64,000 bases of DNA from an uncultured Acidimicrobiia bacterium (GCA_963836205.1 CAWIIV010000008.1:1-64000); one strand, 5' to 3'. Counted from the stretch's first letter, positions 1 to 64,000 are shown. Translations and numbers: made by a program. The notes: generated from the letters alone by a model not told the origin.

Positions 1-1798
1 CGTGGGTGCCCCGCTCGACGATGCGGCCGGCCTCGACCACGAGGATGAGGTCGGCGTCGCGGATGGTCGACAGCCGGTGGGCGATGACCAGGGCGGTGCG
101 ACCGGCCAGGGCGTTGGCCAGGGCCTCCTGCACCGCGGCCTCGGACTCCGAGTCGAGGTGGGCGGTGGCCTCGTCGAGGATCACCACCTGGGGCTTGGCC
201 AGGAGCAGGCGGGCGATGGTGAGGCGCTGGCGCTCGCCGCCTGAGAGGCGGTAGCCCCGCTCCCCCACCACCGTGTCGAGCTTGTCGGGCAACGACTGCA
301 CCAGGTCGGCCAGCCGGGCCTTGCGCAGGGCGTCCCACAGCTCGTCGTCGGTGGCGCCCGGTCGGGCGAAGCGCAGATTGGACCCGAGGGTGTCGTGGAA
401 GAGGTGGCCGTCCTGGGTGACCATCCCCAACGACTGGCGGATGGAGTCGAAGGTGAGGTCGCGGGTGTCGATGCCCGACAGCTTCACCGTCCCGCTGTCG
501 ACGTCGTACAACCGGGGGGCCAGTGACGCGATGGTGGACTTGCCGCTCCCCGACGACCCCACCAGGGCCACCAGTTGCCCGGGCTCGACCCGGAACGACA
601 CGCCCTTGAGGACCTCGTCGCCGCCCCTGGTGTCGAGGGTGAGAACCTCCTCCAGGGATGCCAGCGAGAACTTGTCGGCCGACGGGTAGGCGAAGCGGAC
701 GTCGGAGAACTCGAGCGACACCGGGCCGTCGGGCACAGCCACCGCATCCGGCTTCTCCTTGATGAGGGGCTCGACGTCGAGGACCTCGAACACCCGCTCG
801 AAGCTGACCAGGGCGGTCATGGCGTCGACCCGGGCGCTGGCCAGGGCGGTGAGGGGGGCGTAGAGGCGGGTGAGGAGCAGGGCCAGGGTGACGACGGTGC
901 CCGCATCCAGCCGTCCCCGCAGGGCCAGCCAGCCGCCGAGGCCGTAGACGAGGGCCAGGGCGAGCGACGACACCAGGCTGAGGGCGGTGAGGAAGACCCA
1001 CTGGGCCATGGCCGTGCGCACCCCGATGTCGCGCACCCGCGACGCCCGGGAGCCGAACTCGGCCACCTCGTCCGCCGGCCGCCCGAAGAGCTTGACCAGG
1101 GTGGCTCCGGGAGCGGAGAAGCGCTCGGTCATCTGGGTGGTCATGGCCGCGTTGTTGTCGGACGCCTCCCGCTGGAGGTCGGCCAGCTTGGTGCCCATGC
1201 GCCGGGCGGGGAGGATGAACACCGGCAGCAGGATCAACGCCAGCAGGGTGATCGACCACGACAGCCGCAGCATCACGGCCAGGGTGAGCAGCAGGGTGAT
1301 GAGGTTGCTGACGAACCCGGACAGGGTCCAGGTGAAGGCCCGCTGGGCGCCGATGACGTCGTTGTCGAGGCGGCTGACGAGGGCGCCGGTGCGGGTGCGG
1401 GTGAAAAAGGCCACCGGCATGCGCTGGATGTGCCCGAACACGGCCCGCCGGAGGTCGAGGATGAGGCCCTCGCCGATCTTCGCCGACTGCCAGCGGCCGA
1501 CGACACCGATGACGGCGTCGAAGACGGCCAGGAACGCCATGAGGATGGCCAGCCCGACGACGGTGCCGGCCGACCCGTTGTCGACGATCACGTCGACCAC
1601 CCGGCCCGCCAGGAGCGGGGTGGCCACGGTGAGGACGGCGGCGAGAACGCTGGTGAACAGGAAGGCGCCCAACGCCCGCCGGTAGGGCTTGGCGAAGTCC
1701 CACACCCGGAGCAGGATCTCCTTGGTGAACGCCTTCTTGGGCGGCTCGCCCTGCATGGCGCTGTGCAGCGCCATCCACCCGTTCATGTCGACGTTCAC
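1..1798 (-). CDS. ABC transporter fused permease/ATP-binding protein (3' end beyond window start)
   Basis: Minus-strand frame (absent from the ORF track because it runs off the edge): N-terminal TM domain, Walker A GSSGSGKST, LSGGERQR signature, ILDEATAHLD Walker B, and GRIVERGTH at the window edge. Confidence 0.93.
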   Translation of the reverse strand, partial: MNVDMNGWMALHSAMQGEPPKKAFTKEILLRVWDFAKPYRRALGAFLFTSVLAAVLTVATPLLAGRVVDVIVDNGSAGTVVGLAILMAFLAVFDAVIGVVGRWQSAKIGEGLILDLRRAVFGHIQRMPVAFFTRTRTGALVSRLDNDVIGAQRAFTWTLSGFVSNLITLLLTLAVMLRLSWSITLLALILLPVFILPARRMGTKLADLQREASDNNAAMTTQMTERFSAPGATLVKLFGRPADEVAEFGSRASRVRDIGVRTAMAQWVFLTALSLVSSLALALVYGLGGWLALRGRLDAGTVVTLALLLTRLYAPLTALASARVDAMTALVSFERVFEVLDVEPLIKEKPDAVAVPDGPVSLEFSDVRFAYPSADKFSLASLEEVLTLDTRGGDEVLKGVSFRVEPGQLVALVGSSGSGKSTIASLAPRLYDVDSGTVKLSGIDTRDLTFDSIRQSLGMVTQDGHLFHDTLGSNLRFARPGATDDELWDALRKARLADLVQSLPDKLDTVVGERGYRLSGGERQRLTIARLLLAKPQVVILDEATAHLDSESEAAVQEALANALAGRTALVIAHRLSTIRDADLILVVEAGRIVERGTH

Positions 1799-1937
1799 GG
1801 TCCTGCCCCCTTCACCCTTGTTGCTGGCACCCCTGTTGCTGGCATCCGGCAGTTGTGACGCACGGCCGGCGCCGAACTCATCGTTCCAACACCGACTCCA
1901 GTCTCCCCGTTCCCGCCGGGCGCCCGCGCCGGAATGG

Positions 1938-2840
1938 CTACAGGCCGGTGAGCGCCACCAGGGCGAGGGGCCACAGGCACTTGCTGGCCACGATGAAGCG
2001 GGCGACCCGGGCCGGCGCCTCGCTCGGGCCGGGGCCGGGCGGCAGGAGGGCGAAGGCCAGGAGGGGGACGACCGGGGCTGCGGCCAGGGCGAACAACGCA
2101 GGGCTGCGGGCGGTGGTCAGGAGGACGGCCCACACCAGGGCGTAGGCCGCCGCGAACCCGCCCACCAGCCGGGGCTGGTGCCGGACCGCGACCAGGTGGG
2201 CCACGGTGCGGGTGCCGACGGCCCGGTCGGCGGAGGCGTCCTCCACCGTCTTGGCCACCTCGACGCACAGGATGCCCGCCCCCACGAGCAGGGCCGCGGC
2301 CACCGTCGCGGCCTCGGCCCCACCCGCGGCCTGGGCCCCGAAGACCAGCGTGGTCCCGCACTGGGCCGCGAAGACGGCGTTGCCGAGGAGGGGGACCCGC
2401 TTGAGGAAGGGCGTGTAGAGGGCGGCCACCACGCACATGGCGACCACGAGGAACAGCTCGTCCCGGGCCGAGGCCAGGGTCACGGCCAACGCGGCGGTGA
2501 GGAGGGCGGCCGCCAGCCCCCCGGCCTGGGCGGTCGACACCCGACCCGCCGGGAGCGGGCGGTGGCCCTTGCCCATGCGGTCGGACTCCTGGTCGACGAC
2601 GTCGTTGACCACGTTGCCGAAGGCGAGCACGAGCATGACGGCGGCCACCGGTCCCGCGAGAGTGGCCAGGGAGGGGGAGGCGGCGACGGCGGTTCCGGCA
2701 CCCACCAGGGTGGCCACCCCGGCCATGACGCAGTTTTCGGCCCGGACCAGGCGCAGGACGGCACCCGTGGTGGTCCCGAACGGGGCGACCGCGACCGGCG
2801 CAGCCTCCGGCCGCAGGAGCGGTCCGGCCCGGTGCTCCAT
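1938..2840 (-). CDS. UbiA-family prenyltransferase, DGGGP-synthase-like
   Basis: LVRAENCVMAG, first Asp-rich motif NDVVDQESD followed by HRPLPAGRVS, second motif KTVEDASADRAVGTRTVA; multiple TM helices. Confidence 0.85.
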   Translation of the reverse strand: MEHRAGPLLRPEAAPVAVAPFGTTTGAVLRLVRAENCVMAGVATLVGAGTAVAASPSLATLAGPVAAVMLVLAFGNVVNDVVDQESDRMGKGHRPLPAGRVSTAQAGGLAAALLTAALAVTLASARDELFLVVAMCVVAALYTPFLKRVPLLGNAVFAAQCGTTLVFGAQAAGGAEAATVAAALLVGAGILCVEVAKTVEDASADRAVGTRTVAHLVAVRHQPRLVGGFAAAYALVWAVLLTTARSPALFALAAAPVVPLLAFALLPPGPGPSEAPARVARFIVASKCLWPLALVALTGL

Positions 2841-2885
2841 GGTCGTCCGCGACGCTAGCGCGGCCCGCTGGGCCAGCATGGGCGG

Positions 2886-3986
2886 ATGTCCGACGTCCTC
2901 AGCTTGCGGGCCCTCAACCGCGCCACCCTCGCCCGCCAGCACCTGTTGGAGCGGGTGGACATGCCGGTGGCGGCCATGGTGGAGCACCTGGTCGGCATGC
3001 AGGCCCAGGTGCCGAGGAACCCCTACCTGGCCCTGTGGTCGAGGGTGGAGGGGTTCCGGGCCGAGGACCTGGAGGCGCTTGTGGCGGGCCGCGGCGTCGT
3101 GCGGATGGGACTCATGCGGTCGACCCTGCACCTGGTCACGGCCGACGACGGCCTCCGCCTGCGACCGATGATGCAGCCGGTGCTGGATCGGGGTGTCTCC
3201 CCGGGAGGACCGTTCGGGCGCCACCTGGTCGGGGTTGCGGTCGACGAGGTGGCCGCCGCCGGCCGGGCCCTCGTCGAGGCCGAGCCCCGGACGGGCGTCG
3301 AGCTGCGCCGGCTGCTGGGCGAGCGCTGGCCCGACCGCGATCCGGCGTCACTGGCCGCGGCGGCCACGTTCCTCCTGCCGGTGGTGCAGGTCCCGCCCCG
3401 AGGCCTCTGGCACACGAGCAGCCGTCCGACCTGGATCACGATCGAGTCGTGGCTGGGCCGACCCCTCGACCGGGGTCTCTCCATCGACCGCTTGATGCTG
3501 CGGTACCTGGCCGCCTTCGGCCCCGCGTCCGCGATGGACATGCAGAACTGGTGCGGCCTCACCCACCTGCGGGAGGTCGCCGATCGCCTCCGTCCCGGGC
3601 TGCGGGTGTTCCGCGACCACAACTGGCGGGAGCTGCTCGACGTGCCCGACGCCCCCCGTCCCGACCCGTCCGCTCCGGCACCGCCTCGCTTCCTGCCTGA
3701 GTACGACAACGTCCTGCTCGGCCACGCCGACCGGACCCGGTACTTCAACGACGAGGCCCGAGCCCCGGACCCCGACGGCGTGAACAGCATCCAGGGCTCG
3801 GTCCTGGTCGACGGGCTCTTCGCCGGCTGGTGGAACCTGAAGCGCCCGGCCCGCCTGGTCATCCGCCCCTTCTGGACGTGGCCCGCCGCCGATCGGGAGG
3901 CGGTGGACGATGAGGGCGGGCGTCTCCTCGCCTGGGTCGTGCCGGACGAGGCGTCGCCCGAGATCGTCCTCATGCCGCCGGTCTGA
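2886..3986 (+). CDS. AlkZ/YcaQ-like (HTH_42) winged-helix DNA glycosylase
   Basis: LNRATLARQHLL, QAQ (QxQ) catalytic motif, MRSTLHLV, RYLAAFGPAS, FLPEYDNVLLGH. Confidence 0.88.
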   Translation: MSDVLSLRALNRATLARQHLLERVDMPVAAMVEHLVGMQAQVPRNPYLALWSRVEGFRAEDLEALVAGRGVVRMGLMRSTLHLVTADDGLRLRPMMQPVLDRGVSPGGPFGRHLVGVAVDEVAAAGRALVEAEPRTGVELRRLLGERWPDRDPASLAAAATFLLPVVQVPPRGLWHTSSRPTWITIESWLGRPLDRGLSIDRLMLRYLAAFGPASAMDMQNWCGLTHLREVADRLRPGLRVFRDHNWRELLDVPDAPRPDPSAPAPPRFLPEYDNVLLGHADRTRYFNDEARAPDPDGVNSIQGSVLVDGLFAGWWNLKRPARLVIRPFWTWPAADREAVDDEGGRLLAWVVPDEASPEIVLMPPV

Positions 3987-4000
3987 GCGTGCCGGGCGGG

Positions 4001-4068
4001 CCGAACCGCCGGTCTGAGCCGCCGGACCGAGCCGCCGGACCGAGCCGCCGGACCGAGCCGTCGGTCCG
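4001..4068. repeat. 13-bp tandem repeat (CCGAGCCGCCGGA, about 5 copies) between convergent genes
   Basis: ccgaaccgccggt ctgagccgccgga ccgagccgccgga ccgagccgccgga ccgagccgtcggt. Confidence 0.85.
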
Positions 4069-4082
4069 GGGGGGGCGGCGAC

Positions 4083-5378
4083 CTACCAGTCGCCCCCGCC
4101 GATGTCGCCGCCACCGCCCCAATCGCCGCCACCGCCCCAATCGCCACCACCGCCCCAGTCGCCGCCACCGACACCGCCGCCCCAATCGCCGCCGCCGACG
4201 TCGCCCCCGCCGCCCGGGTCGCCGTCGCCACCCGCGCCGGAGTTGTCGACGTAGACGTCGGTGTCGTGACTGCCGCCGCCCCAGCCCCAGCCGCCGCCCA
4301 GCATCTGGCCCAGGAAGAGACCGGTGAGGAGGCCGCCGCCACCACCGCCGCCGAACCAGCCGCCGCCGTAGAAGGGCGATCCCGAGCCGACGTAGGCCGG
4401 CTGGCCCCGCTCGTCGAGGTCGAGGGGCGGCTCTCCCCGGCGTCCGGGCTGCCCGAGGGCGGGCGGGGGCGGGGGCGGTTCCCGTCCCTCGACAACGGCC
4501 TTGGCCCGGGCCATGGCGTACTGGGCCTCGTCGAGGAGGCGGCCCACCCGCACCAGGTCGATGGGTTGGTCGACGGCCCGCAATGCCTCCTGGGCCACCC
4601 GGTACCGCGACACGGCCGCGTCGTAGTCCGGACGGGCCGCGGGGTGGAGGTCGACGAGGGGTTCCAGGGTGACGACGTCGTCGGCCAGCACGGCCAGCTG
4701 GGACTCGAGGACGCTTCGATCGCGCTGGTCCTGGGCCCGTTCCCGGCTGCGCTTGCGGCGGAAGTACCAGACACCGCCCCCGACGACGGCGGCCACGAGG
4801 ACCAGCGGCACCACGCTCGAGCCCCCGCCGCCACCGTCACTCTCGCTACCGGAATCGCCCTCCCCCCGGTCGAAGGGTGTGGTCGCCGAGGGCGAGGTCG
4901 CCTGCGGTGCCCGGGCCGCCTGTTCCTGCGCCACCCGCTGTACGAAGTCCTCCAGCACCGCCTGCGTGCCCTCGCCGGAGTGGGCCTGGAACGAGGTGGT
5001 GGCCAGCGCCCCCGCCCGGCCCGCGGCCAGGGTGTTGCTGCCGGCCCGGAAGCTGTTGCCGGCGACGACCCCGTAGGTGCCGGCCAGCCCGGTGCGGGTT
5101 CCGAGGGTCTGGGGGAGTCGGCTGACGTCGCCGTCGACCTCGTCCACCGCCGCTGCGGGCAGGACGGCCACGAAGATGGGCGCCCCCGAGTCCCGGATGC
5201 GCTGGCGCAGGCCGTCGGCGTCGACCTCGTCGGCCCGCTCGGGGTCGGCATCGGCATCGACGTAGACCGAGTTGGAGCGCAGGGCGGCCGCGGCCCGGTC
5301 GAGAACGCCGGTCTGGGCGGCGGCCGCGGCCGGGACGACCAGGACAACCAGGGCGAAGGCGAGGAGAAGGCGTCGCAT
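4083..5378 (-). CDS. Membrane protein with TPM-like extracellular domain and Gly-rich (GGGDW)n tail
   Basis: Signal peptide MRRLLLAFALVVLVVPAAAAA, central TM helix, C-terminal GGGDWGGG repeats. Confidence 0.75.
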   Translation of the reverse strand: MRRLLLAFALVVLVVPAAAAAQTGVLDRAAAALRSNSVYVDADADPERADEVDADGLRQRIRDSGAPIFVAVLPAAAVDEVDGDVSRLPQTLGTRTGLAGTYGVVAGNSFRAGSNTLAAGRAGALATTSFQAHSGEGTQAVLEDFVQRVAQEQAARAPQATSPSATTPFDRGEGDSGSESDGGGGGSSVVPLVLVAAVVGGGVWYFRRKRSRERAQDQRDRSVLESQLAVLADDVVTLEPLVDLHPAARPDYDAAVSRYRVAQEALRAVDQPIDLVRVGRLLDEAQYAMARAKAVVEGREPPPPPPALGQPGRRGEPPLDLDERGQPAYVGSGSPFYGGGWFGGGGGGGLLTGLFLGQMLGGGWGWGGGSHDTDVYVDNSGAGGDGDPGGGGDVGGGDWGGGVGGGDWGGGGDWGGGGDWGGGGDIGGGDW

Positions 5379-5406
5379 GCAGGGAGGCTCTACCCGCGAC
5401 CGACCG

Positions 5407-5859
5407 TCAGTACCCGGCGGCGGGCGTGCCCGGCGGGTGGAAGACGCCAGCAACCGCGGCCGGGTTGGCGACGCACACCTCGCCCTCCAGGCCGTCGGGA
5501 TCGCGGAAGAAGACGCTCAGGAGGGGGCCGAAGTCGGTGACGAAGCCGTCGGTGGCGCCCGCGGCCAGGAGCCTGTCGCGGATGGTGTGGAAGGCGTCGA
5601 GCGACGCCGCCTGGAGGCCGAGGTGGTCGATGCGACCGCGCCCGAACATCGGCGTCTGGCGGCCGGCCTCGCCGTTGCCCTCCACCTCGAACACGTTGAG
5701 CTGGGTGTGGGGCCCGATGTCGACGAACGACAGTCGCATGCCGGGCTCCTCTTCGCCGTCGCGGGTCACGACGGCGTCGAACATCTCTACGTAGAAGCGG
5801 TGGAGTCGATCGCTGTCGCTGGTGAGGGTGGCCACGTGGTTGACACCGTCGAGCAGCAT
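5407..5859 (-). CDS. VOC/glyoxalase family protein
   Basis: GVNHVATLT, IDHLGL, FFRDPDGLEGE. Confidence 0.88.
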   Translation of the reverse strand: MLLDGVNHVATLTSDSDRLHRFYVEMFDAVVTRDGEEEPGMRLSFVDIGPHTQLNVFEVEGNGEAGRQTPMFGRGRIDHLGLQAASLDAFHTIRDRLLAAGATDGFVTDFGPLLSVFFRDPDGLEGEVCVANPAAVAGVFHPPGTPAAGY

Positions 5860-5908
5860 GGCCGAATCCTAGGAGGCGGGGGCGTCCCCGGCGCCGTTGA
5901 ATGGGGGG

Positions 5909-6556
5909 ATGACGAACCGTCCCGATTCCGACATCGCCGGAGCCAGCGCCGCCCAAGCCCGCCTCCTCGCCCACCTGGCCGATCTCACCGACGCCGACGT
6001 GGCCCGCCGGTCGTTGCTCCCCGGCTGGACCGTCGGCCACCTCCTCACCCACCTGGCCCGCAACGCCGACTCTCACGTGCGCATGCTGGAAGGGGCGGCC
6101 GCAGGCGCCGAGGTCGAGCAGTACGACGGCGGCGCCGAGGCCCGCGACGCGGCCATCGAGGCGGGCGCGTCCCGAACCGCGGCCGAGCTGGTCGACGACG
6201 TGGGGGCCGCGTCGGACCGGCTGGAGCAGCTGTGGGCCGTCGTCCCCGACCACGCGTGGGACGGTCACGGCGTCAACGCCGGCGGGCAACGGCGGCCGTG
6301 CGTCCTCCTCCCCTTCCACCGCTGGCGGGAGGTGGAGGTGCACCAGGCCGACCTCGGCCTGGGTCCGACGTGGGACGACTGGTCCGACGGCTACGTGGCC
6401 CGGGAGCTGCCCCGGGCATTGGCCACCCTGCCCGCCCGCCTGGCCGACCCCGCCGCCCGCCGCCGCCTCACCGCCTGGCTGCTCGACCGGGCCCCGTCGC
6501 CGGGCGAGCTCGACCTGGCCGGATGGGACGTCCGCCCGGAGAACTACGGCCGGTGA
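5909..6556 (+). CDS. Mycothiol-dependent maleylpyruvate isomerase (MDMPI/DinB superfamily) protein
   Basis: SLLPGWTVGHLLTHLARNAD and RWREVEVHQADL. Confidence 0.88.
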   Translation: MTNRPDSDIAGASAAQARLLAHLADLTDADVARRSLLPGWTVGHLLTHLARNADSHVRMLEGAAAGAEVEQYDGGAEARDAAIEAGASRTAAELVDDVGAASDRLEQLWAVVPDHAWDGHGVNAGGQRRPCVLLPFHRWREVEVHQADLGLGPTWDDWSDGYVARELPRALATLPARLADPAARRRLTAWLLDRAPSPGELDLAGWDVRPENYGR

Positions 6557-7670
6557 GCACCGTCGTCGTCCGCCTGGCGACGTCGGGGCCGGGACTGGCG
6601 GTGGCGGTGAAGGACCTGTTCGACATGGTCGGCCTGCCACCACGGCCGGGTCCCGGGCGGTGGCGGCCGCCGCCCGGCCGGCGCAAGCGGACGCCGCCTG
6701 CCTGGCCGGCGTCCGGGCGGGCGAGGCGGCCGGCACCCTCCACGTGGTGGGCAAGACCGACCTCCACGAGCTGGGCTACGGGGTCACCGGGATCAACCCC
6801 TGGTACGGCACGCCGCCCAACCCCCTGCGGGAGGGACTGGTGCCGGGCGGGTCGTCGAGCGGCTCGGCGGTGGCGGTGGCCGCCGGCGAGGCCGACGTCG
6901 CCCTCGGCACCGATACCGGCGGGTCGATCCGCATCCCGGCCGCCTGCTGTGGAGTCGCTGGCCTGAAGACCACCTCCGGCCGCATCCCCATGGCGGGCGT
7001 GTGGCCCCTCGCACCCAGCCTCGACACCGTCGGCCCCCTGGCCCGGGACGTCGCCGGCCTGGTGGTCGGCATGCAGCTCCTGGAGCCCGGCTTCGAGGTG
7101 GCCCCCCTCCCCGAACGGCTGGTGGTGGGACGGTTGCGGGTGCCGGCCCTCGCCGCGATCGACGCCGCCGTCGACGACGCCCTGGCGCTGGCCGATGTCG
7201 AGGTGGTCGACGTCGAGCCCGACGGCTGGGACGCGGCCGTGGCCGCGGCCCGGGCCCGGTTGGCGGCCGAGGCCTGGGCGACCGACGGCCACCTCCTCGC
7301 CCGTCGTCAGCAACTGGGACCCGACGTCGCCTCCCGGCTGGAGAATGGCCGACCGCCCGACGGGTGGGAGGTCGCGGCCGACGCCGCCCGGGACGCCTGG
7401 CGACGGCAGGTGGCCACCCTGCTTGACGGGGTCGACGTGCTCGCCCTGCCCACCCTGGCCGACTTCCCACCCCCGCTCGACGAGGCCGGCCGGGTCTTTC
7501 GCATCCGCCGCACCGAGGTGATGAACCTGGCCGGGGTGCCGGCGCTGTCGCTCCCGGTACCGGCCCGGGGCCACGCCCTGCCCGCCAGCCTGCAACTGGT
7601 CGGCCGGCACGGCGCCGAGGAGCTCCTGCTGGCGGTGGGACTGGTGGTGGAGGCGGCCGTGGGGCCTGAA
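6553..7670 (+). CDS. Amidase signature family protein (frameshift near 6640; probable second indel at the stop near 7665)
   Basis: AVKDLFD in one frame; GKTDLHE, GGSSSGSA and GTDTGGSIRIPAA in the next frame. Adding one base at ctgcc/accacg joins them. Confidence 0.82.
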
Positions 7671-7671
7671 G

Positions 7672-8205
7672 TCAGAAGGGTCCGAACACCCACTTCGACG
7701 GTGCGGCCTGGTCGTCGCCGATCCAGAAGTCGGCCCACAGGTCGACGAACTCCGTCCGGGAGATGTAGCCGTCGCCGTCGGCGTCGAGGAACCGGAACAC
7801 ACCGTCGGTGTCGACCGGGGCGCCCTTCCAGGCCTCGATCATCTGGTTGTACTCGGCCGGGCTGACCTCGCCGTTGCCGTTCTCGTCGACGGCGTCGAAC
7901 ATGGTGTTGGCGGTGCCCTCCACCTGGTCGCGGACCGCGGGCAGTTGGTCGACGACCGCCATGACCTCGTCGAGGGTGACCCGGTTGTCGCGGTCCTGGT
8001 CGGAGGCGGCCAGGAGCGTCTGCCACCACCCCATCATGACGGCCGTGATCCGTTCGAACTCAGGCGTGCCCGGCTGGTAGCCCCGGATCTCGTTCCACCG
8101 GTCGGTGAGGCACTGGAAGTCCTCCTCCTCCAGATAGCCGTCCTGGTCGACGTCGAGGGCGTAGAACACACCCGCCACCTTGCGCTTCTGGAACTCGCTC
8201 GACAC
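7672..8205 (-). CDS. EF-hand calcium-binding protein (calerythrin/SCP-like)
   Basis: Four EF loops: DVDQDGYLEEED, DQDRDNRVTLDE, DENGNGEVSPAE, DADGDGYISRTE. Confidence 0.9.
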   Translation of the reverse strand: MSSEFQKRKVAGVFYALDVDQDGYLEEEDFQCLTDRWNEIRGYQPGTPEFERITAVMMGWWQTLLAASDQDRDNRVTLDEVMAVVDQLPAVRDQVEGTANTMFDAVDENGNGEVSPAEYNQMIEAWKGAPVDTDGVFRFLDADGDGYISRTEFVDLWADFWIGDDQAAPSKWVFGPF

Positions 8206-8279
8206 GGCCCACCTCCGATCGGACGTTCGTCAGCCGGGGCGGATGGTAGCGGCGACATCGGGCTGCTCTACGTCGCCCC

Positions 8280-8316
8280 TTGACAGGAGAGTACTTTGCG
8301 GCGCAAAGTACTCTCC
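8280..8316 (+). promoter_or_regulatory. -35 TTGACA followed by a perfect 15-bp inverted repeat (probable operator)
   Basis: TTGACA (8280-8285), then GGAGAGTACTTTGCG-G-CGCAAAGTACTCTCC (8286-8316) directly before ATG 8317. Confidence 0.8.
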
Positions 8317-8877
8317 ATGACGAACATTCACGCATCCTCCCCCCAGGACGCGGCCGACGTCGTCCGCCATGTCGAGTCCGTCGGCCGCCAGACCCGCTTG
8401 CTGCTGGAGGAGTTCTGGTTCCCCCTGGTCGTCTTCGGCGCCCTCACCCTGGCCAGCGCCCCGGTGCAATGGAGGTGGCCGGGGGGCGCGATCGCCGTGT
8501 TCTGGGCCATCGGCGGACCGGTCGGTGGCGCGCTGGTGGGCTGGTACTACCGGTCGCGCGAGCTTCGCCTCGGCCTGCGCCGGTCGGCCACCCCCTACGT
8601 GCTGACGGCCGTCGGCATCCTGGTCGGTGCGTTCCTGCTGCCGGCCGTGACCGGCGGCGACCTCCAGGAGGTGGTCTCGGTCTTCGCCGTGGCCGCCGGC
8701 TACCTCGTCTTCGCCTGGCTCGACCGCAGCCCCACCCTCGCCGCCCTGGCCGTCGGTCTGGCCGCGGTCCCGGTGGCCGTGCTGGCCGGCGGCTTCGAGC
8801 ACCCGGGCGCCATCACCGCGGCGGTGACCGGCACCGCCATCCTGGTCTCCGGCCTCGCCTCCCGCCGCACCCGGTGA
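8317..8877 (+). CDS. Hypothetical integral membrane protein (about 6 TM)
   Basis: Hydrophobic ORF with GC3-biased codons; stop overlaps the downstream regulator start (GTGA). Confidence 0.75.
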   Translation: MTNIHASSPQDAADVVRHVESVGRQTRLLLEEFWFPLVVFGALTLASAPVQWRWPGGAIAVFWAIGGPVGGALVGWYYRSRELRLGLRRSATPYVLTAVGILVGAFLLPAVTGGDLQEVVSVFAVAAGYLVFAWLDRSPTLAALAVGLAAVPVAVLAGGFEHPGAITAAVTGTAILVSGLASRRTR

Positions 8878-9218
8878 CCGACCCCGACGGGCACCCGGCC
8901 CAGCGCCTCGACGACGTCGTGCACCAACGGGTCCGCCTGGGGATCCTGGCCGTCCTCGAGCAGGCCGACCGGGCCGACTTCACCTACCTGCGCAACGCCC
9001 TCGCCCTGACCGACGGAAACCTGTCCCGCCACCTGGGCGTGCTGGAGGAGGCGGGCTACCTGGAGATCAGCAAGACGTTCGAAGGGCGCAAGCCCCGGAC
9101 CTGGGTCCGATCCACCCGGCTCGGCCAGTCCGCGCTGGCCGCGGAGATGGCCGCCCTCCGGGACCTGGTCACCCGGTACGAGAGCAACGTGGCCACGACC
9201 GGGTCCGATCCCGGCTGA
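8874..9218 (+). CDS. Winged-helix transcriptional regulator (HTH_34/MarR-like)
   Basis: LDDVVHQRVRLGIL, LTDGNLSRHLGVLEEAGY, KTFEGRKPRTW. Confidence 0.9.
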   Translation: MTDPDGHPAQRLDDVVHQRVRLGILAVLEQADRADFTYLRNALALTDGNLSRHLGVLEEAGYLEISKTFEGRKPRTWVRSTRLGQSALAAEMAALRDLVTRYESNVATTGSDPG

Positions 9219-9251
9219 CCGTGCCGAGCGGCAGCTAGGGTCGAGCCGTCG

Positions 9252-9731
9252 TCAGAAGCCGAGCGTGGCCGGGAAGGCGAGGTTGAGCTTGCGGGCCCGC
9301 AGGTCCTTCTCGTCGAAGTAGAGCTGCTCGAGCTGGGCCACCTCGGCGTCGTCGATGTCGAGGAGGTTGGCCATGCGGGCGATCTTGTCCTTCTCCTCCT
9401 GGTTGTAGTCGCCGTCGGAGGCGCAGGCCCGGATCGACTCGTAGATCACGGTGCGGGGCGCGGTGGCCCACTGGAGGCCCCGGTCGAAGAAGACCTTGAC
9501 GTCGTCGCCGCCGGGGTAGGCCCGCAGCTCGGCCAGGGTCTCGTCGCTGGCCCCGATGGCGGCGGCGTAGCCCACGCACCACTCCCGCTCGGCGTCGGTG
9601 AGGTTGTCGTCGGCGTTGCAGCACACGATCAGGGCCTTGAAGAAGTCGAGCAGCACCGACTGGTCCATGGCCCCGTCGGCGTTCCAGAGCTCGGCGACGG
9701 TCCACCGGGCGGCCATGTCCTGCGGCGTCAT
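9252..9731 (-). CDS. TerB-like (tellurite resistance/DjlA N-terminal fold) protein
   Basis: Two TerB-type half motifs: CNADDNLTDAERE and CASDGDYNQEEKDKI. Confidence 0.65.
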   Translation of the reverse strand: MTPQDMAARWTVAELWNADGAMDQSVLLDFFKALIVCCNADDNLTDAEREWCVGYAAAIGASDETLAELRAYPGGDDVKVFFDRGLQWATAPRTVIYESIRACASDGDYNQEEKDKIARMANLLDIDDAEVAQLEQLYFDEKDLRARKLNLAFPATLGF

Positions 9732-9735
9732 CGGA

Positions 9736-10056
9736 TCAGGCCGGGTCGGAGGGGTCGCCCGGGTCGGCGGTGTCGACCGCCTCCATGCCCGTCATGTGGA
9801 GGTCGAAGGGGAAGGCGTTCTCCACCTGGGCCTGGGCCCGGGCCTCGTCGAGGATCTTGCTGGGGGACTCCCCCGTGACCAGGCCGAGCATGAGGGCGGC
9901 GGTGGTGAGCTGCCCGGTGAGCTGGCCTTCGGCGTAGCCGTTGCGGTAGTCGACCGTCTCCACCTCGGGCGCCGACTGCGACATCGTGTACTCACGCGCC
10001 CCTGCCCGCTGGAGGATGCTGCGGCACATCATCTCGATTTCCTGCAACGGCTCCAC
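9736..10056 (-). CDS. Hypothetical protein
   Basis: GGAGG RBS before the GTG start; strong codon bias; 4 nt from the next gene. Confidence 0.7.
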   Translation of the reverse strand: MEPLQEIEMMCRSILQRAGAREYTMSQSAPEVETVDYRNGYAEGQLTGQLTTAALMLGLVTGESPSKILDEARAQAQVENAFPFDLHMTGMEAVDTADPGDPSDPA

Positions 10057-10096
10057 GGTGCCTCCTCGCTGGCGGTGCTACGCCGACGCTAACCGT

Positions 10097-10315
10097 TCAG
10101 AAGAACCCGCCCGGGAAGCTGTAGTAGTCGGTGGGCTCGTAGTCGCCGTCGTCGACCACCCGGTGGGACTGGGCCGCGAAGGCGTTCGGCCCCGGCGGCC
10201 ACAACACCTTGACCGCCCCCGTCTCGTCGTCCCACTCGGCGGCCAGCGCCCGGCGGGGAGCGCCGTCGACCGAGATCTCGACCTCCTGGAGGGATCGGAG
10301 CTTGTGCCAGGCCAT
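10097..10315 (-). CDS. Small hypothetical protein
   Basis: MAWHKLRSLQEVEISVDG...FPGGFF, co-oriented with the two downstream genes. Confidence 0.55.
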   Translation of the reverse strand: MAWHKLRSLQEVEISVDGAPRRALAAEWDDETGAVKVLWPPGPNAFAAQSHRVVDDGDYEPTDYYSFPGGFF

Positions 10316-10454
10316 GAGGTGGCACCGAGGATAGGCAGGTTTTCGTAAGGCCCGACCGCCCCCGGCGCTCCCATCCCCGTGGAAACGATCAGCCGCACCC
10401 AGCTGTGACGTGGGCACCCGACGCGAGCACCGGGCCCAGCCATACCATCGAGGA

Positions 10455-11966
10455 GTGGACGACGCCACGCTCGTCCAGCAGGCGGTCGACGGCGACCGCC
10501 AGGCCTTCGCGGCCATCTACGACCGCTACGCGCCCCGGATCCACGACTTCCTCCGGTCGATGCTGCGCGACCCGGACGAGGCCGCCGACGCCCTCCAGGA
10601 CACCTTCCTGGTGGCCGGCGCCCGTCTCCACCAGCTGCGCGACCCGGAACGACTCCGGCCGTGGCTCTACGCCATCGCCCGCCACCGGGGCCTTCGCTCG
10701 ATCGAGCGGCGGGCCCGTCACCGCCCGCTGGACGACGTCGAGGTGACCGCCACCGACCCCGATCCGGCCGACGTCGCCGCCGACGCCGGCGCGGGCGCCG
10801 ACCTGGCCGCCCTCGTCGCCGCCGCCGCCGACGGCCTCGGCCCCCGCGACCGGGTGGTGCTCGACCTCCACATGCGCCAGGGCCTCGACGGCCAGGACCT
10901 GGGCGACGCCATCGGCGTCAGCGCCAGCCACGCGTATGTCCTGGTCAGCCGCCTGCGGGATCAGGTGGAACGGTCGCTGGGCGCGCTGCTGGTGGCCCGC
11001 ATGGGTCGGGAGGAGTGTCCCGAGCTGGCCACAGTGCTCTCCGGTTGGGATGGCCGCTTCACGCCTGTCTGGCGCAAGCGGGTCGCCCGGCACGCCGACG
11101 GGTGCGAGGTCTGTTCCGACCGCCGGACCCGTCTCCTCTCCCCCGCCGGGCTCCTGGGTGTCGCTCCCGCCTTCGCCCTGCCGGCGGGACTGCGGGACCG
11201 GGTCCTGGGTGAGCTCGAGCTCTGCAGCCACACCGGGCGCCCGTGGGGGGGCGAGGACGGGTTCCCGCCGCCCCTCGCCGGCGCCTCCCGGCGGTGGCCG
11301 GCAGTGGTCGCGGGGGCGGTGGCCGCGGTCGTGCTGCTGGTGGGCGGCATCCTCGTGGGGGCCCAGCTGCTCGGCGAGGAGGAGCCGTCCACCGACGTGG
11401 CCGCGGGCTCGTCCACCTCCCGGGGTCCGGTCGTCGTGCCGGCGACCACGTCGACGACCGCCGAGCTCACCATCAACGGACCGTCCGGCACCGGCCCCAC
11501 GACGGTGCCGGCCGTCGTCGACCCCGACACCGACCCCGATCCGGGCCCGCCCACCCCGACCACCACGACCTCGCCGCCGACCCCCGACACCACGACCACC
11601 CTTCCGCCGCCGTCCGACACCACTCCCCCCGAGCTCACCAGCCCCAACCCCGTCCCGGCCAGCATCCGGGCCGTCACCCCGTGCGTGATCGGCAGCCCCC
11701 GGGCGTCGACGGTGAGCGTCACTGCCACCGACCGGTCCGGCATCGAGTCGGTCACCCTCGAGGTGGGCGGACCGTCCCCGTCGACGGTGGCGATGAACCC
11801 CGTCGGCCGGGGCGTCTACCAGGCGACCGTCGGTCCCCTCGCCGGGACGCCCGGTGTTTCCACGGCCACCGTCCCCCTGACGGCGCGGGCGACCGACGGC
11901 GTCGGGAACGTCGCCACGAGCGGCGGAGCCCTCGTCGTCCAGTGCGTGGTTCCCCCCTCTCCTTGA
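10455..11966 (+). CDS. ECF sigma-70 factor with fused zinc-binding region, TM helix and extracellular Pro/Thr-rich domain
   Basis: Region 2 GDRQAFAAIYDRY...DALQDTFL...RPWLYAIAR, region 4 LGPRDRVVLDL, C..L...HADGCEVC, TM AVVAGAVAAVVLLVGGILVG. Confidence 0.88.
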   Translation: MDDATLVQQAVDGDRQAFAAIYDRYAPRIHDFLRSMLRDPDEAADALQDTFLVAGARLHQLRDPERLRPWLYAIARHRGLRSIERRARHRPLDDVEVTATDPDPADVAADAGAGADLAALVAAAADGLGPRDRVVLDLHMRQGLDGQDLGDAIGVSASHAYVLVSRLRDQVERSLGALLVARMGREECPELATVLSGWDGRFTPVWRKRVARHADGCEVCSDRRTRLLSPAGLLGVAPAFALPAGLRDRVLGELELCSHTGRPWGGEDGFPPPLAGASRRWPAVVAGAVAAVVLLVGGILVGAQLLGEEEPSTDVAAGSSTSRGPVVVPATTSTTAELTINGPSGTGPTTVPAVVDPDTDPDPGPPTPTTTTSPPTPDTTTTLPPPSDTTPPELTSPNPVPASIRAVTPCVIGSPRASTVSVTATDRSGIESVTLEVGGPSPSTVAMNPVGRGVYQATVGPLAGTPGVSTATVPLTARATDGVGNVATSGGALVVQCVVPPSP

Positions 11967-12038
11967 CAGGCGGACCTTTCACACTCTAGAAGGTGCACCT
12001 AATATCTCATTAGAGGTAACCCGAAGGAGAGAGCCGTC

Positions 12039-13478
12039 GTGAAGCGAACTGTCGGAGTAATGCTGGTCGGGGCCATGGCCTTCGCCGGCTGCGGGTCGGA
12101 CGACGACAAGGCGGCCGATCCCACCCCCGCCGCCGGAGACGCGGTCATCGCCGGGCTGGACGAGTCGTTCGGCACCGACGGCGTGGCCCCGATCCCGCTG
12201 GCGGCGGCCGATGGCGACCGGTTGCTGTCGGTGACCGTCGGCAAGGACGGGAAGATCTACGGCGTCGGCTTCGTGGCCGCGGCCGGCGACCAGTCGATGG
12301 CCGTGGCCCGGGTCAAGGCCGACGGCAGCCTCGACACCACCTTCTCCGACGACGGCTTCGCCACCGTCAACGTCGCTCCCGGCGGCAAGGCGGTCGAGAC
12401 CTCCCGGGGCATCGCCGTCCAGTCCACCGGCAAGGTGGTCGTGGCCGGCGTCTTCGAGCACGACCCCGCCGCGGATGGCGACGCCGCCCGCGACACCGAC
12501 ATCGGCCTTTCCCGCTTCGACGCCACCGGCAAGCTCGACGCCACCTTCGGCACCGCCGGCACCACCAAGGTCGACCTCAGCACCGGCCTGATCATCCCCC
12601 CCGCAGCGGGGGCGACCACCACCACGGCCAGCGTGGTGGGCGACACCATGTACGGCCTCACCGTCCTCCCCGACGACCGCCTGGTCGCAGTGGGTGCCAA
12701 GCCGGCGGAGGGCGAAGGCCGCACCGACCTCGACTGGGCGCTGATGATGTTCACCGCCGACGGGGTCCTCGACCCGACGTTCGCCACCGGCGGCGTGCTC
12801 ACCATCGACGTCGCCGGCGGCCACGAGAGCCCGCGGCAGGCGCTCGTGCAGCCCGACGGCAAGATCGTGATGTCCGGCTACACCCGCAACACGGCCACGC
12901 CCCCCGTGGTGGTGCCCTCCCTCGTCCGGATCCTGCCCAACGGCACCCTCGACACGTCGTTCGGGACGAGCGGCATCGCCCAGGCCCAGCTCCTGCCGGC
13001 GGTGGCCGAGGCCTACGAAGTCGGCATGCAGGGCGACGCCTACGTCATCACCGGCTACGGCCGGGCCACGGCCGAGGAGAAGGTCGACCTCATCGCCGCC
13101 CGCTTCACCGCCAACGGGACGTGGGACAAGACCTTCGGCACCGACGGCCTGGTCCGCATCAACATCGCCAACGACGACGACCGGGGCCGTGACCTGGTCG
13201 CCCTGCCCGACGGCCGGATCCTCATCGCCGGAAGCGGCAAGCCCGACGCCACCAACATCAACGCCATGCTCGTCCTGCTCGAGGAGGACGGCGCCCTCGA
13301 CACCGGCTTCGGCACGGGCGGCATCCTCCAGGTCGACCTGGGTGGGCCGGCCGACTCCTTCTTCGGCGTCGCCCTCACCGCCGACGGCAAGCACGCCATC
13401 GTCGCCGGCTACAAGGGTGCCGAGCCCACGACGGGCGACGACGCGGTGATCGCCCGGGTGGCCATCTCCGCCACCTGA
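12039..13478 (+). CDS. Lipoprotein with delta-60 repeats (beta-propeller)
   Basis: Lipobox AFAGC; repeated LD.TFG/DGKIV motifs; GGAGAG RBS. Confidence 0.85.
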   Translation: MKRTVGVMLVGAMAFAGCGSDDDKAADPTPAAGDAVIAGLDESFGTDGVAPIPLAAADGDRLLSVTVGKDGKIYGVGFVAAAGDQSMAVARVKADGSLDTTFSDDGFATVNVAPGGKAVETSRGIAVQSTGKVVVAGVFEHDPAADGDAARDTDIGLSRFDATGKLDATFGTAGTTKVDLSTGLIIPPAAGATTTTASVVGDTMYGLTVLPDDRLVAVGAKPAEGEGRTDLDWALMMFTADGVLDPTFATGGVLTIDVAGGHESPRQALVQPDGKIVMSGYTRNTATPPVVVPSLVRILPNGTLDTSFGTSGIAQAQLLPAVAEAYEVGMQGDAYVITGYGRATAEEKVDLIAARFTANGTWDKTFGTDGLVRINIANDDDRGRDLVALPDGRILIAGSGKPDATNINAMLVLLEEDGALDTGFGTGGILQVDLGGPADSFFGVALTADGKHAIVAGYKGAEPTTGDDAVIARVAISAT

Positions 13479-13588
13479 GCCCCCTCGGAGGCCGTCGACC
13501 CGTGCCCCGCGTGTTGCACACGCGACACGGGTTGGCGGCCGGGCGAGCGACGGACGAGCCGTACGCCCGTCCCGGCGGCGACCGGTCT

Positions 13589-13831
13589 CTAGTCGAGCTC
13601 GTCGCTGTAGGGCACCGGGTGGTCGGAGCCCTGGTCGACGAAGCGCTCGTTGAGGGCGTGGGCCAGGATGTCGTAGCCGACGGCTCCCGTCGGCGTGCCC
13701 CGCAGGTAGGCCCGCAGCACGCTGGGCGGCGCATTGCCCCCCAGGGCCATGTAGGCCAGCCACAACTCGTCCACCGACATCCCCGCCAGGGCGCGCGCCG
13801 ACTCGACGATCTCGTAGGCGGGCACGCTCAC
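13589..13831 (-). CDS. Conserved small hypothetical protein coupled to the GAF-ANTAR gene
   Basis: GMSVDELWLAYMALGGNA...LAHALNERF; GTGA overlap with the upstream gene. Confidence 0.7.
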   Translation of the reverse strand: MSVPAYEIVESARALAGMSVDELWLAYMALGGNAPPSVLRAYLRGTPTGAVGYDILAHALNERFVDQGSDHPVPYSDELD

Positions 13832-14556
13832 GCCCCTAGCTGTGGACCGCGCCGCGCTTCCACCCGCTGCACAAGTTCTTCGGCCAGGTCCCGCAGCTTA
13901 CGGTTCTCCCGCTGGGACGCCCGCCGGAGGATGTCGAAGGCCTCGTCGCGGTTGCAGCTCTGGCGCTCCATGATGATGCCCTTGGCCTCGCCGATGATCT
14001 CCCGGCTGGCGAGGGCGGCCCGCAGCTGCTCGTTCAGGTTGGTCGCCCCGATGAGCGCCAGGGCATTGCCCAGCAGGATGGCGGCGTGCTCCCCCACGAT
14101 CTCCGCCGTGCGCTGCTCCGTCTCCCCGAAGGCGCCGCTGTCGCGGGAGTAGATGTTGAGGGCCCCGATGGCGGCGTCGGGGGCGCCGACGAGCGGGGTG
14201 GACAGGACGGTGGCGATGCCGAGCTCCCTGGCCTTGTCACGCACCTTGGGCCACCGGTCGCCATCGCCGGCGACGTCGACCTCGACCTGGCGGCCGGTCC
14301 GCAGTGCCTCGAGGCATGGCCCGTCGTCGCCCTCGTACTGGGCCTCGTCGATGGCCAGAGCCTCGGCGCCGGTGGAGTTGGAGGTCCGGAAGCGACCGTT
14401 GTCGGCCACGGTGATGCTCACGGCATGAGCCGGGCCCACGGTGTGGAGGGCGAGGTGCGCCACCCTCTCGAGCAACTGGTCGAGCGCGACCTCGTCGACG
14501 GCCGCGCCCAATCCGAGCACGCGCTCGGTGGCGCGGTCGTCGTTCGCTTCACCCAC
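13828..14556 (-). CDS. GAF and ANTAR domain protein
   Basis: QYEGDDGPCLEA, GALNIYS, ALASREIIGEAKGIIM...AFDILRRASQRENRKLRDLA. Confidence 0.92.
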   Translation of the reverse strand: MGEANDDRATERVLGLGAAVDEVALDQLLERVAHLALHTVGPAHAVSITVADNGRFRTSNSTGAEALAIDEAQYEGDDGPCLEALRTGRQVEVDVAGDGDRWPKVRDKARELGIATVLSTPLVGAPDAAIGALNIYSRDSGAFGETEQRTAEIVGEHAAILLGNALALIGATNLNEQLRAALASREIIGEAKGIIMERQSCNRDEAFDILRRASQRENRKLRDLAEELVQRVEARRGPQLGA

Positions 14557-14766
14557 AGGTCGGCTCTCCCGGCATGGCGCGAGTGGGGTTCCGAGGCAGG
14601 GTGCGTGACCCTGGCCCTCGGCGTCGAGGCCGCTTCTTCGACCGATGGATGAGCGAGCTGATCGTACCCCCCGCTGGTAGGTTCAACCTTCGCCTGCGGC
14701 CTGACCGCCATCGAGAGGTCGTCCTTTCTCCCGGTGGGTATGGGCTCCGCTAGGTTGAGCCCGGCT

Positions 14767-17705
14767 ATGCCCCGCATCGAAATCGAGCTGACCAGCGCAC
14801 GCCCCGACGGAACCTGGACCTGGCGCGCCGCCGGGGCCAAGCAGCCGAGGGGGACGCTCGACGCAACCGTGCTCCCCGGCGGGGCCAAGGTGGGCGACGT
14901 CCTGCGGGCGGAGGCCGACATCGACATCGACGGCATCACCGTCCGGTCGACGACCCCGCTATCGCAGAAGAAGGTGGCCGCGCCCGTCGAGCGGATCGAG
15001 ATCATCGGCTCGGGACGGGAGGAGCCGCCCGTCACCACCAACATGCGGGGCGGCGTGGAGGCGGGGGGGAGCGGGGCCGGCGAGGCGATCGCGATCAGGA
15101 TCGGGGACGCGACCGCGATCGGCCCGGCCGTCCGGGAGGACGGGGTCCGGGCGGGGCCGGCGGTCCTGGTCGCCCAGGCGGTCCGGGCGGTCCGGGCGGT
15201 GCCGGCGGTCCTGGTCGGCCCGGTGGTCCGGGTGGTCCGGGCGGTGCCGGCGGTCCTGGTCGACCGGGTGGTCCGGGTGGTCCGTTCCGGCGGCCGGAGG
15301 GTGCTGGCGGTCCTGGTCGACCGGGTGGTGCTGGTGGTCCGGGCGGTCCCGGCGGGCCGTCCCGCCGGCCGGAGGGCGCGGGTGGGCCGCGGCCCACCGA
15401 TCGGTCGGATCGTCCTGACCGGCCCCGGCGCGAGGCTCGCCCCGACGACGGCAGCCGCCCGCCGGGCGACGCCGCCCATGCCGGCCGTGATCGACCCGGG
15501 CGCGACCGGCCCGTGGGCGACCGTCCGGTTGGAAGCCGGCCCGCAGGTGAACGTTCGGGTCCCGGCCGTCCTGCCGGCGATCGCCCGGGCGGTGGCGACC
15601 GGCCGCGGGGCGAACGTCCCTCCGGCGACCGGGGGCGAGGCGCCGCCCATCCCCCCGAGCCGCCCAAGCCCAAGGCCAAGCGGCTGCAGCCGGGCCGCGC
15701 CTACCGCGACGCGGTGCTGGCCGAGCTGTCGCCGGAGCGCAAGGCGGTGGCGGAGCAGATCCTGCGGGGCGGAATCCCCGCCGTCCGCCAGGCGGTCGAG
15801 GAGCAGAACGCCCAGGCCCGGGAGGTCGGCGGCCCCGAGATCAAGGCCGACGCCCTGCTAGCGGTGGCGGAGGAGCTTCTCCCCGCGCTGCGGGCGGCGG
15901 AGTGGCGCGACCGGGCCGAGGCCGCGGTCGTCGTGGTCGACGAGATCAGCGTGCGCGACCTCCGAGCGGTGGTGAGCGGCTCCGACACCGCTCGCGACGA
16001 GGAGGGCCGGGCGCTGGCGGCCCAGCTGCGGGAGGCGCTCGATCGCCGGGCGGCGGCCGAGCGGCAGACGTGGGTCGACGAGATCACGTCGTCGCTCGAC
16101 GACGGCCGGGTGGTTCGGGCCCTGCGGATCAGCGGTCGCCCGCCCGAGCCCGGGCTGCGGTTCCCCGCCGAGCTGGCCAAGCGCCTGAGCGACGCCTCGG
16201 GCGAGGCGTTGGCCCCCGACACCACGCCCGACCGGTGGGCCGCCGTGCTGGAGGCGGTGGTGGCGTCGCCCGTCCGCCGCACGATCACGCCCCGCGGGTT
16301 GCCGGCCGAGCCGGGCGAGGCCCTCACCAAGGCGTTGCGCCTGGCCGCGCCCCGAGTGCCCGCCATCGCCGCCCTCCTGGGCGACACCCCCGGCGCGCCG
16401 CCCCGCCGTCCCACCCGTCCGACCACACCTCGCGGCCCCGGCGGAGCCGGCCCCGGAGGGCGCGGGGGTCCTGGCTCTGGTTCTGGGCCAGGTCGTCCCC
16501 CCGGCCGTCCCGCCACCCCCCCGCCCGGCCGCCCCGGCCCCCCGCCGCCCCCGAGGGCCGCCGTCCCTGGACCCGACCCCGCCGCCAAGGCATCCGCGGG
16601 CACCGCCCCACCGGAGAGCGGAGTCGCTCAGGCTGGAACCACCGCGTCGCCCGAAGCTGCCGCGCCGCCCGAGGGTGCAGCGCCGGCCGAGACGCCGGCG
16701 CCATCAGAGGCCCTCACCCCAGCCGGGCTCGCCGCCGCGGACCCCGTGACCGGCGCAATGCCCGAGCCCGTCGCCGCGGAGCCCGGGACCGGCGCAATGC
16801 CCGAGCCCGTCGCCGCGGACACCCGGACCGGCGCAATGCCCGAGCCCGTCGCCGCGGAGCCCGAGACCGGCGCAGTGCCCGAGGCCGTCGCCGCGGAGCC
16901 CGAGACCGGCGCAGTATCCGATCCGGTCGCCACGGAACCCGAGACCGGCGCCGTACCCGACGCTGTCGGCACGGAACCCGAGACCGGTGGAGTGCCCGAG
17001 GCCGTCGCCGCGGAGCCCGAGACCGGTGGAGTGCCCGAGCCCGTCGCCGTGGAGCCCGAGACCGGTGCAGTGCCCGAGGCCGTCGCCGCGGAACCCGAGA
17101 CCGGCGCAGTGCCCGACCCCGTCATCGTGGAACCCGAGACCGGTGCAGTACCCGAGACGGTCGCCACGGAGCCCGAGACAGGCGCGGTGCCCGATCCCTT
17201 CGCCGCCGAGCCCGAAACCGGTGCCCTGCCCGAGACCGTCAGCGGTGTCCCCGAGACCGGTGGGTCGCCCGGCGGAGTAGCGCCGGCGGAGGACATCTCG
17301 TCCGCGGTCGCGGGTTATGACCCCGGGCCGGCACCGGGGACGCTCCGGGTCACCGCCGTCGCCGAGGTCCTCCCGCCCGAATCCGAAACCGATGCCCAGA
17401 CCCTCGAGGTCGCCGGGCCCGGGCCGGTTCCCGTCGCACCCGAGATCGTCACAAACGAGCGTGAGGCCGCCGCCCACGACGAGGCCCCCTGGTCCGACCC
17501 GACCCCGGACGCTTCCCGGAGCGAGTCGGAGCTCTCCGCTCTCGCGGTCGGATCAGCGGCGCCTCCGACGACAGCCGAGAGGGTGACGGAACGGCGTGAC
17601 GACGGCTCCGAGCCACCGGGGGTGCCGGTGGAGGCAGCTCCGGAGGAGAGCGTCTCGGTTTCGGCCGGGGATGCGGCCGTCGACGACAACAACCGTCCGG
17701 CCTAA
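14767..17705 (+). CDS. Large low-complexity hypothetical protein (frameshift near 15050)
   Basis: N-terminal RIEIELTSARPDGTWTWRAAGAKQPRG domain, frameshift in a G run, RG/PG-rich linker, helical core (EQILRGGIPAVRQA, AEWRDRAEAA), acidic 13-aa repeats. Confidence 0.72.
16731..17265 (+). repeat. 39-bp coding tandem repeat (PEPVAAEPETGAV), about 13-14 copies
   Basis: Repeated gccgcggagcccgagaccggcgcagtgcccgag units. Confidence 0.9.
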
Positions 17706-17823
17706 CGACGATGTCGGTGCACGAAGCATTTGGATCACTCGAAACGTCGTGAAAGAGCCCATTTTGGGTCCGATCACGACGATTCCGATGCACGGAACAT
17801 TCGGATCACGCAAAGCGTCGTGA
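17705..17823. repeat. Two 48-bp imperfect palindromic direct repeats (REP-like), 71-bp period
   Basis: 17705-17752 and 17776-17823 match at 39/48 positions; each is bounded by ACGACG...CGTCGTGA. Confidence 0.8.
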
Positions 17824-17856
17824 CCCGCCCGCCGGCCGCCCGCCCGCCCTCCCCGA

Positions 17857-18267
17857 CTACGCGATGGTGGCGACGATGCCGTGTTCGTGGAGGAACTCCA
17901 GGAGGCCGTCGACCAGGTTGAGGTGGGAGACCTCGTCGAGGGGTACCCACGCCGCCTCGGCCGCGTCGCCGCCGGCCTTGGGGTCGGCCTCGTCGGGGCC
18001 GACGAGGACCGTCACCGCGAAGTCGAGGATCACGAAATGGTGCTCGTCGGAGATGCGTTCGACCCAGCCCACCATCCGGTCGCAGACGCCCTCCACGCCC
18101 GTCTCCTCCAGTAGCTCCCGCACGACGGCCTCGGCCAGCAGCTCACCCGCCTCCACCCGCCCGCCAGGGATCGACCACTCCCCCGCTGCCGGCCCGTGTC
18201 CCCGCCGCACGAGCAGCAACCGCCCTTCCTCCACCGCCACCGCCCCGACGCATACCTCGGCCCTCAC
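17857..18267 (-). CDS. NUDIX hydrolase
   Basis: Nudix box [24 protein letters not shown]. Confidence 0.92.
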
Positions 18268-18836
18268 AGCGCCTCCTCGGCCGCCGCCGCCGCCGCATCC
18301 GCATCCGCGCCAGCAGCGGCGTCGTCGCCCCGGTGGGTCGCGGCCTCGATGGCGGCGTCGACCGGGCGTTCCCGCAGCCACTTGTGGACCACGATCATGC
18401 GGGCGGTGAAGCCGAAGGTCTCGAAGAAGTTCTTGGTCGACCGGTTCCCCGGCAGGGCCGACGAGTCGATCCCGACGCAGTCCGCCTCCCGGCACCACTC
18501 GACGATGTCGTTCAACATGGCCTCGCCGACGCCCACCTCGCGCGCCTCGGGCTCCACGAAGATGTCGTCGACGACTCCCATGCGCCCGCCGTCGCGCAGG
18601 TCCTCGATCCGGGCCACCGCGTAGCCGATCACGGCGTCGTCGATCGTGCCGCACAGCACCCGGGTGTCGGGGTCGGCCAGGGCCGACTTGAAGCTGGCTT
18701 CGAGGGGCTCACCCCGGGCCTCGCGGGCGACGAACACGTCGCCCCCCTTCATGGGGAGCAACTCGTCGATGCCCAGCCGGGCCAGGTCGGCCAGCAGGGG
18801 CAGGTCGTCATCGGTCGCCGGCCGGCAGCCTTCCAT
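18264..18836 (-). CDS. GNAT N-acetyltransferase
   Basis: [16 protein letters not shown] acetyl-CoA motif, KNFFETFGF. Confidence 0.88.
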
Positions 18837-18877
18837 TCAGAGGAGTCTGCCAGGCCGGTGAGCGGCCCTCTGCAGGG

Positions 18878-19351
18878 TCAGACGCAGTCCCGGCAGAACA
18901 TGCGGGCGGGGTCGGCCAGCTGGCTCGGGTGCTTGACCAGGAAGCACGACTGGCACACGAACTCCCCCGGCCGCTTGGGGACCACCTTGGTGGAGCCCTC
19001 GGCCCGGTCGTCGGCGTCGGGAACCTCGTCGTCCTCGTCGTCCTGCTCGTCGACGACGACCAGGCGGTCCTTCAGGATGACGTCGAGGCCGGCCTCCACG
19101 TCGTCGGGATCGAGGTCGTCGTCGTCATCCTCGTCGTCGTCGTCGTCCTCGGCCGCAACCACCACCGCGATCGGGACCACGACGTCGTCGACCTCGTCCA
19201 CCACGGCCAAGTCGTCGTCGGCCGCGAGATCGTCGTCTTCCAGGCCTTCGTCGTCGTCGATGAGGTCGTCGTCCTCCAACGCCTCCAAATCGACCATGTC
19301 AGGATCGTCGGGCTCGACGACGTCTGCCAGGTCTTCTTCATCGTCAGCCAT
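18878..19351 (-). CDS. DUF4193-family acidic protein with C-terminal Cys4 motif
   Basis: Asp/Glu-rich body; PKRPGEFVCQSCFLVKHPSQL...CRDC. Confidence 0.82.
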   Translation of the reverse strand: MADDEEDLADVVEPDDPDMVDLEALEDDDLIDDDEGLEDDDLAADDDLAVVDEVDDVVVPIAVVVAAEDDDDDEDDDDDLDPDDVEAGLDVILKDRLVVVDEQDDEDDEVPDADDRAEGSTKVVPKRPGEFVCQSCFLVKHPSQLADPARMFCRDCV

Positions 19352-19724
19352 GCTGGCGGATCCCCTTCAGCGGTCTACGGGGCCGGGAGCATAGACCAGC
19401 CTCCGGGCCTTTCTCGTCGAGGTTGGAAACGCGGGATCCAGGGGACCTTTGGTGCCGCTCGGTAGCCCTCGCACCCCGGTCCGGTTGTGACCGGACCCTG
19501 GCACGGGGTTATCGGAACGTTGTCTACTTGGTCCCCCGAATCCGCGCTTGCCCTTCGACCGCCCCCTCCGCGGCATCACCGCCGAAGCGGTGATCCCGAG
19601 GCCCACGACCTGGGGGTTTGGGGCGCCGTGGACTGGCCGTAAGTTGCCCCATCCGGGGGGAGGGCGCAAGCCACCCGACGACCCTCCTGACCAGCCAAGT
19701 TCCGCGTCGTCGCAGGTCAGAGGC

Positions 19725-21413
19725 CTAAGAATTTCTGTCTGAACCACTCGTCGAGGGTTGGCCGGTCGGGGGCCCCCCAGTCGGTGTGGCAGGGGCCTGG
19801 CGGCGGACCTCGGCCCGGGCTTCGGCCCGACGTTCGGCATCGAGTCGTTCCAGGTCGGAGGCACCGTGGTCGACGAAATGCATCATCGCGGCCACCATCC
19901 GGTGACCCGCTTCCTCGGCGATGAGGCGGTGCATCTCCTGGCACACCCGGCGGTACTCCCGATGGCCGGCGGGGGCCGTACGGAGCTCGATCATGTGCAT
20001 CGCCTCCCGGGCGTTCATCTCGATCGAGTAACGCACCCGGAAGGCGAGGGCGACGGCGTAGGGCGCCTGGGCCGGGAAGGGCCCGGCGAGGACGTCGTGC
20101 AACGCCGCCGAGCGGGCCATGGCCTCCTCGAAGCGGTCGGCCAGCCCGGCATCGACCACGTCGGCGGGCAGGACGTAGCCGTGGGCGGGAGTCAGGGGCT
20201 GCCACTGGATGGTGAGCATCCGGTGGCGCTGGAGGTCGCGGAAGGCGCCGTAGTCGGACAGGACGTCGAAGCGGTAGCTGGTGGTCTCCAGGGCCCGCCC
20301 CGGCTTGTGGCGGCGGTTGCCGCGGTTGCCGACGTAGGCCGCCGCCAACGCCTCCCGCTCGGCGGCGGACAGCCCCCGCACCCGGGCCCGCACCTGGTCG
20401 TCGGGGAGGTCGGTGTAGGGGTAGAGCATGGCCGCCAGCAGCTTGTCCTCGGCCTGGGGGTCGTAGTCGACGAGGGTGACCTGGGGCCGGGGCTCGGGCT
20501 CCTCCCCCGCGAACAGCCGCCCCGCCACCTCAGCCGTGGCCCCCGCGGTGGCGGCCAGGTAGGCCGACCACTCGCCCCCCCGCTCGGGCCGATCCACCCG
20601 CGACAGGAACGACGGGATCACCTTGCGCAGCTCGGCCAGCATGAGCTCGGCGTAGGCCCGGGCCTCGGGCAGGGCCGACGCCCGCATGCGCAGGAGCAGC
20701 TGCTCGTAACCCTGGCCGGTGCCGTAGATGCCGACGTTCGACAGCGAGGCCGCCGGCAGCAGCCCCCGCAGGGCGTCGAACGCCTTGGCCCGGATCGATC
20801 GCCGCCAGACCGTCTCCGGATCGGTCGGGTCGCGGGGGAACTGCTCGCGGTACCAGGCCTCCATCCGGGGGACGAGGTCGGCGTAGGTGTCGAACAGCCG
20901 GTCGAGGTCGGCCACGTAGCGGGTGCCCAGTGGGGACGACAGCACGGCCGGGTCGCGGTGGTACCGGTAGCGGCCCCCCAGGCGGGTGTCGTAGGGGATG
21001 TAGCGGGTGGACTGCTCGAGGTAGGCCATGAGCCGGCCCCACTCGAGGACCTTGGTGAGCAGGTTGGACGCCTGCTCACAGGCCAGGTGGACCCCGCCCA
21101 GCTGGGCCACCGAGTCGTCGCCGTACTCGTAGAAGACCTTGCGGTAGAGGTCCTCGGCCCGCTTGAGGCCCATGGTGGCGTCGACCGAGATGTCGCCGGA
21201 GGTGTCGAGGTCGCCGACGAACTCGTCGAGGAACAGCCGGCGCAGGCTCTTCATGGTCCGTGAATAGCGGGCGAAGAGGGCGCCCTTGACCACCTCGGGC
21301 AGGTTCACCAGGGCGAAGACGGGCCCGTCGAGATTGGTGAAGTACCGGCGGAGGACATCGGCCTCGGCGTCGGTCCACTGCTCGCTGACGTAGGGATGCG
21401 AGGGGTGCGCCAT
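19725..21413 (-). CDS. thyX: FAD-dependent thymidylate synthase (long, two-domain form)
   Basis: GALFARYSR, YGDDSV, EQSTRY, DALRGLLP, RDLQRHR, HMIELRT. Confidence 0.88.
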   Translation of the reverse strand: MAHPSHPYVSEQWTDAEADVLRRYFTNLDGPVFALVNLPEVVKGALFARYSRTMKSLRRLFLDEFVGDLDTSGDISVDATMGLKRAEDLYRKVFYEYGDDSVAQLGGVHLACEQASNLLTKVLEWGRLMAYLEQSTRYIPYDTRLGGRYRYHRDPAVLSSPLGTRYVADLDRLFDTYADLVPRMEAWYREQFPRDPTDPETVWRRSIRAKAFDALRGLLPAASLSNVGIYGTGQGYEQLLLRMRASALPEARAYAELMLAELRKVIPSFLSRVDRPERGGEWSAYLAATAGATAEVAGRLFAGEEPEPRPQVTLVDYDPQAEDKLLAAMLYPYTDLPDDQVRARVRGLSAAEREALAAAYVGNRGNRRHKPGRALETTSYRFDVLSDYGAFRDLQRHRMLTIQWQPLTPAHGYVLPADVVDAGLADRFEEAMARSAALHDVLAGPFPAQAPYAVALAFRVRYSIEMNAREAMHMIELRTAPAGHREYRRVCQEMHRLIAEEAGHRMVAAMMHFVDHGASDLERLDAERRAEARAEVRRQAPATPTGGPPTGQPSTSGSDRNS

Positions 21414-21426
21414 CGGAGTGCTGAGG

Positions 21427-22629
21427 TTAGGTGGCCGGATCGAACGCTTCGCGGACCTCCTGCATCGCCCCCGGTCGTAACCACAGCTCGACGACGGTCA
21501 TGGCCATGGCCTTGGCTGCGTCGAGCACTCCCCGGTCACCCTCGGGCGAGGCGGCCCAGGAGGCGAACTCGGCCGAGTGCAGGCCCACGTCGGAGGGCGA
21601 GATCTTGACGATGGGGTGGATGGTGGGCACCCGGTAGCTGACGTTGCCCATGTCGGTGCTCACCATCAGCCGGGTGGCAGGGCTGGGATCTGCCACCGGC
21701 CGGCCCAGTCGGGCGCTGTTGGCCGCGTACAGCAGCTCCAGGGGACGGTTGCTGCGCAGGTCGGTGTACTCCGGCCACGGCTGGCGCACCTCCATGGTGC
21801 AGCCGGCGGCCGCCGCCCCCCCGGCCAGGCAGGCCAGCACCCGCTCCTTGAGCCCGTGCAGGCTGGCGGCGGTGGCGGAGCGGACGAACCACTGCGCCAC
21901 GGTGTGGTCGGGGACGATGTTGGGCTTCTCCCCCGCCTTCAGGAACACGCCGTGGACCCGGTCGGTCGACGCCATGTGCTGGCGGAGGGCGGCGACGGCG
22001 TTGTAGCCGAGGACGGCGGCGTCGAGGGCGTTGCGGCCCTGTTCGGGGGCGGCGGCGGCGTGGGCCGACCGCCCGAAATACTCGATCTCGTAGGTGGCGA
22101 TGGCGATGACCTGGGGCTGGATGAGGTCGACCCCTGCGGGGTGGATGGCCAGCGCCGCGTCGACCCCGTCGAACGCCCCCCGGTCGCCGAGGACGACCTT
22201 GCCCCCGCCCCCCTCCTCGGCCGGGGTGCCGATCACGTCGAGACGGCCCCCGGCGGCGGCGACCACGGTGGCCGCGGCCAGGGCCGCCCCCAGGCCGGCG
22301 GCGGCGATGACGTTGTGGCCGCAGCCGTGGCCGATGCCGGGCAGGGCGTCGTACTCGCAGAGAACAGCGATGCGGGGGCCGGCGTCGGGCCCTCCGTCGT
22401 CGGACGGGTGGCCCACGAAGGCCGTCTCGAGCCCGTGGGCGCCCCGTTCGACCACGAAGCCCTCCCCCTCGAGGGTGGACGCCAGCAGGTCGGCCGCGAA
22501 CCGCTCCTCGAACAGCAGCTCGGGCCGCTGGTGGATGCGGTGGGAGATGTCGACGAGGAGCCCGGCCCGCTCGTCGACGGCCGCCACCACCTGCGCCCGG
22601 GCCGTGTCGAAGTCGAACCGCGGGGCCAT
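21427..22629 (-). CDS. M20 family amidohydrolase/peptidase
   Basis: CEYDALPGIGHGCGHN, GTPAEEGGGGK, STDMGNVS. Confidence 0.92.
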   Translation of the reverse strand: MAPRFDFDTARAQVVAAVDERAGLLVDISHRIHQRPELLFEERFAADLLASTLEGEGFVVERGAHGLETAFVGHPSDDGGPDAGPRIAVLCEYDALPGIGHGCGHNVIAAAGLGAALAAATVVAAAGGRLDVIGTPAEEGGGGKVVLGDRGAFDGVDAALAIHPAGVDLIQPQVIAIATYEIEYFGRSAHAAAAPEQGRNALDAAVLGYNAVAALRQHMASTDRVHGVFLKAGEKPNIVPDHTVAQWFVRSATAASLHGLKERVLACLAGGAAAAGCTMEVRQPWPEYTDLRSNRPLELLYAANSARLGRPVADPSPATRLMVSTDMGNVSYRVPTIHPIVKISPSDVGLHSAEFASWAASPEGDRGVLDAAKAMAMTVVELWLRPGAMQEVREAFDPAT

Positions 22630-22807
22630 GGCCTCCGAGGTTAGGGGTCCGGACGGCCGATTGACTCTTCTTCCGCCGCCAATGCCGACCTTCCCGCCGT
22701 CCACGACCGATTGCCGCCCGGCCGGGAGCACCACGAGTGGGGATCATCGCCGAAGTCGAGCGCTGTCAGGGGGTCGGATGCCGACGGGCCCGGGGACCGG
22801 CGGGGTG

Positions 22808-23115
22808 TTACTCGGTGCCGCCATGGCCGGTACCGGCCGGGGATGATCCAGCGCGCCGAGAGCCCTGTGGCGGCGGCGATGGCGTCGAAGTCGTGGTCGT
22901 AGTGAAGGCGGTGGCATCGTGCACGAGCGCAGTGGCTGCGACCAGTAGATCCGGGATCGGGCGCCTGTGTGCCCGACCGATGCCTATCGCCGCTGGATGT
23001 CGAGGGCGCGGCCCGCCACGGCCTCCGTGAGCGGCAGCCACGGCAGCGCCCTGAGGTCGTCCCATCGAACTTCGTAGTCGGCGACGTTGCGGGCGGAGTA
23101 CAGCAGCTCCAGGGG
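22808..23115 (-). pseudogene. Degraded VapC/PIN toxin remnant
   Basis: Fragments in different frames: LELLYSARNVADY, RALDIQRR*, RRPIPDLLVAATA, HYDHDFDAIAAATG; N-terminus and antitoxin are missing. Confidence 0.75.
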
Positions 23116-23203
23116 CCGACCGGGGTAGGCGCCGGCGGCGAAGCCGCCGCCGGCGGGCAGGCGCCGAAGGCGCCGACCCACCCGTCGGAACAGCGAACCG
23201 GCC

Positions 23204-23226
23204 GTCGGGGGGCGGAGCCCCCCGAC
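23204..23226 (-). terminator. GC-rich hairpin after csbD
   Basis: GTCGGGGGGC-GGA-GCCCCCCGAC, 5 nt past the stop codon. Confidence 0.6.
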
Positions 23227-23231
23227 TGTTG

Positions 23232-23387
23232 TCAGCCCTTGAGCTTGTCGGCGATGTCGTCGATGAAGCCCTTGATCTTGCCCTTGCCCTGGTCGATCTT
23301 GCCCTCGGCCTGCAGTTCTTCGTTGTCAGTGAGGTCGCCGGCGGCTTCTTTGATCTTGCCCTTGGCGATGTCGATCTTGTCGTCCAT
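23232..23387 (-). CDS. csbD: CsbD family stress protein
   Basis: MDDKIDIAKGKIKEAAGDLTDNEELQAEGKIDQGKGKIK; AAGGA RBS; too short for the ORF track. Confidence 0.9.
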   Translation of the reverse strand: MDDKIDIAKGKIKEAAGDLTDNEELQAEGKIDQGKGKIKGFIDDIADKLKG

Positions 23388-23502
23388 GTGATGTTCCTTT
23401 CGTCGCTTCGCTCTTCCCAGTTCGTACCCGCTCGTCCAGCCCCTACCCTTGTTTCACGCCCGAGGGCGTGGGGAAAGGACGCCGGGGGTTCGAGGAGGGG
23501 CC

Positions 23503-25800
23503 GTGGCAGTGCTCGACACGTGGAGATTGCGCGGGGACGACGCGCCCTATCGGGGTTACCCCATGCCCGGCGGCGGGAGCTCGCTCACCCTGGCCCGGAC
23601 GACTGTCAGCCTCATCGTGGGCAGCCTCATCGCTCCCGTCGTGGTCGTGGCCCTGCTCGCCCTGGCCCTGCTCGACCTTCCCCTCTCCGGTGACCTGCCC
23701 GAGGAGCTGCCCGGACTCGAGTCCCGCATCACCCGGGTCTACGACGGCACCGGCGCCGAGATGGCCGTCTTCCGCCGCTTCGACACCGCCCTGCCGGTGG
23801 AGCCGGAGGACATCCCCCAGGTGCTCAAGGACGCGGTCGTGGCGGCCGAGGACAGGCGCTTCTACCAGCACCAGGGCGTCGACGCCCGGGGCCTGATCCG
23901 CGCCCTGCGGGCCGACGCCGGCGCCGGCGAGTACCAGCAGGGGGCGTCCACCATCACCCAGCAGCTCGTCCGGCTGGCCTACACCGACGACCGCAGCCCC
24001 ACCATCAGGCGCAAGCTCAAGGAGGCGGTCCTGGCCCGGGAGATCGAGAGCCAGTTCACCAAGGACGAGATCCTCTTCAAGTACCTGTCCCGCATCTACC
24101 TGGGTGGCGGCAACTACGGCGTGGGCGCGGCGGCCGAGTCGTACTTCCGCAAGTCGGTCAGCGATCTCGACCTCTCCGAGGCCGCGCTCCTGGCCGGCCT
24201 CATCCCCGCCCCCAGCGTCCTCGATCCCCTCACCAACCCGACGGGGGCCGAGAGCCAGCGGCGGGGCGTCCTCCAGGTCATGGAGGACGAGGGCATGATC
24301 AGCGCCCAGGAGCGTGACGATGCCCTCGACCGACCCCTCACCCTCATCCAGGAGGGCGAGCAGGTCGACAACCTCACGGCCACCGTCGTCCACCCACCGG
24401 CGCCGGCCCTGATGAAGTACCCGTACTTCACCGACTACGTCCGCCGCTACCTCATCGCCCGCTTCGGCGAGGAGACGGTCTACACCGGCGGCCTGCGGGT
24501 GGAGACGTCGCTCGACCCCCGCCTCCAGGGGCTGGCCGAGGCGTCGGTGACCAAGACCCTCCAGGGCACGCCCGCGGGCGTGGAGATGGCCATGGTGTCG
24601 ATCGACCCTCGCACCGGACTGGTGCGCGCGGTGGTCGGCGGGCGCGACTTCGGCAAGTCCAACGTCAACCTCGCCCTCGGCGACTGCTCCGCGGTCCCGC
24701 CGGTCGAGGTCACGCCCAACGAGCAGGTTCCCCTGTGCATCGACGGGGGCGGCGCCGGCCGCCAGCCCGGCTCGGCCTTCAAGCCCGTCACCCTGGCCGC
24801 CGCCCTCGACGCCGGCCGCAAGTCCACCGACGTCTACCGGGGCCCGGGCGAGTACACCTACCCCAACTGCCGGGGCGAGGGCTGCACCGTACGCAACACC
24901 GAGAGCGGCAGCTACGGGTCGCTCAGCCTGGCCCAGGCCACCGCCTACTCCGTCAACACCGTCTTCGCCCAGCTCATCCTCGACGTCGGGGTCAAGGAGA
25001 CGGCCCAGATGGCCAACAAGCTCGGTCTCACCATGATCGACGCCGAGGGGAACCTGCCCTCGGGCGAGCCCTACGGCCCCAGCCTCACCCTGGGGGCGGC
25101 CGAGGTCTCCCCCCTCGACATGGCGGCCGCCTTCGGCGTGTTCTCGGCCCGGGGCCAGCAGTTCCCGGCCTCCCCGGTGGTGAAGGTCACCGGTCCCGAC
25201 GGCAAGCTGCTGGAGGACAACACCAACCGACGACCGAAGCGGGTGCTGGCCCAGGCCGTCGCCGACGAGATGAACTCGGTGCTCACCGGCGGCATCGAGT
25301 TCGGCACCGGCGTCGGGGCCCAGATCGCCCGCCCGGGGGGGACGGCGGGCAAGACCGGCACCAGCGAGGGCTTCGGCGACGCCTGGTTCGTGGGCTACAC
25401 CCCCGAGCTGTCGACGTCGGTGTGGATGGGCTACGCCGACTCCCGCAAGGCGCTGGAGAACATCAAGGGCGTGGCCAAGGTCTTCGGCGGCACCCTCCCC
25501 GCGGCCACGTGGAAGGACTACATGAGCCAGGCCCTGGCCGGCGTGCCGCTCAGCAAGTTCCCCCTCCCGCCCCGGGCCATCCGGCCGGCGCCGGCGACGG
25601 CGAGCACCCCGTCACCCGCTCCGGTGGCGCCCACCGATCCCAACGCCCCCGCCACCACCGTCGGGCCCTCCCCCTCCCCCACCGGCACCGTGCCCTACGT
25701 CCCGTTCGTGCCTGCTCCCGACACCACCGTTCCCACGGTGCCCCCGGGCGGATTCGTGCCGCCGCCGCTCGTTCCCGGTCCCGCGGGAGGCAACCCGTGA
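23503..25800 (+). CDS. Class A penicillin-binding protein (transglycosylase/transpeptidase)
   Basis: EDRRFYQHQGVD, GASTITQQL, SAFK (SxxK), SVN, KTG; Pro-rich tail; GGAGG RBS before GTG 23503. Confidence 0.93.
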   Translation: MAVLDTWRLRGDDAPYRGYPMPGGGSSLTLARTTVSLIVGSLIAPVVVVALLALALLDLPLSGDLPEELPGLESRITRVYDGTGAEMAVFRRFDTALPVEPEDIPQVLKDAVVAAEDRRFYQHQGVDARGLIRALRADAGAGEYQQGASTITQQLVRLAYTDDRSPTIRRKLKEAVLAREIESQFTKDEILFKYLSRIYLGGGNYGVGAAAESYFRKSVSDLDLSEAALLAGLIPAPSVLDPLTNPTGAESQRRGVLQVMEDEGMISAQERDDALDRPLTLIQEGEQVDNLTATVVHPPAPALMKYPYFTDYVRRYLIARFGEETVYTGGLRVETSLDPRLQGLAEASVTKTLQGTPAGVEMAMVSIDPRTGLVRAVVGGRDFGKSNVNLALGDCSAVPPVEVTPNEQVPLCIDGGGAGRQPGSAFKPVTLAAALDAGRKSTDVYRGPGEYTYPNCRGEGCTVRNTESGSYGSLSLAQATAYSVNTVFAQLILDVGVKETAQMANKLGLTMIDAEGNLPSGEPYGPSLTLGAAEVSPLDMAAAFGVFSARGQQFPASPVVKVTGPDGKLLEDNTNRRPKRVLAQAVADEMNSVLTGGIEFGTGVGAQIARPGGTAGKTGTSEGFGDAWFVGYTPELSTSVWMGYADSRKALENIKGVAKVFGGTLPAATWKDYMSQALAGVPLSKFPLPPRAIRPAPATASTPSPAPVAPTDPNAPATTVGPSPSPTGTVPYVPFVPAPDTTVPTVPPGGFVPPPLVPGPAGGNP

Positions 25801-26081
25801 TCCTCGTCCTGGTCATCGTCATCCCCTGCTGCCTGGTGGGACTGCTCGTGTACGCGGCCATGTCCCGCTGGGAGCTGACGTCCGAGCCGTCGCCCTATCG
25901 CGCCTCCGGCGCCCGCAACCTGCCCCGGCTGACCCTGCGGGAGACGGTGCTCGACTGGCCCGTCCCCCAGTTCCAGCGCCTCCAGCCGAGCCTGCTGATC
26001 GGGATCAGCGTCGTTCTCGCCTTGTGGATCGTGGCGTGGATCGTGCTGTTCTTCGTCGGCCTGAGCATGCTCCACGCGTGA
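25797..26081 (+). CDS. Small two-TM membrane protein
   Basis: GTGA overlap with the PBP stop; two hydrophobic segments. Confidence 0.7.
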   Translation: MILVLVIVIPCCLVGLLVYAAMSRWELTSEPSPYRASGARNLPRLTLRETVLDWPVPQFQRLQPSLLIGISVVLALWIVAWIVLFFVGLSMLHA

Positions 26082-26141
26082 GGATGGCGGCGGCGAACGT
26101 CTGTTCGTGTAACGGCGGAGGGGCGTAAACTCGGTCGTGCG

Positions 26142-28292
<2,151 letters not shown>

Positions 28293-28369
28293 TAGCGGCG
28301 CAATGAACAACCTTTAAGGTCGATGCGCGGGCTGACCCGACGAAGCAACCGGTGGCGGCCGTCGGCGGA

Positions 28370-28525
28370 CGGTTCGTGTTCCTCCTCACCGTGCCATTCG
28401 CCGAGCGCTTCCAGCTCCCAGCGCGCACCACCGGCTGTTGTTCCGCGAGCGGGACAAGGAGAACCTGGTCATCGTGGCCAACCGGCTCTCGGTGGCGGGA
28501 CTGGCGTCGCTGGCGTTGTCGATGT
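28370..28525 (+). pseudogene. DUF6328-like membrane protein remnant
   Basis: FVFLLTVPFAERF joined by an internal deletion to HHRLLFRERDKENLVIVANRLSVAGLASLALSM. Confidence 0.6.
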
Positions 28526-28720
28526 GCCTCGATCTCCCGCCGGGCGTTCTCCAACCGCTCGACGCCTCTCGCCAGCACCGCCACCGCCGCGCCCTGCCGG
28601 GCGAAGGCCTGCGCCGCCCGCCCACCCCACCCCCGCCGACCCCCCGTTGACGACCACCACCGGCCCTGCACCCGTCGAGCCGTTGCTGCTGTGTCCGTTG
28701 CTGCTCGATCGGCCCCTCAT
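28525..28720 (-). pseudogene. Truncated SDR oxidoreductase (N-terminus only)
   Basis: VVVVNGGSAGVG, frameshift, then RAAQAFARQGAAVAVLARGVERLENARREIE; starts at the GH15 stop. Confidence 0.7.
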
Positions 28721-30552
28721 CGGTCCTGCCCTCGTCGGTCGGTGCGGCCGGCGTGGCGCAGCCGCAGGTAGCGGCCGATGCGCCACGCCCAGAGGCCGGC
28801 GGCACCGAACCGGTCCCGGAGGGTGGCGGCGTCCAGCACGTACATGGCCCGGGCCGCCTCGGCGTGCGACCACACCAGGGGCGCGTTGCCGAGGCTCTCG
28901 CCGCTGACGGGATCGACCTCCTCGGGGAGCAGACGGGGCAGGGCGGCGCAGAGGTCGTCGGCCCGACGGCGAGCCTCGTCGACCCGGCCGACGGCGGCGA
29001 GGGCGTCGACCGCCCACCAGCACACGGGCAGGAAGGCACCCTCCCGACCATGGAAACCGTCGTCGCCACCCGGCGGGTAGCGGTACAGGAAGGGACCGGC
29101 GTCGAGCCGCGCCAGGGTGGCCGCCACCAGCCGACCGGCCCGGGGGTCGGGAGGGCGGAGCATCCCGAAGACCACGGCCATGAGCGCGGAGGCGTCGGGC
29201 GTCGTCCCGCCGTACACCTGGGGCAGGCCGCCGTCGGGCAGCACCGCCGCGAGCACACGTTCGCGGATCTCGTCCCGCGCCCGCTTCCATGCTCCCCGGC
29301 GGGCGGTCGGCCGCCAACCCCGGGCGATCCAGATGGCCCGGTCGAGGGCCAGCCACCGCCCGATGTCGGCGCTGACGAGGTCTCGCGCCTCTCGCAACTC
29401 CCAGATCCCGCTCGTGGGACCAGAATCCGCGCCCTCAGCCCGGTCGGCGACAGCCTTGACCAGCCGCCAGGTGTCGGCGTCGAGCGACCCGCCCGTCTGC
29501 AGATGGACGGAGATGCCCTCGAGCACGAGTCCGAGGGCGTCGTGCTGCACCTGTCCGGCGGCGTCGTTGCCCACCCGCACCGGCAGTGATTCCCCCCAGC
29601 CGGCGACCCCGTCGACCTCGCGCTCGGGAGGGACGGGTCCGCCCCGGACATCGGTGACTGGGTTGGGAGGCGGCACACCGTCGGGGGCAAGCCGGCGTAA
29701 GAAGGCCAAGTATCCCTCGGCTGCGTCCCGGCGGCCCAGAAGGGCTGCCACCGACACGGCAAGGGAAGCGTCGCGCAGCCATGTGTATCGGTAGTCGAAC
29801 TGGCGGTCGGCGCCGGGCGCCTCTGGCAGTGACGTGGTCGGGGCGGCCACGACGGCCCCCGTCGGCCGGTAGGTGCAGGCCTCGAGCACGGCCAGCGCGT
29901 CGTCCGCCCGGTCGGGGTGGTGCCGTGGGAGGCGGGCCCCTCCCCGCCGCCGGCCAGCATCGACTTCGAGGTCGTCGAGGCGAGCCGACAAGACCTCGGC
30001 GTCGGCCACCACGAGCGTGTCGACGCCGAGGACCAGGGCTGTCCACCGGTCCGGAACGGCCACCAGCCTCGTGTGCAGGACTCGCCCCTCCACCGTGGAC
30101 CGGCCGCCGTCGACGACGACCTCAACCCCTCGGTCCAGCCGGCAGCGTTCCGCCGCCCACGTTCCCCACGGCCCGTCGAAACCCCCCGCCGTCAGCTCGT
30201 GGCTCAGCTCCACAGGCATGCGGTCGCTGCGCACCAGCCGGACGAGGGCCACCCCGTCGCAGTCGGCCACCAGGGCGTCCCGGCACTCGAGGCGGGTCCC
30301 GCCGCGGCGCAGGACAGTGCGAGCCACGGACGGAGCGGGATCGTCCGACCACCAAGCCGGGTCGACGTCGACCCACCGTGCCGCCGCCCCCTGGGCGTCG
30401 AGGAGAGACCACAGCACCGGGGTCGAATCCATGTCCGGCGCGCACCACCAATCGATCTCGCCGTCGGGCCGGACGAGGGCGGTCGAGCGGCCGTCGCTCA
30501 GGAGACGGTGGGCGCTGATGGGTGGGCGGTGGAGGCAACTGGGCGGGGCCAT
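28717..30552 (-). CDS. Glycoside hydrolase family 15 (glucoamylase/trehalase-like)
   Basis: AAPTTSLPEAPGADRQFDYRYTWLRDAS, GIWELR, EGAFLPVCWW, GNAPLVWSH. Confidence 0.92.
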   Translation of the reverse strand: MAPPSCLHRPPISAHRLLSDGRSTALVRPDGEIDWWCAPDMDSTPVLWSLLDAQGAAARWVDVDPAWWSDDPAPSVARTVLRRGGTRLECRDALVADCDGVALVRLVRSDRMPVELSHELTAGGFDGPWGTWAAERCRLDRGVEVVVDGGRSTVEGRVLHTRLVAVPDRWTALVLGVDTLVVADAEVLSARLDDLEVDAGRRRGGARLPRHHPDRADDALAVLEACTYRPTGAVVAAPTTSLPEAPGADRQFDYRYTWLRDASLAVSVAALLGRRDAAEGYLAFLRRLAPDGVPPPNPVTDVRGGPVPPEREVDGVAGWGESLPVRVGNDAAGQVQHDALGLVLEGISVHLQTGGSLDADTWRLVKAVADRAEGADSGPTSGIWELREARDLVSADIGRWLALDRAIWIARGWRPTARRGAWKRARDEIRERVLAAVLPDGGLPQVYGGTTPDASALMAVVFGMLRPPDPRAGRLVAATLARLDAGPFLYRYPPGGDDGFHGREGAFLPVCWWAVDALAAVGRVDEARRRADDLCAALPRLLPEEVDPVSGESLGNAPLVWSHAEAARAMYVLDAATLRDRFGAAGLWAWRIGRYLRLRHAGRTDRRGQDR

Positions 30553-30574
30553 GGGCAGGCGCGGCGCCTGCCCA

Positions 30575-31126
30575 TCAGGCACGGCGACCGAGGAGATGGC
30601 GAATTGCGGACCGGGCCTCCGGCACCACCTGGGGCACCATGGCCAGGCTGAGGGCGCTGGCGGCAAGGCACCACGAGCAGAACTTGCGGTGCTTGGACGC
30701 CTGCTCGGCCGTGAGGAAGATGGCCCCGGCGGCATCGAAGCCCACCTTGGCCGCCAGGGCCAGAGGGATCCACGGCTGCTCCTCGGCCCGGCGGGCCGTT
30801 CCCATGCCGGCCAGGAGCACTGTGGTGGCGTAGCTGATGAGTCCGAGGGCCCCGTCGGGTGCCTTCAGGTACTGATAGGCCTCGCCGGACGCGTCCACGC
30901 CGTCGGCGTCGAAGACCTTCAACGGGGGCTCGGGCAGGTGACCGAACAGGCCCATCTGGTAGGCCGTGACCACACCCAACGACCCCATGGCCGACAGTCC
31001 CAGGGCGCCGACCCGCCGGCGTCGCAGGAGCTCGCCGCCATCCCCTCTCCGCAGGTCTCGACTCACCCGATCTGCTGCCGGACTGGACGATCGGCCGATA
31101 CCGGCATGCTCGGACTGTTGGGCCAT
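30575..31126 (-). CDS. Vitamin K epoxide reductase (VKOR)-like membrane protein
   Basis: YQMGLFGHLPEPP, VDASGEAY, PDGALG, C-terminal CSWC (CxxC). Confidence 0.78.
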   Translation of the reverse strand: MAQQSEHAGIGRSSSPAADRVSRDLRRGDGGELLRRRRVGALGLSAMGSLGVVTAYQMGLFGHLPEPPLKVFDADGVDASGEAYQYLKAPDGALGLISYATTVLLAGMGTARRAEEQPWIPLALAAKVGFDAAGAIFLTAEQASKHRKFCSWCLAASALSLAMVPQVVPEARSAIRHLLGRRA

Positions 31127-31541
31127 GGACGGAGACTTCCCGTTCGGGCGCCCCGACAATCCCGGTCCGTCGGTCACCTGCAACTTCGTCCGCGCCCTGT
31201 GACACCGTCGGCCCTCCCACCGACCACTTGCACCCGTGGGCGCCCGTCATGGTCTCGCGGGCCGTAGTGGCCGGTAGCCGCCGACGAGCTGGGCCAGCTC
31301 CCGGTCCACCCGGAGATGAAAGGCGACGCGCTGAACTGCCTGCGCTGGCGCAGATGCGATGTCGTCGAGCCCGAAGCCCAGCCCTTGACAGCGGGAACCC
31401 CTCGCAGACGCTCAGCTCCGCTTCTGAGATGACCTGCGCCGCCACGCGCCCCCACCTCCACCGGCCGAGGGACGATCAGAACCTTCCCACATCCCGCCTC
31501 CGACCCAGCGCCCGGCCTAGGTGTTGTCTAATCCGCGACTG

Positions 31542-31748
31542 CTACCGGGCCCCCAGACCGCGGCGGAGGCGGTCGAGGAAGGGCGCGGCCAGGCCCAGGG
31601 CGAGGCCGATGATCGCCAGCGTCACCGGCAGCACGACGAACATGCCGCTGTCGGACGCGATCGCCTTGAGCAGGAACAGGTCGAAGGCGAGGAACAGGCC
31701 CAGGAAGAAACCGCTGAAGACCCCGAGGAAGGGGCGTGCACCTCTCAT
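31542..31748 (-). CDS. Small two-TM hypothetical protein
   Basis: Hydrophobic 68-aa ORF, 10 nt downstream of the previous gene. Confidence 0.7.
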   Translation of the reverse strand: MRGARPFLGVFSGFFLGLFLAFDLFLLKAIASDSGMFVVLPVTLAIIGLALGLAAPFLDRLRRGLGAR

Positions 31749-31758
31749 CGGGACGCCC

Positions 31759-32325
31759 TCACCGGTCGTAGCCTCCGCTCGAGTAGGGCCGCTTCGGGCG
31801 GGTGGCCGACACCAGGCCAGCGGCGGCGGCGGCGGTGCCGGCCAGGCCGGCCACCCCGGCGGCGGCGGTGCTGGCGGCCGAGCCCTCCACCTCCACGATC
31901 AGCTCGCCCTCGCACTGGCCCTCGGTGCCCCGGTGCGAGCCGGTGAGCTTCCACTTGACCGACGGGAAACCCTTGACGATGGCGGGCAGGTCCTTCACCC
32001 CGTCCTGGGTGCCCTTGTTCTGGTCGTTGCCCGTCGGGCCCCACGTGCCGAGATTGATCGACAGGGGCCCCAGCTCGAGGTCGATGGTGCCCTCGTGGTC
32101 GTGGGTGACCTTGTTGATCTCCCCGTGCCACAGGGCGCTATCGCCCCGGGGGACCTTCACCGACGAGGCCGCCGCGTCGACGACGACTGCGGTGCCGTCG
32201 TCGTCGGTGACCGTGGCCGTGCCCGAGCAACCGATGGTGTCCCGGGTGATCTCCGCGCCCGCCGGCGCGGCCACCACGAGCACCGCGATGGCCGAGAGCA
32301 CCCCCACCCCCAGGATCCGCTTCAT
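31759..32325 (-). CDS. Secreted/membrane-anchored hypothetical protein
   Basis: Signal peptide, Cys pair, C-terminal hydrophobic anchor; GGAGGAG RBS. Confidence 0.75.
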   Translation of the reverse strand: MKRILGVGVLSAIAVLVVAAPAGAEITRDTIGCSGTATVTDDDGTAVVVDAAASSVKVPRGDSALWHGEINKVTHDHEGTIDLELGPLSINLGTWGPTGNDQNKGTQDGVKDLPAIVKGFPSVKWKLTGSHRGTEGQCEGELIVEVEGSAASTAAAGVAGLAGTAAAAAGLVSATRPKRPYSSGGYDR

Positions 32326-32347
32326 GTCTCCTCCCCTGCGGAGAAGG

Positions 32348-33985
32348 CTACCCGGCGGCGGTGCCGGAGCGAAGGGCGCGATAGCGGCGGATGAGGGCGT
32401 TGGTGGAGCTGTCGTGGGCCAGCGGGGGCTCGTCGGCCGCGGTCAGCTCGGGCACGATGCGGTTGGCCAGGGCCTTGCCCAGCTCGACGCCCCACTGGTC
32501 GAAGGAGTTGACGTCCCAGATCACGCCCTGGGTGAACACCTTGTGCTCGTAGGTGGCGGTGAGCTGGCCCAGCACCCGGGGCGTGAGCCGGGGGGCAAGG
32601 ATGGTGTTGGTCGGGCGGTTGCCGGGGAAGGTGCGGTGGGGAACCAGCTCGGGCGCCACCCCCTCGGCCGCCACCTCCGCCGCCGTCTTGCCGAACGCCA
32701 GGGCTTCGGTCTGGGCCAGCAGGTTGGCCATGAGCAGGTCGTGGTGGTCGCCGAGGGGGTGGGCCGGACGGCCGAAGCCGATGAAGTCGGCCGGCACCAC
32801 CTTCGTCCCCTGGTGGAGCAGCTGGTAGAAGGCGTGCTGGCCGTTGGTGCCGGGTTGGCCCCACACGATCGGCCCTGTCTGCACCGTCACCGACCGGCCC
32901 TCGAGGTCGACCGACTTGCCGTTGCTCTCCATGTCGAGCTGCTGGAGGTACGACGGGAACCTGCCCAGGGCCTGGCTGTAGGGCAGCACGGCGTGAGTCT
33001 CGAACCCGAAGAAGTCGTCGTACCAGAGGCCGACGAGCCCGAGCAGGGCGGGAAGGTTGCGCTCGTACGGCGTGGTGCGGAAGTGCTCGTCGACCTCCCG
33101 GAACCCCGCCAGCAGGTCGTGGAAGGCGTCCGGCCCGATGGCCACCATGAGCGACAGCCCGATGGCCGACGGGTACGAGTAGCGCCCGCCGACCCAGTCC
33201 CAGAACTCGAACATGTTGGCCGGGTCGATCCCGAACTCGACCACCTTGGCCCGGTTCGTCGACACAGCCACGAAGTGGTTGGCCACCGCCGCCTCGTCGC
33301 CCAGGGCGTCGAGCAGCCACCGGCGGGCGGTGGTGGCGTTGGTGAGGGTCTCGACGGTGGTGAAGGTCTTGGAGCAGACGACGAACAGGGTCTCGGCCGG
33401 GTCGAGGTCGTGGGTGGCCTCCCAGACGTCGTCGCCGTCGACGTTGGAGACGAACCGGAACGTCATCGACCGGGGGCTGAAGTCCCTGAGCGCCTCGTAC
33501 GCCATCGCCGGACCGAGGTCGGAGCCGCCGATGCCGATGTTGACCACGTTGCGGATGGCCCGGCCGGTGAAGCCCCGCCACTCGGCGTCGCGCACCCGGC
33601 GGGCGAAGTCGGCCATCCGGTCGAGCACGGCGTGGACGAGGGGCACCACGTCGACCCCGTCGACCACGATCGAGGCGTCGCGGGGCGCCCGTAGGGCCAC
33701 GTGGAGGACGGGTCGGTCCTCGGTGAGGTTGATCCGCTTCCCGGCGAACATGTCCTCCGTGCGCTGGCGCAGCCCGGCCCGCTCGGCGAGGGCGACCAGC
33801 AGGCCCAACGTGTGCGAGGTGACCCGGTTCTTGGAGTAGTCGAGGTGGAGATCGCCGGCGTCGGCCACCATCGCCTCGCCCCGGCCGGGATCGGCCGCGA
33901 ACAGGTCCCGGAGATGGACGTCGGCCAGCTCGTGGTGGTGCTCCACCAGGGCCGCCCACTCCGGCGTTCGCGCGATCGGGGTCAT
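32348..33985 (-). CDS. pgi: Glucose-6-phosphate isomerase
   Basis: [47 protein letters not shown]. Confidence 0.97.
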
Positions 33986-34020
33986 ACGGGCATGGTCATA
34001 CGGGCGGCCATGATCGCGCA

Positions 34021-34048
34021 GAGAGGCCCCGGTCCCCCGGGGCCTCTC
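34021..34048 (-). terminator. Stem-loop (probable terminator of the DUF6458 gene)
   Basis: GAGAGGCCCCGG-TCCC-CCGGGGCCTCTC, 12-bp stem. Confidence 0.65.
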
Positions 34049-34068
34049 GTCGTGGATCTGGTTCGGAC

Positions 34069-34302
34069 TTAGATGACGTCGTCGTGGTAGACGCGGCGAC
34101 GGGGGCCGTAGTCCTCGACGACGGTCTCGGTGGTGCCGCCCCGGCGACCGAAGACGAGCATGGTCATGATCAGGCCGACGGCGCCGGCCACCATGAGGAT
34201 CACGCCGACCGTGGCCAGGTCGAGGCCCGAGACGGTCGCATTGACGGCGAAGGTCAGGATGGCCCCGACTGCGAACAGGAAAACGCTGACACCGATACCC
34301 AT
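34069..34302 (-). CDS. DUF6458-like small membrane protein
   Basis: [20 protein letters not shown]...[13 protein letters not shown]; AAGGAGG RBS. Confidence 0.8.
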
Positions 34303-34360
34303 GTGGGTCCTCCTTGGTTGATCGGCCCGCCGGACGGCGGGCACGGCTGGTAGATGGGGG

Positions 34361-34858
34361 TTAGTTCTCGAGGCCCTCGGCGGCCGCGGCCAGGCGGAAG
34401 GGCTCGATCTCCGTGCGCTGGCGCTCGCCCCGGGCGATCAGGCTCCGAAAGTCGACGCCGTCCAGCCCGCTCTCCTTGAGCTGGGCCAGCGCCTTCCAGA
34501 GCAGCACCTTGCCTTCGATGCCGATCGACAGGGTCTCCAGCTGCATCAGGCGGGTGGTGGCGGCGCTGCGGGTGACGCGCTCGTCGAAGCGGAGCCGGCT
34601 CAGGCGCTCGATCATCCAGCCGGCCGCCTGCTTGACGGGGCTGGCCTCGATGCCGAGGTCGGACGCGATCTGGTCGAGGGTGTTGCGGTCGTCCTCGATG
34701 TCGGTCGCCAGACGACCCATCAGCTCTCCCAGCGGCGAGCCTTCGTTCTCCGCCCGGATGCTCCCGACCAGCTCGATGGCGGCCTTGGAGCCGGCCAGAT
34801 GGTCGTTGACGTAGGCGGACAACGTGGACTGCAGCGTGGTGGTCGTTTGCGTTGACAT
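34361..34858 (-). CDS. Conserved hypothetical protein (ferritin-like helical bundle)
   Basis: YVNDHLAGS, LETLSIGIEGKVLLW. Confidence 0.7.
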   Translation of the reverse strand: MSTQTTTTLQSTLSAYVNDHLAGSKAAIELVGSIRAENEGSPLGELMGRLATDIEDDRNTLDQIASDLGIEASPVKQAAGWMIERLSRLRFDERVTRSAATTRLMQLETLSIGIEGKVLLWKALAQLKESGLDGVDFRSLIARGERQRTEIEPFRLAAAAEGLEN

Positions 34859-34901
34859 GCCCCCCTACGTACCCGTCGGGGACCGCCGGGAACCCCCCGT
34901 C

Positions 34902-35246
34902 TCAGGTCGCGGTGGGGTGACGGGGCTGGTAGAGCAGCATTTCGAGGCCGCCGGGGAGCACCATGGTGGCGGCCACGCCCCATCCCACCGACTGCGGCTC
35001 GCCCTTGAACTCGATGCCCTTGGCCCGCAGGTCGGCGATGGTGGCGTCGACGTCGTCGCACATCAGCGACAGCTCGTGACGGGTCGTGTCGGCCGGGTGG
35101 ACCCCCACCTCGGCCGGGGGGAGGGCGAAGATCAGCCACCCCTCGCCGGCGTCGACATGGCCCCACCCGAAGACGTCGCGGAGCACCGTCCGCAGCGCCT
35201 CCGCCTCGGGGGTGTAGAGCAGGACGTGGGCGCCGGTGATGGCCAT
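34902..35246 (-). CDS. VOC family protein
   Basis: AITGAHVLLYT, GWLIFALPPAEVGVHP, LYQPRHP. Confidence 0.85.
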   Translation of the reverse strand: MAITGAHVLLYTPEAEALRTVLRDVFGWGHVDAGEGWLIFALPPAEVGVHPADTTRHELSLMCDDVDATIADLRAKGIEFKGEPQSVGWGVAATMVLPGGLEMLLYQPRHPTAT

Positions 35247-35309
35247 CGGCCAATGGTAGGGCGGGGTCCCGGGCGGGTGGCCCCCCCCCGGCCGCGTAGG
35301 GTCGGGGAG

Positions 35310-36380
35310 ATGGAGCCGATCGAGGGGGTGGCGACGGCCACCGCCGGGTTTGTCGGGCGGGCGGCGACGGGGCCGGTGGGCGAGGCCCGCCTGGTCACCG
35401 GCTTCGTCGAGTTCGTCTCGCTCTTCGGCGACCTCGAGCCGTGCGCCGGCCGACCGGCGTACCTGGCCCACGCGGCCCGGGCCTTCTTCCTGAACGGCGG
35501 GCGGCGGCTGTATGTGTCCCGAGCCGGGGCTGACGACGGCTTGGCCGACGCGCTCGACGTCCTGGCCCGGGTCGACGAGATCGCCCTGGTGGCCGCCCCC
35601 GACGCCGCCACCCGGGGTACGGTCGAGGAGGGCGCGGCCGCGGCCGCCGAGTTGATCGCCCACGCCGAGGAGTCACAGCGCTTCGCCCTGGTCGACGCCC
35701 CTGCCGGCAGCTCGGTCGACGACGTCCGCCGGTTCCGGGCCCGGTTCGACTCCGGCCACGCCGCCCTCTACCACCCGTGGGTGATCGGCGAGGAGGCGCT
35801 GGGCGGCCTCACCCTGCCCCCGTCGGGGTTCGTCGCCGGCGTCTACGCCCGGGGGGACGAGGCGGGCGGCGTGCTCAAGCCCACGACGGGCGACGCGGTC
35901 GCGGCTGTGTCCGGCCTGGAATCGGTGGTCGACCCGGCCGAGCAGCGCGCGCTCAACCCGGAAGGGGTCAACGTGCTGCGGGCCTTCGAGGGGGAGGGCA
36001 TCCGGGTGTGGGGTGCCCGCACCATGAGCGCCGACCCCGAGTGGAAGTACATCAACGTCCGCCGCTACCTCATCTACCTCGAACGTTCCCTCGACCGGGG
36101 CACCCAGTGGGCCGTGTTCGAGCCCAACGGCGAGGAGCTGTGGGCCACCGTCCGGCGCACGGTCGAGGACTTCCTCGGGGCCCAGTGGCGGGTGGGCAGC
36201 CTCCAGGGCCGCCGGCCGGAGGACGCCTACTTCGTCCGGTGCGACCGCACCACCATGACCCAGGACGACCTCGACCGGGGCCGGGTGATCGTGAACGTGG
36301 GGGTGGCCCCGTTGCGGCCGGCCGAGTTCGTGATCTTCCGCATCGGCCAGTGGACGGCCGACGCCCCACCGCCGCCGTAG
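35310..36380 (+). CDS. Contractile phage-tail/eCIS sheath protein (orphan)
   Basis: IEGVATATAGFVG, PPSGFVAGVYAR, LNPEGVN, VWGART, WKYINVRR, WAVFEPN, VGVAPLRPAEFVIFRI. Confidence 0.92.
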   Translation: MEPIEGVATATAGFVGRAATGPVGEARLVTGFVEFVSLFGDLEPCAGRPAYLAHAARAFFLNGGRRLYVSRAGADDGLADALDVLARVDEIALVAAPDAATRGTVEEGAAAAAELIAHAEESQRFALVDAPAGSSVDDVRRFRARFDSGHAALYHPWVIGEEALGGLTLPPSGFVAGVYARGDEAGGVLKPTTGDAVAAVSGLESVVDPAEQRALNPEGVNVLRAFEGEGIRVWGARTMSADPEWKYINVRRYLIYLERSLDRGTQWAVFEPNGEELWATVRRTVEDFLGAQWRVGSLQGRRPEDAYFVRCDRTTMTQDDLDRGRVIVNVGVAPLRPAEFVIFRIGQWTADAPPPP

Positions 36381-36444
36381 CCGGCTCGCCCCCCGCCCGC
36401 GCATCGCCCGCCCGGGGTACCCCTGCGGGTGTAGGCGGGCGTGT

Positions 36445-37977
36445 CTACGTCCCGCCGTCCCTGGCTTCGGACCCGCCCCGCAGCATGGCTCGCACGGTGA
36501 CGATGGTGTCGGCGTCGGCCGGGTCCTTGTCGTCCCGGTAGCGGCGGACCCGTGCGAAGCGGAGGGCCACTCCCCCGGCGTAGCGGGTCGACGCCTGGAC
36601 CCCGTCGAGGGCGATCTCCACCACGAGGGGCGGGTCGATGTCGACCACGTGCCCTCGCCGGCCCGACTCCCGGGCCAGGAACTGCGCCGTCTGCCACTCG
36701 AGGACGGCGTCGGTGAGGCCCTTGAACGTCTTGCCCACCATCACGAACCCGCCCTTCGGGTCGCGGGCGCCCAGGTGGAGGTTCGACAGCCATCCCCGGC
36801 GGCGGCCGGTCCCCCACTCGGCAGCCAGGACGACGAGGTCGAGGGTGTGCACCGGCTTCACCTTCCGCCACGCCGCCCCCCGCCGGCCGGCCTCGTAGGG
36901 CGATCCCACCGCTTTCACCATCACCCCCTCGTGACCGGCGGCCAGGGCGCCCGCCTGGAAGTCGAGGGCGGCGTCGAGATCGTCGGTGGCCAGGACCGGC
37001 ACCCGGGGGGCGTCGATCCGATCGAGGGCGGCCGAGCGCTCGTGCAGGGGCCGGTCGAGGAGGTCGACGCCGTCGAGGTGGAGGCAGTCGAAGAACCACA
37101 CGCCGAGCGAGGCTCGTCCCGGTGGCCCCGTCCGCCGGCCGAAGCTGCTCATCGTCTCCTGGAAGGCCTCCGGGCCCTCGTCGCTCACGCCCAGGATCTC
37201 CCCGTCGAGCACGACCTGGTCGACGGGGAGCTCCCGCAGGAGGTGGACGACGGCGGGCAGGCGGTCGGTGACGTCGTTCAGGTTGCGGGTGTACAGGCGG
37301 ACCTCGTCGCCCCGGCGATGGGCCTGGACGCGGGCGCCGTCGAGCTTCCACTCGATCTGGGACGGGCCGAGCTCGGCCAGGGCGGAGGCGACGTCAGGCG
37401 AGGTCGAGGCGAGCATGGGGAGCACCGGGCGGAGCATGTCGAGGCCGATGGCGGACAGGCCGGGCTCGCCTTCGGTGAGGGCGACGACCGCCACCCGGGC
37501 CAGGTCGCCGGCGAGCATGGCCGCCCGCCTGATGGTGGCGAGGGGGACACCGGCGGCCTGGGCCACGGCGTCGGTCATCACCCCCTCGAGGGCGCCCTGG
37601 CGCAGGTCGCCGATGAGGAGCCGGCGGACGAAGTCGGCCTCGGCGGCGGTGGCCCGGCCGAACAGGTCGCCCAGCAAACCCAGCCGGCGGCCGCCGGAGC
37701 CCTCACCGACCAATGCCTGCAACTCGGTGATGGCCCGGTCGAGCTCGAGGATCTCGATCGACGGTTCACCGGCCGGGGGCGGGTCGACGGCCCCCAGGGT
37801 GGCCCAGCCGATGCCGATCTTGCCCTGCCGGGGGCGGCCGACGAGGAAGGCGACGGCCGGCTCCACCTCCTCCGGCCCCAGCCGCCGGAGGAGGTCGGCC
37901 AGGCTCACGACCTTGGCCGACCGAGCCCGGGTGGAGCCAACCGCCTCCGACGTCCGCACCACCTCGGCCAGCAGCAC
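36445..37977 (-). CDS. ligB: ATP-dependent DNA ligase (LigB type)
   Basis: EWKLDGARVQAH adenylation motif, VLDGE, EGVMVK, WRKVK, GKTFKGLTD, ALRFARV. Confidence 0.92.
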   Translation of the reverse strand: MLLAEVVRTSEAVGSTRARSAKVVSLADLLRRLGPEEVEPAVAFLVGRPRQGKIGIGWATLGAVDPPPAGEPSIEILELDRAITELQALVGEGSGGRRLGLLGDLFGRATAAEADFVRRLLIGDLRQGALEGVMTDAVAQAAGVPLATIRRAAMLAGDLARVAVVALTEGEPGLSAIGLDMLRPVLPMLASTSPDVASALAELGPSQIEWKLDGARVQAHRRGDEVRLYTRNLNDVTDRLPAVVHLLRELPVDQVVLDGEILGVSDEGPEAFQETMSSFGRRTGPPGRASLGVWFFDCLHLDGVDLLDRPLHERSAALDRIDAPRVPVLATDDLDAALDFQAGALAAGHEGVMVKAVGSPYEAGRRGAAWRKVKPVHTLDLVVLAAEWGTGRRRGWLSNLHLGARDPKGGFVMVGKTFKGLTDAVLEWQTAQFLARESGRRGHVVDIDPPLVVEIALDGVQASTRYAGGVALRFARVRRYRDDKDPADADTIVTVRAMLRGGSEARDGGT

Positions 37978-37993
37978 CCGGCCACGGTACGGG

Positions 37994-38790
37994 CTACACG
38001 CCGGTCACGGCGTCGTCGCCGGCGGGCGGGTCCTGACCGGCCAGCCGCTGCTCGATCGCTTCCAGGCGCCTTAGCACCTCGTCCAGGCGCTCGGCCACGG
38101 GGTCGGCGTCTGCTCCTGCTCGTCCTCCTGGTCCTGCTCGACGAAGAAGGCGGCGATGTTGGCGGTCAGGATGCCGAACAGGGTGATGCCGGTGGCCATG
38201 AGGAGGGCGGCGATCCCTTTCCCGGCCGGCGTGACGGGGAAGGTGTCGCCGTAGCCGACGGTCGTCACCGTGGTGATCGCCCACCACAGCGCATCCCCGA
38301 ACGTGCCGATGTTCCCCCCGGCCCCGTCCTCGACCGCCAGCATCAGGGCGGCGGCGCCGACCACCGCCACGAGAGTGATGAGCAGGGCGTAATGGAGCTT
38401 GTGGCGCACCAGGAGGCGACGGCCCTGCTGTCCCGCCTCGCTCAGCACAGTCACCAACCGGGTGAGCCGCAGCAGGCGGACCGCCCGTGCCGACCGGACG
38501 ACCCGCAGGGGCCGGAGCAGTGGCAGGAGGATGATCAGGAGGTCGGGCCACTCCCGCCGGACGAAACGCCAACGCTGGTCCGTGAGCGCGAGCCGGACGA
38601 CGTATTCGAAGGCGAAGGCGGCCCAGATGAACCAGTCGGCGGCGAGGAACGACGACTGCACCCCGGACGGCAGGTCCACCACGAGGGGCAGGACCAGGAG
38701 CGGCACCATGAGCAGGGCGAGGATGAGAAGCGGCAGCTCGACCGCCCGCTCGAACCGTTCCAGGGCGGCGTGACGTTCCTCGGGCTCCAC
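37994..38790 (-). CDS. Voltage-gated-type potassium channel (frameshift near 38115 in the C-terminal tail)
   Basis: S4-like LRPLRVVRSARAVRLLRL, selectivity filter TVTTVGYGD; the coiled-coil tail VAERLDEVLRRLEAIEQRL is in another frame. Confidence 0.88.
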
Positions 38791-38929
38791 GCCGACGATG
38801 ATGGCCGTTCGGTGTGCCCGACGCCCACCCGCCGCCGACCGGTCGAGGCCGATCGGGTACAGGGTGAGGCGGTGACCCGCACCCATCACGACCTTGGCCG
38901 TGAGCTTCCGCCAACCGCGCGACCAGGCG

Positions 38930-39246
38930 TCGGAGGGCTTGGCGAAGCCCACCAGGCCGGCCACGACCGCACCCTCATCGGCGCCGGGAGGGATCGCCGC
39001 TCCACCTGGATCGATCTGCTCTGCAACGACTCCCGCGGCTTCGAGGCGTACTACGCGGCCGCCGAAGAGGCGATGAAGGACATCGGCGCCCGGCCCCACC
39101 TGGGCAAGGACTGCCGAGACCACGGCAAGGACGACCTCATGCAGGTCCACGGCGAGCCCTTCGCCCACTTCCTCCGCATGAGGGAGGAACACGATCCCGC
39201 GGACCGGTTCGTCAACGAGTTCACGGCGAGGCTCTTCCAGGACTGA
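38930..39246 (+). pseudogene. C-terminal remnant of an FAD-linked (ALO-type) oxidase
   Basis: IGARPHLGK...DPADRFVNEF; no N-terminal FAD-binding domain or start codon. Confidence 0.6.
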
Positions 39247-39552
39247 GGCCCGCCGGCCTCGCCGCGGAGGCGTCCAGCCCGGTCGGTCGAGGCCGGGGCC
39301 GTGGCCGAGGCGGGCTCCGGGCGGGGCCGGGCGCCTCCCACGCATTCGAGGTCGGCCTTCTCCTGGGCGGTGTGAGCGTCGATCGTGGCCGCTCTCCACT
39401 GCGGCGCGGGCCTCGAGCGCCTCGAGGGGGCTCAACCCCGAGGCAGAGCAGGCCGGGGAGCGGCCGATCGAGCGCCTCGCGAGGACCGGGCGCGTCGGCC
39501 GCCCTTTCGCCGCCAAGGGGTGGAGGCGGCCGCCGCGGCAGTCTGAGTCCGC

Positions 39553-41460
39553 TCAGTAGCTGAACGTGAAGTCGTAGCAGTAATCAACGGATGGGGACTC
39601 GATGTCGGTCGCCTGGTCTTTGACGTTCAGCTCGGTGCCCGAATAGCGCAGAATGTCGTAGTACACGTTGCCGGGTGCCAGCGGTTCGAAGAAGAACGAC
39701 TGGTTCTCCCCGTTCTCGGCCAGGATCCGACCCGCTCGCTTGGCGTCCTCGCAGGAGGTGAGTGGCGGCTCAAAGGTCCAGATCGTGAGCCGAAGCCGGT
39801 AGGGCATTGCCTCGCCGAGGCCATTGCGTATGAGCACCTGCACCGAAAGGTCCTTCGGCAGCCTGCCCGCGTTCTCGACCGTCGTGGCCGCGCTGTCTAT
39901 CCGATCCATGCGGACGACGACCATGTCGAGCTCGTCGGGGCTGAAGTCGAGGCGGTTGGCGAGGTGCTGCAGGACGTTACGCTCCCTCGCGTCGAACGCA
40001 CTCGGGTCCTTCAGGGCCAGGGGTCGCTCCACGGGCACCTGCGCGTCCCCCGTGATGTCGTCCAACTCCTGCTGGGTGATCGTGGCGCTGGCGCCGGCTA
40101 CCGTCCCCTGGTCGCGCCTCGTAGGGGTTTCGTCGTCGAAGGGAATCACCAGCGCGCCGGCGGCCGTGGCCACGACCAGCCCGCCGCCCACGAGCGCGGC
40201 CTGGACCGGGTGTGCCAGGAGGCGGGCGATCAGTCCGGTCCGCGGTCGGCGCACCGGCGCTTGTGGGAGGTATGGCCGCGGCTCGGCCGCCGGCAGTCGG
40301 ACGTAATCCCGCACCGGCTCGGTCGCACCGAAGGACCCGTTTCCTCGCCATCCCGGCACCGAGGCGACGTGGTCGACCGTCTCCGGGACAGAGAGCGGCG
40401 CCGCCGATGTCCCCTCCTCCTGCATGTGGCGCGCCGACTCCCGGATCCGGTCGAAGATCGACTCCCCACTCGTCGGCGACTCCCTGGTCCCGGTCCCGTT
40501 GCCGTCGATGGGGATCCGGTCGGGTGCGCGCTGCGGCGGCGCCTCGGGAGCCGGCGACGGCTCTGTCGGGCGACGGGGCGGCTTGAGCTTGATCTCCTTG
40601 ATGGAAGGCCCTTCCCGGCGCCCACTGCGGGCCACGATCAACCTCGACCCCAAGCCACGATCGAGCACTCGAGCGGTCTCATTGGGCGCCACTGCCCCGA
40701 CACCCTTGGCCAGGTAGGCGAACAGCTCGGCCCCGTCGACGTAGCCGTTGCCGTCGCCGTCTGCCTCGCCGTCACGAAGGCCGCGGTTGAGGATGGCCGC
40801 AAGGTCGGGGGCGTTCGCCGATGGGCCGTCCCGCAATACCTCCGGTGCGCTGATCATGGCCCGGCCCGTGCCCGGTAGGAGGCTGTCGAGGTCGAGCCAG
40901 GCACCCGGGCGAAGGCCGCCATCGTCGAACGACGCGGTGTAGGGACAGTCGAGGATGACGACGACCCGGTCTGTTCCGCACCTCCGGATCTGGTCCAGCA
41001 GGAACGCGGCCGGGACCGAGGCCGACTGAGGCGACGCGAGCGACGTGTCGGTCGTCGCGAAGTACAGCTCACCCCCTTGGTGGATCGCCACGCAGGACAC
41101 GTACAGCAGCAGGTAGTCGCTCGATCGACGATCGGCGAAAAAGCGTTCGATCTCGTCCATGGCGACCCGGGCCGTTTGATCGGCCACGGGCGGGGGCTCG
41201 TCGTAGTTGCCGATGTCAGGGTCGAAGAGGGGGTCGACGAGGGACGACACCCGTCCGGCCGGCCGGGCCAGGGCTTGGAGCGTGTGGTCGTCGTAGACGC
41301 TGGTGGTCACGATGAGCGCCGACCGGCGTGCACGCATTGCCAGCCCGGCGGCCATGGACGGCAGCGGTGTATCGCCCGTCACCGCCGCCCGCGCGCCTTC
41401 GACTTTCGTCGACAATCGTCCGCCACCAAAGCCAAAAGTGGTGTTCGGGAACTCCGCCAT
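39553..41460 (-). CDS. Caspase-like (peptidase C14) domain membrane protein, probably catalytically inactive
   Basis: RSALIV, FFADRRSSDYLLLYVSCVA, LYFATTDT, VVVILDCPY, EADGDGNGYVDGAELFAY; TM helix; GGAGG RBS. Confidence 0.8.
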   Translation of the reverse strand: MAEFPNTTFGFGGGRLSTKVEGARAAVTGDTPLPSMAAGLAMRARRSALIVTTSVYDDHTLQALARPAGRVSSLVDPLFDPDIGNYDEPPPVADQTARVAMDEIERFFADRRSSDYLLLYVSCVAIHQGGELYFATTDTSLASPQSASVPAAFLLDQIRRCGTDRVVVILDCPYTASFDDGGLRPGAWLDLDSLLPGTGRAMISAPEVLRDGPSANAPDLAAILNRGLRDGEADGDGNGYVDGAELFAYLAKGVGAVAPNETARVLDRGLGSRLIVARSGRREGPSIKEIKLKPPRRPTEPSPAPEAPPQRAPDRIPIDGNGTGTRESPTSGESIFDRIRESARHMQEEGTSAAPLSVPETVDHVASVPGWRGNGSFGATEPVRDYVRLPAAEPRPYLPQAPVRRPRTGLIARLLAHPVQAALVGGGLVVATAAGALVIPFDDETPTRRDQGTVAGASATITQQELDDITGDAQVPVERPLALKDPSAFDARERNVLQHLANRLDFSPDELDMVVVRMDRIDSAATTVENAGRLPKDLSVQVLIRNGLGEAMPYRLRLTIWTFEPPLTSCEDAKRAGRILAENGENQSFFFEPLAPGNVYYDILRYSGTELNVKDQATDIESPSVDYCYDFTFSY

Positions 41461-41716
41461 TCGTGTTCCTCCCGCCGTTCGAGGTAACGATCCCGTCCGC
41501 ATCCTACGCTCGCGGATGGCCGTCGGCTAGGGCTTCCTTTGTACTTCCCGGTCCCCCCACTGAGGGGGGGCACGGTGATGAATCCTCTGGCTCCTTCCAC
41601 AGAACTGGAGACCACCACCCTGACCCTTTGGCGGGATCGTCTACGGCGCGGCGGTGGGCGACCTCGTGCCCGAGGCGGTCGATCGTCCGCCGGCGGGGAC
41701 TGTCACGGTCCCGGAG

Positions 41717-42205
41717 TCACGCTCGTCCGCTGTCAGCCGGCGGCGGCCGCTCCTTGATCCCGTCCCGGCACAGACGGACGACCTCGGCGACGCGCGCCGC
41801 CCGAACGTCGGGACGGCGCTTGGTGGCGTCGATCCAGCGCAGGTACGCCCTCCGGTAGAACTGGGCCAGGGAGTCGAAGAAGGCGGCTGCCTCGGGGTCG
41901 TCCTCCAGGGCTGCGGCGACGTCGGGGGCGAGGTCCTCACGCTGCGGACCTTCGGGCGCCAGCACCACCGTCACCGTGTCACCGGCGGCGACGCCGCGAT
42001 CCCGCCACCACGCGGGGCCCATCCGGATGGCCCAGCCGTCGTGGATCTTCTCCACCACTGCCCGCACGTCCATGCCCTCGACCGCCCCCGACACGTGGTG
42101 GACCGGCTTGGGCCCCCATGCCTCGTCCGGGTTGAACGGGACGGGAATGACGACCCGGCTGCCAACGGCGGCCACCACCGCGGTGAATGTCCGGGACCGA
42201 TCCAC
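41717..42205 (-). CDS. YdeI/OmpD-associated (DUF1905 + OmdA) protein
   Basis: VIPVPFNPDEAWG, LAPDVAAALE, FFDSLAQFYRRAYLRWIDATKRRP. Confidence 0.82.
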   Translation of the reverse strand: MDRSRTFTAVVAAVGSRVVIPVPFNPDEAWGPKPVHHVSGAVEGMDVRAVVEKIHDGWAIRMGPAWWRDRGVAAGDTVTVVLAPEGPQREDLAPDVAAALEDDPEAAAFFDSLAQFYRRAYLRWIDATKRRPDVRAARVAEVVRLCRDGIKERPPPADSGRA

Positions 42206-42294
42206 CGCGGCAATCGTCGCGCGCACGTCGCCAGCTCGCGGGCACCGTTCTTGGAGCCGGCCGACTTCGCCCACGCCGGACCGCCGGACGCCGG

Positions 42295-42969
42295 CTACCC
42301 CACCGGATGGTTGTAGGCCGAGCTCATCCGGTCGAGGTCGGGCAGGGTCAAGCCGTTGAAGGTGCAACGCCCGGGGGAGAATCCCGGGAACATCGCCGAC
42401 CCCGGGTTGGTGAGGTTGTCGTCGAGCCCGAGGGCGCTGACGAACCCGAACACCACCAGGGTGAACTTGTCGCCGGTGCACAGCGGGTCGACGACGCTCG
42501 GCCGGAACATGGTCACCGCGTTGGTGATGTGCTCGTTGAAGTCGACGTTGATCCCCGTGAACCCGGGATCACCCGGGCTCGAGTCGGGATCGAGTGCCTC
42601 GCTCTTGCAGAGCACGAGGAACTGGGGCGGTCCCAGGGCGCACGGGTTGCCTGCCGCGAAGTTGATGTTCTGGTAGTAGAGCATCACCGGGTAGTTGCCG
42701 TTGTAGCCGTTGTGGAGGTCGTTCATCACCCGCGAGAGAACCTGGATCCACTGGCTCAGGGCGGGATCGTTGGTGTTGTCGATCACCGCAACCGACCGGT
42801 AGTAGGGGTTGGCGGGCGCGACCGAGAGGTACGGGTTGGGCCCAAAGTGGGCCGGGAAGAACGTCGAGTCGAACACGTCCGCCCGGGCCGGCGAAGGGAC
42901 CACCGCCGGCATCGCCATCGCCACCGCCATCAGAACGACACTGCCAATTCGCTTCCGTCGCCGTTCCAC
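42295..42969 (-). CDS. Secreted protein with a degenerate matrixin-like C-terminus
   Basis: Signal peptide; VVFGFVSALGLDD...GSAMFP...DLDRMSSAY. Confidence 0.65.
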   Translation of the reverse strand: MERRRKRIGSVVLMAVAMAMPAVVPSPARADVFDSTFFPAHFGPNPYLSVAPANPYYRSVAVIDNTNDPALSQWIQVLSRVMNDLHNGYNGNYPVMLYYQNINFAAGNPCALGPPQFLVLCKSEALDPDSSPGDPGFTGINVDFNEHITNAVTMFRPSVVDPLCTGDKFTLVVFGFVSALGLDDNLTNPGSAMFPGFSPGRCTFNGLTLPDLDRMSSAYNHPVG

Positions 42970-43093
42970 GTTCGCCGTCCTCTCGTGGTTGCCTTGCCCA
43001 CAGGATACGCGTCGGACTGGTGTGTCGTCCGTCGTCGACCGCCCTTCCCGAAGGCCACGTGGGTCCAGGCGGGCGATCGGATCTGCCGTCGGG

Positions 43094-43861
43094 TCAGCCG
43101 ATCGGCTTGACGGCCAGCCCGCCGTAGAAGGCGACCGGGGGATCGAGAGGACTCTCCCTGCCGCCCCACCGGGCCACCGGAACGATGCCCTCGGGCGTCG
43201 GTCGCCACCGGCCGAGCAGCCCGGCGAAGGATGACGGCTCGCGCATGTGGAACGCCGGACCCATCATGGCCAGCGCCTCCGGGTAGCTCGCCAGCAGATC
43301 GGTGTCGAAGTCGAACGCGAGGTAGCTCCCGGTCGGCACGGCGTCGTACAGGTCGTCGAAGGTGCGGGCCAGTCGCTCGTCGTCGAGGAAGGCGGCCAAC
43401 CCGAGAAACACCAGGCCCACCGGATCACGGCCCCATCCAGGGAGGGAATCGGCCAGAACCGCAGGGTCGATTGAGCCGATGTTGGCGGCGTCGCCGTACG
43501 CGTAGACAGCCCTGGTCGACCCGGAGAGGATTTGGCGGCCAAGCGCGATGTTGGCCGGATCGATGTCGGTGTAGAGCACCCGGGCCCCCGGGGCAACCTC
43601 GTGGACGTTGCCCTGCGTGGGAATGCCCGCGCCGAACACGAGGAACTCCCCGATGCCGAGGCTCTGGAGCTGCGTGACGGTGCGCCGGAGGAATGCCCGC
43701 AACGCGCGGAACTCGTGCGCGCACGGACCGAAGGCAGCTTCGAAGGCGTGGGCCGCGGCGACGTCGACCCGGTAATGGTGCTCGCCACCGAGCCAGTAGT
43801 CGATCATCCGGGCGGTGCTCGGCATGTCGGGCGTTTCGATTCCACCATCGGTTGCCGCCAT
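43094..43861 (-). CDS. Actinobacterial SAM-dependent methyltransferase (Methyltransf_19-like)
   Basis: PSTARMIDYWLGGEHHYRVD, RAFLRR, GAGIPTQGNVHEVA, RVLYTDIDP. Confidence 0.85.
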   Translation of the reverse strand: MAATDGGIETPDMPSTARMIDYWLGGEHHYRVDVAAAHAFEAAFGPCAHEFRALRAFLRRTVTQLQSLGIGEFLVFGAGIPTQGNVHEVAPGARVLYTDIDPANIALGRQILSGSTRAVYAYGDAANIGSIDPAVLADSLPGWGRDPVGLVFLGLAAFLDDERLARTFDDLYDAVPTGSYLAFDFDTDLLASYPEALAMMGPAFHMREPSSFAGLLGRWRPTPEGIVPVARWGGRESPLDPPVAFYGGLAVKPIG

Positions 43862-44039
43862 GAACCTCACTCCGTGCGCGGGGGTCGACTCCACCGATCT
43901 TCCCCGATCGGACCTCGGTCCACGCCGCGTTCGCCCAGCCCGCATCGGGGGGCGGATTGCCAGTTTGCCCTGCGGGACGTCTCGAACGATCACGACACCG
44001 CTCACGGCTCGCAGCTCCATGAACGCTGTGTCCTGAGTG

Positions 44040-44390
44040 AGAAACACCAGGTCACGTCGGACCCGCCAGGCGGGCTGGAGCGCGAGTCCGCCAATCCCCC
44101 TTGCCCCGACAGGATGACGAGCTCGACCTCGTGGCCGGTCGAGCCGAACGGGATCTTCTCGTCGAGCAGGAGCCTCAAGAGGGCGCGCTCACCGCCGGTG
44201 GGAGATGGGCGGCGAAGGCGAGGGCGCTGAGAACTTGCTCCCGCGAGAGAACTGGTACGCTTACACCGTCCGTGGTCTCACCAGGGGCGATGCGGCCATA
44301 ACGGTGGCGACGTCGACGCTCGTGGCGGTGATGCAGGTCTTGCCGGACCGGATCGCGGGACCATCGTGATGCCCGGGAGGATCTCCATCA
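44040..44390 (-). pseudogene. Degraded DUF433 antitoxin plus DUF5615 (PIN-like) toxin pair
   Basis: MEILPGIT...PAIRSGKTCITATSVDVATV...REQVLSALAFAAH, then LRLLLDEKIP...GHEVELV, with several frameshifts. Confidence 0.68.
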
Positions 44391-44430
44391 TGGTTGGCGA
44401 CCCGGTGTTGATCCCCGTACCTCTGCCGTG
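44391..44430 (-). repeat. Distal copy of the tRNA-Val 3' half (att-like), ending in ACCA
   Basis: Minus strand CACGGCAGAGGTACGGGGATCAACACCGGGTCGCCAACCA; about 36/41 identical to 46819-46859. Confidence 0.85.
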
Positions 44431-44588
44431 AGGACTCAAGTTCGAGCCAGACGCCCTTGTCAATGTCGAAGCGTGTCCGCAGGTGAGAGCGTGTGCGGCA
44501 GTCGTCGGTCGTCAGGCACCGGCACCGGTGAGGCACCAGGGAAGGCACCAGAGTCAGGGCGAGAGCGACGTACGGTGGCCGAGTGTCC

Positions 44589-45292
44589 GTGCTCGACCCC
44601 CGGCAACAGCTGGCCATCGATTCAGAGGCGAGGATGGCCGTTGGCTTCATCCAGCAGGGTGTACTCGCCCTGGGGGACCTCGACGGTGGAAACAACTTCC
44701 GTCAGTTGCCGATGCAGCCGTTGTCGATCGGCTGGAGCGGTTCTTCAAGCTGACGATCGCTCTGGCTGAACTCGAACAACTCGGAGCATTGCCGACCAGC
44801 ATGAAGACGTTCGGACACAACCTCTCCCGGCTGCCTCCTCGCCTCGTAGAACTCGCCAGGAAGTCGGCCACCTACGTCGCCCGACCCGCCTGCGCCGCCG
44901 ATCTGGACTTCCTCTCCACCGACGCCGACCTGGCCTCGTTGCTCCGCACCCTCTCCACCTATGCGCAGCAGGGCCGCTACCACCACCTGGAGACGGTCCT
45001 GGGTCAGGCCGTCGCCCCCGACCCCGACGACGAGTGGCGTCAGATCGAGATGAGGTACCTCGACGGGCTGCCCCACTGGAAGGCGAAGATGGCGACACCA
45101 GAGTTCGCCGGGTTCTACGCCGAGATGGCCGGTTGCCTCACCACAACCGTCCAGCGCTGTGCACGAGCCCTCAGCCGGATGTGGACGCTGGACCCCCTGG
45201 GCCAACCCGGCCGTCGTTACACCGGTGTCGTCCGGCCGTTCCTCTTCCTCATGGATGCGGACCTTGGGACCCCTTCACGGCGTCGGTCGTAG
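44589..45292 (+). CDS. Hypothetical protein with HEPN-like features (frameshift near 44730)
   Basis: VLDPRQQLAIDSEARMA...LPMQPLSIG joins LERFFKLTI...FGHNLSRL...GRYHHL after a 1-nt shift. Confidence 0.55.
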
Positions 45293-45495
45293 CCCCAGGC
45301 GTGGGGCGACTCAGCCGCCGTACGAGTGGCCGCCGGGGTCCTCGAAGGACAACTGGTAAAGAGACTCCGCCCGCCACGTCGTCCATGGCGAGGACCGAGC
45401 GGTAGATAGATCCGGCAGCCCTGCCAGGCACCCGCCGGGCGCCCTGTCAGGACAAGAGTTTCCGCTGGTGGGACGCCCGTTCAGGCCCGGGGACT

Positions 45496-45544
45496 GGGGT
45501 GGGCGACCGGGGTGTTCTTCCCCGCACATCTGCCGTGTGAAGGC
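45496..45544 (-). repeat. Proximal copy of the tRNA-Val 3' part (att-like)
   Basis: 45/49 identical to 46818-46866. Confidence 0.92.
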
Positions 45545-45755
45545 TTCCCGAGGCACCCCTGCCACCTGCGCAAAGGCCCTTCTACCTGCGGTGTTGTGGT
45601 CCAACGGTACCCACCCGCATCCCACGTTTACCCTCGAGATGTTGTCCAGATGTTGTCCCGGACCAGACCGACCCCGCCGTGGTAGGGCTGGTGCGCCGCC
45701 CGCCCGGTGTCCCGCTCGGCGTAACGGGCGTGGCGGCCCCTGAGAGGCCGGACCC

Positions 45756-46397
45756 TCAGACGCAGCAGGTGTCGTCCAGCGCATCCGCACGCCAGGTCCT
45801 CACGGCTTCCGTGCTGGCAAGCGCAGCGATGAGGAGTCCCGCTGTCGGGTCGGCCCACCACCATCCCAGAGTGGCGTTGAGGCCGAGGCCACCTAACAAC
45901 ACCGCCGAGAGGATTGCGCACAGGCGGGTCTGGTTAGCCTCGGATGCCGCTGCCTGCGAACCGAGGACAGGAGCAAGGCGGCGCTTAGCACGAGCCAGGA
46001 CCGGCATGACCAAGAGTGACACCGCAGCGAGCACGATCCCGACGACGGTGGCCTCGGGTTGGTGGCGACCGATCAGGTCACGCACGCTCTCGACACCCAC
46101 GTAGGCGGCGAGAACAGCGAATGACACAGCGATCAGGCGGGTGGCCCGTCGGTCGAAGTCAGCCGTACAGCCAGCTTGATTCTCCTTGGCCAATCGCCAC
46201 ATCAGGATCACGGCCGCCGACACCTCTATGCCCGAGTCCAGTCCAAAGCCGACAAGGCTCACGGACCCGGCGAAGATGCCGGCAACGACGGCGATCACGC
46301 CCTCCGCCACGTTCCAGCCAATTGTCACACGGTTGAGCAATCGAGATCGCCGAACTGCGGCCGACCGGACCTTGGGATCCTGGAGTCGGATGGTCAC
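45756..46397 (-). CDS. Cation diffusion facilitator-like (Co/Zn/Cd efflux) membrane protein
   Basis: TIGWNVAEG, GSVSLVGFGLDSGIE, MPVLARAKRR, GWWWADP, C-terminal CC. Confidence 0.85.
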   Translation of the reverse strand: MTIRLQDPKVRSAAVRRSRLLNRVTIGWNVAEGVIAVVAGIFAGSVSLVGFGLDSGIEVSAAVILMWRLAKENQAGCTADFDRRATRLIAVSFAVLAAYVGVESVRDLIGRHQPEATVVGIVLAAVSLLVMPVLARAKRRLAPVLGSQAAASEANQTRLCAILSAVLLGGLGLNATLGWWWADPTAGLLIAALASTEAVRTWRADALDDTCCV

Positions 46398-46821
46398 AGA
46401 CGGAACGTACCGCCCCACGATCCCAAGGGCGCCCAACCCCCCGCCGGTGGCGCTTGCGAGCCGCCTTGGTCCGAGCCGTCGGGCGCGTAATGGCCGATGG
46501 CTGCCGGGGCGTGGTGGATGCCAAAGCGATTGATGACGCACGCAGGATAAAGTTTGCCAATCGAGACGAAACCTGGGGACGCATGATGGAGAGCGGCCCC
46601 CTCTGCCCGGCTTCCGTCATCCGGGACATTTCGCTCTTCGGCTTGGCGGGCGAGCTTTGCCCTACTGCGCTACAGCAGCACCCACGGTACCAACGCAGCC
46701 GCCAATGCAAGCCGGCCACAAGCACTCTTTCCTCTATATACGTTGTCCCGGCGTTGTCCCGGCCAACTTCCGACCGAGCGAATTCAGCGCCCGCAGGTGC
46801 CGCGGCCTGCGGTTTTAGGGG

Positions 46822-46893
46822 TGGGCGACCGGGGTGTTGATCCCCGTACTTCTGCCGTGTGAAGGCAGCGCTCTACCGTTGAGCTAGTCGCCC
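46822..46893 (-). tRNA. tRNA-Val (anticodon CAC) with an atypical T-loop
   Basis: GGGCGAC TA GCTC AACGGTA GAGC G CTGCC TTCACAC GGCAG AAGTA CGGGG ATCAACA CCCCG GTCGCCC A; all four stems pair perfectly. Confidence 0.85.
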
Positions 46894-47576
46894 GTGAAGG
46901 AGGCCTGGGGCTCCTTCGACCACGATAACGCAGGCTCGGCGGCCCGCAGCGGGGCTCGGAGGGTGGCGGTGAGGCCGGCCGGGCGGCGAGCAGGGTTGAT
47001 CACCATGCGCACGCCGGTGACGACCATCCCTCGATGCCACCCGGCCAGGCCGAACAGGCCGTCGGAGTCGGGCGCGGTGATCTCGACCCGGGCGGGGCGG
47101 GCGTGGCCCCGCATGCGACCCCCGACCACGACCAGCCCGTCGGCCCGCCGTTGGAGCGATCGCACCGGCGCCACCATGGGCACCGACGGTCCCGACGGGA
47201 CGCCCCTCACCACGACGTCGCGGTCCTCCCAGGCCAGCGTCCGCTCGTCGGCGTCGGCCAGCCAGCGCAGCGTGCCCAGTTCCTTGGGCAGGCCCCAGTT
47301 GAGGCGTCCCCCCCGCCTGGACTCGGGCGAGTCGACGACCATGAGCGTCACGCACAGCCCGATGCGGGCGCCCACCCGGGCCGGCTGAGCCACCGAGAGC
47401 TCGAGATAGGGACCGACGGGCGACTCGGTGAAGCGGGCCGCGGCCACCACCAGGGGGCCGGGCACCGGATGCAACCCGACCGGCAGCGGGGGCCGGAACG
47501 ACGGGCGCCGGACCAGGGCCACCACGCACTCGCCCGCCAGGTCCCAAGGTGCTGCCGGCGGTGTCGTGGACCCCAC
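46884..47576 (-). CDS. Acetoacetate decarboxylase family protein
   Basis: PPAAPWDLAG, SPVGPYLEL, VDSPESRRGGRLNWGLPKE. Confidence 0.82.
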   Translation of the reverse strand: MGSTTPPAAPWDLAGECVVALVRRPSFRPPLPVGLHPVPGPLVVAAARFTESPVGPYLELSVAQPARVGARIGLCVTLMVVDSPESRRGGRLNWGLPKELGTLRWLADADERTLAWEDRDVVVRGVPSGPSVPMVAPVRSLQRRADGLVVVGGRMRGHARPARVEITAPDSDGLFGLAGWHRGMVVTGVRMVINPARRPAGLTATLRAPLRAAEPALSWSKEPQASFTGD

Positions 47577-47643
47577 TCCGCCACGCTAACCGGGCGCCGC
47601 CCGTGTCCGACCCCGCCCGGCGAATGTGGTGGAATCGACGCCC

Positions 47644-48819
47644 GTGCGGATCGCAATCATCGCGCCCCCGTGGGCACCCATCCCGCCCCGCCTGTACGGC
47701 GGTATCGAACAGGCAGTCGACGCCGAGGCCCGGGGCGTGGCGGCGGCCGGGCACGAGGTCCTCCTCTTCACCACCGGCGACTCGACCTGCCCCGTGCCCC
47801 GCCGGTGGCTGCTGCCGGAGGCGGAGGGCGAGCGCATGGGCGTCGCCGTTCCTGAGGTCCGCCACGTGCTCGCCGCCTACCAGGCGGTGGAGGGCTTCGA
47901 CGTCGTCCACGACCACACCATCGTCGGGCCGGCGATGGCCGCCCGGTGGGGCCCGGCGTCGGGCCTGCCCCCGGTCGTCAGCACCATCCACGGGCCCCTC
48001 GACGGTGAGCTGGCCGACGTCTACAGGCGTATCGGCGACACCGTCGGGCTCATCGCCATCTCCCACGCCCAGGTCAAGCCCGCGCCCGACGTCACCATCG
48101 CCCGGGTCATCCACCACGGCGTCACCGCGAGTGAGTTCCCGTGGGGCGACGGCAGCGGCGACTACTTCCTCTTCCTGGGCCGGCTGGCAGCCGACAAGGG
48201 CGCCCACCGGGCCATCGCCGCGGCCGAGAAGGCCGGCGTCACCCTCATCCTGGCCGGCAAGGTGCGGGAGAAGGCGGAGAAGGAGTACTTCGAGCAGGAG
48301 GTCGCCCCCCACCTGAGCGACACCATCCGGTTCGTGGGCGAGGTTCCCCACGACGAGAAGCTGCGCCTGCTGGCCGGGGCCCGGGCCACCCTGTTTCCTA
48401 TCCGGTGGAACGAGCCGTTCGGGCTGGTGATGATCGAGTCGCTGGCCTGCGGCACGCCGGTGCTGGCCTACCCCGAGGGGGCGGCGCCGGAGGTGATCGT
48501 CGACGGCACCACCGGGTTCATGGTCGACGGCGAGGCGGAGATGGCGGATGCGATCGCAAGCGTGGGCGAGATCGACCGCCACGCCTGCCGGGCGGCGGTG
48601 GAGGACTACTTCTCGGTCGACCGGATGGTGCGGGAGCACGTCGAGCTGTTCGAGAACGTGGTGGCGGGCCGGGTTGCCCAAGCGCCCGGAGATCAGGCGC
48701 CCGGAAATCAGGCGCACGGAAATCAGATGAGCGGCAACGGCAGCTCGGGCGGTTCGGGTGGCCTCGGTGGCGTCGGCGGCCCGTCCGAGGGCAGCGGCGG
48801 CTCCACCCTCCAGTCCTGA
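47644..48819 (+). CDS. Glycosyltransferase family 4
   Basis: RIAIIAPPW...YGGIE, FLGRLAADKG, EPFGLVMIESLACGTPV. Confidence 0.92.
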   Translation: MRIAIIAPPWAPIPPRLYGGIEQAVDAEARGVAAAGHEVLLFTTGDSTCPVPRRWLLPEAEGERMGVAVPEVRHVLAAYQAVEGFDVVHDHTIVGPAMAARWGPASGLPPVVSTIHGPLDGELADVYRRIGDTVGLIAISHAQVKPAPDVTIARVIHHGVTASEFPWGDGSGDYFLFLGRLAADKGAHRAIAAAEKAGVTLILAGKVREKAEKEYFEQEVAPHLSDTIRFVGEVPHDEKLRLLAGARATLFPIRWNEPFGLVMIESLACGTPVLAYPEGAAPEVIVDGTTGFMVDGEAEMADAIASVGEIDRHACRAAVEDYFSVDRMVREHVELFENVVAGRVAQAPGDQAPGNQAHGNQMSGNGSSGGSGGLGGVGGPSEGSGGSTLQS

Positions 48820-49682
48820 CGGGCGACGATCCCCTCCTTGTAGAGCCTGGCCCCGATGCGGGTGCGCAGTTCCCTCGCCACGCGCACCCGGTTGCCGGTG
48901 CTGGTCTTGACCTCCACCCGCACCGTCACCCCCTCGGTGCCCATCGCCTCCACGCCCAGCACCTGGGGCTTCTCCAGCAGGATCTCGGCCCAGGCCTCGT
49001 CGGTGGCCAGTCGGTCGACCTCGTCGGTGATGGCGGTGATGGCCCGGGCCAGGTCGGCGCCCTTGGGGACGACGATGTCGACCACCGCCCGGGCCCAGTC
49101 CTTGGCCGCGTTGCCCACCATGCGGATCTCGCCGTTGGGGACGAACCACACGGTGCCGTCGTTGGCCCGGATCGACGTGACCCGCAGGTTCACCTCCTCC
49201 ACGTGGCCGGTCACCGCGCCGACGGTGATGAGGTCGCCCACGCCGTACTGGTCCTCGGCCAGGATGAAGAACCCCGACACGAAGTCCTTCACCAGGCTCT
49301 GGGCCCCGAAGGCCAGGGCGAGGCCGACGATGCCCGCGCCGGCGAGGAGGGGGCCGAGGTTGAGCCCCACTTCGCCCGCGATGAGCAGGATGGCGACGGT
49401 CCAGATGGCCACCCGCAGGGTGCTGGCGGCCACGCCCGCGAGGGTGGTGGCCCGCTGCTCGGCTCGGGCCGACTTCTCGGCGACGGGCGTGGTCCGCCCC
49501 AGGCCGGTCACGACCCGAACCGCCAGCTTGGCGCCGAAGCGGCTGAGGATGATCGCGGCCACGAGGATGAAGGCGACCCTGAACGGTCCCTCGATCAGGG
49601 ACTCGACGGTGCTGGCCGCAGACCCCTCCAGGCCCAGCTTGTGCAGGGCCTTGCAGACCAGGTCGCGGGTCTGGCAGTCCAT
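48723..49682 (-). CDS. Small-conductance mechanosensitive channel (MscS family)
   Basis: LAGAGIVGLALAFGAQSLVKDFVSGFFIL, EDQYGVGD, GHVEEVNLRVT, VPNGEI. Confidence 0.93.
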   Translation of the reverse strand: MDCQTRDLVCKALHKLGLEGSAASTVESLIEGPFRVAFILVAAIILSRFGAKLAVRVVTGLGRTTPVAEKSARAEQRATTLAGVAASTLRVAIWTVAILLIAGEVGLNLGPLLAGAGIVGLALAFGAQSLVKDFVSGFFILAEDQYGVGDLITVGAVTGHVEEVNLRVTSIRANDGTVWFVPNGEIRMVGNAAKDWARAVVDIVVPKGADLARAITAITDEVDRLATDEAWAEILLEKPQVLGVEAMGTEGVTVRVEVKTSTGNRVRVARELRTRIGARLYKEGIVARQDWRVEPPLPSDGPPTPPRPPEPPELPLPLI

Positions 49683-49744
49683 CCGCCGCCAGCCTCTCAC
49701 GACGCGGATGAGCGTTCGGTGAAGTGTTCGACTAAAGAAAGAGG

Positions 49745-52083
49745 GTGATCAGAGAGGCCCTGGCCGGGCAGCGCATCGGTATCACCGGCGCCACCGGGTT
49801 CCTGGGCACCGCCCTCGTCGAGCGGCTGCTGCGCTCGGTGCCCGACTGCGAGCTGGTCCTGCTCATCCGGGGCGGGCGCCGCACGAGCCCCGCCACCCGC
49901 GCCAAGCGGGAGCTGTTCGGCAACGACGCCTTCCGCCGCCTGCGGGCCGAATGGGGCAGCCGAGTTTCGACGCCAATGTCGCCCGCCGGGTCCACGTGGT
50001 CGCGGGCGACGTGTCGGTCGACGGCCTCGGCCTCGACGACGACGGCCGGGCCCTGTTCGCCACCTGCACCACCGTCATCCACTCCGCGGCCCGGGTGAGC
50101 TTCGACTCCCCCCTCGACGCGGCCGTCGAGGTCAACCTGGTCGGCCCTCTCCGGGTGCTGGAGGCCGTACGCGAATCCGCCGTCGCCACCGGCCAACCGC
50201 CCGCCCACCTGGTCACCGTCTCCACCGCCTACGTGGCCGGCAGCCGGCGGGGCCTGTCGCCCGAGGCCCCCCTGAGCGAGACCCCGTTCAGCACCGAGGT
50301 CGACTGGCGCAACGAGGTGGCCGCCGCCCGTCGCACTCGGGCCGACGCCGACGCCGAGAGCCGCCGCCCCGAGCTGTTGGCTCATTTCACCAAAGAGGCC
50401 CGGGACGAGCTGGGCGCGGCCGGCCCCCCACTGCTGGCGGCCAAGGCGGAGAAGCGGCGGGAGGCGTGGCTGTCGGACTGGATGGTGGAGGCCGGCCGCC
50501 AGCGGGCCAAGGCCCTGGGGTGGCCCGACGCCTACGCCTACACCAAGGCCCTGGCCGAACGGGCCGTCCACGAGACCAAGGGCGACGTGCCGGTGAGCGT
50601 CGTACGCCCGTCGATCATCGAGTCGGCCCTGGCCGAGCCGTCCCCGGGCTGGATCCGCGGCTTCCGGATGGCGGAGCCGGTGATCATCTCCTACGGCCGG
50701 GGCCTGCTCAAGGAGTTCCCCGGCATCCCCGAGGGGATCATCGACGTCATCCCCGTCGACCTGGTGGTGGCGGCCATCATCGCCACCGCGGCCGCCGGCC
50801 CCGAGCCCGACTCAAACGTGTTCCAGGTGGCCACGGGCAACCGGAACCCCCTGCGCTACAAGATGCTCGTCGACCTGGTGCGGGAGTACTTCCAGGCCAA
50901 TCCCCTCTACGACACCCACGGCCAGCCCATCGTGGTCACGCCGTGGCAGTTCTCCCGCCGGGGACGGGCCCAGAAGCAGCTCGAGCGGGGCATCAAGATG
51001 CTGGCCACGGCCGAGAAGGTGGTCAGCAACCTCCCCATCCGGGGGGAGAAGGCGGAGGTCACCGGCCGCCTCGAGGAGCGCCGCACCCTGGGCGAGCGGG
51101 CGTACGACTACGTCCGCCTCTACGGCGCCTACGCCGAGACCGAGGCCGTGTTCGACGACAGCCGGCTGCGGGCCCTGTGGGCGACGCTCGACGCCGCCGA
51201 CCAGGCCGCCTTCTGCTTCGACACGACGGTCATCGACTGGCAGAAGTACGTCCAGGAGGGCCACATGCCCTCGGTCGTGAAGCAGGCCCGGGTGCGCACC
51301 ACGAGCGGCGGCCGGGAGGGACTGTCCCGGTACGAGCGGGGCAAGCGGTCGGTCCTGTCCCCCGACCGCCACATCGCCGCCTTCGACCTGGAGAACACGC
51401 TCATCGCGTCCAACGTGGTGGAGAGCTACTCGTGGCTGGCCACCCGCCACAAGCCCGACGAGGACCGGCCCGCCTTCGTCATGAAGATGCTGTCCCAGGC
51501 GCCGGGGCTGCTGTCGCTCGACCGCAAGGACCGGGGCGACTTCCTCCGCCACTTCTACCGCCGCTACGAGGACGCCCCCGCCGACAAGCTCCGGGAGGAC
51601 GCCAAGCAGCTGTTCAGCTACCTGCTGCTGACCAAGTCGTTCCCCGAGGGCTTCCGCCGGGTGCGGGAGCACCAGAAGCTCGGCCACCGGACGGTCCTCA
51701 TCACCGGCTCCCTCGACTTCATCGTCGAGCCCCTCCGGCCGCTGTTCGACGAGATCGTGTGCGCCCGGCTGGTGGAGAAGGACGGGTATTTCACCGGCGA
51801 GCTGCTCGACTCTCCGCCCACGGGCGAGGCGAGGGCCCTGCTGATGGCGTCGTATGCCGAGGCCGAGGGGCTGTCGCTGTCGGAGTCGATCGCCTACGCC
51901 GACTCGGCCAGTGACCTTCCCATGCTGGAAGCGGTCGGACACCCCGTGGCCGTCAACGCCGAGCCCAAGCTGGCCGCCATCGCCCGCAAGCGGGGCTGGC
52001 ACGTGGAGCAGTGGACCAAGTCGTCGGGCGGGGCCCAGGGTCTCCTCCCGCTGGCGCCGCGCCTGGTCGGGGGCGCCCAATGA
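49745..52083 (+). CDS. Fatty acyl-CoA reductase (NAD_binding_4) fused to a HAD-IB phosphatase (frameshift near 49955)
   Basis: ITGATGFLG, IHSAARVSFD, VSTAYV, GWPDAYAYTKA, VRPSIIES; HAD motifs AFDLENTL, ITGS, YADSASDLPML. Confidence 0.88.
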
Positions 52084-52093
52084 AGGGGACACA

Positions 52094-53266
52094 GTGAAGG
52101 CCATCCAGGTCGTCGACTCCCTCCCCCGCTACGGGCTGGCCAAGGTGGCGGGCTCTTTGGCGCCCGGGCTGGGGGCGAAGGTGGGCCCGGTGTCATTGGT
52201 CGACGTCGACGAGCCCGGCCTGCCCGCCGCCGGCTGGCACCGGGTGCGCCCCCGGCTTTCGGGCATCTGCGGGTCCGACCTGGCCACGGTCGACGGCAAG
52301 TCGTCTCCGTACTTCCAGCCGTTGGTGTCGTTCCCGTTCGTGTTGGGCCACGAGATCGTGGGCGACCTCGACTCGGCGAGCGGCGGACGGGTGGTCATCG
52401 AGCCGGTCCTGGGCTGCGCCGCCCGGGGGGTCGACCCGCCGTGCCGGGAGTGCGCCGCCGGGCGGACCGACAACTGCGAGCGCACCGCCTTCGGCCACCT
52501 CAAGCCGGGGCTGCAGACGGGGTACTGCCACGACACGGGCGGCGGGTGGTCGACGTCGATGGTCGCCCACCAGAGCCAGATCCACCCGGTCCCCGACCAG
52601 CTCGACGACGACGCCGCGGTGATGGTGGAGCCGGCCGCGTGCGCGGTGCACGGCGTGATGGGCGCCGAAGGAGGCACGGTGCTCGTTTTGGGGGCGGGCA
52701 CCCTCGGGCTGTGCGCCATCGCCGCCCTCCGCCGCTTCACCAACCCGGGCACCCTCATCGCCACCGCCAAGTACCCCGAGCAGCGGAAATGGGCCAAGGA
52801 GCTGGGCGCCGACGTGGTGGTGGAGCCCCGGGAGACGCACCGCCTGGTGCGGAGGGCCACCCGGTCGCTCAGGGTGGGCGCCAGCCTGTCGGGCGGCGTC
52901 GACGTGGTGATCGACTGCGTGGGCAGCGCCAAGTCGATCGAGGAGGACCTGGCCGTGGTCCGGCCGGGGGGCGACGTCATCCTCCTGGGCATGCCCTCGA
53001 CGGTGACGGTCGACCTCACTCCCCTGTGGCACCGCCAGATCCGCGTGCGGGGGTCGTACGCCTACGGCACCGAGTCGTTCGACGGCGAGCCCCGGCGCAC
53101 GTTCGACCTCGCCTTCGACCTGGTGGAGCACGCCCGGCTGGGCCGGCTGGTCTCCGCCCGCTACCCCCTCGACCGCTACCGTGAGGCCATCGACCACGCC
53201 GCCAACGCCGGATCCCGGGGCGCGGTCAAGGTGGTTTTCGACCTACGAGGAGAGAAGCGTCGTTGA
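52094..53266 (+). CDS. Zinc-binding alcohol dehydrogenase (MDR family)
   Basis: GICGSD, GHE, structural Zn cysteines C...CREC...C, GAGTLG. Confidence 0.9.
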   Translation: MKAIQVVDSLPRYGLAKVAGSLAPGLGAKVGPVSLVDVDEPGLPAAGWHRVRPRLSGICGSDLATVDGKSSPYFQPLVSFPFVLGHEIVGDLDSASGGRVVIEPVLGCAARGVDPPCRECAAGRTDNCERTAFGHLKPGLQTGYCHDTGGGWSTSMVAHQSQIHPVPDQLDDDAAVMVEPAACAVHGVMGAEGGTVLVLGAGTLGLCAIAALRRFTNPGTLIATAKYPEQRKWAKELGADVVVEPRETHRLVRRATRSLRVGASLSGGVDVVIDCVGSAKSIEEDLAVVRPGGDVILLGMPSTVTVDLTPLWHRQIRVRGSYAYGTESFDGEPRRTFDLAFDLVEHARLGRLVSARYPLDRYREAIDHAANAGSRGAVKVVFDLRGEKRR

Positions 53267-53291
53267 GCAGTGCCCCCTTGAGAAGACGACG

Positions 53292-54875
53292 ATGAGTCGA
53301 CCTGGTTTCGTTCTGGAGGTCGACCGGTCGACGCCTCCCATCCTGTTCCACCATGGCGAGGGCTTCCGGCTGGAGAAGCTCCCGTCCGGCAGCCGGGTGG
53401 TCTATCCGGCCGAGCCCGTCACCCCCCTCGACGACCCCGAGGGCGCCATCCGCCACGCCCTCGAGCACCCCGTCGGCGACAGCGAACCCCTGCGGGCCCT
53501 CCTCCGCCCGGGGATGAAGCTCACCATCGCCTTCGACAACGAGGCGGTGCCCCTTCCCCCGATGGCCGGTCCCGACAACCGCCAACGGGTGATCGAGGCG
53601 GTCCTTGAGTTGGCGGCCGAGGCAGGGGTCGACGACGTGGTGCTCATCGCCGCCCACGGCCTGCACCGGCGGGCCACCGAGGCCGAGCTCCGGCACATGC
53701 TGGGCGACCGGGTCTACGACGCCTTCGCCCCCCACGGCGCCCTCCAGCAGCACGACGCCGAGGACCACGACAACCTGATCGTGGTCGGCAAGACGGCCGA
53801 GGGTGAGTACGTCGAGGTCAACAAGCGGGCCGCCACCTCCGACCTGCTGGTCTACGTCAACATCAACCTGGTGGCGATGGACGGCGGCCACAAGTCCACC
53901 ATGACCGGCCTCGTCTCCTACCGGAGCCTCAAGCACCACCACAACGTGGTCGGCATGCAGCACAGCCGGTCGTTCATGGACCCGCCCAACTCCGAGCTGC
54001 ACAACGCCACCTGGCGCATGGGCCGGGTGTTGGCCCAGCACTGCAAGGTCTTCCAGATCGAGACCACCCTCAACTCCGACACCTTCCCCAGCCAGTTCGC
54101 CTTCCTGCAGAAGCGGGAGTGGGAGTGGTCGTTGCGGGATCGGGCGACGTACCTGGCCACCGCCAAGAGCCTCGACCGGTGCCCGCCGGCGATGGCCCGC
54201 AAGATCATGCACGGGATCAAGTCGCCCCAGAAGATGACGAGCGTGCAGGCGGGCGAGGTGGAGGCGGTGCACCGGCTCACCCTGGCCGAGGTCCACCGCC
54301 AGCACTGCGTGCCGGTGGAGGGCCAGGCCGACATCGTCACCATGGGGCTGCCCTACATCGGGCCGTACAACGTCAACTCGATCATGAACCCGCTGCTGGT
54401 GATGTGCCTCGGCCTCGGGTACTTCTTCAACCTCTACCGGGGCAAGCCCCTCGTGCGGGAGGGCGGCGTGGTCATCCTCAGCCACCCCACCCGGTGGGAG
54501 TTCCACCCCGTCCACCACCCGAGCTACATCGACTTCTTCGAGCAGGTGCTGGCGGAGACCACCGACCCCCTCGAGATCGAGAAGAAGTTCGAGGACGACT
54601 TCGCCAACGACCCCTGGTACATCCACCTGTACCGCAACTCCTACGCCTACCACGGAGTCCATGCGTTCTACATGTGGTACTGGGGCGCGCACGCGTTGCA
54701 GCACGTGGGAGGGGTCATCATCGTCGGCGGCGACCCCAAGGCGGTGCGGCGGATGGGCTTCAAGCCGGCGTCGACGATGCGCGACGCCCTGGAGATGGCG
54801 GAGGACGTGGTCGGCCGCGACCCGTCGATCACCCACTTCCACGCCCCGCCGATCCTTTTGGCGGACGTCACCTGA
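53292..54875 (+). CDS. LarA/DUF2088 (lactate racemase-like) protein
   Basis: IRHALEHP, LTIAFD, AHGLHR, QHDAED, DGGHKS...HHHN. Confidence 0.82.
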   Translation: MSRPGFVLEVDRSTPPILFHHGEGFRLEKLPSGSRVVYPAEPVTPLDDPEGAIRHALEHPVGDSEPLRALLRPGMKLTIAFDNEAVPLPPMAGPDNRQRVIEAVLELAAEAGVDDVVLIAAHGLHRRATEAELRHMLGDRVYDAFAPHGALQQHDAEDHDNLIVVGKTAEGEYVEVNKRAATSDLLVYVNINLVAMDGGHKSTMTGLVSYRSLKHHHNVVGMQHSRSFMDPPNSELHNATWRMGRVLAQHCKVFQIETTLNSDTFPSQFAFLQKREWEWSLRDRATYLATAKSLDRCPPAMARKIMHGIKSPQKMTSVQAGEVEAVHRLTLAEVHRQHCVPVEGQADIVTMGLPYIGPYNVNSIMNPLLVMCLGLGYFFNLYRGKPLVREGGVVILSHPTRWEFHPVHHPSYIDFFEQVLAETTDPLEIEKKFEDDFANDPWYIHLYRNSYAYHGVHAFYMWYWGAHALQHVGGVIIVGGDPKAVRRMGFKPASTMRDALEMAEDVVGRDPSITHFHAPPILLADVT

Positions 54876-54890
54876 CGTGAGCCAGAAGAA

Positions 54891-55808
54891 GTGAGACTGC
54901 CCCGGCCCAAGTTCCCGCTGGGGCCGCCGACGTGGCCCACGCCGGTGCCCCGGCCCCCGGTGGAGCAGGAGACGGGCGCCGCCTACGACACCGCCTGGGC
55001 CCGCAAGTTCCCGGCCCGGGTGGCACGGGCGATGATCGTCGACGACGTGCTCCGGCCGGTGGCCCACCTCCTGGCCCGGCCCCAGGTCACAGGCCTCGAC
55101 CGGCTCGACGACCTCGACGGGCCCGTGATCTTCGTGGCCAACCACAACAGCCACCTCGACACCACCCTGCTCCTGGCGACCATGCCCGAGAAGTGGCGCC
55201 ACAAGACGGTGGTTGCCGCGGCGGCCGACTACTTCTTCCCCACCAAGTTCAAGGGGGCGCTCTCCGCGCTCACCATCGGGGCCATCCCGATGGAGCGCAC
55301 CCGGGTCGACCGCCGGTCGGCCGACCTGGCCGCCGAGCTGCTGGCCGACGGCTGGAGCGTGCTGATCTTCCCCGAGGGGGGCCGCAGCGCCGACGGGTGG
55401 ACCACCACCTTCCGGGGCGGCGCCGCCTACCTGGCCCTGCGCTGCGACCGGCCGGTGGTGCCGGTGCACCTCGAAGGCACCCGCAAGGTGTGGAAGCGGG
55501 GCGAGAAGCTGCCGACGCCGATAGAGAAGAAGTCGGCGGTGGCGGTGACCTTCGGGGCGCCGATGTGGCCTGAAAAGGGGGCGGATGGGAAGGTGGAAAG
55601 CTCTCGGCGCTTCGCGGGCCGGATCGAGGCCGAGGTGGCCACCCTGGCCGACGAGCAGCGCACCGACTGGTGGCAGGCCCGCAAACGGGCCGCGGCCGAG
55701 GCCACCCCCTCGCTCAAGGGCCCGGAGGCGGGCGCCTGGCGGCGGTCGTGGGCACTCGAGGGGCAGGGCCGGGCGTCGGTCTCCCGAGATTGGCCCGACT
55801 CCCCCTGA
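54891..55808 (+). CDS. Lysophospholipid/glycerolipid acyltransferase (PlsC-like)
   Basis: ANHNSHLD (HxxxxD), FPEGGRS, VVPVHL. Confidence 0.92.
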
Positions 55809-55830
55809 CCCCGCCACGGTCGGGCCGGTC

Positions 55831-56598
55831 GTGACCGCGGCGCGGCTGGCGTTCGTCGTCAGCGGGGCGCCGGGCACCCCGGAAAGCCTGGCGAACCTCC
55901 GCCGCCGGTATGGCAACGTCGAGCCGGAGGACGCCGAGGTCATCGTCGCCATCGGCGGCGACGGCTTCATGATCGAGTCGCTGCACCGTTACCTGCCCCT
56001 CGACGTCCCGATCTACGGGATGCACGGCGGCACGGTCGGGTTCCTCATGAACACCTACTGCGAGGACGGGCTGCGGGAGCGGGTGCAGGCGGCCGAGCTG
56101 AGCGTGCTCCACCCCCTGCGCATGCTCGCCACCAGCGCCGACGGGACCACGGTGAACGCCCTCGCCATCAACGAGGTGTCCCTGTTGCGCCAGACCCGCC
56201 AGGCGGCCAAGGTCCGCATCACCATCGACAACACGGTGCGGGTCGACGAGCTGATCTGCGACGGGGTCCTGCTGGCCACGCCGGCGGGGAGCAGCGCCTA
56301 CAACTTCTCCGCCCACGGGCCCATCATCCCCATCGGGGCGTCGGTGTTGGCCCTGACGCCGATCAGCGCCTTCCGCCCCCGGCGGTGGCGGGGTGCCCTC
56401 CTCGACTCCAAGGCCCGGGTGCGGTTCGAGACGATCGAGCACTGGAAGCGCCCCCTGAGCGCGGTGGCCGACCACACCGAGGTCCGCAACGTGCTGACGG
56501 TGGACGTGGGGGAGGACCCGAGCGTCGACCTCCGCATCCTCTTCGACGCCGATCACAACCTCGAGGAACGCATCCTCCGGGAGCAATTCACCACGTAA
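55831..56598 (+). CDS. nadK: NAD kinase
   Basis: [41 protein letters not shown]. Confidence 0.93.
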
Positions 56599-56735
56599 GC
56601 GGGCGGGGCCTTCGGGAGCCCGATGACATGGGACTCGCTTGTCTGACGTGAAGCGAGCCGACATGTCGCGGAAGGCGGGGAATGGCCCCGGATGCATGCC
56701 GCCAAGTGATTCGTACGGCCTATTCGCCGAAGCGC

Positions 56736-56763
56736 TCAAGTATTTCGGACCTGCTGCCGACGA
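56736..56763 (+). promoter_or_regulatory. Possible sigma28/WhiG-type promoter
   Basis: TCAA-N16-GCCGACGA about 100 nt upstream of the CAP gene; a second similar motif follows. Confidence 0.35.
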
Positions 56764-56862
56764 AGCAGGCCAACCTGAATCACAACTTTTCGGCAACAAA
56801 GTACCGACGAAGGCGCGTGAGCGTCGGAGCTGGGGTGCTGCCGCCGGAGAAGGAGATCGATC

Positions 56863-57909
56863 GTGTTCTCGCGTCTTTGTCGCGCCGCGGCTGCAGTTCT
56901 GACGACCGCGGTGGTCATGGTCCTGGCCCCGGCCTCACCGGCGTCGGCCGACGTCGCCTCCGACGAGTCCCGTGTCTTGACCTTGATTCAGCAGACCCGA
57001 TCGTCGGCGGGGGCGCCGGCACTGCGCGTCGACGCGTCGCTGACCTCGGTGGCCCGGAACTGGGCGGCCAAGATGGCCAGCGACGGCACCATCTCCCACA
57101 ACGTCGGCATCGGATCGACGATCAAGGCGTCGAAGCTGTCCGAGAACGTCGGCATGGGTGGAAGCGTCGACATCGTGCACCAGGCGTTTCTCAACAGCCC
57201 CGGCCACCGGGCGAACATGGTCGACAAGGGCGTCAACTCGGTCGGCGTGGGCGTGGCCTGGGCCAAGGGGTACGTGTACGTGGTCCAGGACTACGCCATG
57301 CTCTCCGGCTCGTCGACGCCTCCCCCGCCCAACCGGGCGCCGGCGGTGCCGACCCTGCCCACGCCGGCCAACGCCACCGTCGTGCGCAGCGCCCCCACCC
57401 AGGCGTCGGCCCGCTACGCCGACCCCGACGGCCACTCCGGGCGGGTGTTCTTCGCGGTGACCGACGAGACGGGCAAGGTGGTGCGCCAGGCATGGAGCCC
57501 CCTCGTGTGCAACACCTGCCGGGCGTCGGTGACCTTCGCCGCCCTCCCCGACGGCTTCTACGGCCTCGTGACCGCCGCCTACGACGGCAACCTGACCTCG
57601 GCGGTGTCGCCGACGTGGGCGTTCACCGTCGACCGCAACGTGCCCCGCGCGCCGTCGAGCCTCAAGCGGGTGGGCGCCAACGCCACCGCCGTCTACAGCG
57701 ATCCTGACGGCACCGCCGGCTGGGTGCGGGTCTACGTCCTGAACGCTGCCGGCACCATCCTCAGCGAGGGGTGGACGGCCCGGGTGTGCTCCGGTTGCAC
57801 CGTCACCTACCCGCTCCCCGCCCTCGGCGCCGGCACCTACCGCCTGCACGCCATCTCCTACGACGGCCTCCTGTCGACGGCGGTCGGGCCGGTGGAGTTC
57901 CGAGTCTGA
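56863..57909 (+). CDS. Secreted CAP (SCP) domain protein with two C-terminal Ig-like repeats
   Basis: Signal peptide; ISHN, ENVG, FLNSPGHRANM, VGVGV; duplicated Y.DPDG...VC..C...Y..YDG units. Confidence 0.88.
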   Translation: MFSRLCRAAAAVLTTAVVMVLAPASPASADVASDESRVLTLIQQTRSSAGAPALRVDASLTSVARNWAAKMASDGTISHNVGIGSTIKASKLSENVGMGGSVDIVHQAFLNSPGHRANMVDKGVNSVGVGVAWAKGYVYVVQDYAMLSGSSTPPPPNRAPAVPTLPTPANATVVRSAPTQASARYADPDGHSGRVFFAVTDETGKVVRQAWSPLVCNTCRASVTFAALPDGFYGLVTAAYDGNLTSAVSPTWAFTVDRNVPRAPSSLKRVGANATAVYSDPDGTAGWVRVYVLNAAGTILSEGWTARVCSGCTVTYPLPALGAGTYRLHAISYDGLLSTAVGPVEFRV

Positions 57910-57918
57910 GGGGACGGC

Positions 57919-59331
57919 TCACCACCTGACCCAACCGGTGGTCGACGCGTGCATGCCCCGGGCGTCGACCCAAGCGAAGGTCTGCCCCATCCATGCGCCG
58001 TTCTCGATCGGGCTCGACGCGAGGCTGTCGATCCTCGACCCGTCGGCGCGGCACTGGGTGAGGTTGTTCTCGCCCCGTCGCCGATACGGTTCCCGGATGG
58101 TTCGCCGGTCGCGAACCATGTTGTCGGAGATGCACCAGCCGATCTCGTCGAACGCCGGTGTGCGGGTATGCCCGGTGACGAGGTCGACCGCGACCGAGAT
58201 CCCGTCCTCCCGGCCAATCGCGAACTCGAACCGTGACAGCCTCACCAGTGGAGCCCGGTCGAGGACGAGCGCCAAGGCCGGACCCAGGTCGGCTTCCCAG
58301 ACGGTGGTACCGGTTTTGGGATCGAACCGCTCGATCACGGCTGACAGTCCAGTGACGACCACCTCGTCGTCGGGGTCGTCGGGATCGTTCGTGAGGGTCC
58401 CCGTCATTCGGCACCGGATCGGCTCGGAGCGCAGGAGCGCGGTGGCAAGCACGAAGCCGCAACCGAGGGCGGCGCCGTCTTCGACCCAGACCACCGATCC
58501 CGTGGCCGCGTCGACCCCGGCGATGCTGTACTCGGACAGGTCGATGGAACCGGGCACGTACGGCCAGCCCAGTGACCCCACGAGGAGGTCGCCGTGGCGA
58601 TCCCAGTTCCACCCGTAGTCCGAGCTGACCGGCCGTCCCTCGAAGAGCTCGGGCGCGGTCTTCGTCCAGAGAGTGCGGCCGGACGGGTCGATGGCGGCGA
58701 TGATTTCAGGGTCGCGCCCACCGAGGTCGTAGAGCCCGGAGCCGAGAGGTCGTCCGCCGGGTGCGGGCTCAGCCGAGGCGGACCGTGCGGTGACCTTCCC
58801 GTCGGCTTTGGCAATTCGAAGCGCCCGCGCCGGCTCGGGCGCCGTGTCAGTCACGCAGAACGCGGTGCTGTCGTCTTCGCAGTCGTAGAGGCTGCCGGCC
58901 AGGGTCAGTGTCCCGGTCGTGCGCCACACCTCGGCGCCGGACGCAGCATCGACGGCAATGACGAGGACGCTCGGGCCGAGGCGGTCGACGTCGACCGGGG
59001 TCCCGAAGTAGACGAGCCGATCGTCGGACGCCAGATGGAGCGTGACGCCGGAGGTGAGTCCCGAAACCGACGCTGGGATCTCCCACGCGACTGTGCCGGT
59101 GGTGGCATCGACGCCGGCCACGGCCAGCCAGCCGTCCCGCTCCAGGTAGGCGACGAACCGCCCACCGGCGGCGCGGGGTTGGCTGATCCAGTGGACGTCG
59201 GGATTCGTCCAGCTGACCGGAGGTGCGCTGCGGGCTACGCGGCCGGCGCCGTCGTTGGTCGAGGTGCAGGCGGGGCCCAGGGCAAGAGCCGACGCCGCCA
59301 GTACCGAGGCCAGCCGGTACCTGGATGACAT
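57919..59331 (-). CDS. PQQ-like beta-propeller repeat lipoprotein
   Basis: Lipobox-like LGPAC; repeated VDA.TG..VW motifs. Confidence 0.78.
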   Translation of the reverse strand: MSSRYRLASVLAASALALGPACTSTNDGAGRVARSAPPVSWTNPDVHWISQPRAAGGRFVAYLERDGWLAVAGVDATTGTVAWEIPASVSGLTSGVTLHLASDDRLVYFGTPVDVDRLGPSVLVIAVDAASGAEVWRTTGTLTLAGSLYDCEDDSTAFCVTDTAPEPARALRIAKADGKVTARSASAEPAPGGRPLGSGLYDLGGRDPEIIAAIDPSGRTLWTKTAPELFEGRPVSSDYGWNWDRHGDLLVGSLGWPYVPGSIDLSEYSIAGVDAATGSVVWVEDGAALGCGFVLATALLRSEPIRCRMTGTLTNDPDDPDDEVVVTGLSAVIERFDPKTGTTVWEADLGPALALVLDRAPLVRLSRFEFAIGREDGISVAVDLVTGHTRTPAFDEIGWCISDNMVRDRRTIREPYRRRGENNLTQCRADGSRIDSLASSPIENGAWMGQTFAWVDARGMHASTTGWVRW

Positions 59332-59526
59332 GTAACCCCCTTGGTCAACATGACGTAGCGCGAAAGATAGCGCACAGGCGGGCAAACAAGCCGCTCGACC
59401 GCCGCCGTCGGCTACCCTGGGGCCCGACTCACCGGGGCAGCGGCAATGGCGCCTCTCCCGCTTCCCGAAGCTCACTGAGGGGGCGCCCCGGGTTCCTGCA
59501 CACCTCCGTCGAGGAAGGCCACCTGC

Positions 59527-62500
59527 ATGAGCCCATTCCGTTCCCCAATTCGTTCCCCATTCCGATCTGCTGAGCACGACGCCTGCGGAATCGGCTTCGT
59601 CGCCGACGCCACCGGGCGTTCGTCCCGGGCCATCGTCACATCCGCGTTGCGGGGGCTGGCGTGCGTCAAGCACCGGGGGGCATTGGCCGCCGACGCCCGG
59701 TCGGGCGACGGCTCCGGCCTGCTCCTCCCCATCCCTCACGAGATCTTCGGTCGCGACCCGGAGGGCGCGGCCCACGGGCTGGCCATGCTCTTCGTGCGGG
59801 GCGACGATCCCACCGAGGCGGTGGAGGCGGCGGCCGCGGCCGAGGGCATCCGGGTGGTCGAGTGGCGGGACGTGCCCACCGACGACGGCGAACTGGGCGA
59901 CCTGGCGCTGTCCACCCGGCCCCGGATCGTCCAGGCGGTCCTCGCCGGCGCCGGGTCCAACGAGAAGGCCGCCTTCCGCCTCCGCCGCCGCATCGACGCC
60001 GCCACCTCCGGCACCTACGTCGTCTCCTGCTCGTTCCGCACCGTCTGCTACAAGGGCCTAGTCACAGCCGACGCCCTGGGCGACTTCTACCTCGACCTGG
60101 CCGACGAGCGCTTCGGGGCGACGTTCGCCATCTTCCACCAGCGGTTTTCCACCAACACCCTCCCCACGTGGGAGCGGGCCCAGCCCTTCCGGATGCTCTG
60201 CCACAACGGGGAGATCAACGCCCTCGCCGGCAACGTCAACCGCATGCGGGCCCGGGCCGTGCTCGGCACGGAGGCCGCCGGCCTCGGCCCCGAGGAGCTG
60301 TTCCACCCCGTCCTCGACGTGTCCGACTCCGACTCGGGCCAGCTCGACTCCGCCATCGAGCTGCTCACCCGGGGCGGGCGCGACGTCCGCCACGCGGTGG
60401 CCATGACCATCCCCGAGGCGTGGGAGGGCGAGCGCGACCTCGACCCCGCCGTCCGGGCCTTCTACCGCTACCACGCGTCCCTCATGGAGCCGTGGGACGG
60501 TCCCGCCGGCCTGGTGTTCACCGACGGCGTCGGCGTGGGCGCGGCCCTCGACCGCAACGGGCTCCGTCCCCTGCGCTACTCGGCGTGCGAGGACGGCTTC
60601 GTCGCCTGCTGCTCGGAGACGGGCGCCATCGACGTGTCCGGGCACGGCCAGGTCACGCGCGGCCGCCTCGGCCCGGGCGAGATGCTCTTCGTCGACCCCA
60701 CCCGGGGCGTCCTCGACGACGTCGCCTGCAAGCAGCGGGTGGCCGCCGCCGCCCCCTACGCCCGGTGGGCGGCCGATGGCCTGCGCGACTTGTCCCGGGG
60801 CCGGGCCATCGAGCAGACGCCCGAGCCCGACGAGATCGAGCGGCGCCAGGCAATCTTCGGCTACTCCAAGGAGGAGCTGGCCATGGTGCTGCGGCGCATG
60901 GCCAACGACGCCAAGGAGCCGACGTACTCAATGGGCGACGACTCGCCCCTCCCCCACCTCGCCGGCCGCCCCCGCCCCCTGCACCATTACCTCAAGCAGC
61001 GCTTCGCCCAGGTCACCAACCCTCCCATCGACCACCTGCGGGAGCGGCTGGTCATGAGCCTGCGCACCTGCCTCGGCCCCCGCAGCCCGATCCTGGCCGA
61101 GGGACCGGAGGCGGCCCAGCTGCTCGTACTCAAGTCGTTCTTCCTGTATCCGTCGGCGATCGTCGACCTGCTGGTGTCCGACCCCGGATTCGGCGTGGCC
61201 CACCTCGACGCCACCTTCCCCGCGGCCGACGGACCGGGCGGGCTGCGGGCCGCGGTCGAGCGCCTGTGCGACCGGGCCGAGGAGCGGGCCCGGGCCGGCA
61301 TCGGCATCCTGATCGTCGACGACGGGGGCGTGAACGACGAGCGGGCGGCGGTTCCGGCCCTGCTCGCCACGGGGGCGGTCCACTCCCGGCTGGTGGCATC
61401 CGGCCTGCGGTCCGACACCTCCTTGGTGGTGTCGGCGGACGACGCCCGTGACACCCACTACCTCGCCTGCCTGATCGGCTACGGCGCCGACGCCATCTGC
61501 CCCGGCCTGGCCCTGGAGACGGTGGCCCACGAGGCCGACTACAACCCCGATGTCGACCTGTCCGGCCCCGAGGCCCAGGAGCGGTTGCAGGCGGCCATGG
61601 AGGACGGCGTCCTCAAGATCATGTCCAAGATGGGCATCTCCACCGTCGACTCCTACCGGGGGGCGCAGATCTTCGAGGCCATCGGCTTGGGCGCCGACGT
61701 GATCGACGTCTGCTTCCCCGGCACCCCGTCGATCGTCGGGGGTATCGGATGGGACGAGCTGGGCGAGGACGCCCTCGCCCGCCACGCCAACGGCCGCCTG
61801 GCCGAGGGCGGCTACTACCGGGTGCGCAAGCGGGGCGAGTTCCACACCCACACCGACGACGTGGTCAAGGCCCTCAACGAGATGAAGGCCGCCCACCTGC
61901 TCCAATCCGCCCTCCGCGACGCGTCGGCGGCCGTCGCGGTGGCCACCAACGGTGCCGGCGGCAACGGGTCCTCGGCGGCGAGCGGCAACGGCGACGGCAA
62001 CGGCGACGGGTCTGCCAGCTACCAGCGCTTCGCCGATCTGGTCAACGGCCGGCCCGCCACCGAGCTCCACGACCTCATGGACCTCGTCCCGTCCGGGCCC
62101 CCCGTCGCCCTCGACGAGGTGGAACCGGCCCTGGCCATCACCCGGCGGTTCTCCACCGGGGCCATGTCCCACGGGGCCCTCAGCCGGGAGGCGCACGAGA
62201 CGCTCACCGAGGCCATGAACCTCATCGGCGGGCTGTCGAACTGCGGGGAGGGGGGCGAGAGCTACACCCGGTTCAAGACCCGGGGCCAGGCCAAGGGCGA
62301 CAAGAACAGCCGCATCAAGCAGATCGCCTCGGGCCGCTTCGGCGTCACCCCCGAGTACTGCGCCTTCGCCGACGAGCTCAACATCAAGATGGCCCAGGGA
62401 TCGAAGCCGGGCGAGGGGGGCCAGATCCCGGGCAACAAGGTGTCGGAGGAGATCGCCGCCCTCCGCCACACCCAGCCCGGGATCGGTCTCATCTCCCCGC

Positions 62501-64000
62501 CCCCCCACCACGACATCTACTCCATCGAGGACCTGGCCCAGCTCATCTTCGACCTCAAGCAGGTCAACCGCCACGCCGACGTGTCGGTGAAGCTGGTGGC
62601 CGAGGACGGCGTCGGCACCATCGCTGCGGGCGTGGTGAAGGCCCTGGCCGAGGTCGTCCACATCAGCGGGTGCAACGGGGGCACCGGGGCGTCGCCACTC
62701 ACGTCGATCAAGCACGCCGGCCTGCCCTGGGAGCTGGGCGTGGCCGAGACCCAGCAGGCGCTGGTGGAGAACGGCCTGCGCGATCGGGTCCGGGTGCGGA
62801 TGGACGGCGGCCTGATGACCGGCCGCGACGTGATCATGGCCGCCCTGCTCGGGGCCGACGAGTACTCCTTCGGCACCGCGGCCATGATCGCCGAGGGCTG
62901 CATCATGCTCCGGGCCTGCCACAAGGACACCTGCTCCACCGGCATCGCCACCCAGCGCCCCCACCTACGGGCCAAGTTCGCGGGCACGCCCGAGGGGGTG
63001 GCCGCCTACATGGTGTTCATCGCCGAGGAGGTCCGCCGCTACCTGGCCGAGCTGGGCTTCCGCACCATGGACGAGGCCATCGGCCAGGTGGAGTGCATCC
63101 GCCAGCGGCCGGCCGACGACCCCCGGGCCAACACCATGGACCTCAGCCCGCTGCTCCGGCCGCCGTCCGACCCGTCGGCCCCCCGGCATTTCGTGCGGGC
63201 CCTCCCTATCCAACGGCCCCGCTCGGCCCTGGGCGACCGCCTGGTCGACGACGCCTTCCAGCCCATCTGGGACGGTGTCGACCTTTCCCTGCGCTACACC
63301 ATCGGCAACTCCGACCGCACGGTGGGTGCGGCGTTGAGCGGGGCGCTCGCCCTGGAGTTCGGCGAGACTCCCCCACCGGGCACCGCCAGCGTCCGCTACG
63401 ACGGCTCCGCCGGGCAGAGCTTCGGCGCCTTCCTGGGCCACGGCATCGAGTTCGACCTGGTGGGCGAGGCCAACGACTACGTGGGCAAGGCCATGGCCGG
63501 CGGGCGGGTGGTGATCCGTCCCCCGGAGAACGACGCCGGCACGCCGGTGCTGGCCGGCAACACCTGCCTCTACGGCGCCACCGGCGGGGAGCTGTACGTG
63601 GCCGGGTCGGCCGGCGAACGGTTCGCGGTGCGTAACTCGGGGGCGTCGGCCGTGGTCGAGGGCGTCGGCGACCACGCCTGCGAGTACATGACCGGCGGGT
63701 GCGTCGTGATCCTCGGCCCCGTCGGCTACAACCTGGGGGCAGGCATGACCGGTGGGCAGGCGTTCGTCTGGGACCCCGAGGGCAAGCTGGCCAGCCGCCT
63801 GAACCCGGCCCTGGTCGACGTGGCCCTGCCCGACGCAGACCTGCTGGAAGACCTCCGCTGGCGGGTCGAGCGCCACGCCGAGCTGACGGGGTCGCCCCGG
63901 GCCGCGGCGTTGCTGGCCGACTGGGACGCGACCGTGGCCGACATGTGGCTGGTGGCCCCCGTCGACCTCATCAAGCGCCTCGAGCAGCAGCGGGCCAGCC
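59527..64000 (+). CDS. gltB: Glutamate synthase large subunit (3' end beyond window)
   Basis: EHDACGIGF, HQRFSTNT, HNGEIN, EPWDGPA, FAQVTNPPID, MSHGALS, QIASGRFGV, KMAQGSKPGEGGQ, C-terminal GXGXG domain. Confidence 0.97.
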   Translation, partial: MSPFRSPIRSPFRSAEHDACGIGFVADATGRSSRAIVTSALRGLACVKHRGALAADARSGDGSGLLLPIPHEIFGRDPEGAAHGLAMLFVRGDDPTEAVEAAAAAEGIRVVEWRDVPTDDGELGDLALSTRPRIVQAVLAGAGSNEKAAFRLRRRIDAATSGTYVVSCSFRTVCYKGLVTADALGDFYLDLADERFGATFAIFHQRFSTNTLPTWERAQPFRMLCHNGEINALAGNVNRMRARAVLGTEAAGLGPEELFHPVLDVSDSDSGQLDSAIELLTRGGRDVRHAVAMTIPEAWEGERDLDPAVRAFYRYHASLMEPWDGPAGLVFTDGVGVGAALDRNGLRPLRYSACEDGFVACCSETGAIDVSGHGQVTRGRLGPGEMLFVDPTRGVLDDVACKQRVAAAAPYARWAADGLRDLSRGRAIEQTPEPDEIERRQAIFGYSKEELAMVLRRMANDAKEPTYSMGDDSPLPHLAGRPRPLHHYLKQRFAQVTNPPIDHLRERLVMSLRTCLGPRSPILAEGPEAAQLLVLKSFFLYPSAIVDLLVSDPGFGVAHLDATFPAADGPGGLRAAVERLCDRAEERARAGIGILIVDDGGVNDERAAVPALLATGAVHSRLVASGLRSDTSLVVSADDARDTHYLACLIGYGADAICPGLALETVAHEADYNPDVDLSGPEAQERLQAAMEDGVLKIMSKMGISTVDSYRGAQIFEAIGLGADVIDVCFPGTPSIVGGIGWDELGEDALARHANGRLAEGGYYRVRKRGEFHTHTDDVVKALNEMKAAHLLQSALRDASAAVAVATNGAGGNGSSAASGNGDGNGDGSASYQRFADLVNGRPATELHDLMDLVPSGPPVALDEVEPALAITRRFSTGAMSHGALSREAHETLTEAMNLIGGLSNCGEGGESYTRFKTRGQAKGDKNSRIKQIASGRFGVTPEYCAFADELNIKMAQGSKPGEGGQIPGNKVSEEIAALRHTQPGIGLISPPPHHDIYSIEDLAQLIFDLKQVNRHADVSVKLVAEDGVGTIAAGVVKALAEVVHISGCNGGTGASPLTSIKHAGLPWELGVAETQQALVENGLRDRVRVRMDGGLMTGRDVIMAALLGADEYSFGTAAMIAEGCIMLRACHKDTCSTGIATQRPHLRAKFAGTPEGVAAYMVFIAEEVRRYLAELGFRTMDEAIGQVECIRQRPADDPRANTMDLSPLLRPPSDPSAPRHFVRALPIQRPRSALGDRLVDDAFQPIWDGVDLSLRYTIGNSDRTVGAALSGALALEFGETPPPGTASVRYDGSAGQSFGAFLGHGIEFDLVGEANDYVGKAMAGGRVVIRPPENDAGTPVLAGNTCLYGATGGELYVAGSAGERFAVRNSGASAVVEGVGDHACEYMTGGCVVILGPVGYNLGAGMTGGQAFVWDPEGKLASRLNPALVDVALPDADLLEDLRWRVERHAELTGSPRAAALLADWDATVADMWLVAPVDLIKRLEQQRAS

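Follow-up and report, generated by a model that had tools for sequence, protein, structure and literature searches.

An uncultured Acidimicrobiia bacterium encodes a widely conserved actinobacterial lipid operon that is organized around an orphan nickel-cofactor enzyme and probably makes ether-linked membrane lipids. The operon occupies positions 49745-56598 on the + strand of the window, by which we mean the whole 64,000-nucleotide stretch analysed (GCA_963836205.1 CAWIIV010000008.1:1-64000). Its FAR-HAD reductase-phosphatase, MDR dehydrogenase, LarA-family protein (LarAH) and PlsC acyltransferase most likely produce 1-O-alkyl (ether) glycerolipids and would be the equivalent of the myxobacterial elb system in a rearranged form, a reading to which we assign a probability of roughly 0.55.

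Gene content and conservation

Five co-oriented genes on the + strand encode FAR-HAD, a zinc MDR dehydrogenase, LarAH, a PlsC acyltransferase and a NAD kinase (NadK), with intergenic gaps of 10, 25, 15 and 22 nt in gene order (Table 1). A first-pass annotation of this DNA had described five tightly packed genes with gaps of 10-25 nt here, and domain profile matches for all five proteins bear out the identities it proposed, including the added MDR dehydrogenase (ADH_N plus ADH_zinc_N). It also holds that an adenylation/ACP module is missing: AMP-binding and PP-binding matches are absent from all five proteins.

Table 1. Features of the operon in window coordinates.
Feature	Position	Strand	Details
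FAR-HAD gene, 5' piece	49745..49957	+	GTG start; AAGAAAGAGG ribosome-binding site; Rossmann motif GATGFLG; NAD_binding_4 profile positions 1-56
Frameshift site	49958..49965	+	two bases more than in every relative compared
FAR-HAD gene, remainder	49966..52083	+	NAD_binding_4 positions 58-258; YxxxK (YAYTK); weak Sterile; C-terminal HAD-IB
Zinc-dependent MDR dehydrogenase	52094..53266	+	ADH_N + ADH_zinc_N; polyol/threonine dehydrogenase type
LarA-like gene (LarAH)	53292..54875	+	Lar_N; NF052592
PlsC/AGPAT-type acyltransferase	54891..55808	+	Acyltransferase profile; HX4D (HNSHLD), FPEGGRS motifs
NAD kinase, short, PRK04761 type	55831..56598	+	NF003406; GGDG motif

A gene-neighbourhood survey across Actinomycetota found the order of the four-gene core, without NadK, kept in 20/20 loci from ~16 families, with FAR-HAD and MDR present in all 20 and PlsC in 19. 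Among 80 Acidimicrobiia loci, counting those whose contig has room for the gene in question, MDR occurs in 78/78, FAR-HAD in 76/76 and PlsC in 78/78. MDR and PlsC flank LarAH in 98 of 100 loci; the contigs of the other two stop at this point. Conservation of this order from family to family puts the arrangement far beyond chance. Within the operon LarAH is conserved best (mean column identity 73% across families), and the MDR gene is absent from three-gene forms at two loci (L191 and L196).

The reductase gene and its frameshift

The reductase part of FAR-HAD matches NAD_binding_4, with a weak Sterile match (34.4 bits, just below the 35.4 cut-off), and the C-terminal part matches HAD / HAD-IB (TIGR01490, 102.9 bits against a cut-off of 98.3), with motif I reading FDLENT and motif IV DSASD. 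Both domains of the previously proposed acyl-CoA reductase-HAD fusion are encoded, but not in one open frame in this assembly. The frame of residues 1-67 (49745-49945) runs to a stop at 50098, and the remainder (from ~49975) is read in a different frame. The close relatives L053 and L058, to which the 5' piece is 99% and 91% identical in protein, lack the two bases in a DNA alignment and are in frame, and both parts share one frame in the 20 diverse loci wherever both gave hits. The +2 frameshift either arose as an error of assembly or is a private lesion.

That the lesion is real and the operon a decaying remnant in this strain is possible but unlikely. The two extra bases do split the frame, and bridging contigs from ~95% identical relatives in 4/4 soil runs (3 studies) omit them, dropping a base at 49958 or 49959 and a second at 49965; however, the search for runs found none holding the exact strain, the best share of words being 0.21. 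The remaining four genes are intact, both FAR-HAD pieces still share 85-99% protein identity with close relatives, and the many split hits in related MAG loci (L067, L079, L084, L115, L124, L127) are typical of indel-prone assemblies.

A LarA homologue with a single catalytic histidine

LarAH is the one Lar_N gene of this genome (119.5 bits) and matches the NCBIfam model NF052592 (LarAH14/15/16) with 875.5 bits against a cut-off of 740. Its AF2 model (pLDDT 88.5, pTM 0.90) gave 19 Foldseek matches at E <= 0.001; among the matches listed, 9q3k_A is the best (TM 0.79/0.86), ranks 1-18 bear the names of LarA or malate racemase entries, and the last, 4nar, is a structural-genomics protein of Thermotoga maritima without a name. 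The fold is shared with LarA_Sp and LarA_Bw (PDB 9Q2U/9Q3K and 9Q3J; TM 0.79/0.86 and 0.71/0.82), as are the catalytic histidine in GLHR, the tethering lysine in GG.K and the replacement of the second histidine by Asn. Both proteins, however, are only 19-24% identical to LarAH in structural alignment and lack its three-helix insert at residues ~262-310.

His125 (GLHR) aligns with H115 of 9q2u, the first catalytic histidine (His108 / His115), and Lys201 (GGHK) aligns with K195, the cofactor-tethering lysine (Lys184 in L. plantarum LarA); PMC12611868 names Lys195 and His115 as the tethering and catalytic residues of LarA_Sp. His216 and His217 align with the HH of 9q2u, although the paper's number for the nickel ligand, His221, differs from the chain count. 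All four residues are invariant in 14/14 sequences. The second catalytic histidine (His174) is absent: the counterpart of Asn185 in 9q2u is Asn192, and neither Asn190 nor Asn192 varies among the same sequences. PMC12611868 describes LarA groups 14 and 15 as lacking this histidine, and its sections 2.1 and 2.5 argue that single-histidine enzymes cannot be ordinary racemases. At the position of Arg75, the arginine that binds substrate carboxylate and cofactor phosphate, the alignment is gapped; neither Arg nor Lys occurs in the aligned stretch (FDNEAVP here, FDDISLP in relatives).

The genome also encodes the partners expected of an NPN enzyme, with larB adjoining larC, plus larE, each scoring above its own cut-off (LarB 229.9, LarC 417.1 and LarE 288.1 bits). 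In Egicoccus halophilus and Nitriliruptor alkaliphilus (Nitriliruptoria; 2/20 diverse loci), larE-larB-larC lies directly 3' of PlsC. Among sampled genomes of Acidimicrobiia, LarAH and LarC occur together in 17 and are both missing from 13, with 0 discordant.

Relation to the elb and AGPS systems

The ether-lipid operon elbABCDE of Myxococcus xanthus (MXAN_1531 to MXAN_1527) is described by Lorenzen et al. 2014, as relayed in PMC9131029 and PMC13012113, and disruption of elbD strongly lowers alkyl and vinyl ether lipids according to PMC9131029. The likeness of parts noted in the first-pass annotation holds at the domain level: going by the published description of elb, both systems bring together a FAR domain, an AGPAT-type acyltransferase, a HAD-like phosphohydrolase and one protein without an assigned function. 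The parts are joined differently, in that the window reductase is fused to HAD whereas the elb reductase is fused to the acyltransferase. The window operon also lacks the acyl-CoA synthetase and ACP domains of ElbD, has a zinc MDR in place of the SDR-type ElbA/ElbE, and in this genus carries an added NadK.

A cluster of 471-aa Lar_N proteins in the Atlas, commonest in Myxococcota, is a lead for ElbC being itself a LarA homologue. Among 80 metagenome loci of relatives of this ~470-aa subgroup, the 25 that were mapped held no ElbD-sized neighbour gene. The metagenome scan hit no elb loci, the plasmid search found no match and the scan of genome contigs gave Acidimicrobiia only; our literature search found no paper linking DUF2088 or lactate racemase to ether lipids.

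The AGPS route (GNPAT, FAR1, AGPS, alkyl-DHAP reductase) combines a fatty alcohol supplied by FAR, an acyltransferase whose acceptor is the glycerol-phosphate backbone, and a C2 carbonyl. The window operon shares the FAR alcohol, the backbone acyltransferase and potentially the C2 carbonyl as chemical handle. Unlike the eukaryotic/myxobacterial AGPS route, it has no FAD-dependent AGPS, and a nickel-pincer enzyme would need to make the C2 carbonyl transiently.

Proposed pathway

From the gene identities, their conservation, the LarA active-site pattern and the NPN link observed above, we infer the product of the operon and every catalytic step. The reductase domain would convert acyl-CoA or acyl-ACP to a fatty aldehyde or alcohol with NADPH, for which the second NadK of this genus is a plausible source. 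LarAH, carrying the NPN cofactor made by LarB/LarC/LarE, may then perform a redox-neutral step on the glycerol-phosphate backbone; in the version that we favour, the C2 hydroxyl of 1-acyl-glycerol-3-phosphate would be transiently oxidised, the acyl group exchanged for the alcohol and the hydride returned. PlsC would acylate the product, the HAD-IB domain would remove phosphate, and the MDR enzyme might serve as a helper reductase, absent from the three-gene forms.

LarAH may have an ether-forming or isomerising role. The stronger claim, that LarAH supplies the missing step that forms the ether bond when bacteria make ether lipids by the aerobic, elb-type route, acting through transient C2 oxidation of a lysophosphatidate-type substrate, is more doubtful, and we regard it as fairly unlikely. 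Here the sn-1 acyl group would be swapped for a fatty alcohol, or an aldehyde-derived group, before the hydride returns. If true, LarAH would stand in for both AGPS and alkyl-DHAP reductase in a cofactor-hidden form; it would also be the first NPN enzyme to act on a lipid instead of a 2-hydroxy acid.

Several observations count against the ether-lipid reading as a whole. The HAD motif I has Glu instead of Asp at +2 in 17/20 diverse loci, and the reductase is frameshifted in this assembly. The best family matches of the MDR protein are scyllo-inosose, idonate and threonine dehydrogenases (polyol/threonine type), all far below their cut-offs, with no equivalog model reached in the family profile search. 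In 8/8 loci of more distant LarAH paralogues from the phylum, neither FAR nor PlsC lies beside the gene. LarC is absent at E <= 1e-20 from 11/98 LarAH carriers, nine of them from one family with genomes 92-98% complete, and is common among non-carriers (189/303). The lack of an ElbD-sized neighbour in all 25 mapped loci of the ~470-aa subgroup weighs in the same direction, as does the interrupted Rubrobacter cluster described below. The nearest solved relatives, LarA_Sp and LarA_Bw, sit among glycolysis/sugar genes and are tied to carbohydrate metabolism by the authors of PMC12611868. Frankia sp. LarAH14 (Desguin et al. 2020, PMC7583248), likewise actinobacterial and of the group that names NF052592, was purified and tested with NPN and, in the activity table of that paper, was inactive on every substrate tried.

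Alternative pathways

PlsC scores 78.3 bits against Pfam Acyltransferase and 60.1 bits against TIGR00530, below the 102.95 cut-off. PlsC-family enzymes acylate glycerol-phosphate-type acceptors, and wax synthases form another family. This argues against a pathway to fatty alcohols or wax esters (neutral storage lipids), in which FAR would make an alcohol, the PlsC-type enzyme would esterify it, and the LarA-like and MDR proteins would take part in an unrelated side reaction. In its favour, only the FAR with its YxxxK motif and the acyltransferase can be read clearly as lipid enzymes; moreover, we know of no ether lipid shown for any carrier outside Rubrobacter. We nevertheless consider it improbable: it would leave aside the best-conserved gene of the operon, held between MDR and PlsC in nearly all loci, and the presence of a fused HAD phosphatase speaks for a phosphorylated intermediate.

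Quite improbable, too, is a sugar-acid, polyol-phosphate or head-group pathway leading to an acylated polyol or glycolipid, in which LarAH would epimerise a sugar acid or sugar phosphate, MDR oxidise a polyol and HAD dephosphorylate, with attachment or processing of an acyl group left to the reductase and the acyltransferase. It would accommodate the MDR matches, the sugar-gene setting of the solved relatives and the gluconate/mannonate 2-epimerase activity given for Phytophthora LarAH15 in PMC11770544. Those solved relatives are, however, distant in sequence, and Frankia LarAH14 has no positive entry in any column of the activity table in PMC7583248; the last column is presumably D-gluconate, as the two GntE enzymes alone score in it. 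Across the 100 loci, compared only by the window's five proteins, no sugar kinase, transporter or glycosyltransferase was seen in the operon.

Lipids built on a 2-hydroxy acid or long-chain 1,2-diol, which would call for inversion of a 2-hydroxy fatty acyl centre by LarAH, reduction to the diol by FAR and acylation by PlsC, would suit the 2-hydroxy acid substrates reported for all characterised LarA homologues in PMC7583248 and PMC11770544. They are very improbable given the replacement of the second histidine required for racemisation (invariant Asn190/Asn192), the FDNEA/FDDIS reading of the gapped alignment at the carboxylate-binding arginine and the published argument that such enzymes cannot be ordinary racemases.

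Rubrobacter

In favour of an ether-lipid role, the family holding Rubrobacter xylanophilus has a LarAH match at E <= 1e-20 in 31/31 sampled genomes, 27 of them full-length over the cut-off and the other four partial hits. R. xylanophilus, R. naiadicus and R. calidifluminis fall in one common 90% cluster. Rubrobacterales are reportedly dominated by mixed ether/ester lipids, and Sinninghe Damste et al. in 2023 are said to have put forward an elb-like operon for 1-O-alkyl-glycerol-phosphate in Rubrobacter species. Set against that putative operon, R. xylanophilus has FAR-HAD, MDR and LarAH in one cluster (locus L042). Unlike the window operon, the Rubrobacter cluster has protoglobin, MarR and MOSC genes breaking it up, and its neighbours do not include PlsC. 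R. xylanophilus has one other strong NAD_binding_4 gene, which encodes an A-T-R protein beside a BCCT transporter, without lipid context, which leaves FAR-HAD as its only FAR gene in a lipid-type context.

The NAD kinase

NadK, which the first-pass annotation had counted as a pathway member, falls outside the conserved system. The protein (GGDGF in translation) scores 367.8 bits against NF003406, whose equivalog cut-off is 211, and is a second paralogue besides the housekeeping NadK of the genome. It follows PlsC in 0/20 diverse loci and in 2/68 Acidimicrobiia loci with contig room, and the operon copy occurs in 6/7 other genomes of the same genus and 0/33 genomes of other genera. NadK is a genus-specific addition at the 3' end of the operon.

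A conserved gene core across Actinomycetota

The LarA-family protein encoded in the window (LarAH) belongs to a core of genes, together with a FAR-HAD reductase, an MDR dehydrogenase and a PlsC-type acyltransferase, that recurs across the phylum Actinomycetota. The profile NF052592, titled 'NPN-dependent hydroxyacid isomerase, LarAH14/15/16 family' (NPN being the nickel-pincer cofactor made by LarB, LarC and LarE), scored above its cut-off in 98/401 sampled genomes of the phylum, among them that of the window and four unpublished ones. When 20 diverse loci from about 16 families were compared with the window's proteins, FAR-HAD and MDR were each found at 20/20 and PlsC at 19/20, and this neighbourhood survey bears out the four-gene arrangement well beyond the window. 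A second set of 80 loci from named records, obtained by a genome-contig scan with a LarAH alignment and all Acidimicrobiia-type, gave MDR at 78/78, FAR-HAD at 76/76 and PlsC at 78/78 loci, counting only contigs with room for the gene. Exact-sequence look-up identified cultured carriers in Ilumatobacter fluminis, I. coccineus, Acidimicrobium ferrooxidans DSM 10331, Rubrobacter xylanophilus, Egicoccus halophilus and Nitriliruptor alkaliphilus; the 90% cluster of the R. xylanophilus protein also takes in R. naiadicus and R. calidifluminis, and Egibacteraceae MAGs are likewise among the carriers.

The first-pass annotation of the five genes as FAR-HAD, MDR, LarA-like, PlsC and NAD kinase matches the domain and family profile results (table below). 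Its description of five tightly packed, co-oriented genes also stands as regards strand and spacing, with intergenic gaps of 10, 25, 15 and 22 nt, but not as regards gene 1, whose reading frame is split. Flanking genes are outside the operon, and a promoter and terminator scan returned nothing exceeding shuffled sequence. In the HAD domain of gene 1, motif I (FDLENT in the window) keeps the nucleophile Asp and has Glu in place of the usual second Asp of DxD, a Glu at +2 that is shared by 17/20 diverse loci and 73/75 Acidimicrobiia sequences.

Genes of the operon, its surroundings and the compared loci
Feature	Location	Strand	Observations
Gene 1, FAR-HAD	49745-52083	+	NAD_binding_4; weak Sterile match (34.4 bits, under the 35.4 cut-off); C-terminal HAD-IB domain (TIGR01490, 102.9 bits, cut-off 98.3)
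Gene 2, zinc MDR dehydrogenase	52094-53266	+	Top family matches scyllo-inosose 3-dehydrogenase, threonine 3-dehydrogenase and idonate 5-dehydrogenase, all far below cut-offs
Gene 3, LarA-family protein (LarAH)	53292-54875	+	Lar_N 119.5 bits; NF052592 875.5 bits (cut-off 740)
Gene 4, PlsC-type acyltransferase	54891-55808	+	Motifs HNSHLD and FPEGGRS
Gene 5, NAD kinase (NadK), PRK04761 type	55831-56598	+	367.8 bits against 211
Upstream neighbours			GT4 glycosyltransferase; MscS channel, divergent orientation
Downstream neighbours			CAP-domain protein, PQQ-repeat protein, gltB
gltB, glutamate synthase large subunit	59527-63999		Continues past window end
larE, larB, larC of E. halophilus	L044:11648-13898		Directly 3' of PlsC
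larE, larB, larC of N. alkaliphilus	L045:5887-8100		Directly 3' of PlsC
Interruption of the R. xylanophilus cluster	L042:10623-13123		Protoglobin, MarR and MOSC-domain genes between MDR and LarAH; PlsC not adjacent
Other NAD_binding_4 gene of R. xylanophilus	L222:7857-11024		1055-aa AMP-binding / PP-binding / NAD_binding_4 protein
Second strong NAD_binding_4 gene of the window's genome	G000:C23:134595-135311		225.9 bits; open frame 424 aa

Relation to the elb ether-lipid operon

We consider it slightly better than an even bet (probability about 0.55) that the product of this operon is an ether lipid. The point of comparison is the elbABCDE operon of Myxococcus xanthus. In the passages of PMC9131029 and PMC13012113 that describe its proteins, ElbD comprises FAR, acyl-CoA synthetase, ACP and AGPAT-like domains, ElbB is a HAD-like protein, ElbC carries a domain of unknown function, and ElbA and ElbE belong to the NAD-dependent epimerase/dehydratase family; the corresponding part of PMC9131029 gives as unknown the steps by which a fatty acid becomes an alkyl ether lipid. 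Like elb, as known from this description, the window operon has FAR, acyltransferase and HAD parts; unlike elb, it contains neither an acyl-CoA synthetase nor an ACP, and it has an MDR enzyme where elb has SDR proteins. The initial reading, of elb-like parts lacking the adenylation/ACP module and with an MDR enzyme added, is supported at the level of domain content.

That ElbC is itself a LarA homologue is not stated anywhere in the literature searched; a lead in this direction is an Atlas cluster of 471-aa Lar_N proteins that is commonest in Myxococcota (score 0.92). A representative search also recovered a LarA-like subgroup of ~470 aa, whose members (cluster look-up, 10 members) include an Acidobacteria MAG. 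Myxococcus names were absent from the listed matches of a profile search with this subgroup, and tblastn against plasmids gave no match. Scanning metagenomes with a 3-sequence alignment of the subgroup yielded 80 loci, among which FAR-HAD, LarAH and PlsC occur together only at two (L191 and L196), in a three-gene form without MDR. An ElbD-sized gene was present in none of 25 metagenome gene maps, a result with no bearing on ElbC itself.

Rubrobacter serves as an independent pointer to an ether-lipid role. Sinninghe Damste and co-workers reportedly found in 2023 that Rubrobacterales are dominated by mixed ether/ester lipids and have a putative elb-like operon. In the family holding R. xylanophilus, LarAH was matched at E <= 1e-20 in 31/31 sampled genomes, 27 of them full-length and above cut-off and four as partial matches. 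The other strong NAD_binding_4 gene of R. xylanophilus encodes an adenylation-thiolation-reductase protein, and its neighbours are a BCCT transporter, an SDR and an aldehyde dehydrogenase, a gene group resembling a carboxylate reductase module of the betaine or choline type. Given this context, the FAR-HAD cluster is the only lipid-type candidate found in R. xylanophilus.

A single-histidine LarA homologue and its possible chemistry

LarAH is the best-conserved gene of the operon, with a mean column identity of 73% among 14 sequences from different families. Its closest solved structures are the 'single catalytic histidine' LarA homologues 9Q2U/9Q3K (LarA_Sp) and 9Q3J (E 7.6e-40), and its AF2 model (pLDDT 88.5) superimposes on 9q3k_A with TM 0.79/0.86. 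LarAH His125 (GLHR) aligns onto His115 of LarA_Sp, Lys201 (GGHK) onto the tethering Lys195, and Asn192 onto Asn185, where the second catalytic histidine is replaced; the roles of these three LarA_Sp residues are those given in sections 2.1 and 2.5 of PMC12611868, which also describes the second histidine as absent from Desguin's groups 14 and 15. In LarAH the arginine that binds the carboxylate appears to have been lost, at a point where the alignment is gapped. The actinobacterial LarA homologues carry an insert of ~45 residues (about 262-310) that is missing from the ~470-aa sister group and is modelled by AF2 as three helices (267-307). This insert is rich in Trp and Phe, and a membrane or lipid contact by it is only a guess.

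The LarAH14 group is an orphan without a found substrate. Frankia LarAH14, as entered in a table of PMC7583248, was purified and had no activity on any substrate tried, while a Phytophthora 'LarAH15' is described in PMC11770544 as a gluconate/mannonate 2-epimerase, with a numbering that may not match the NCBIfam name. At eight loci of more distant LarAH paralogues in the phylum, neither FAR nor PlsC lies nearby. Lar_N fusion forms, one with a chlorophyll a/b-binding domain and one an acyltransferase-joined fragment, were uninformative; the former, P0288 (947 aa), probably represents a fusion artefact or a gene model from a eukaryotic alga.

The favoured proposal for the reaction, by itself rather unlikely, is that LarAH performs C2 oxidation and acyl-for-alcohol exchange on a lysophosphatidate-type substrate. 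With one histidine, an NPN enzyme would be incapable of racemisation and could still borrow and return a hydride. LarAH would oxidise the C2 hydroxyl, the transient C2 ketone would let the substrate enolise and shed its sn-1 acyl group, the reductase-derived alcohol would then add, and the hydride would return to the same face, after which PlsC would acylate sn-2 and the HAD domain would remove the phosphate. The operon joins two problems, the orphan LarAH14 group and the unsolved question of how aerobic bacteria form the ether bond in an elb-type route. If an ether-lipid role holds true, many Acidimicrobiia, Rubrobacteria and Nitriliruptoria would be sources of environmental alkyl glycerol ethers, and the range of chemistry known for the nickel-pincer cofactor would grow.

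Nickel-pincer cofactor genes

The window's genome encodes larB immediately 5' of larC, plus larE, and its single Lar_N gene is the operon LarAH. A second strong NAD_binding_4 gene lies ~28 kb from larBC. In the two cultured Nitriliruptoria, E. halophilus and N. alkaliphilus, PlsC is immediately followed by larE, larB and larC, which makes a seven-gene cluster, an arrangement seen at 2/20 diverse and 0/80 Acidimicrobiia loci. Within the window's own class, LarAH and LarC occur together in 17 sampled genomes and are both missing from 13, with 0 discordant; across the phylum sample, LarC is found in 87/98 LarAH carriers versus 189/303 non-carriers. The 11 carriers without LarC argue against a strict dependence on LarC, or for another insertase. 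Nine of them (G014, G074, G116, G183, G222, G287, G321, G376 and G387), with LarAH above cut-off and no LarC match at E <= 1e-20, belong to one family, are 92-98% complete and include one single-contig genome; two others complete the set.

NadK and a frameshift in the window

The window's own contribution is confined to a genus-specific NadK and a frameshift. The placement of NadK in the operon by the first-pass annotation holds in the window, where the gene adjoins PlsC, but not across the comparison sets, in which NadK was found at 0/20 diverse and 2/68 Acidimicrobiia loci with room. PRK04761-type NadK occurs in 6/7 other same-genus genomes, after PlsC in 5 of these 6, and among 14 control genomes in Caulobacter only. 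Because it is confined to the genus, with 0/33 genomes of other genera carrying it, the operon NadK is a recent, genus-specific addition. A housekeeping NadK is encoded elsewhere in the genome (NAD_kinase_C 94 bits versus 35.8 for the operon NadK). From family knowledge we take the operon reductase to use NADPH, which makes NADPH supply by the operon NadK plausible.

Gene 1 is split between two frames, its first 67 residues (with GATGFLG) in one and the remainder in another. Both parts share one frame wherever both were matched among the 20 diverse loci, and the window has two bases more here than its two closest relatives, L053 and L058, which are in frame throughout. Bridging contigs of ~95% identity from 4/4 soil runs (3 studies) lack two letters, the first at 49958 or 49959 and the second at 49965, while the strain itself is in none of the sequencing runs (top share of sampled words 0.21). 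Since the extra bases are missing from relatives and the strain is absent from the runs, the frameshift is explained either by an error in the assembly or by a lesion private to the strain; many split matches in several related MAG loci favour the assembly error.
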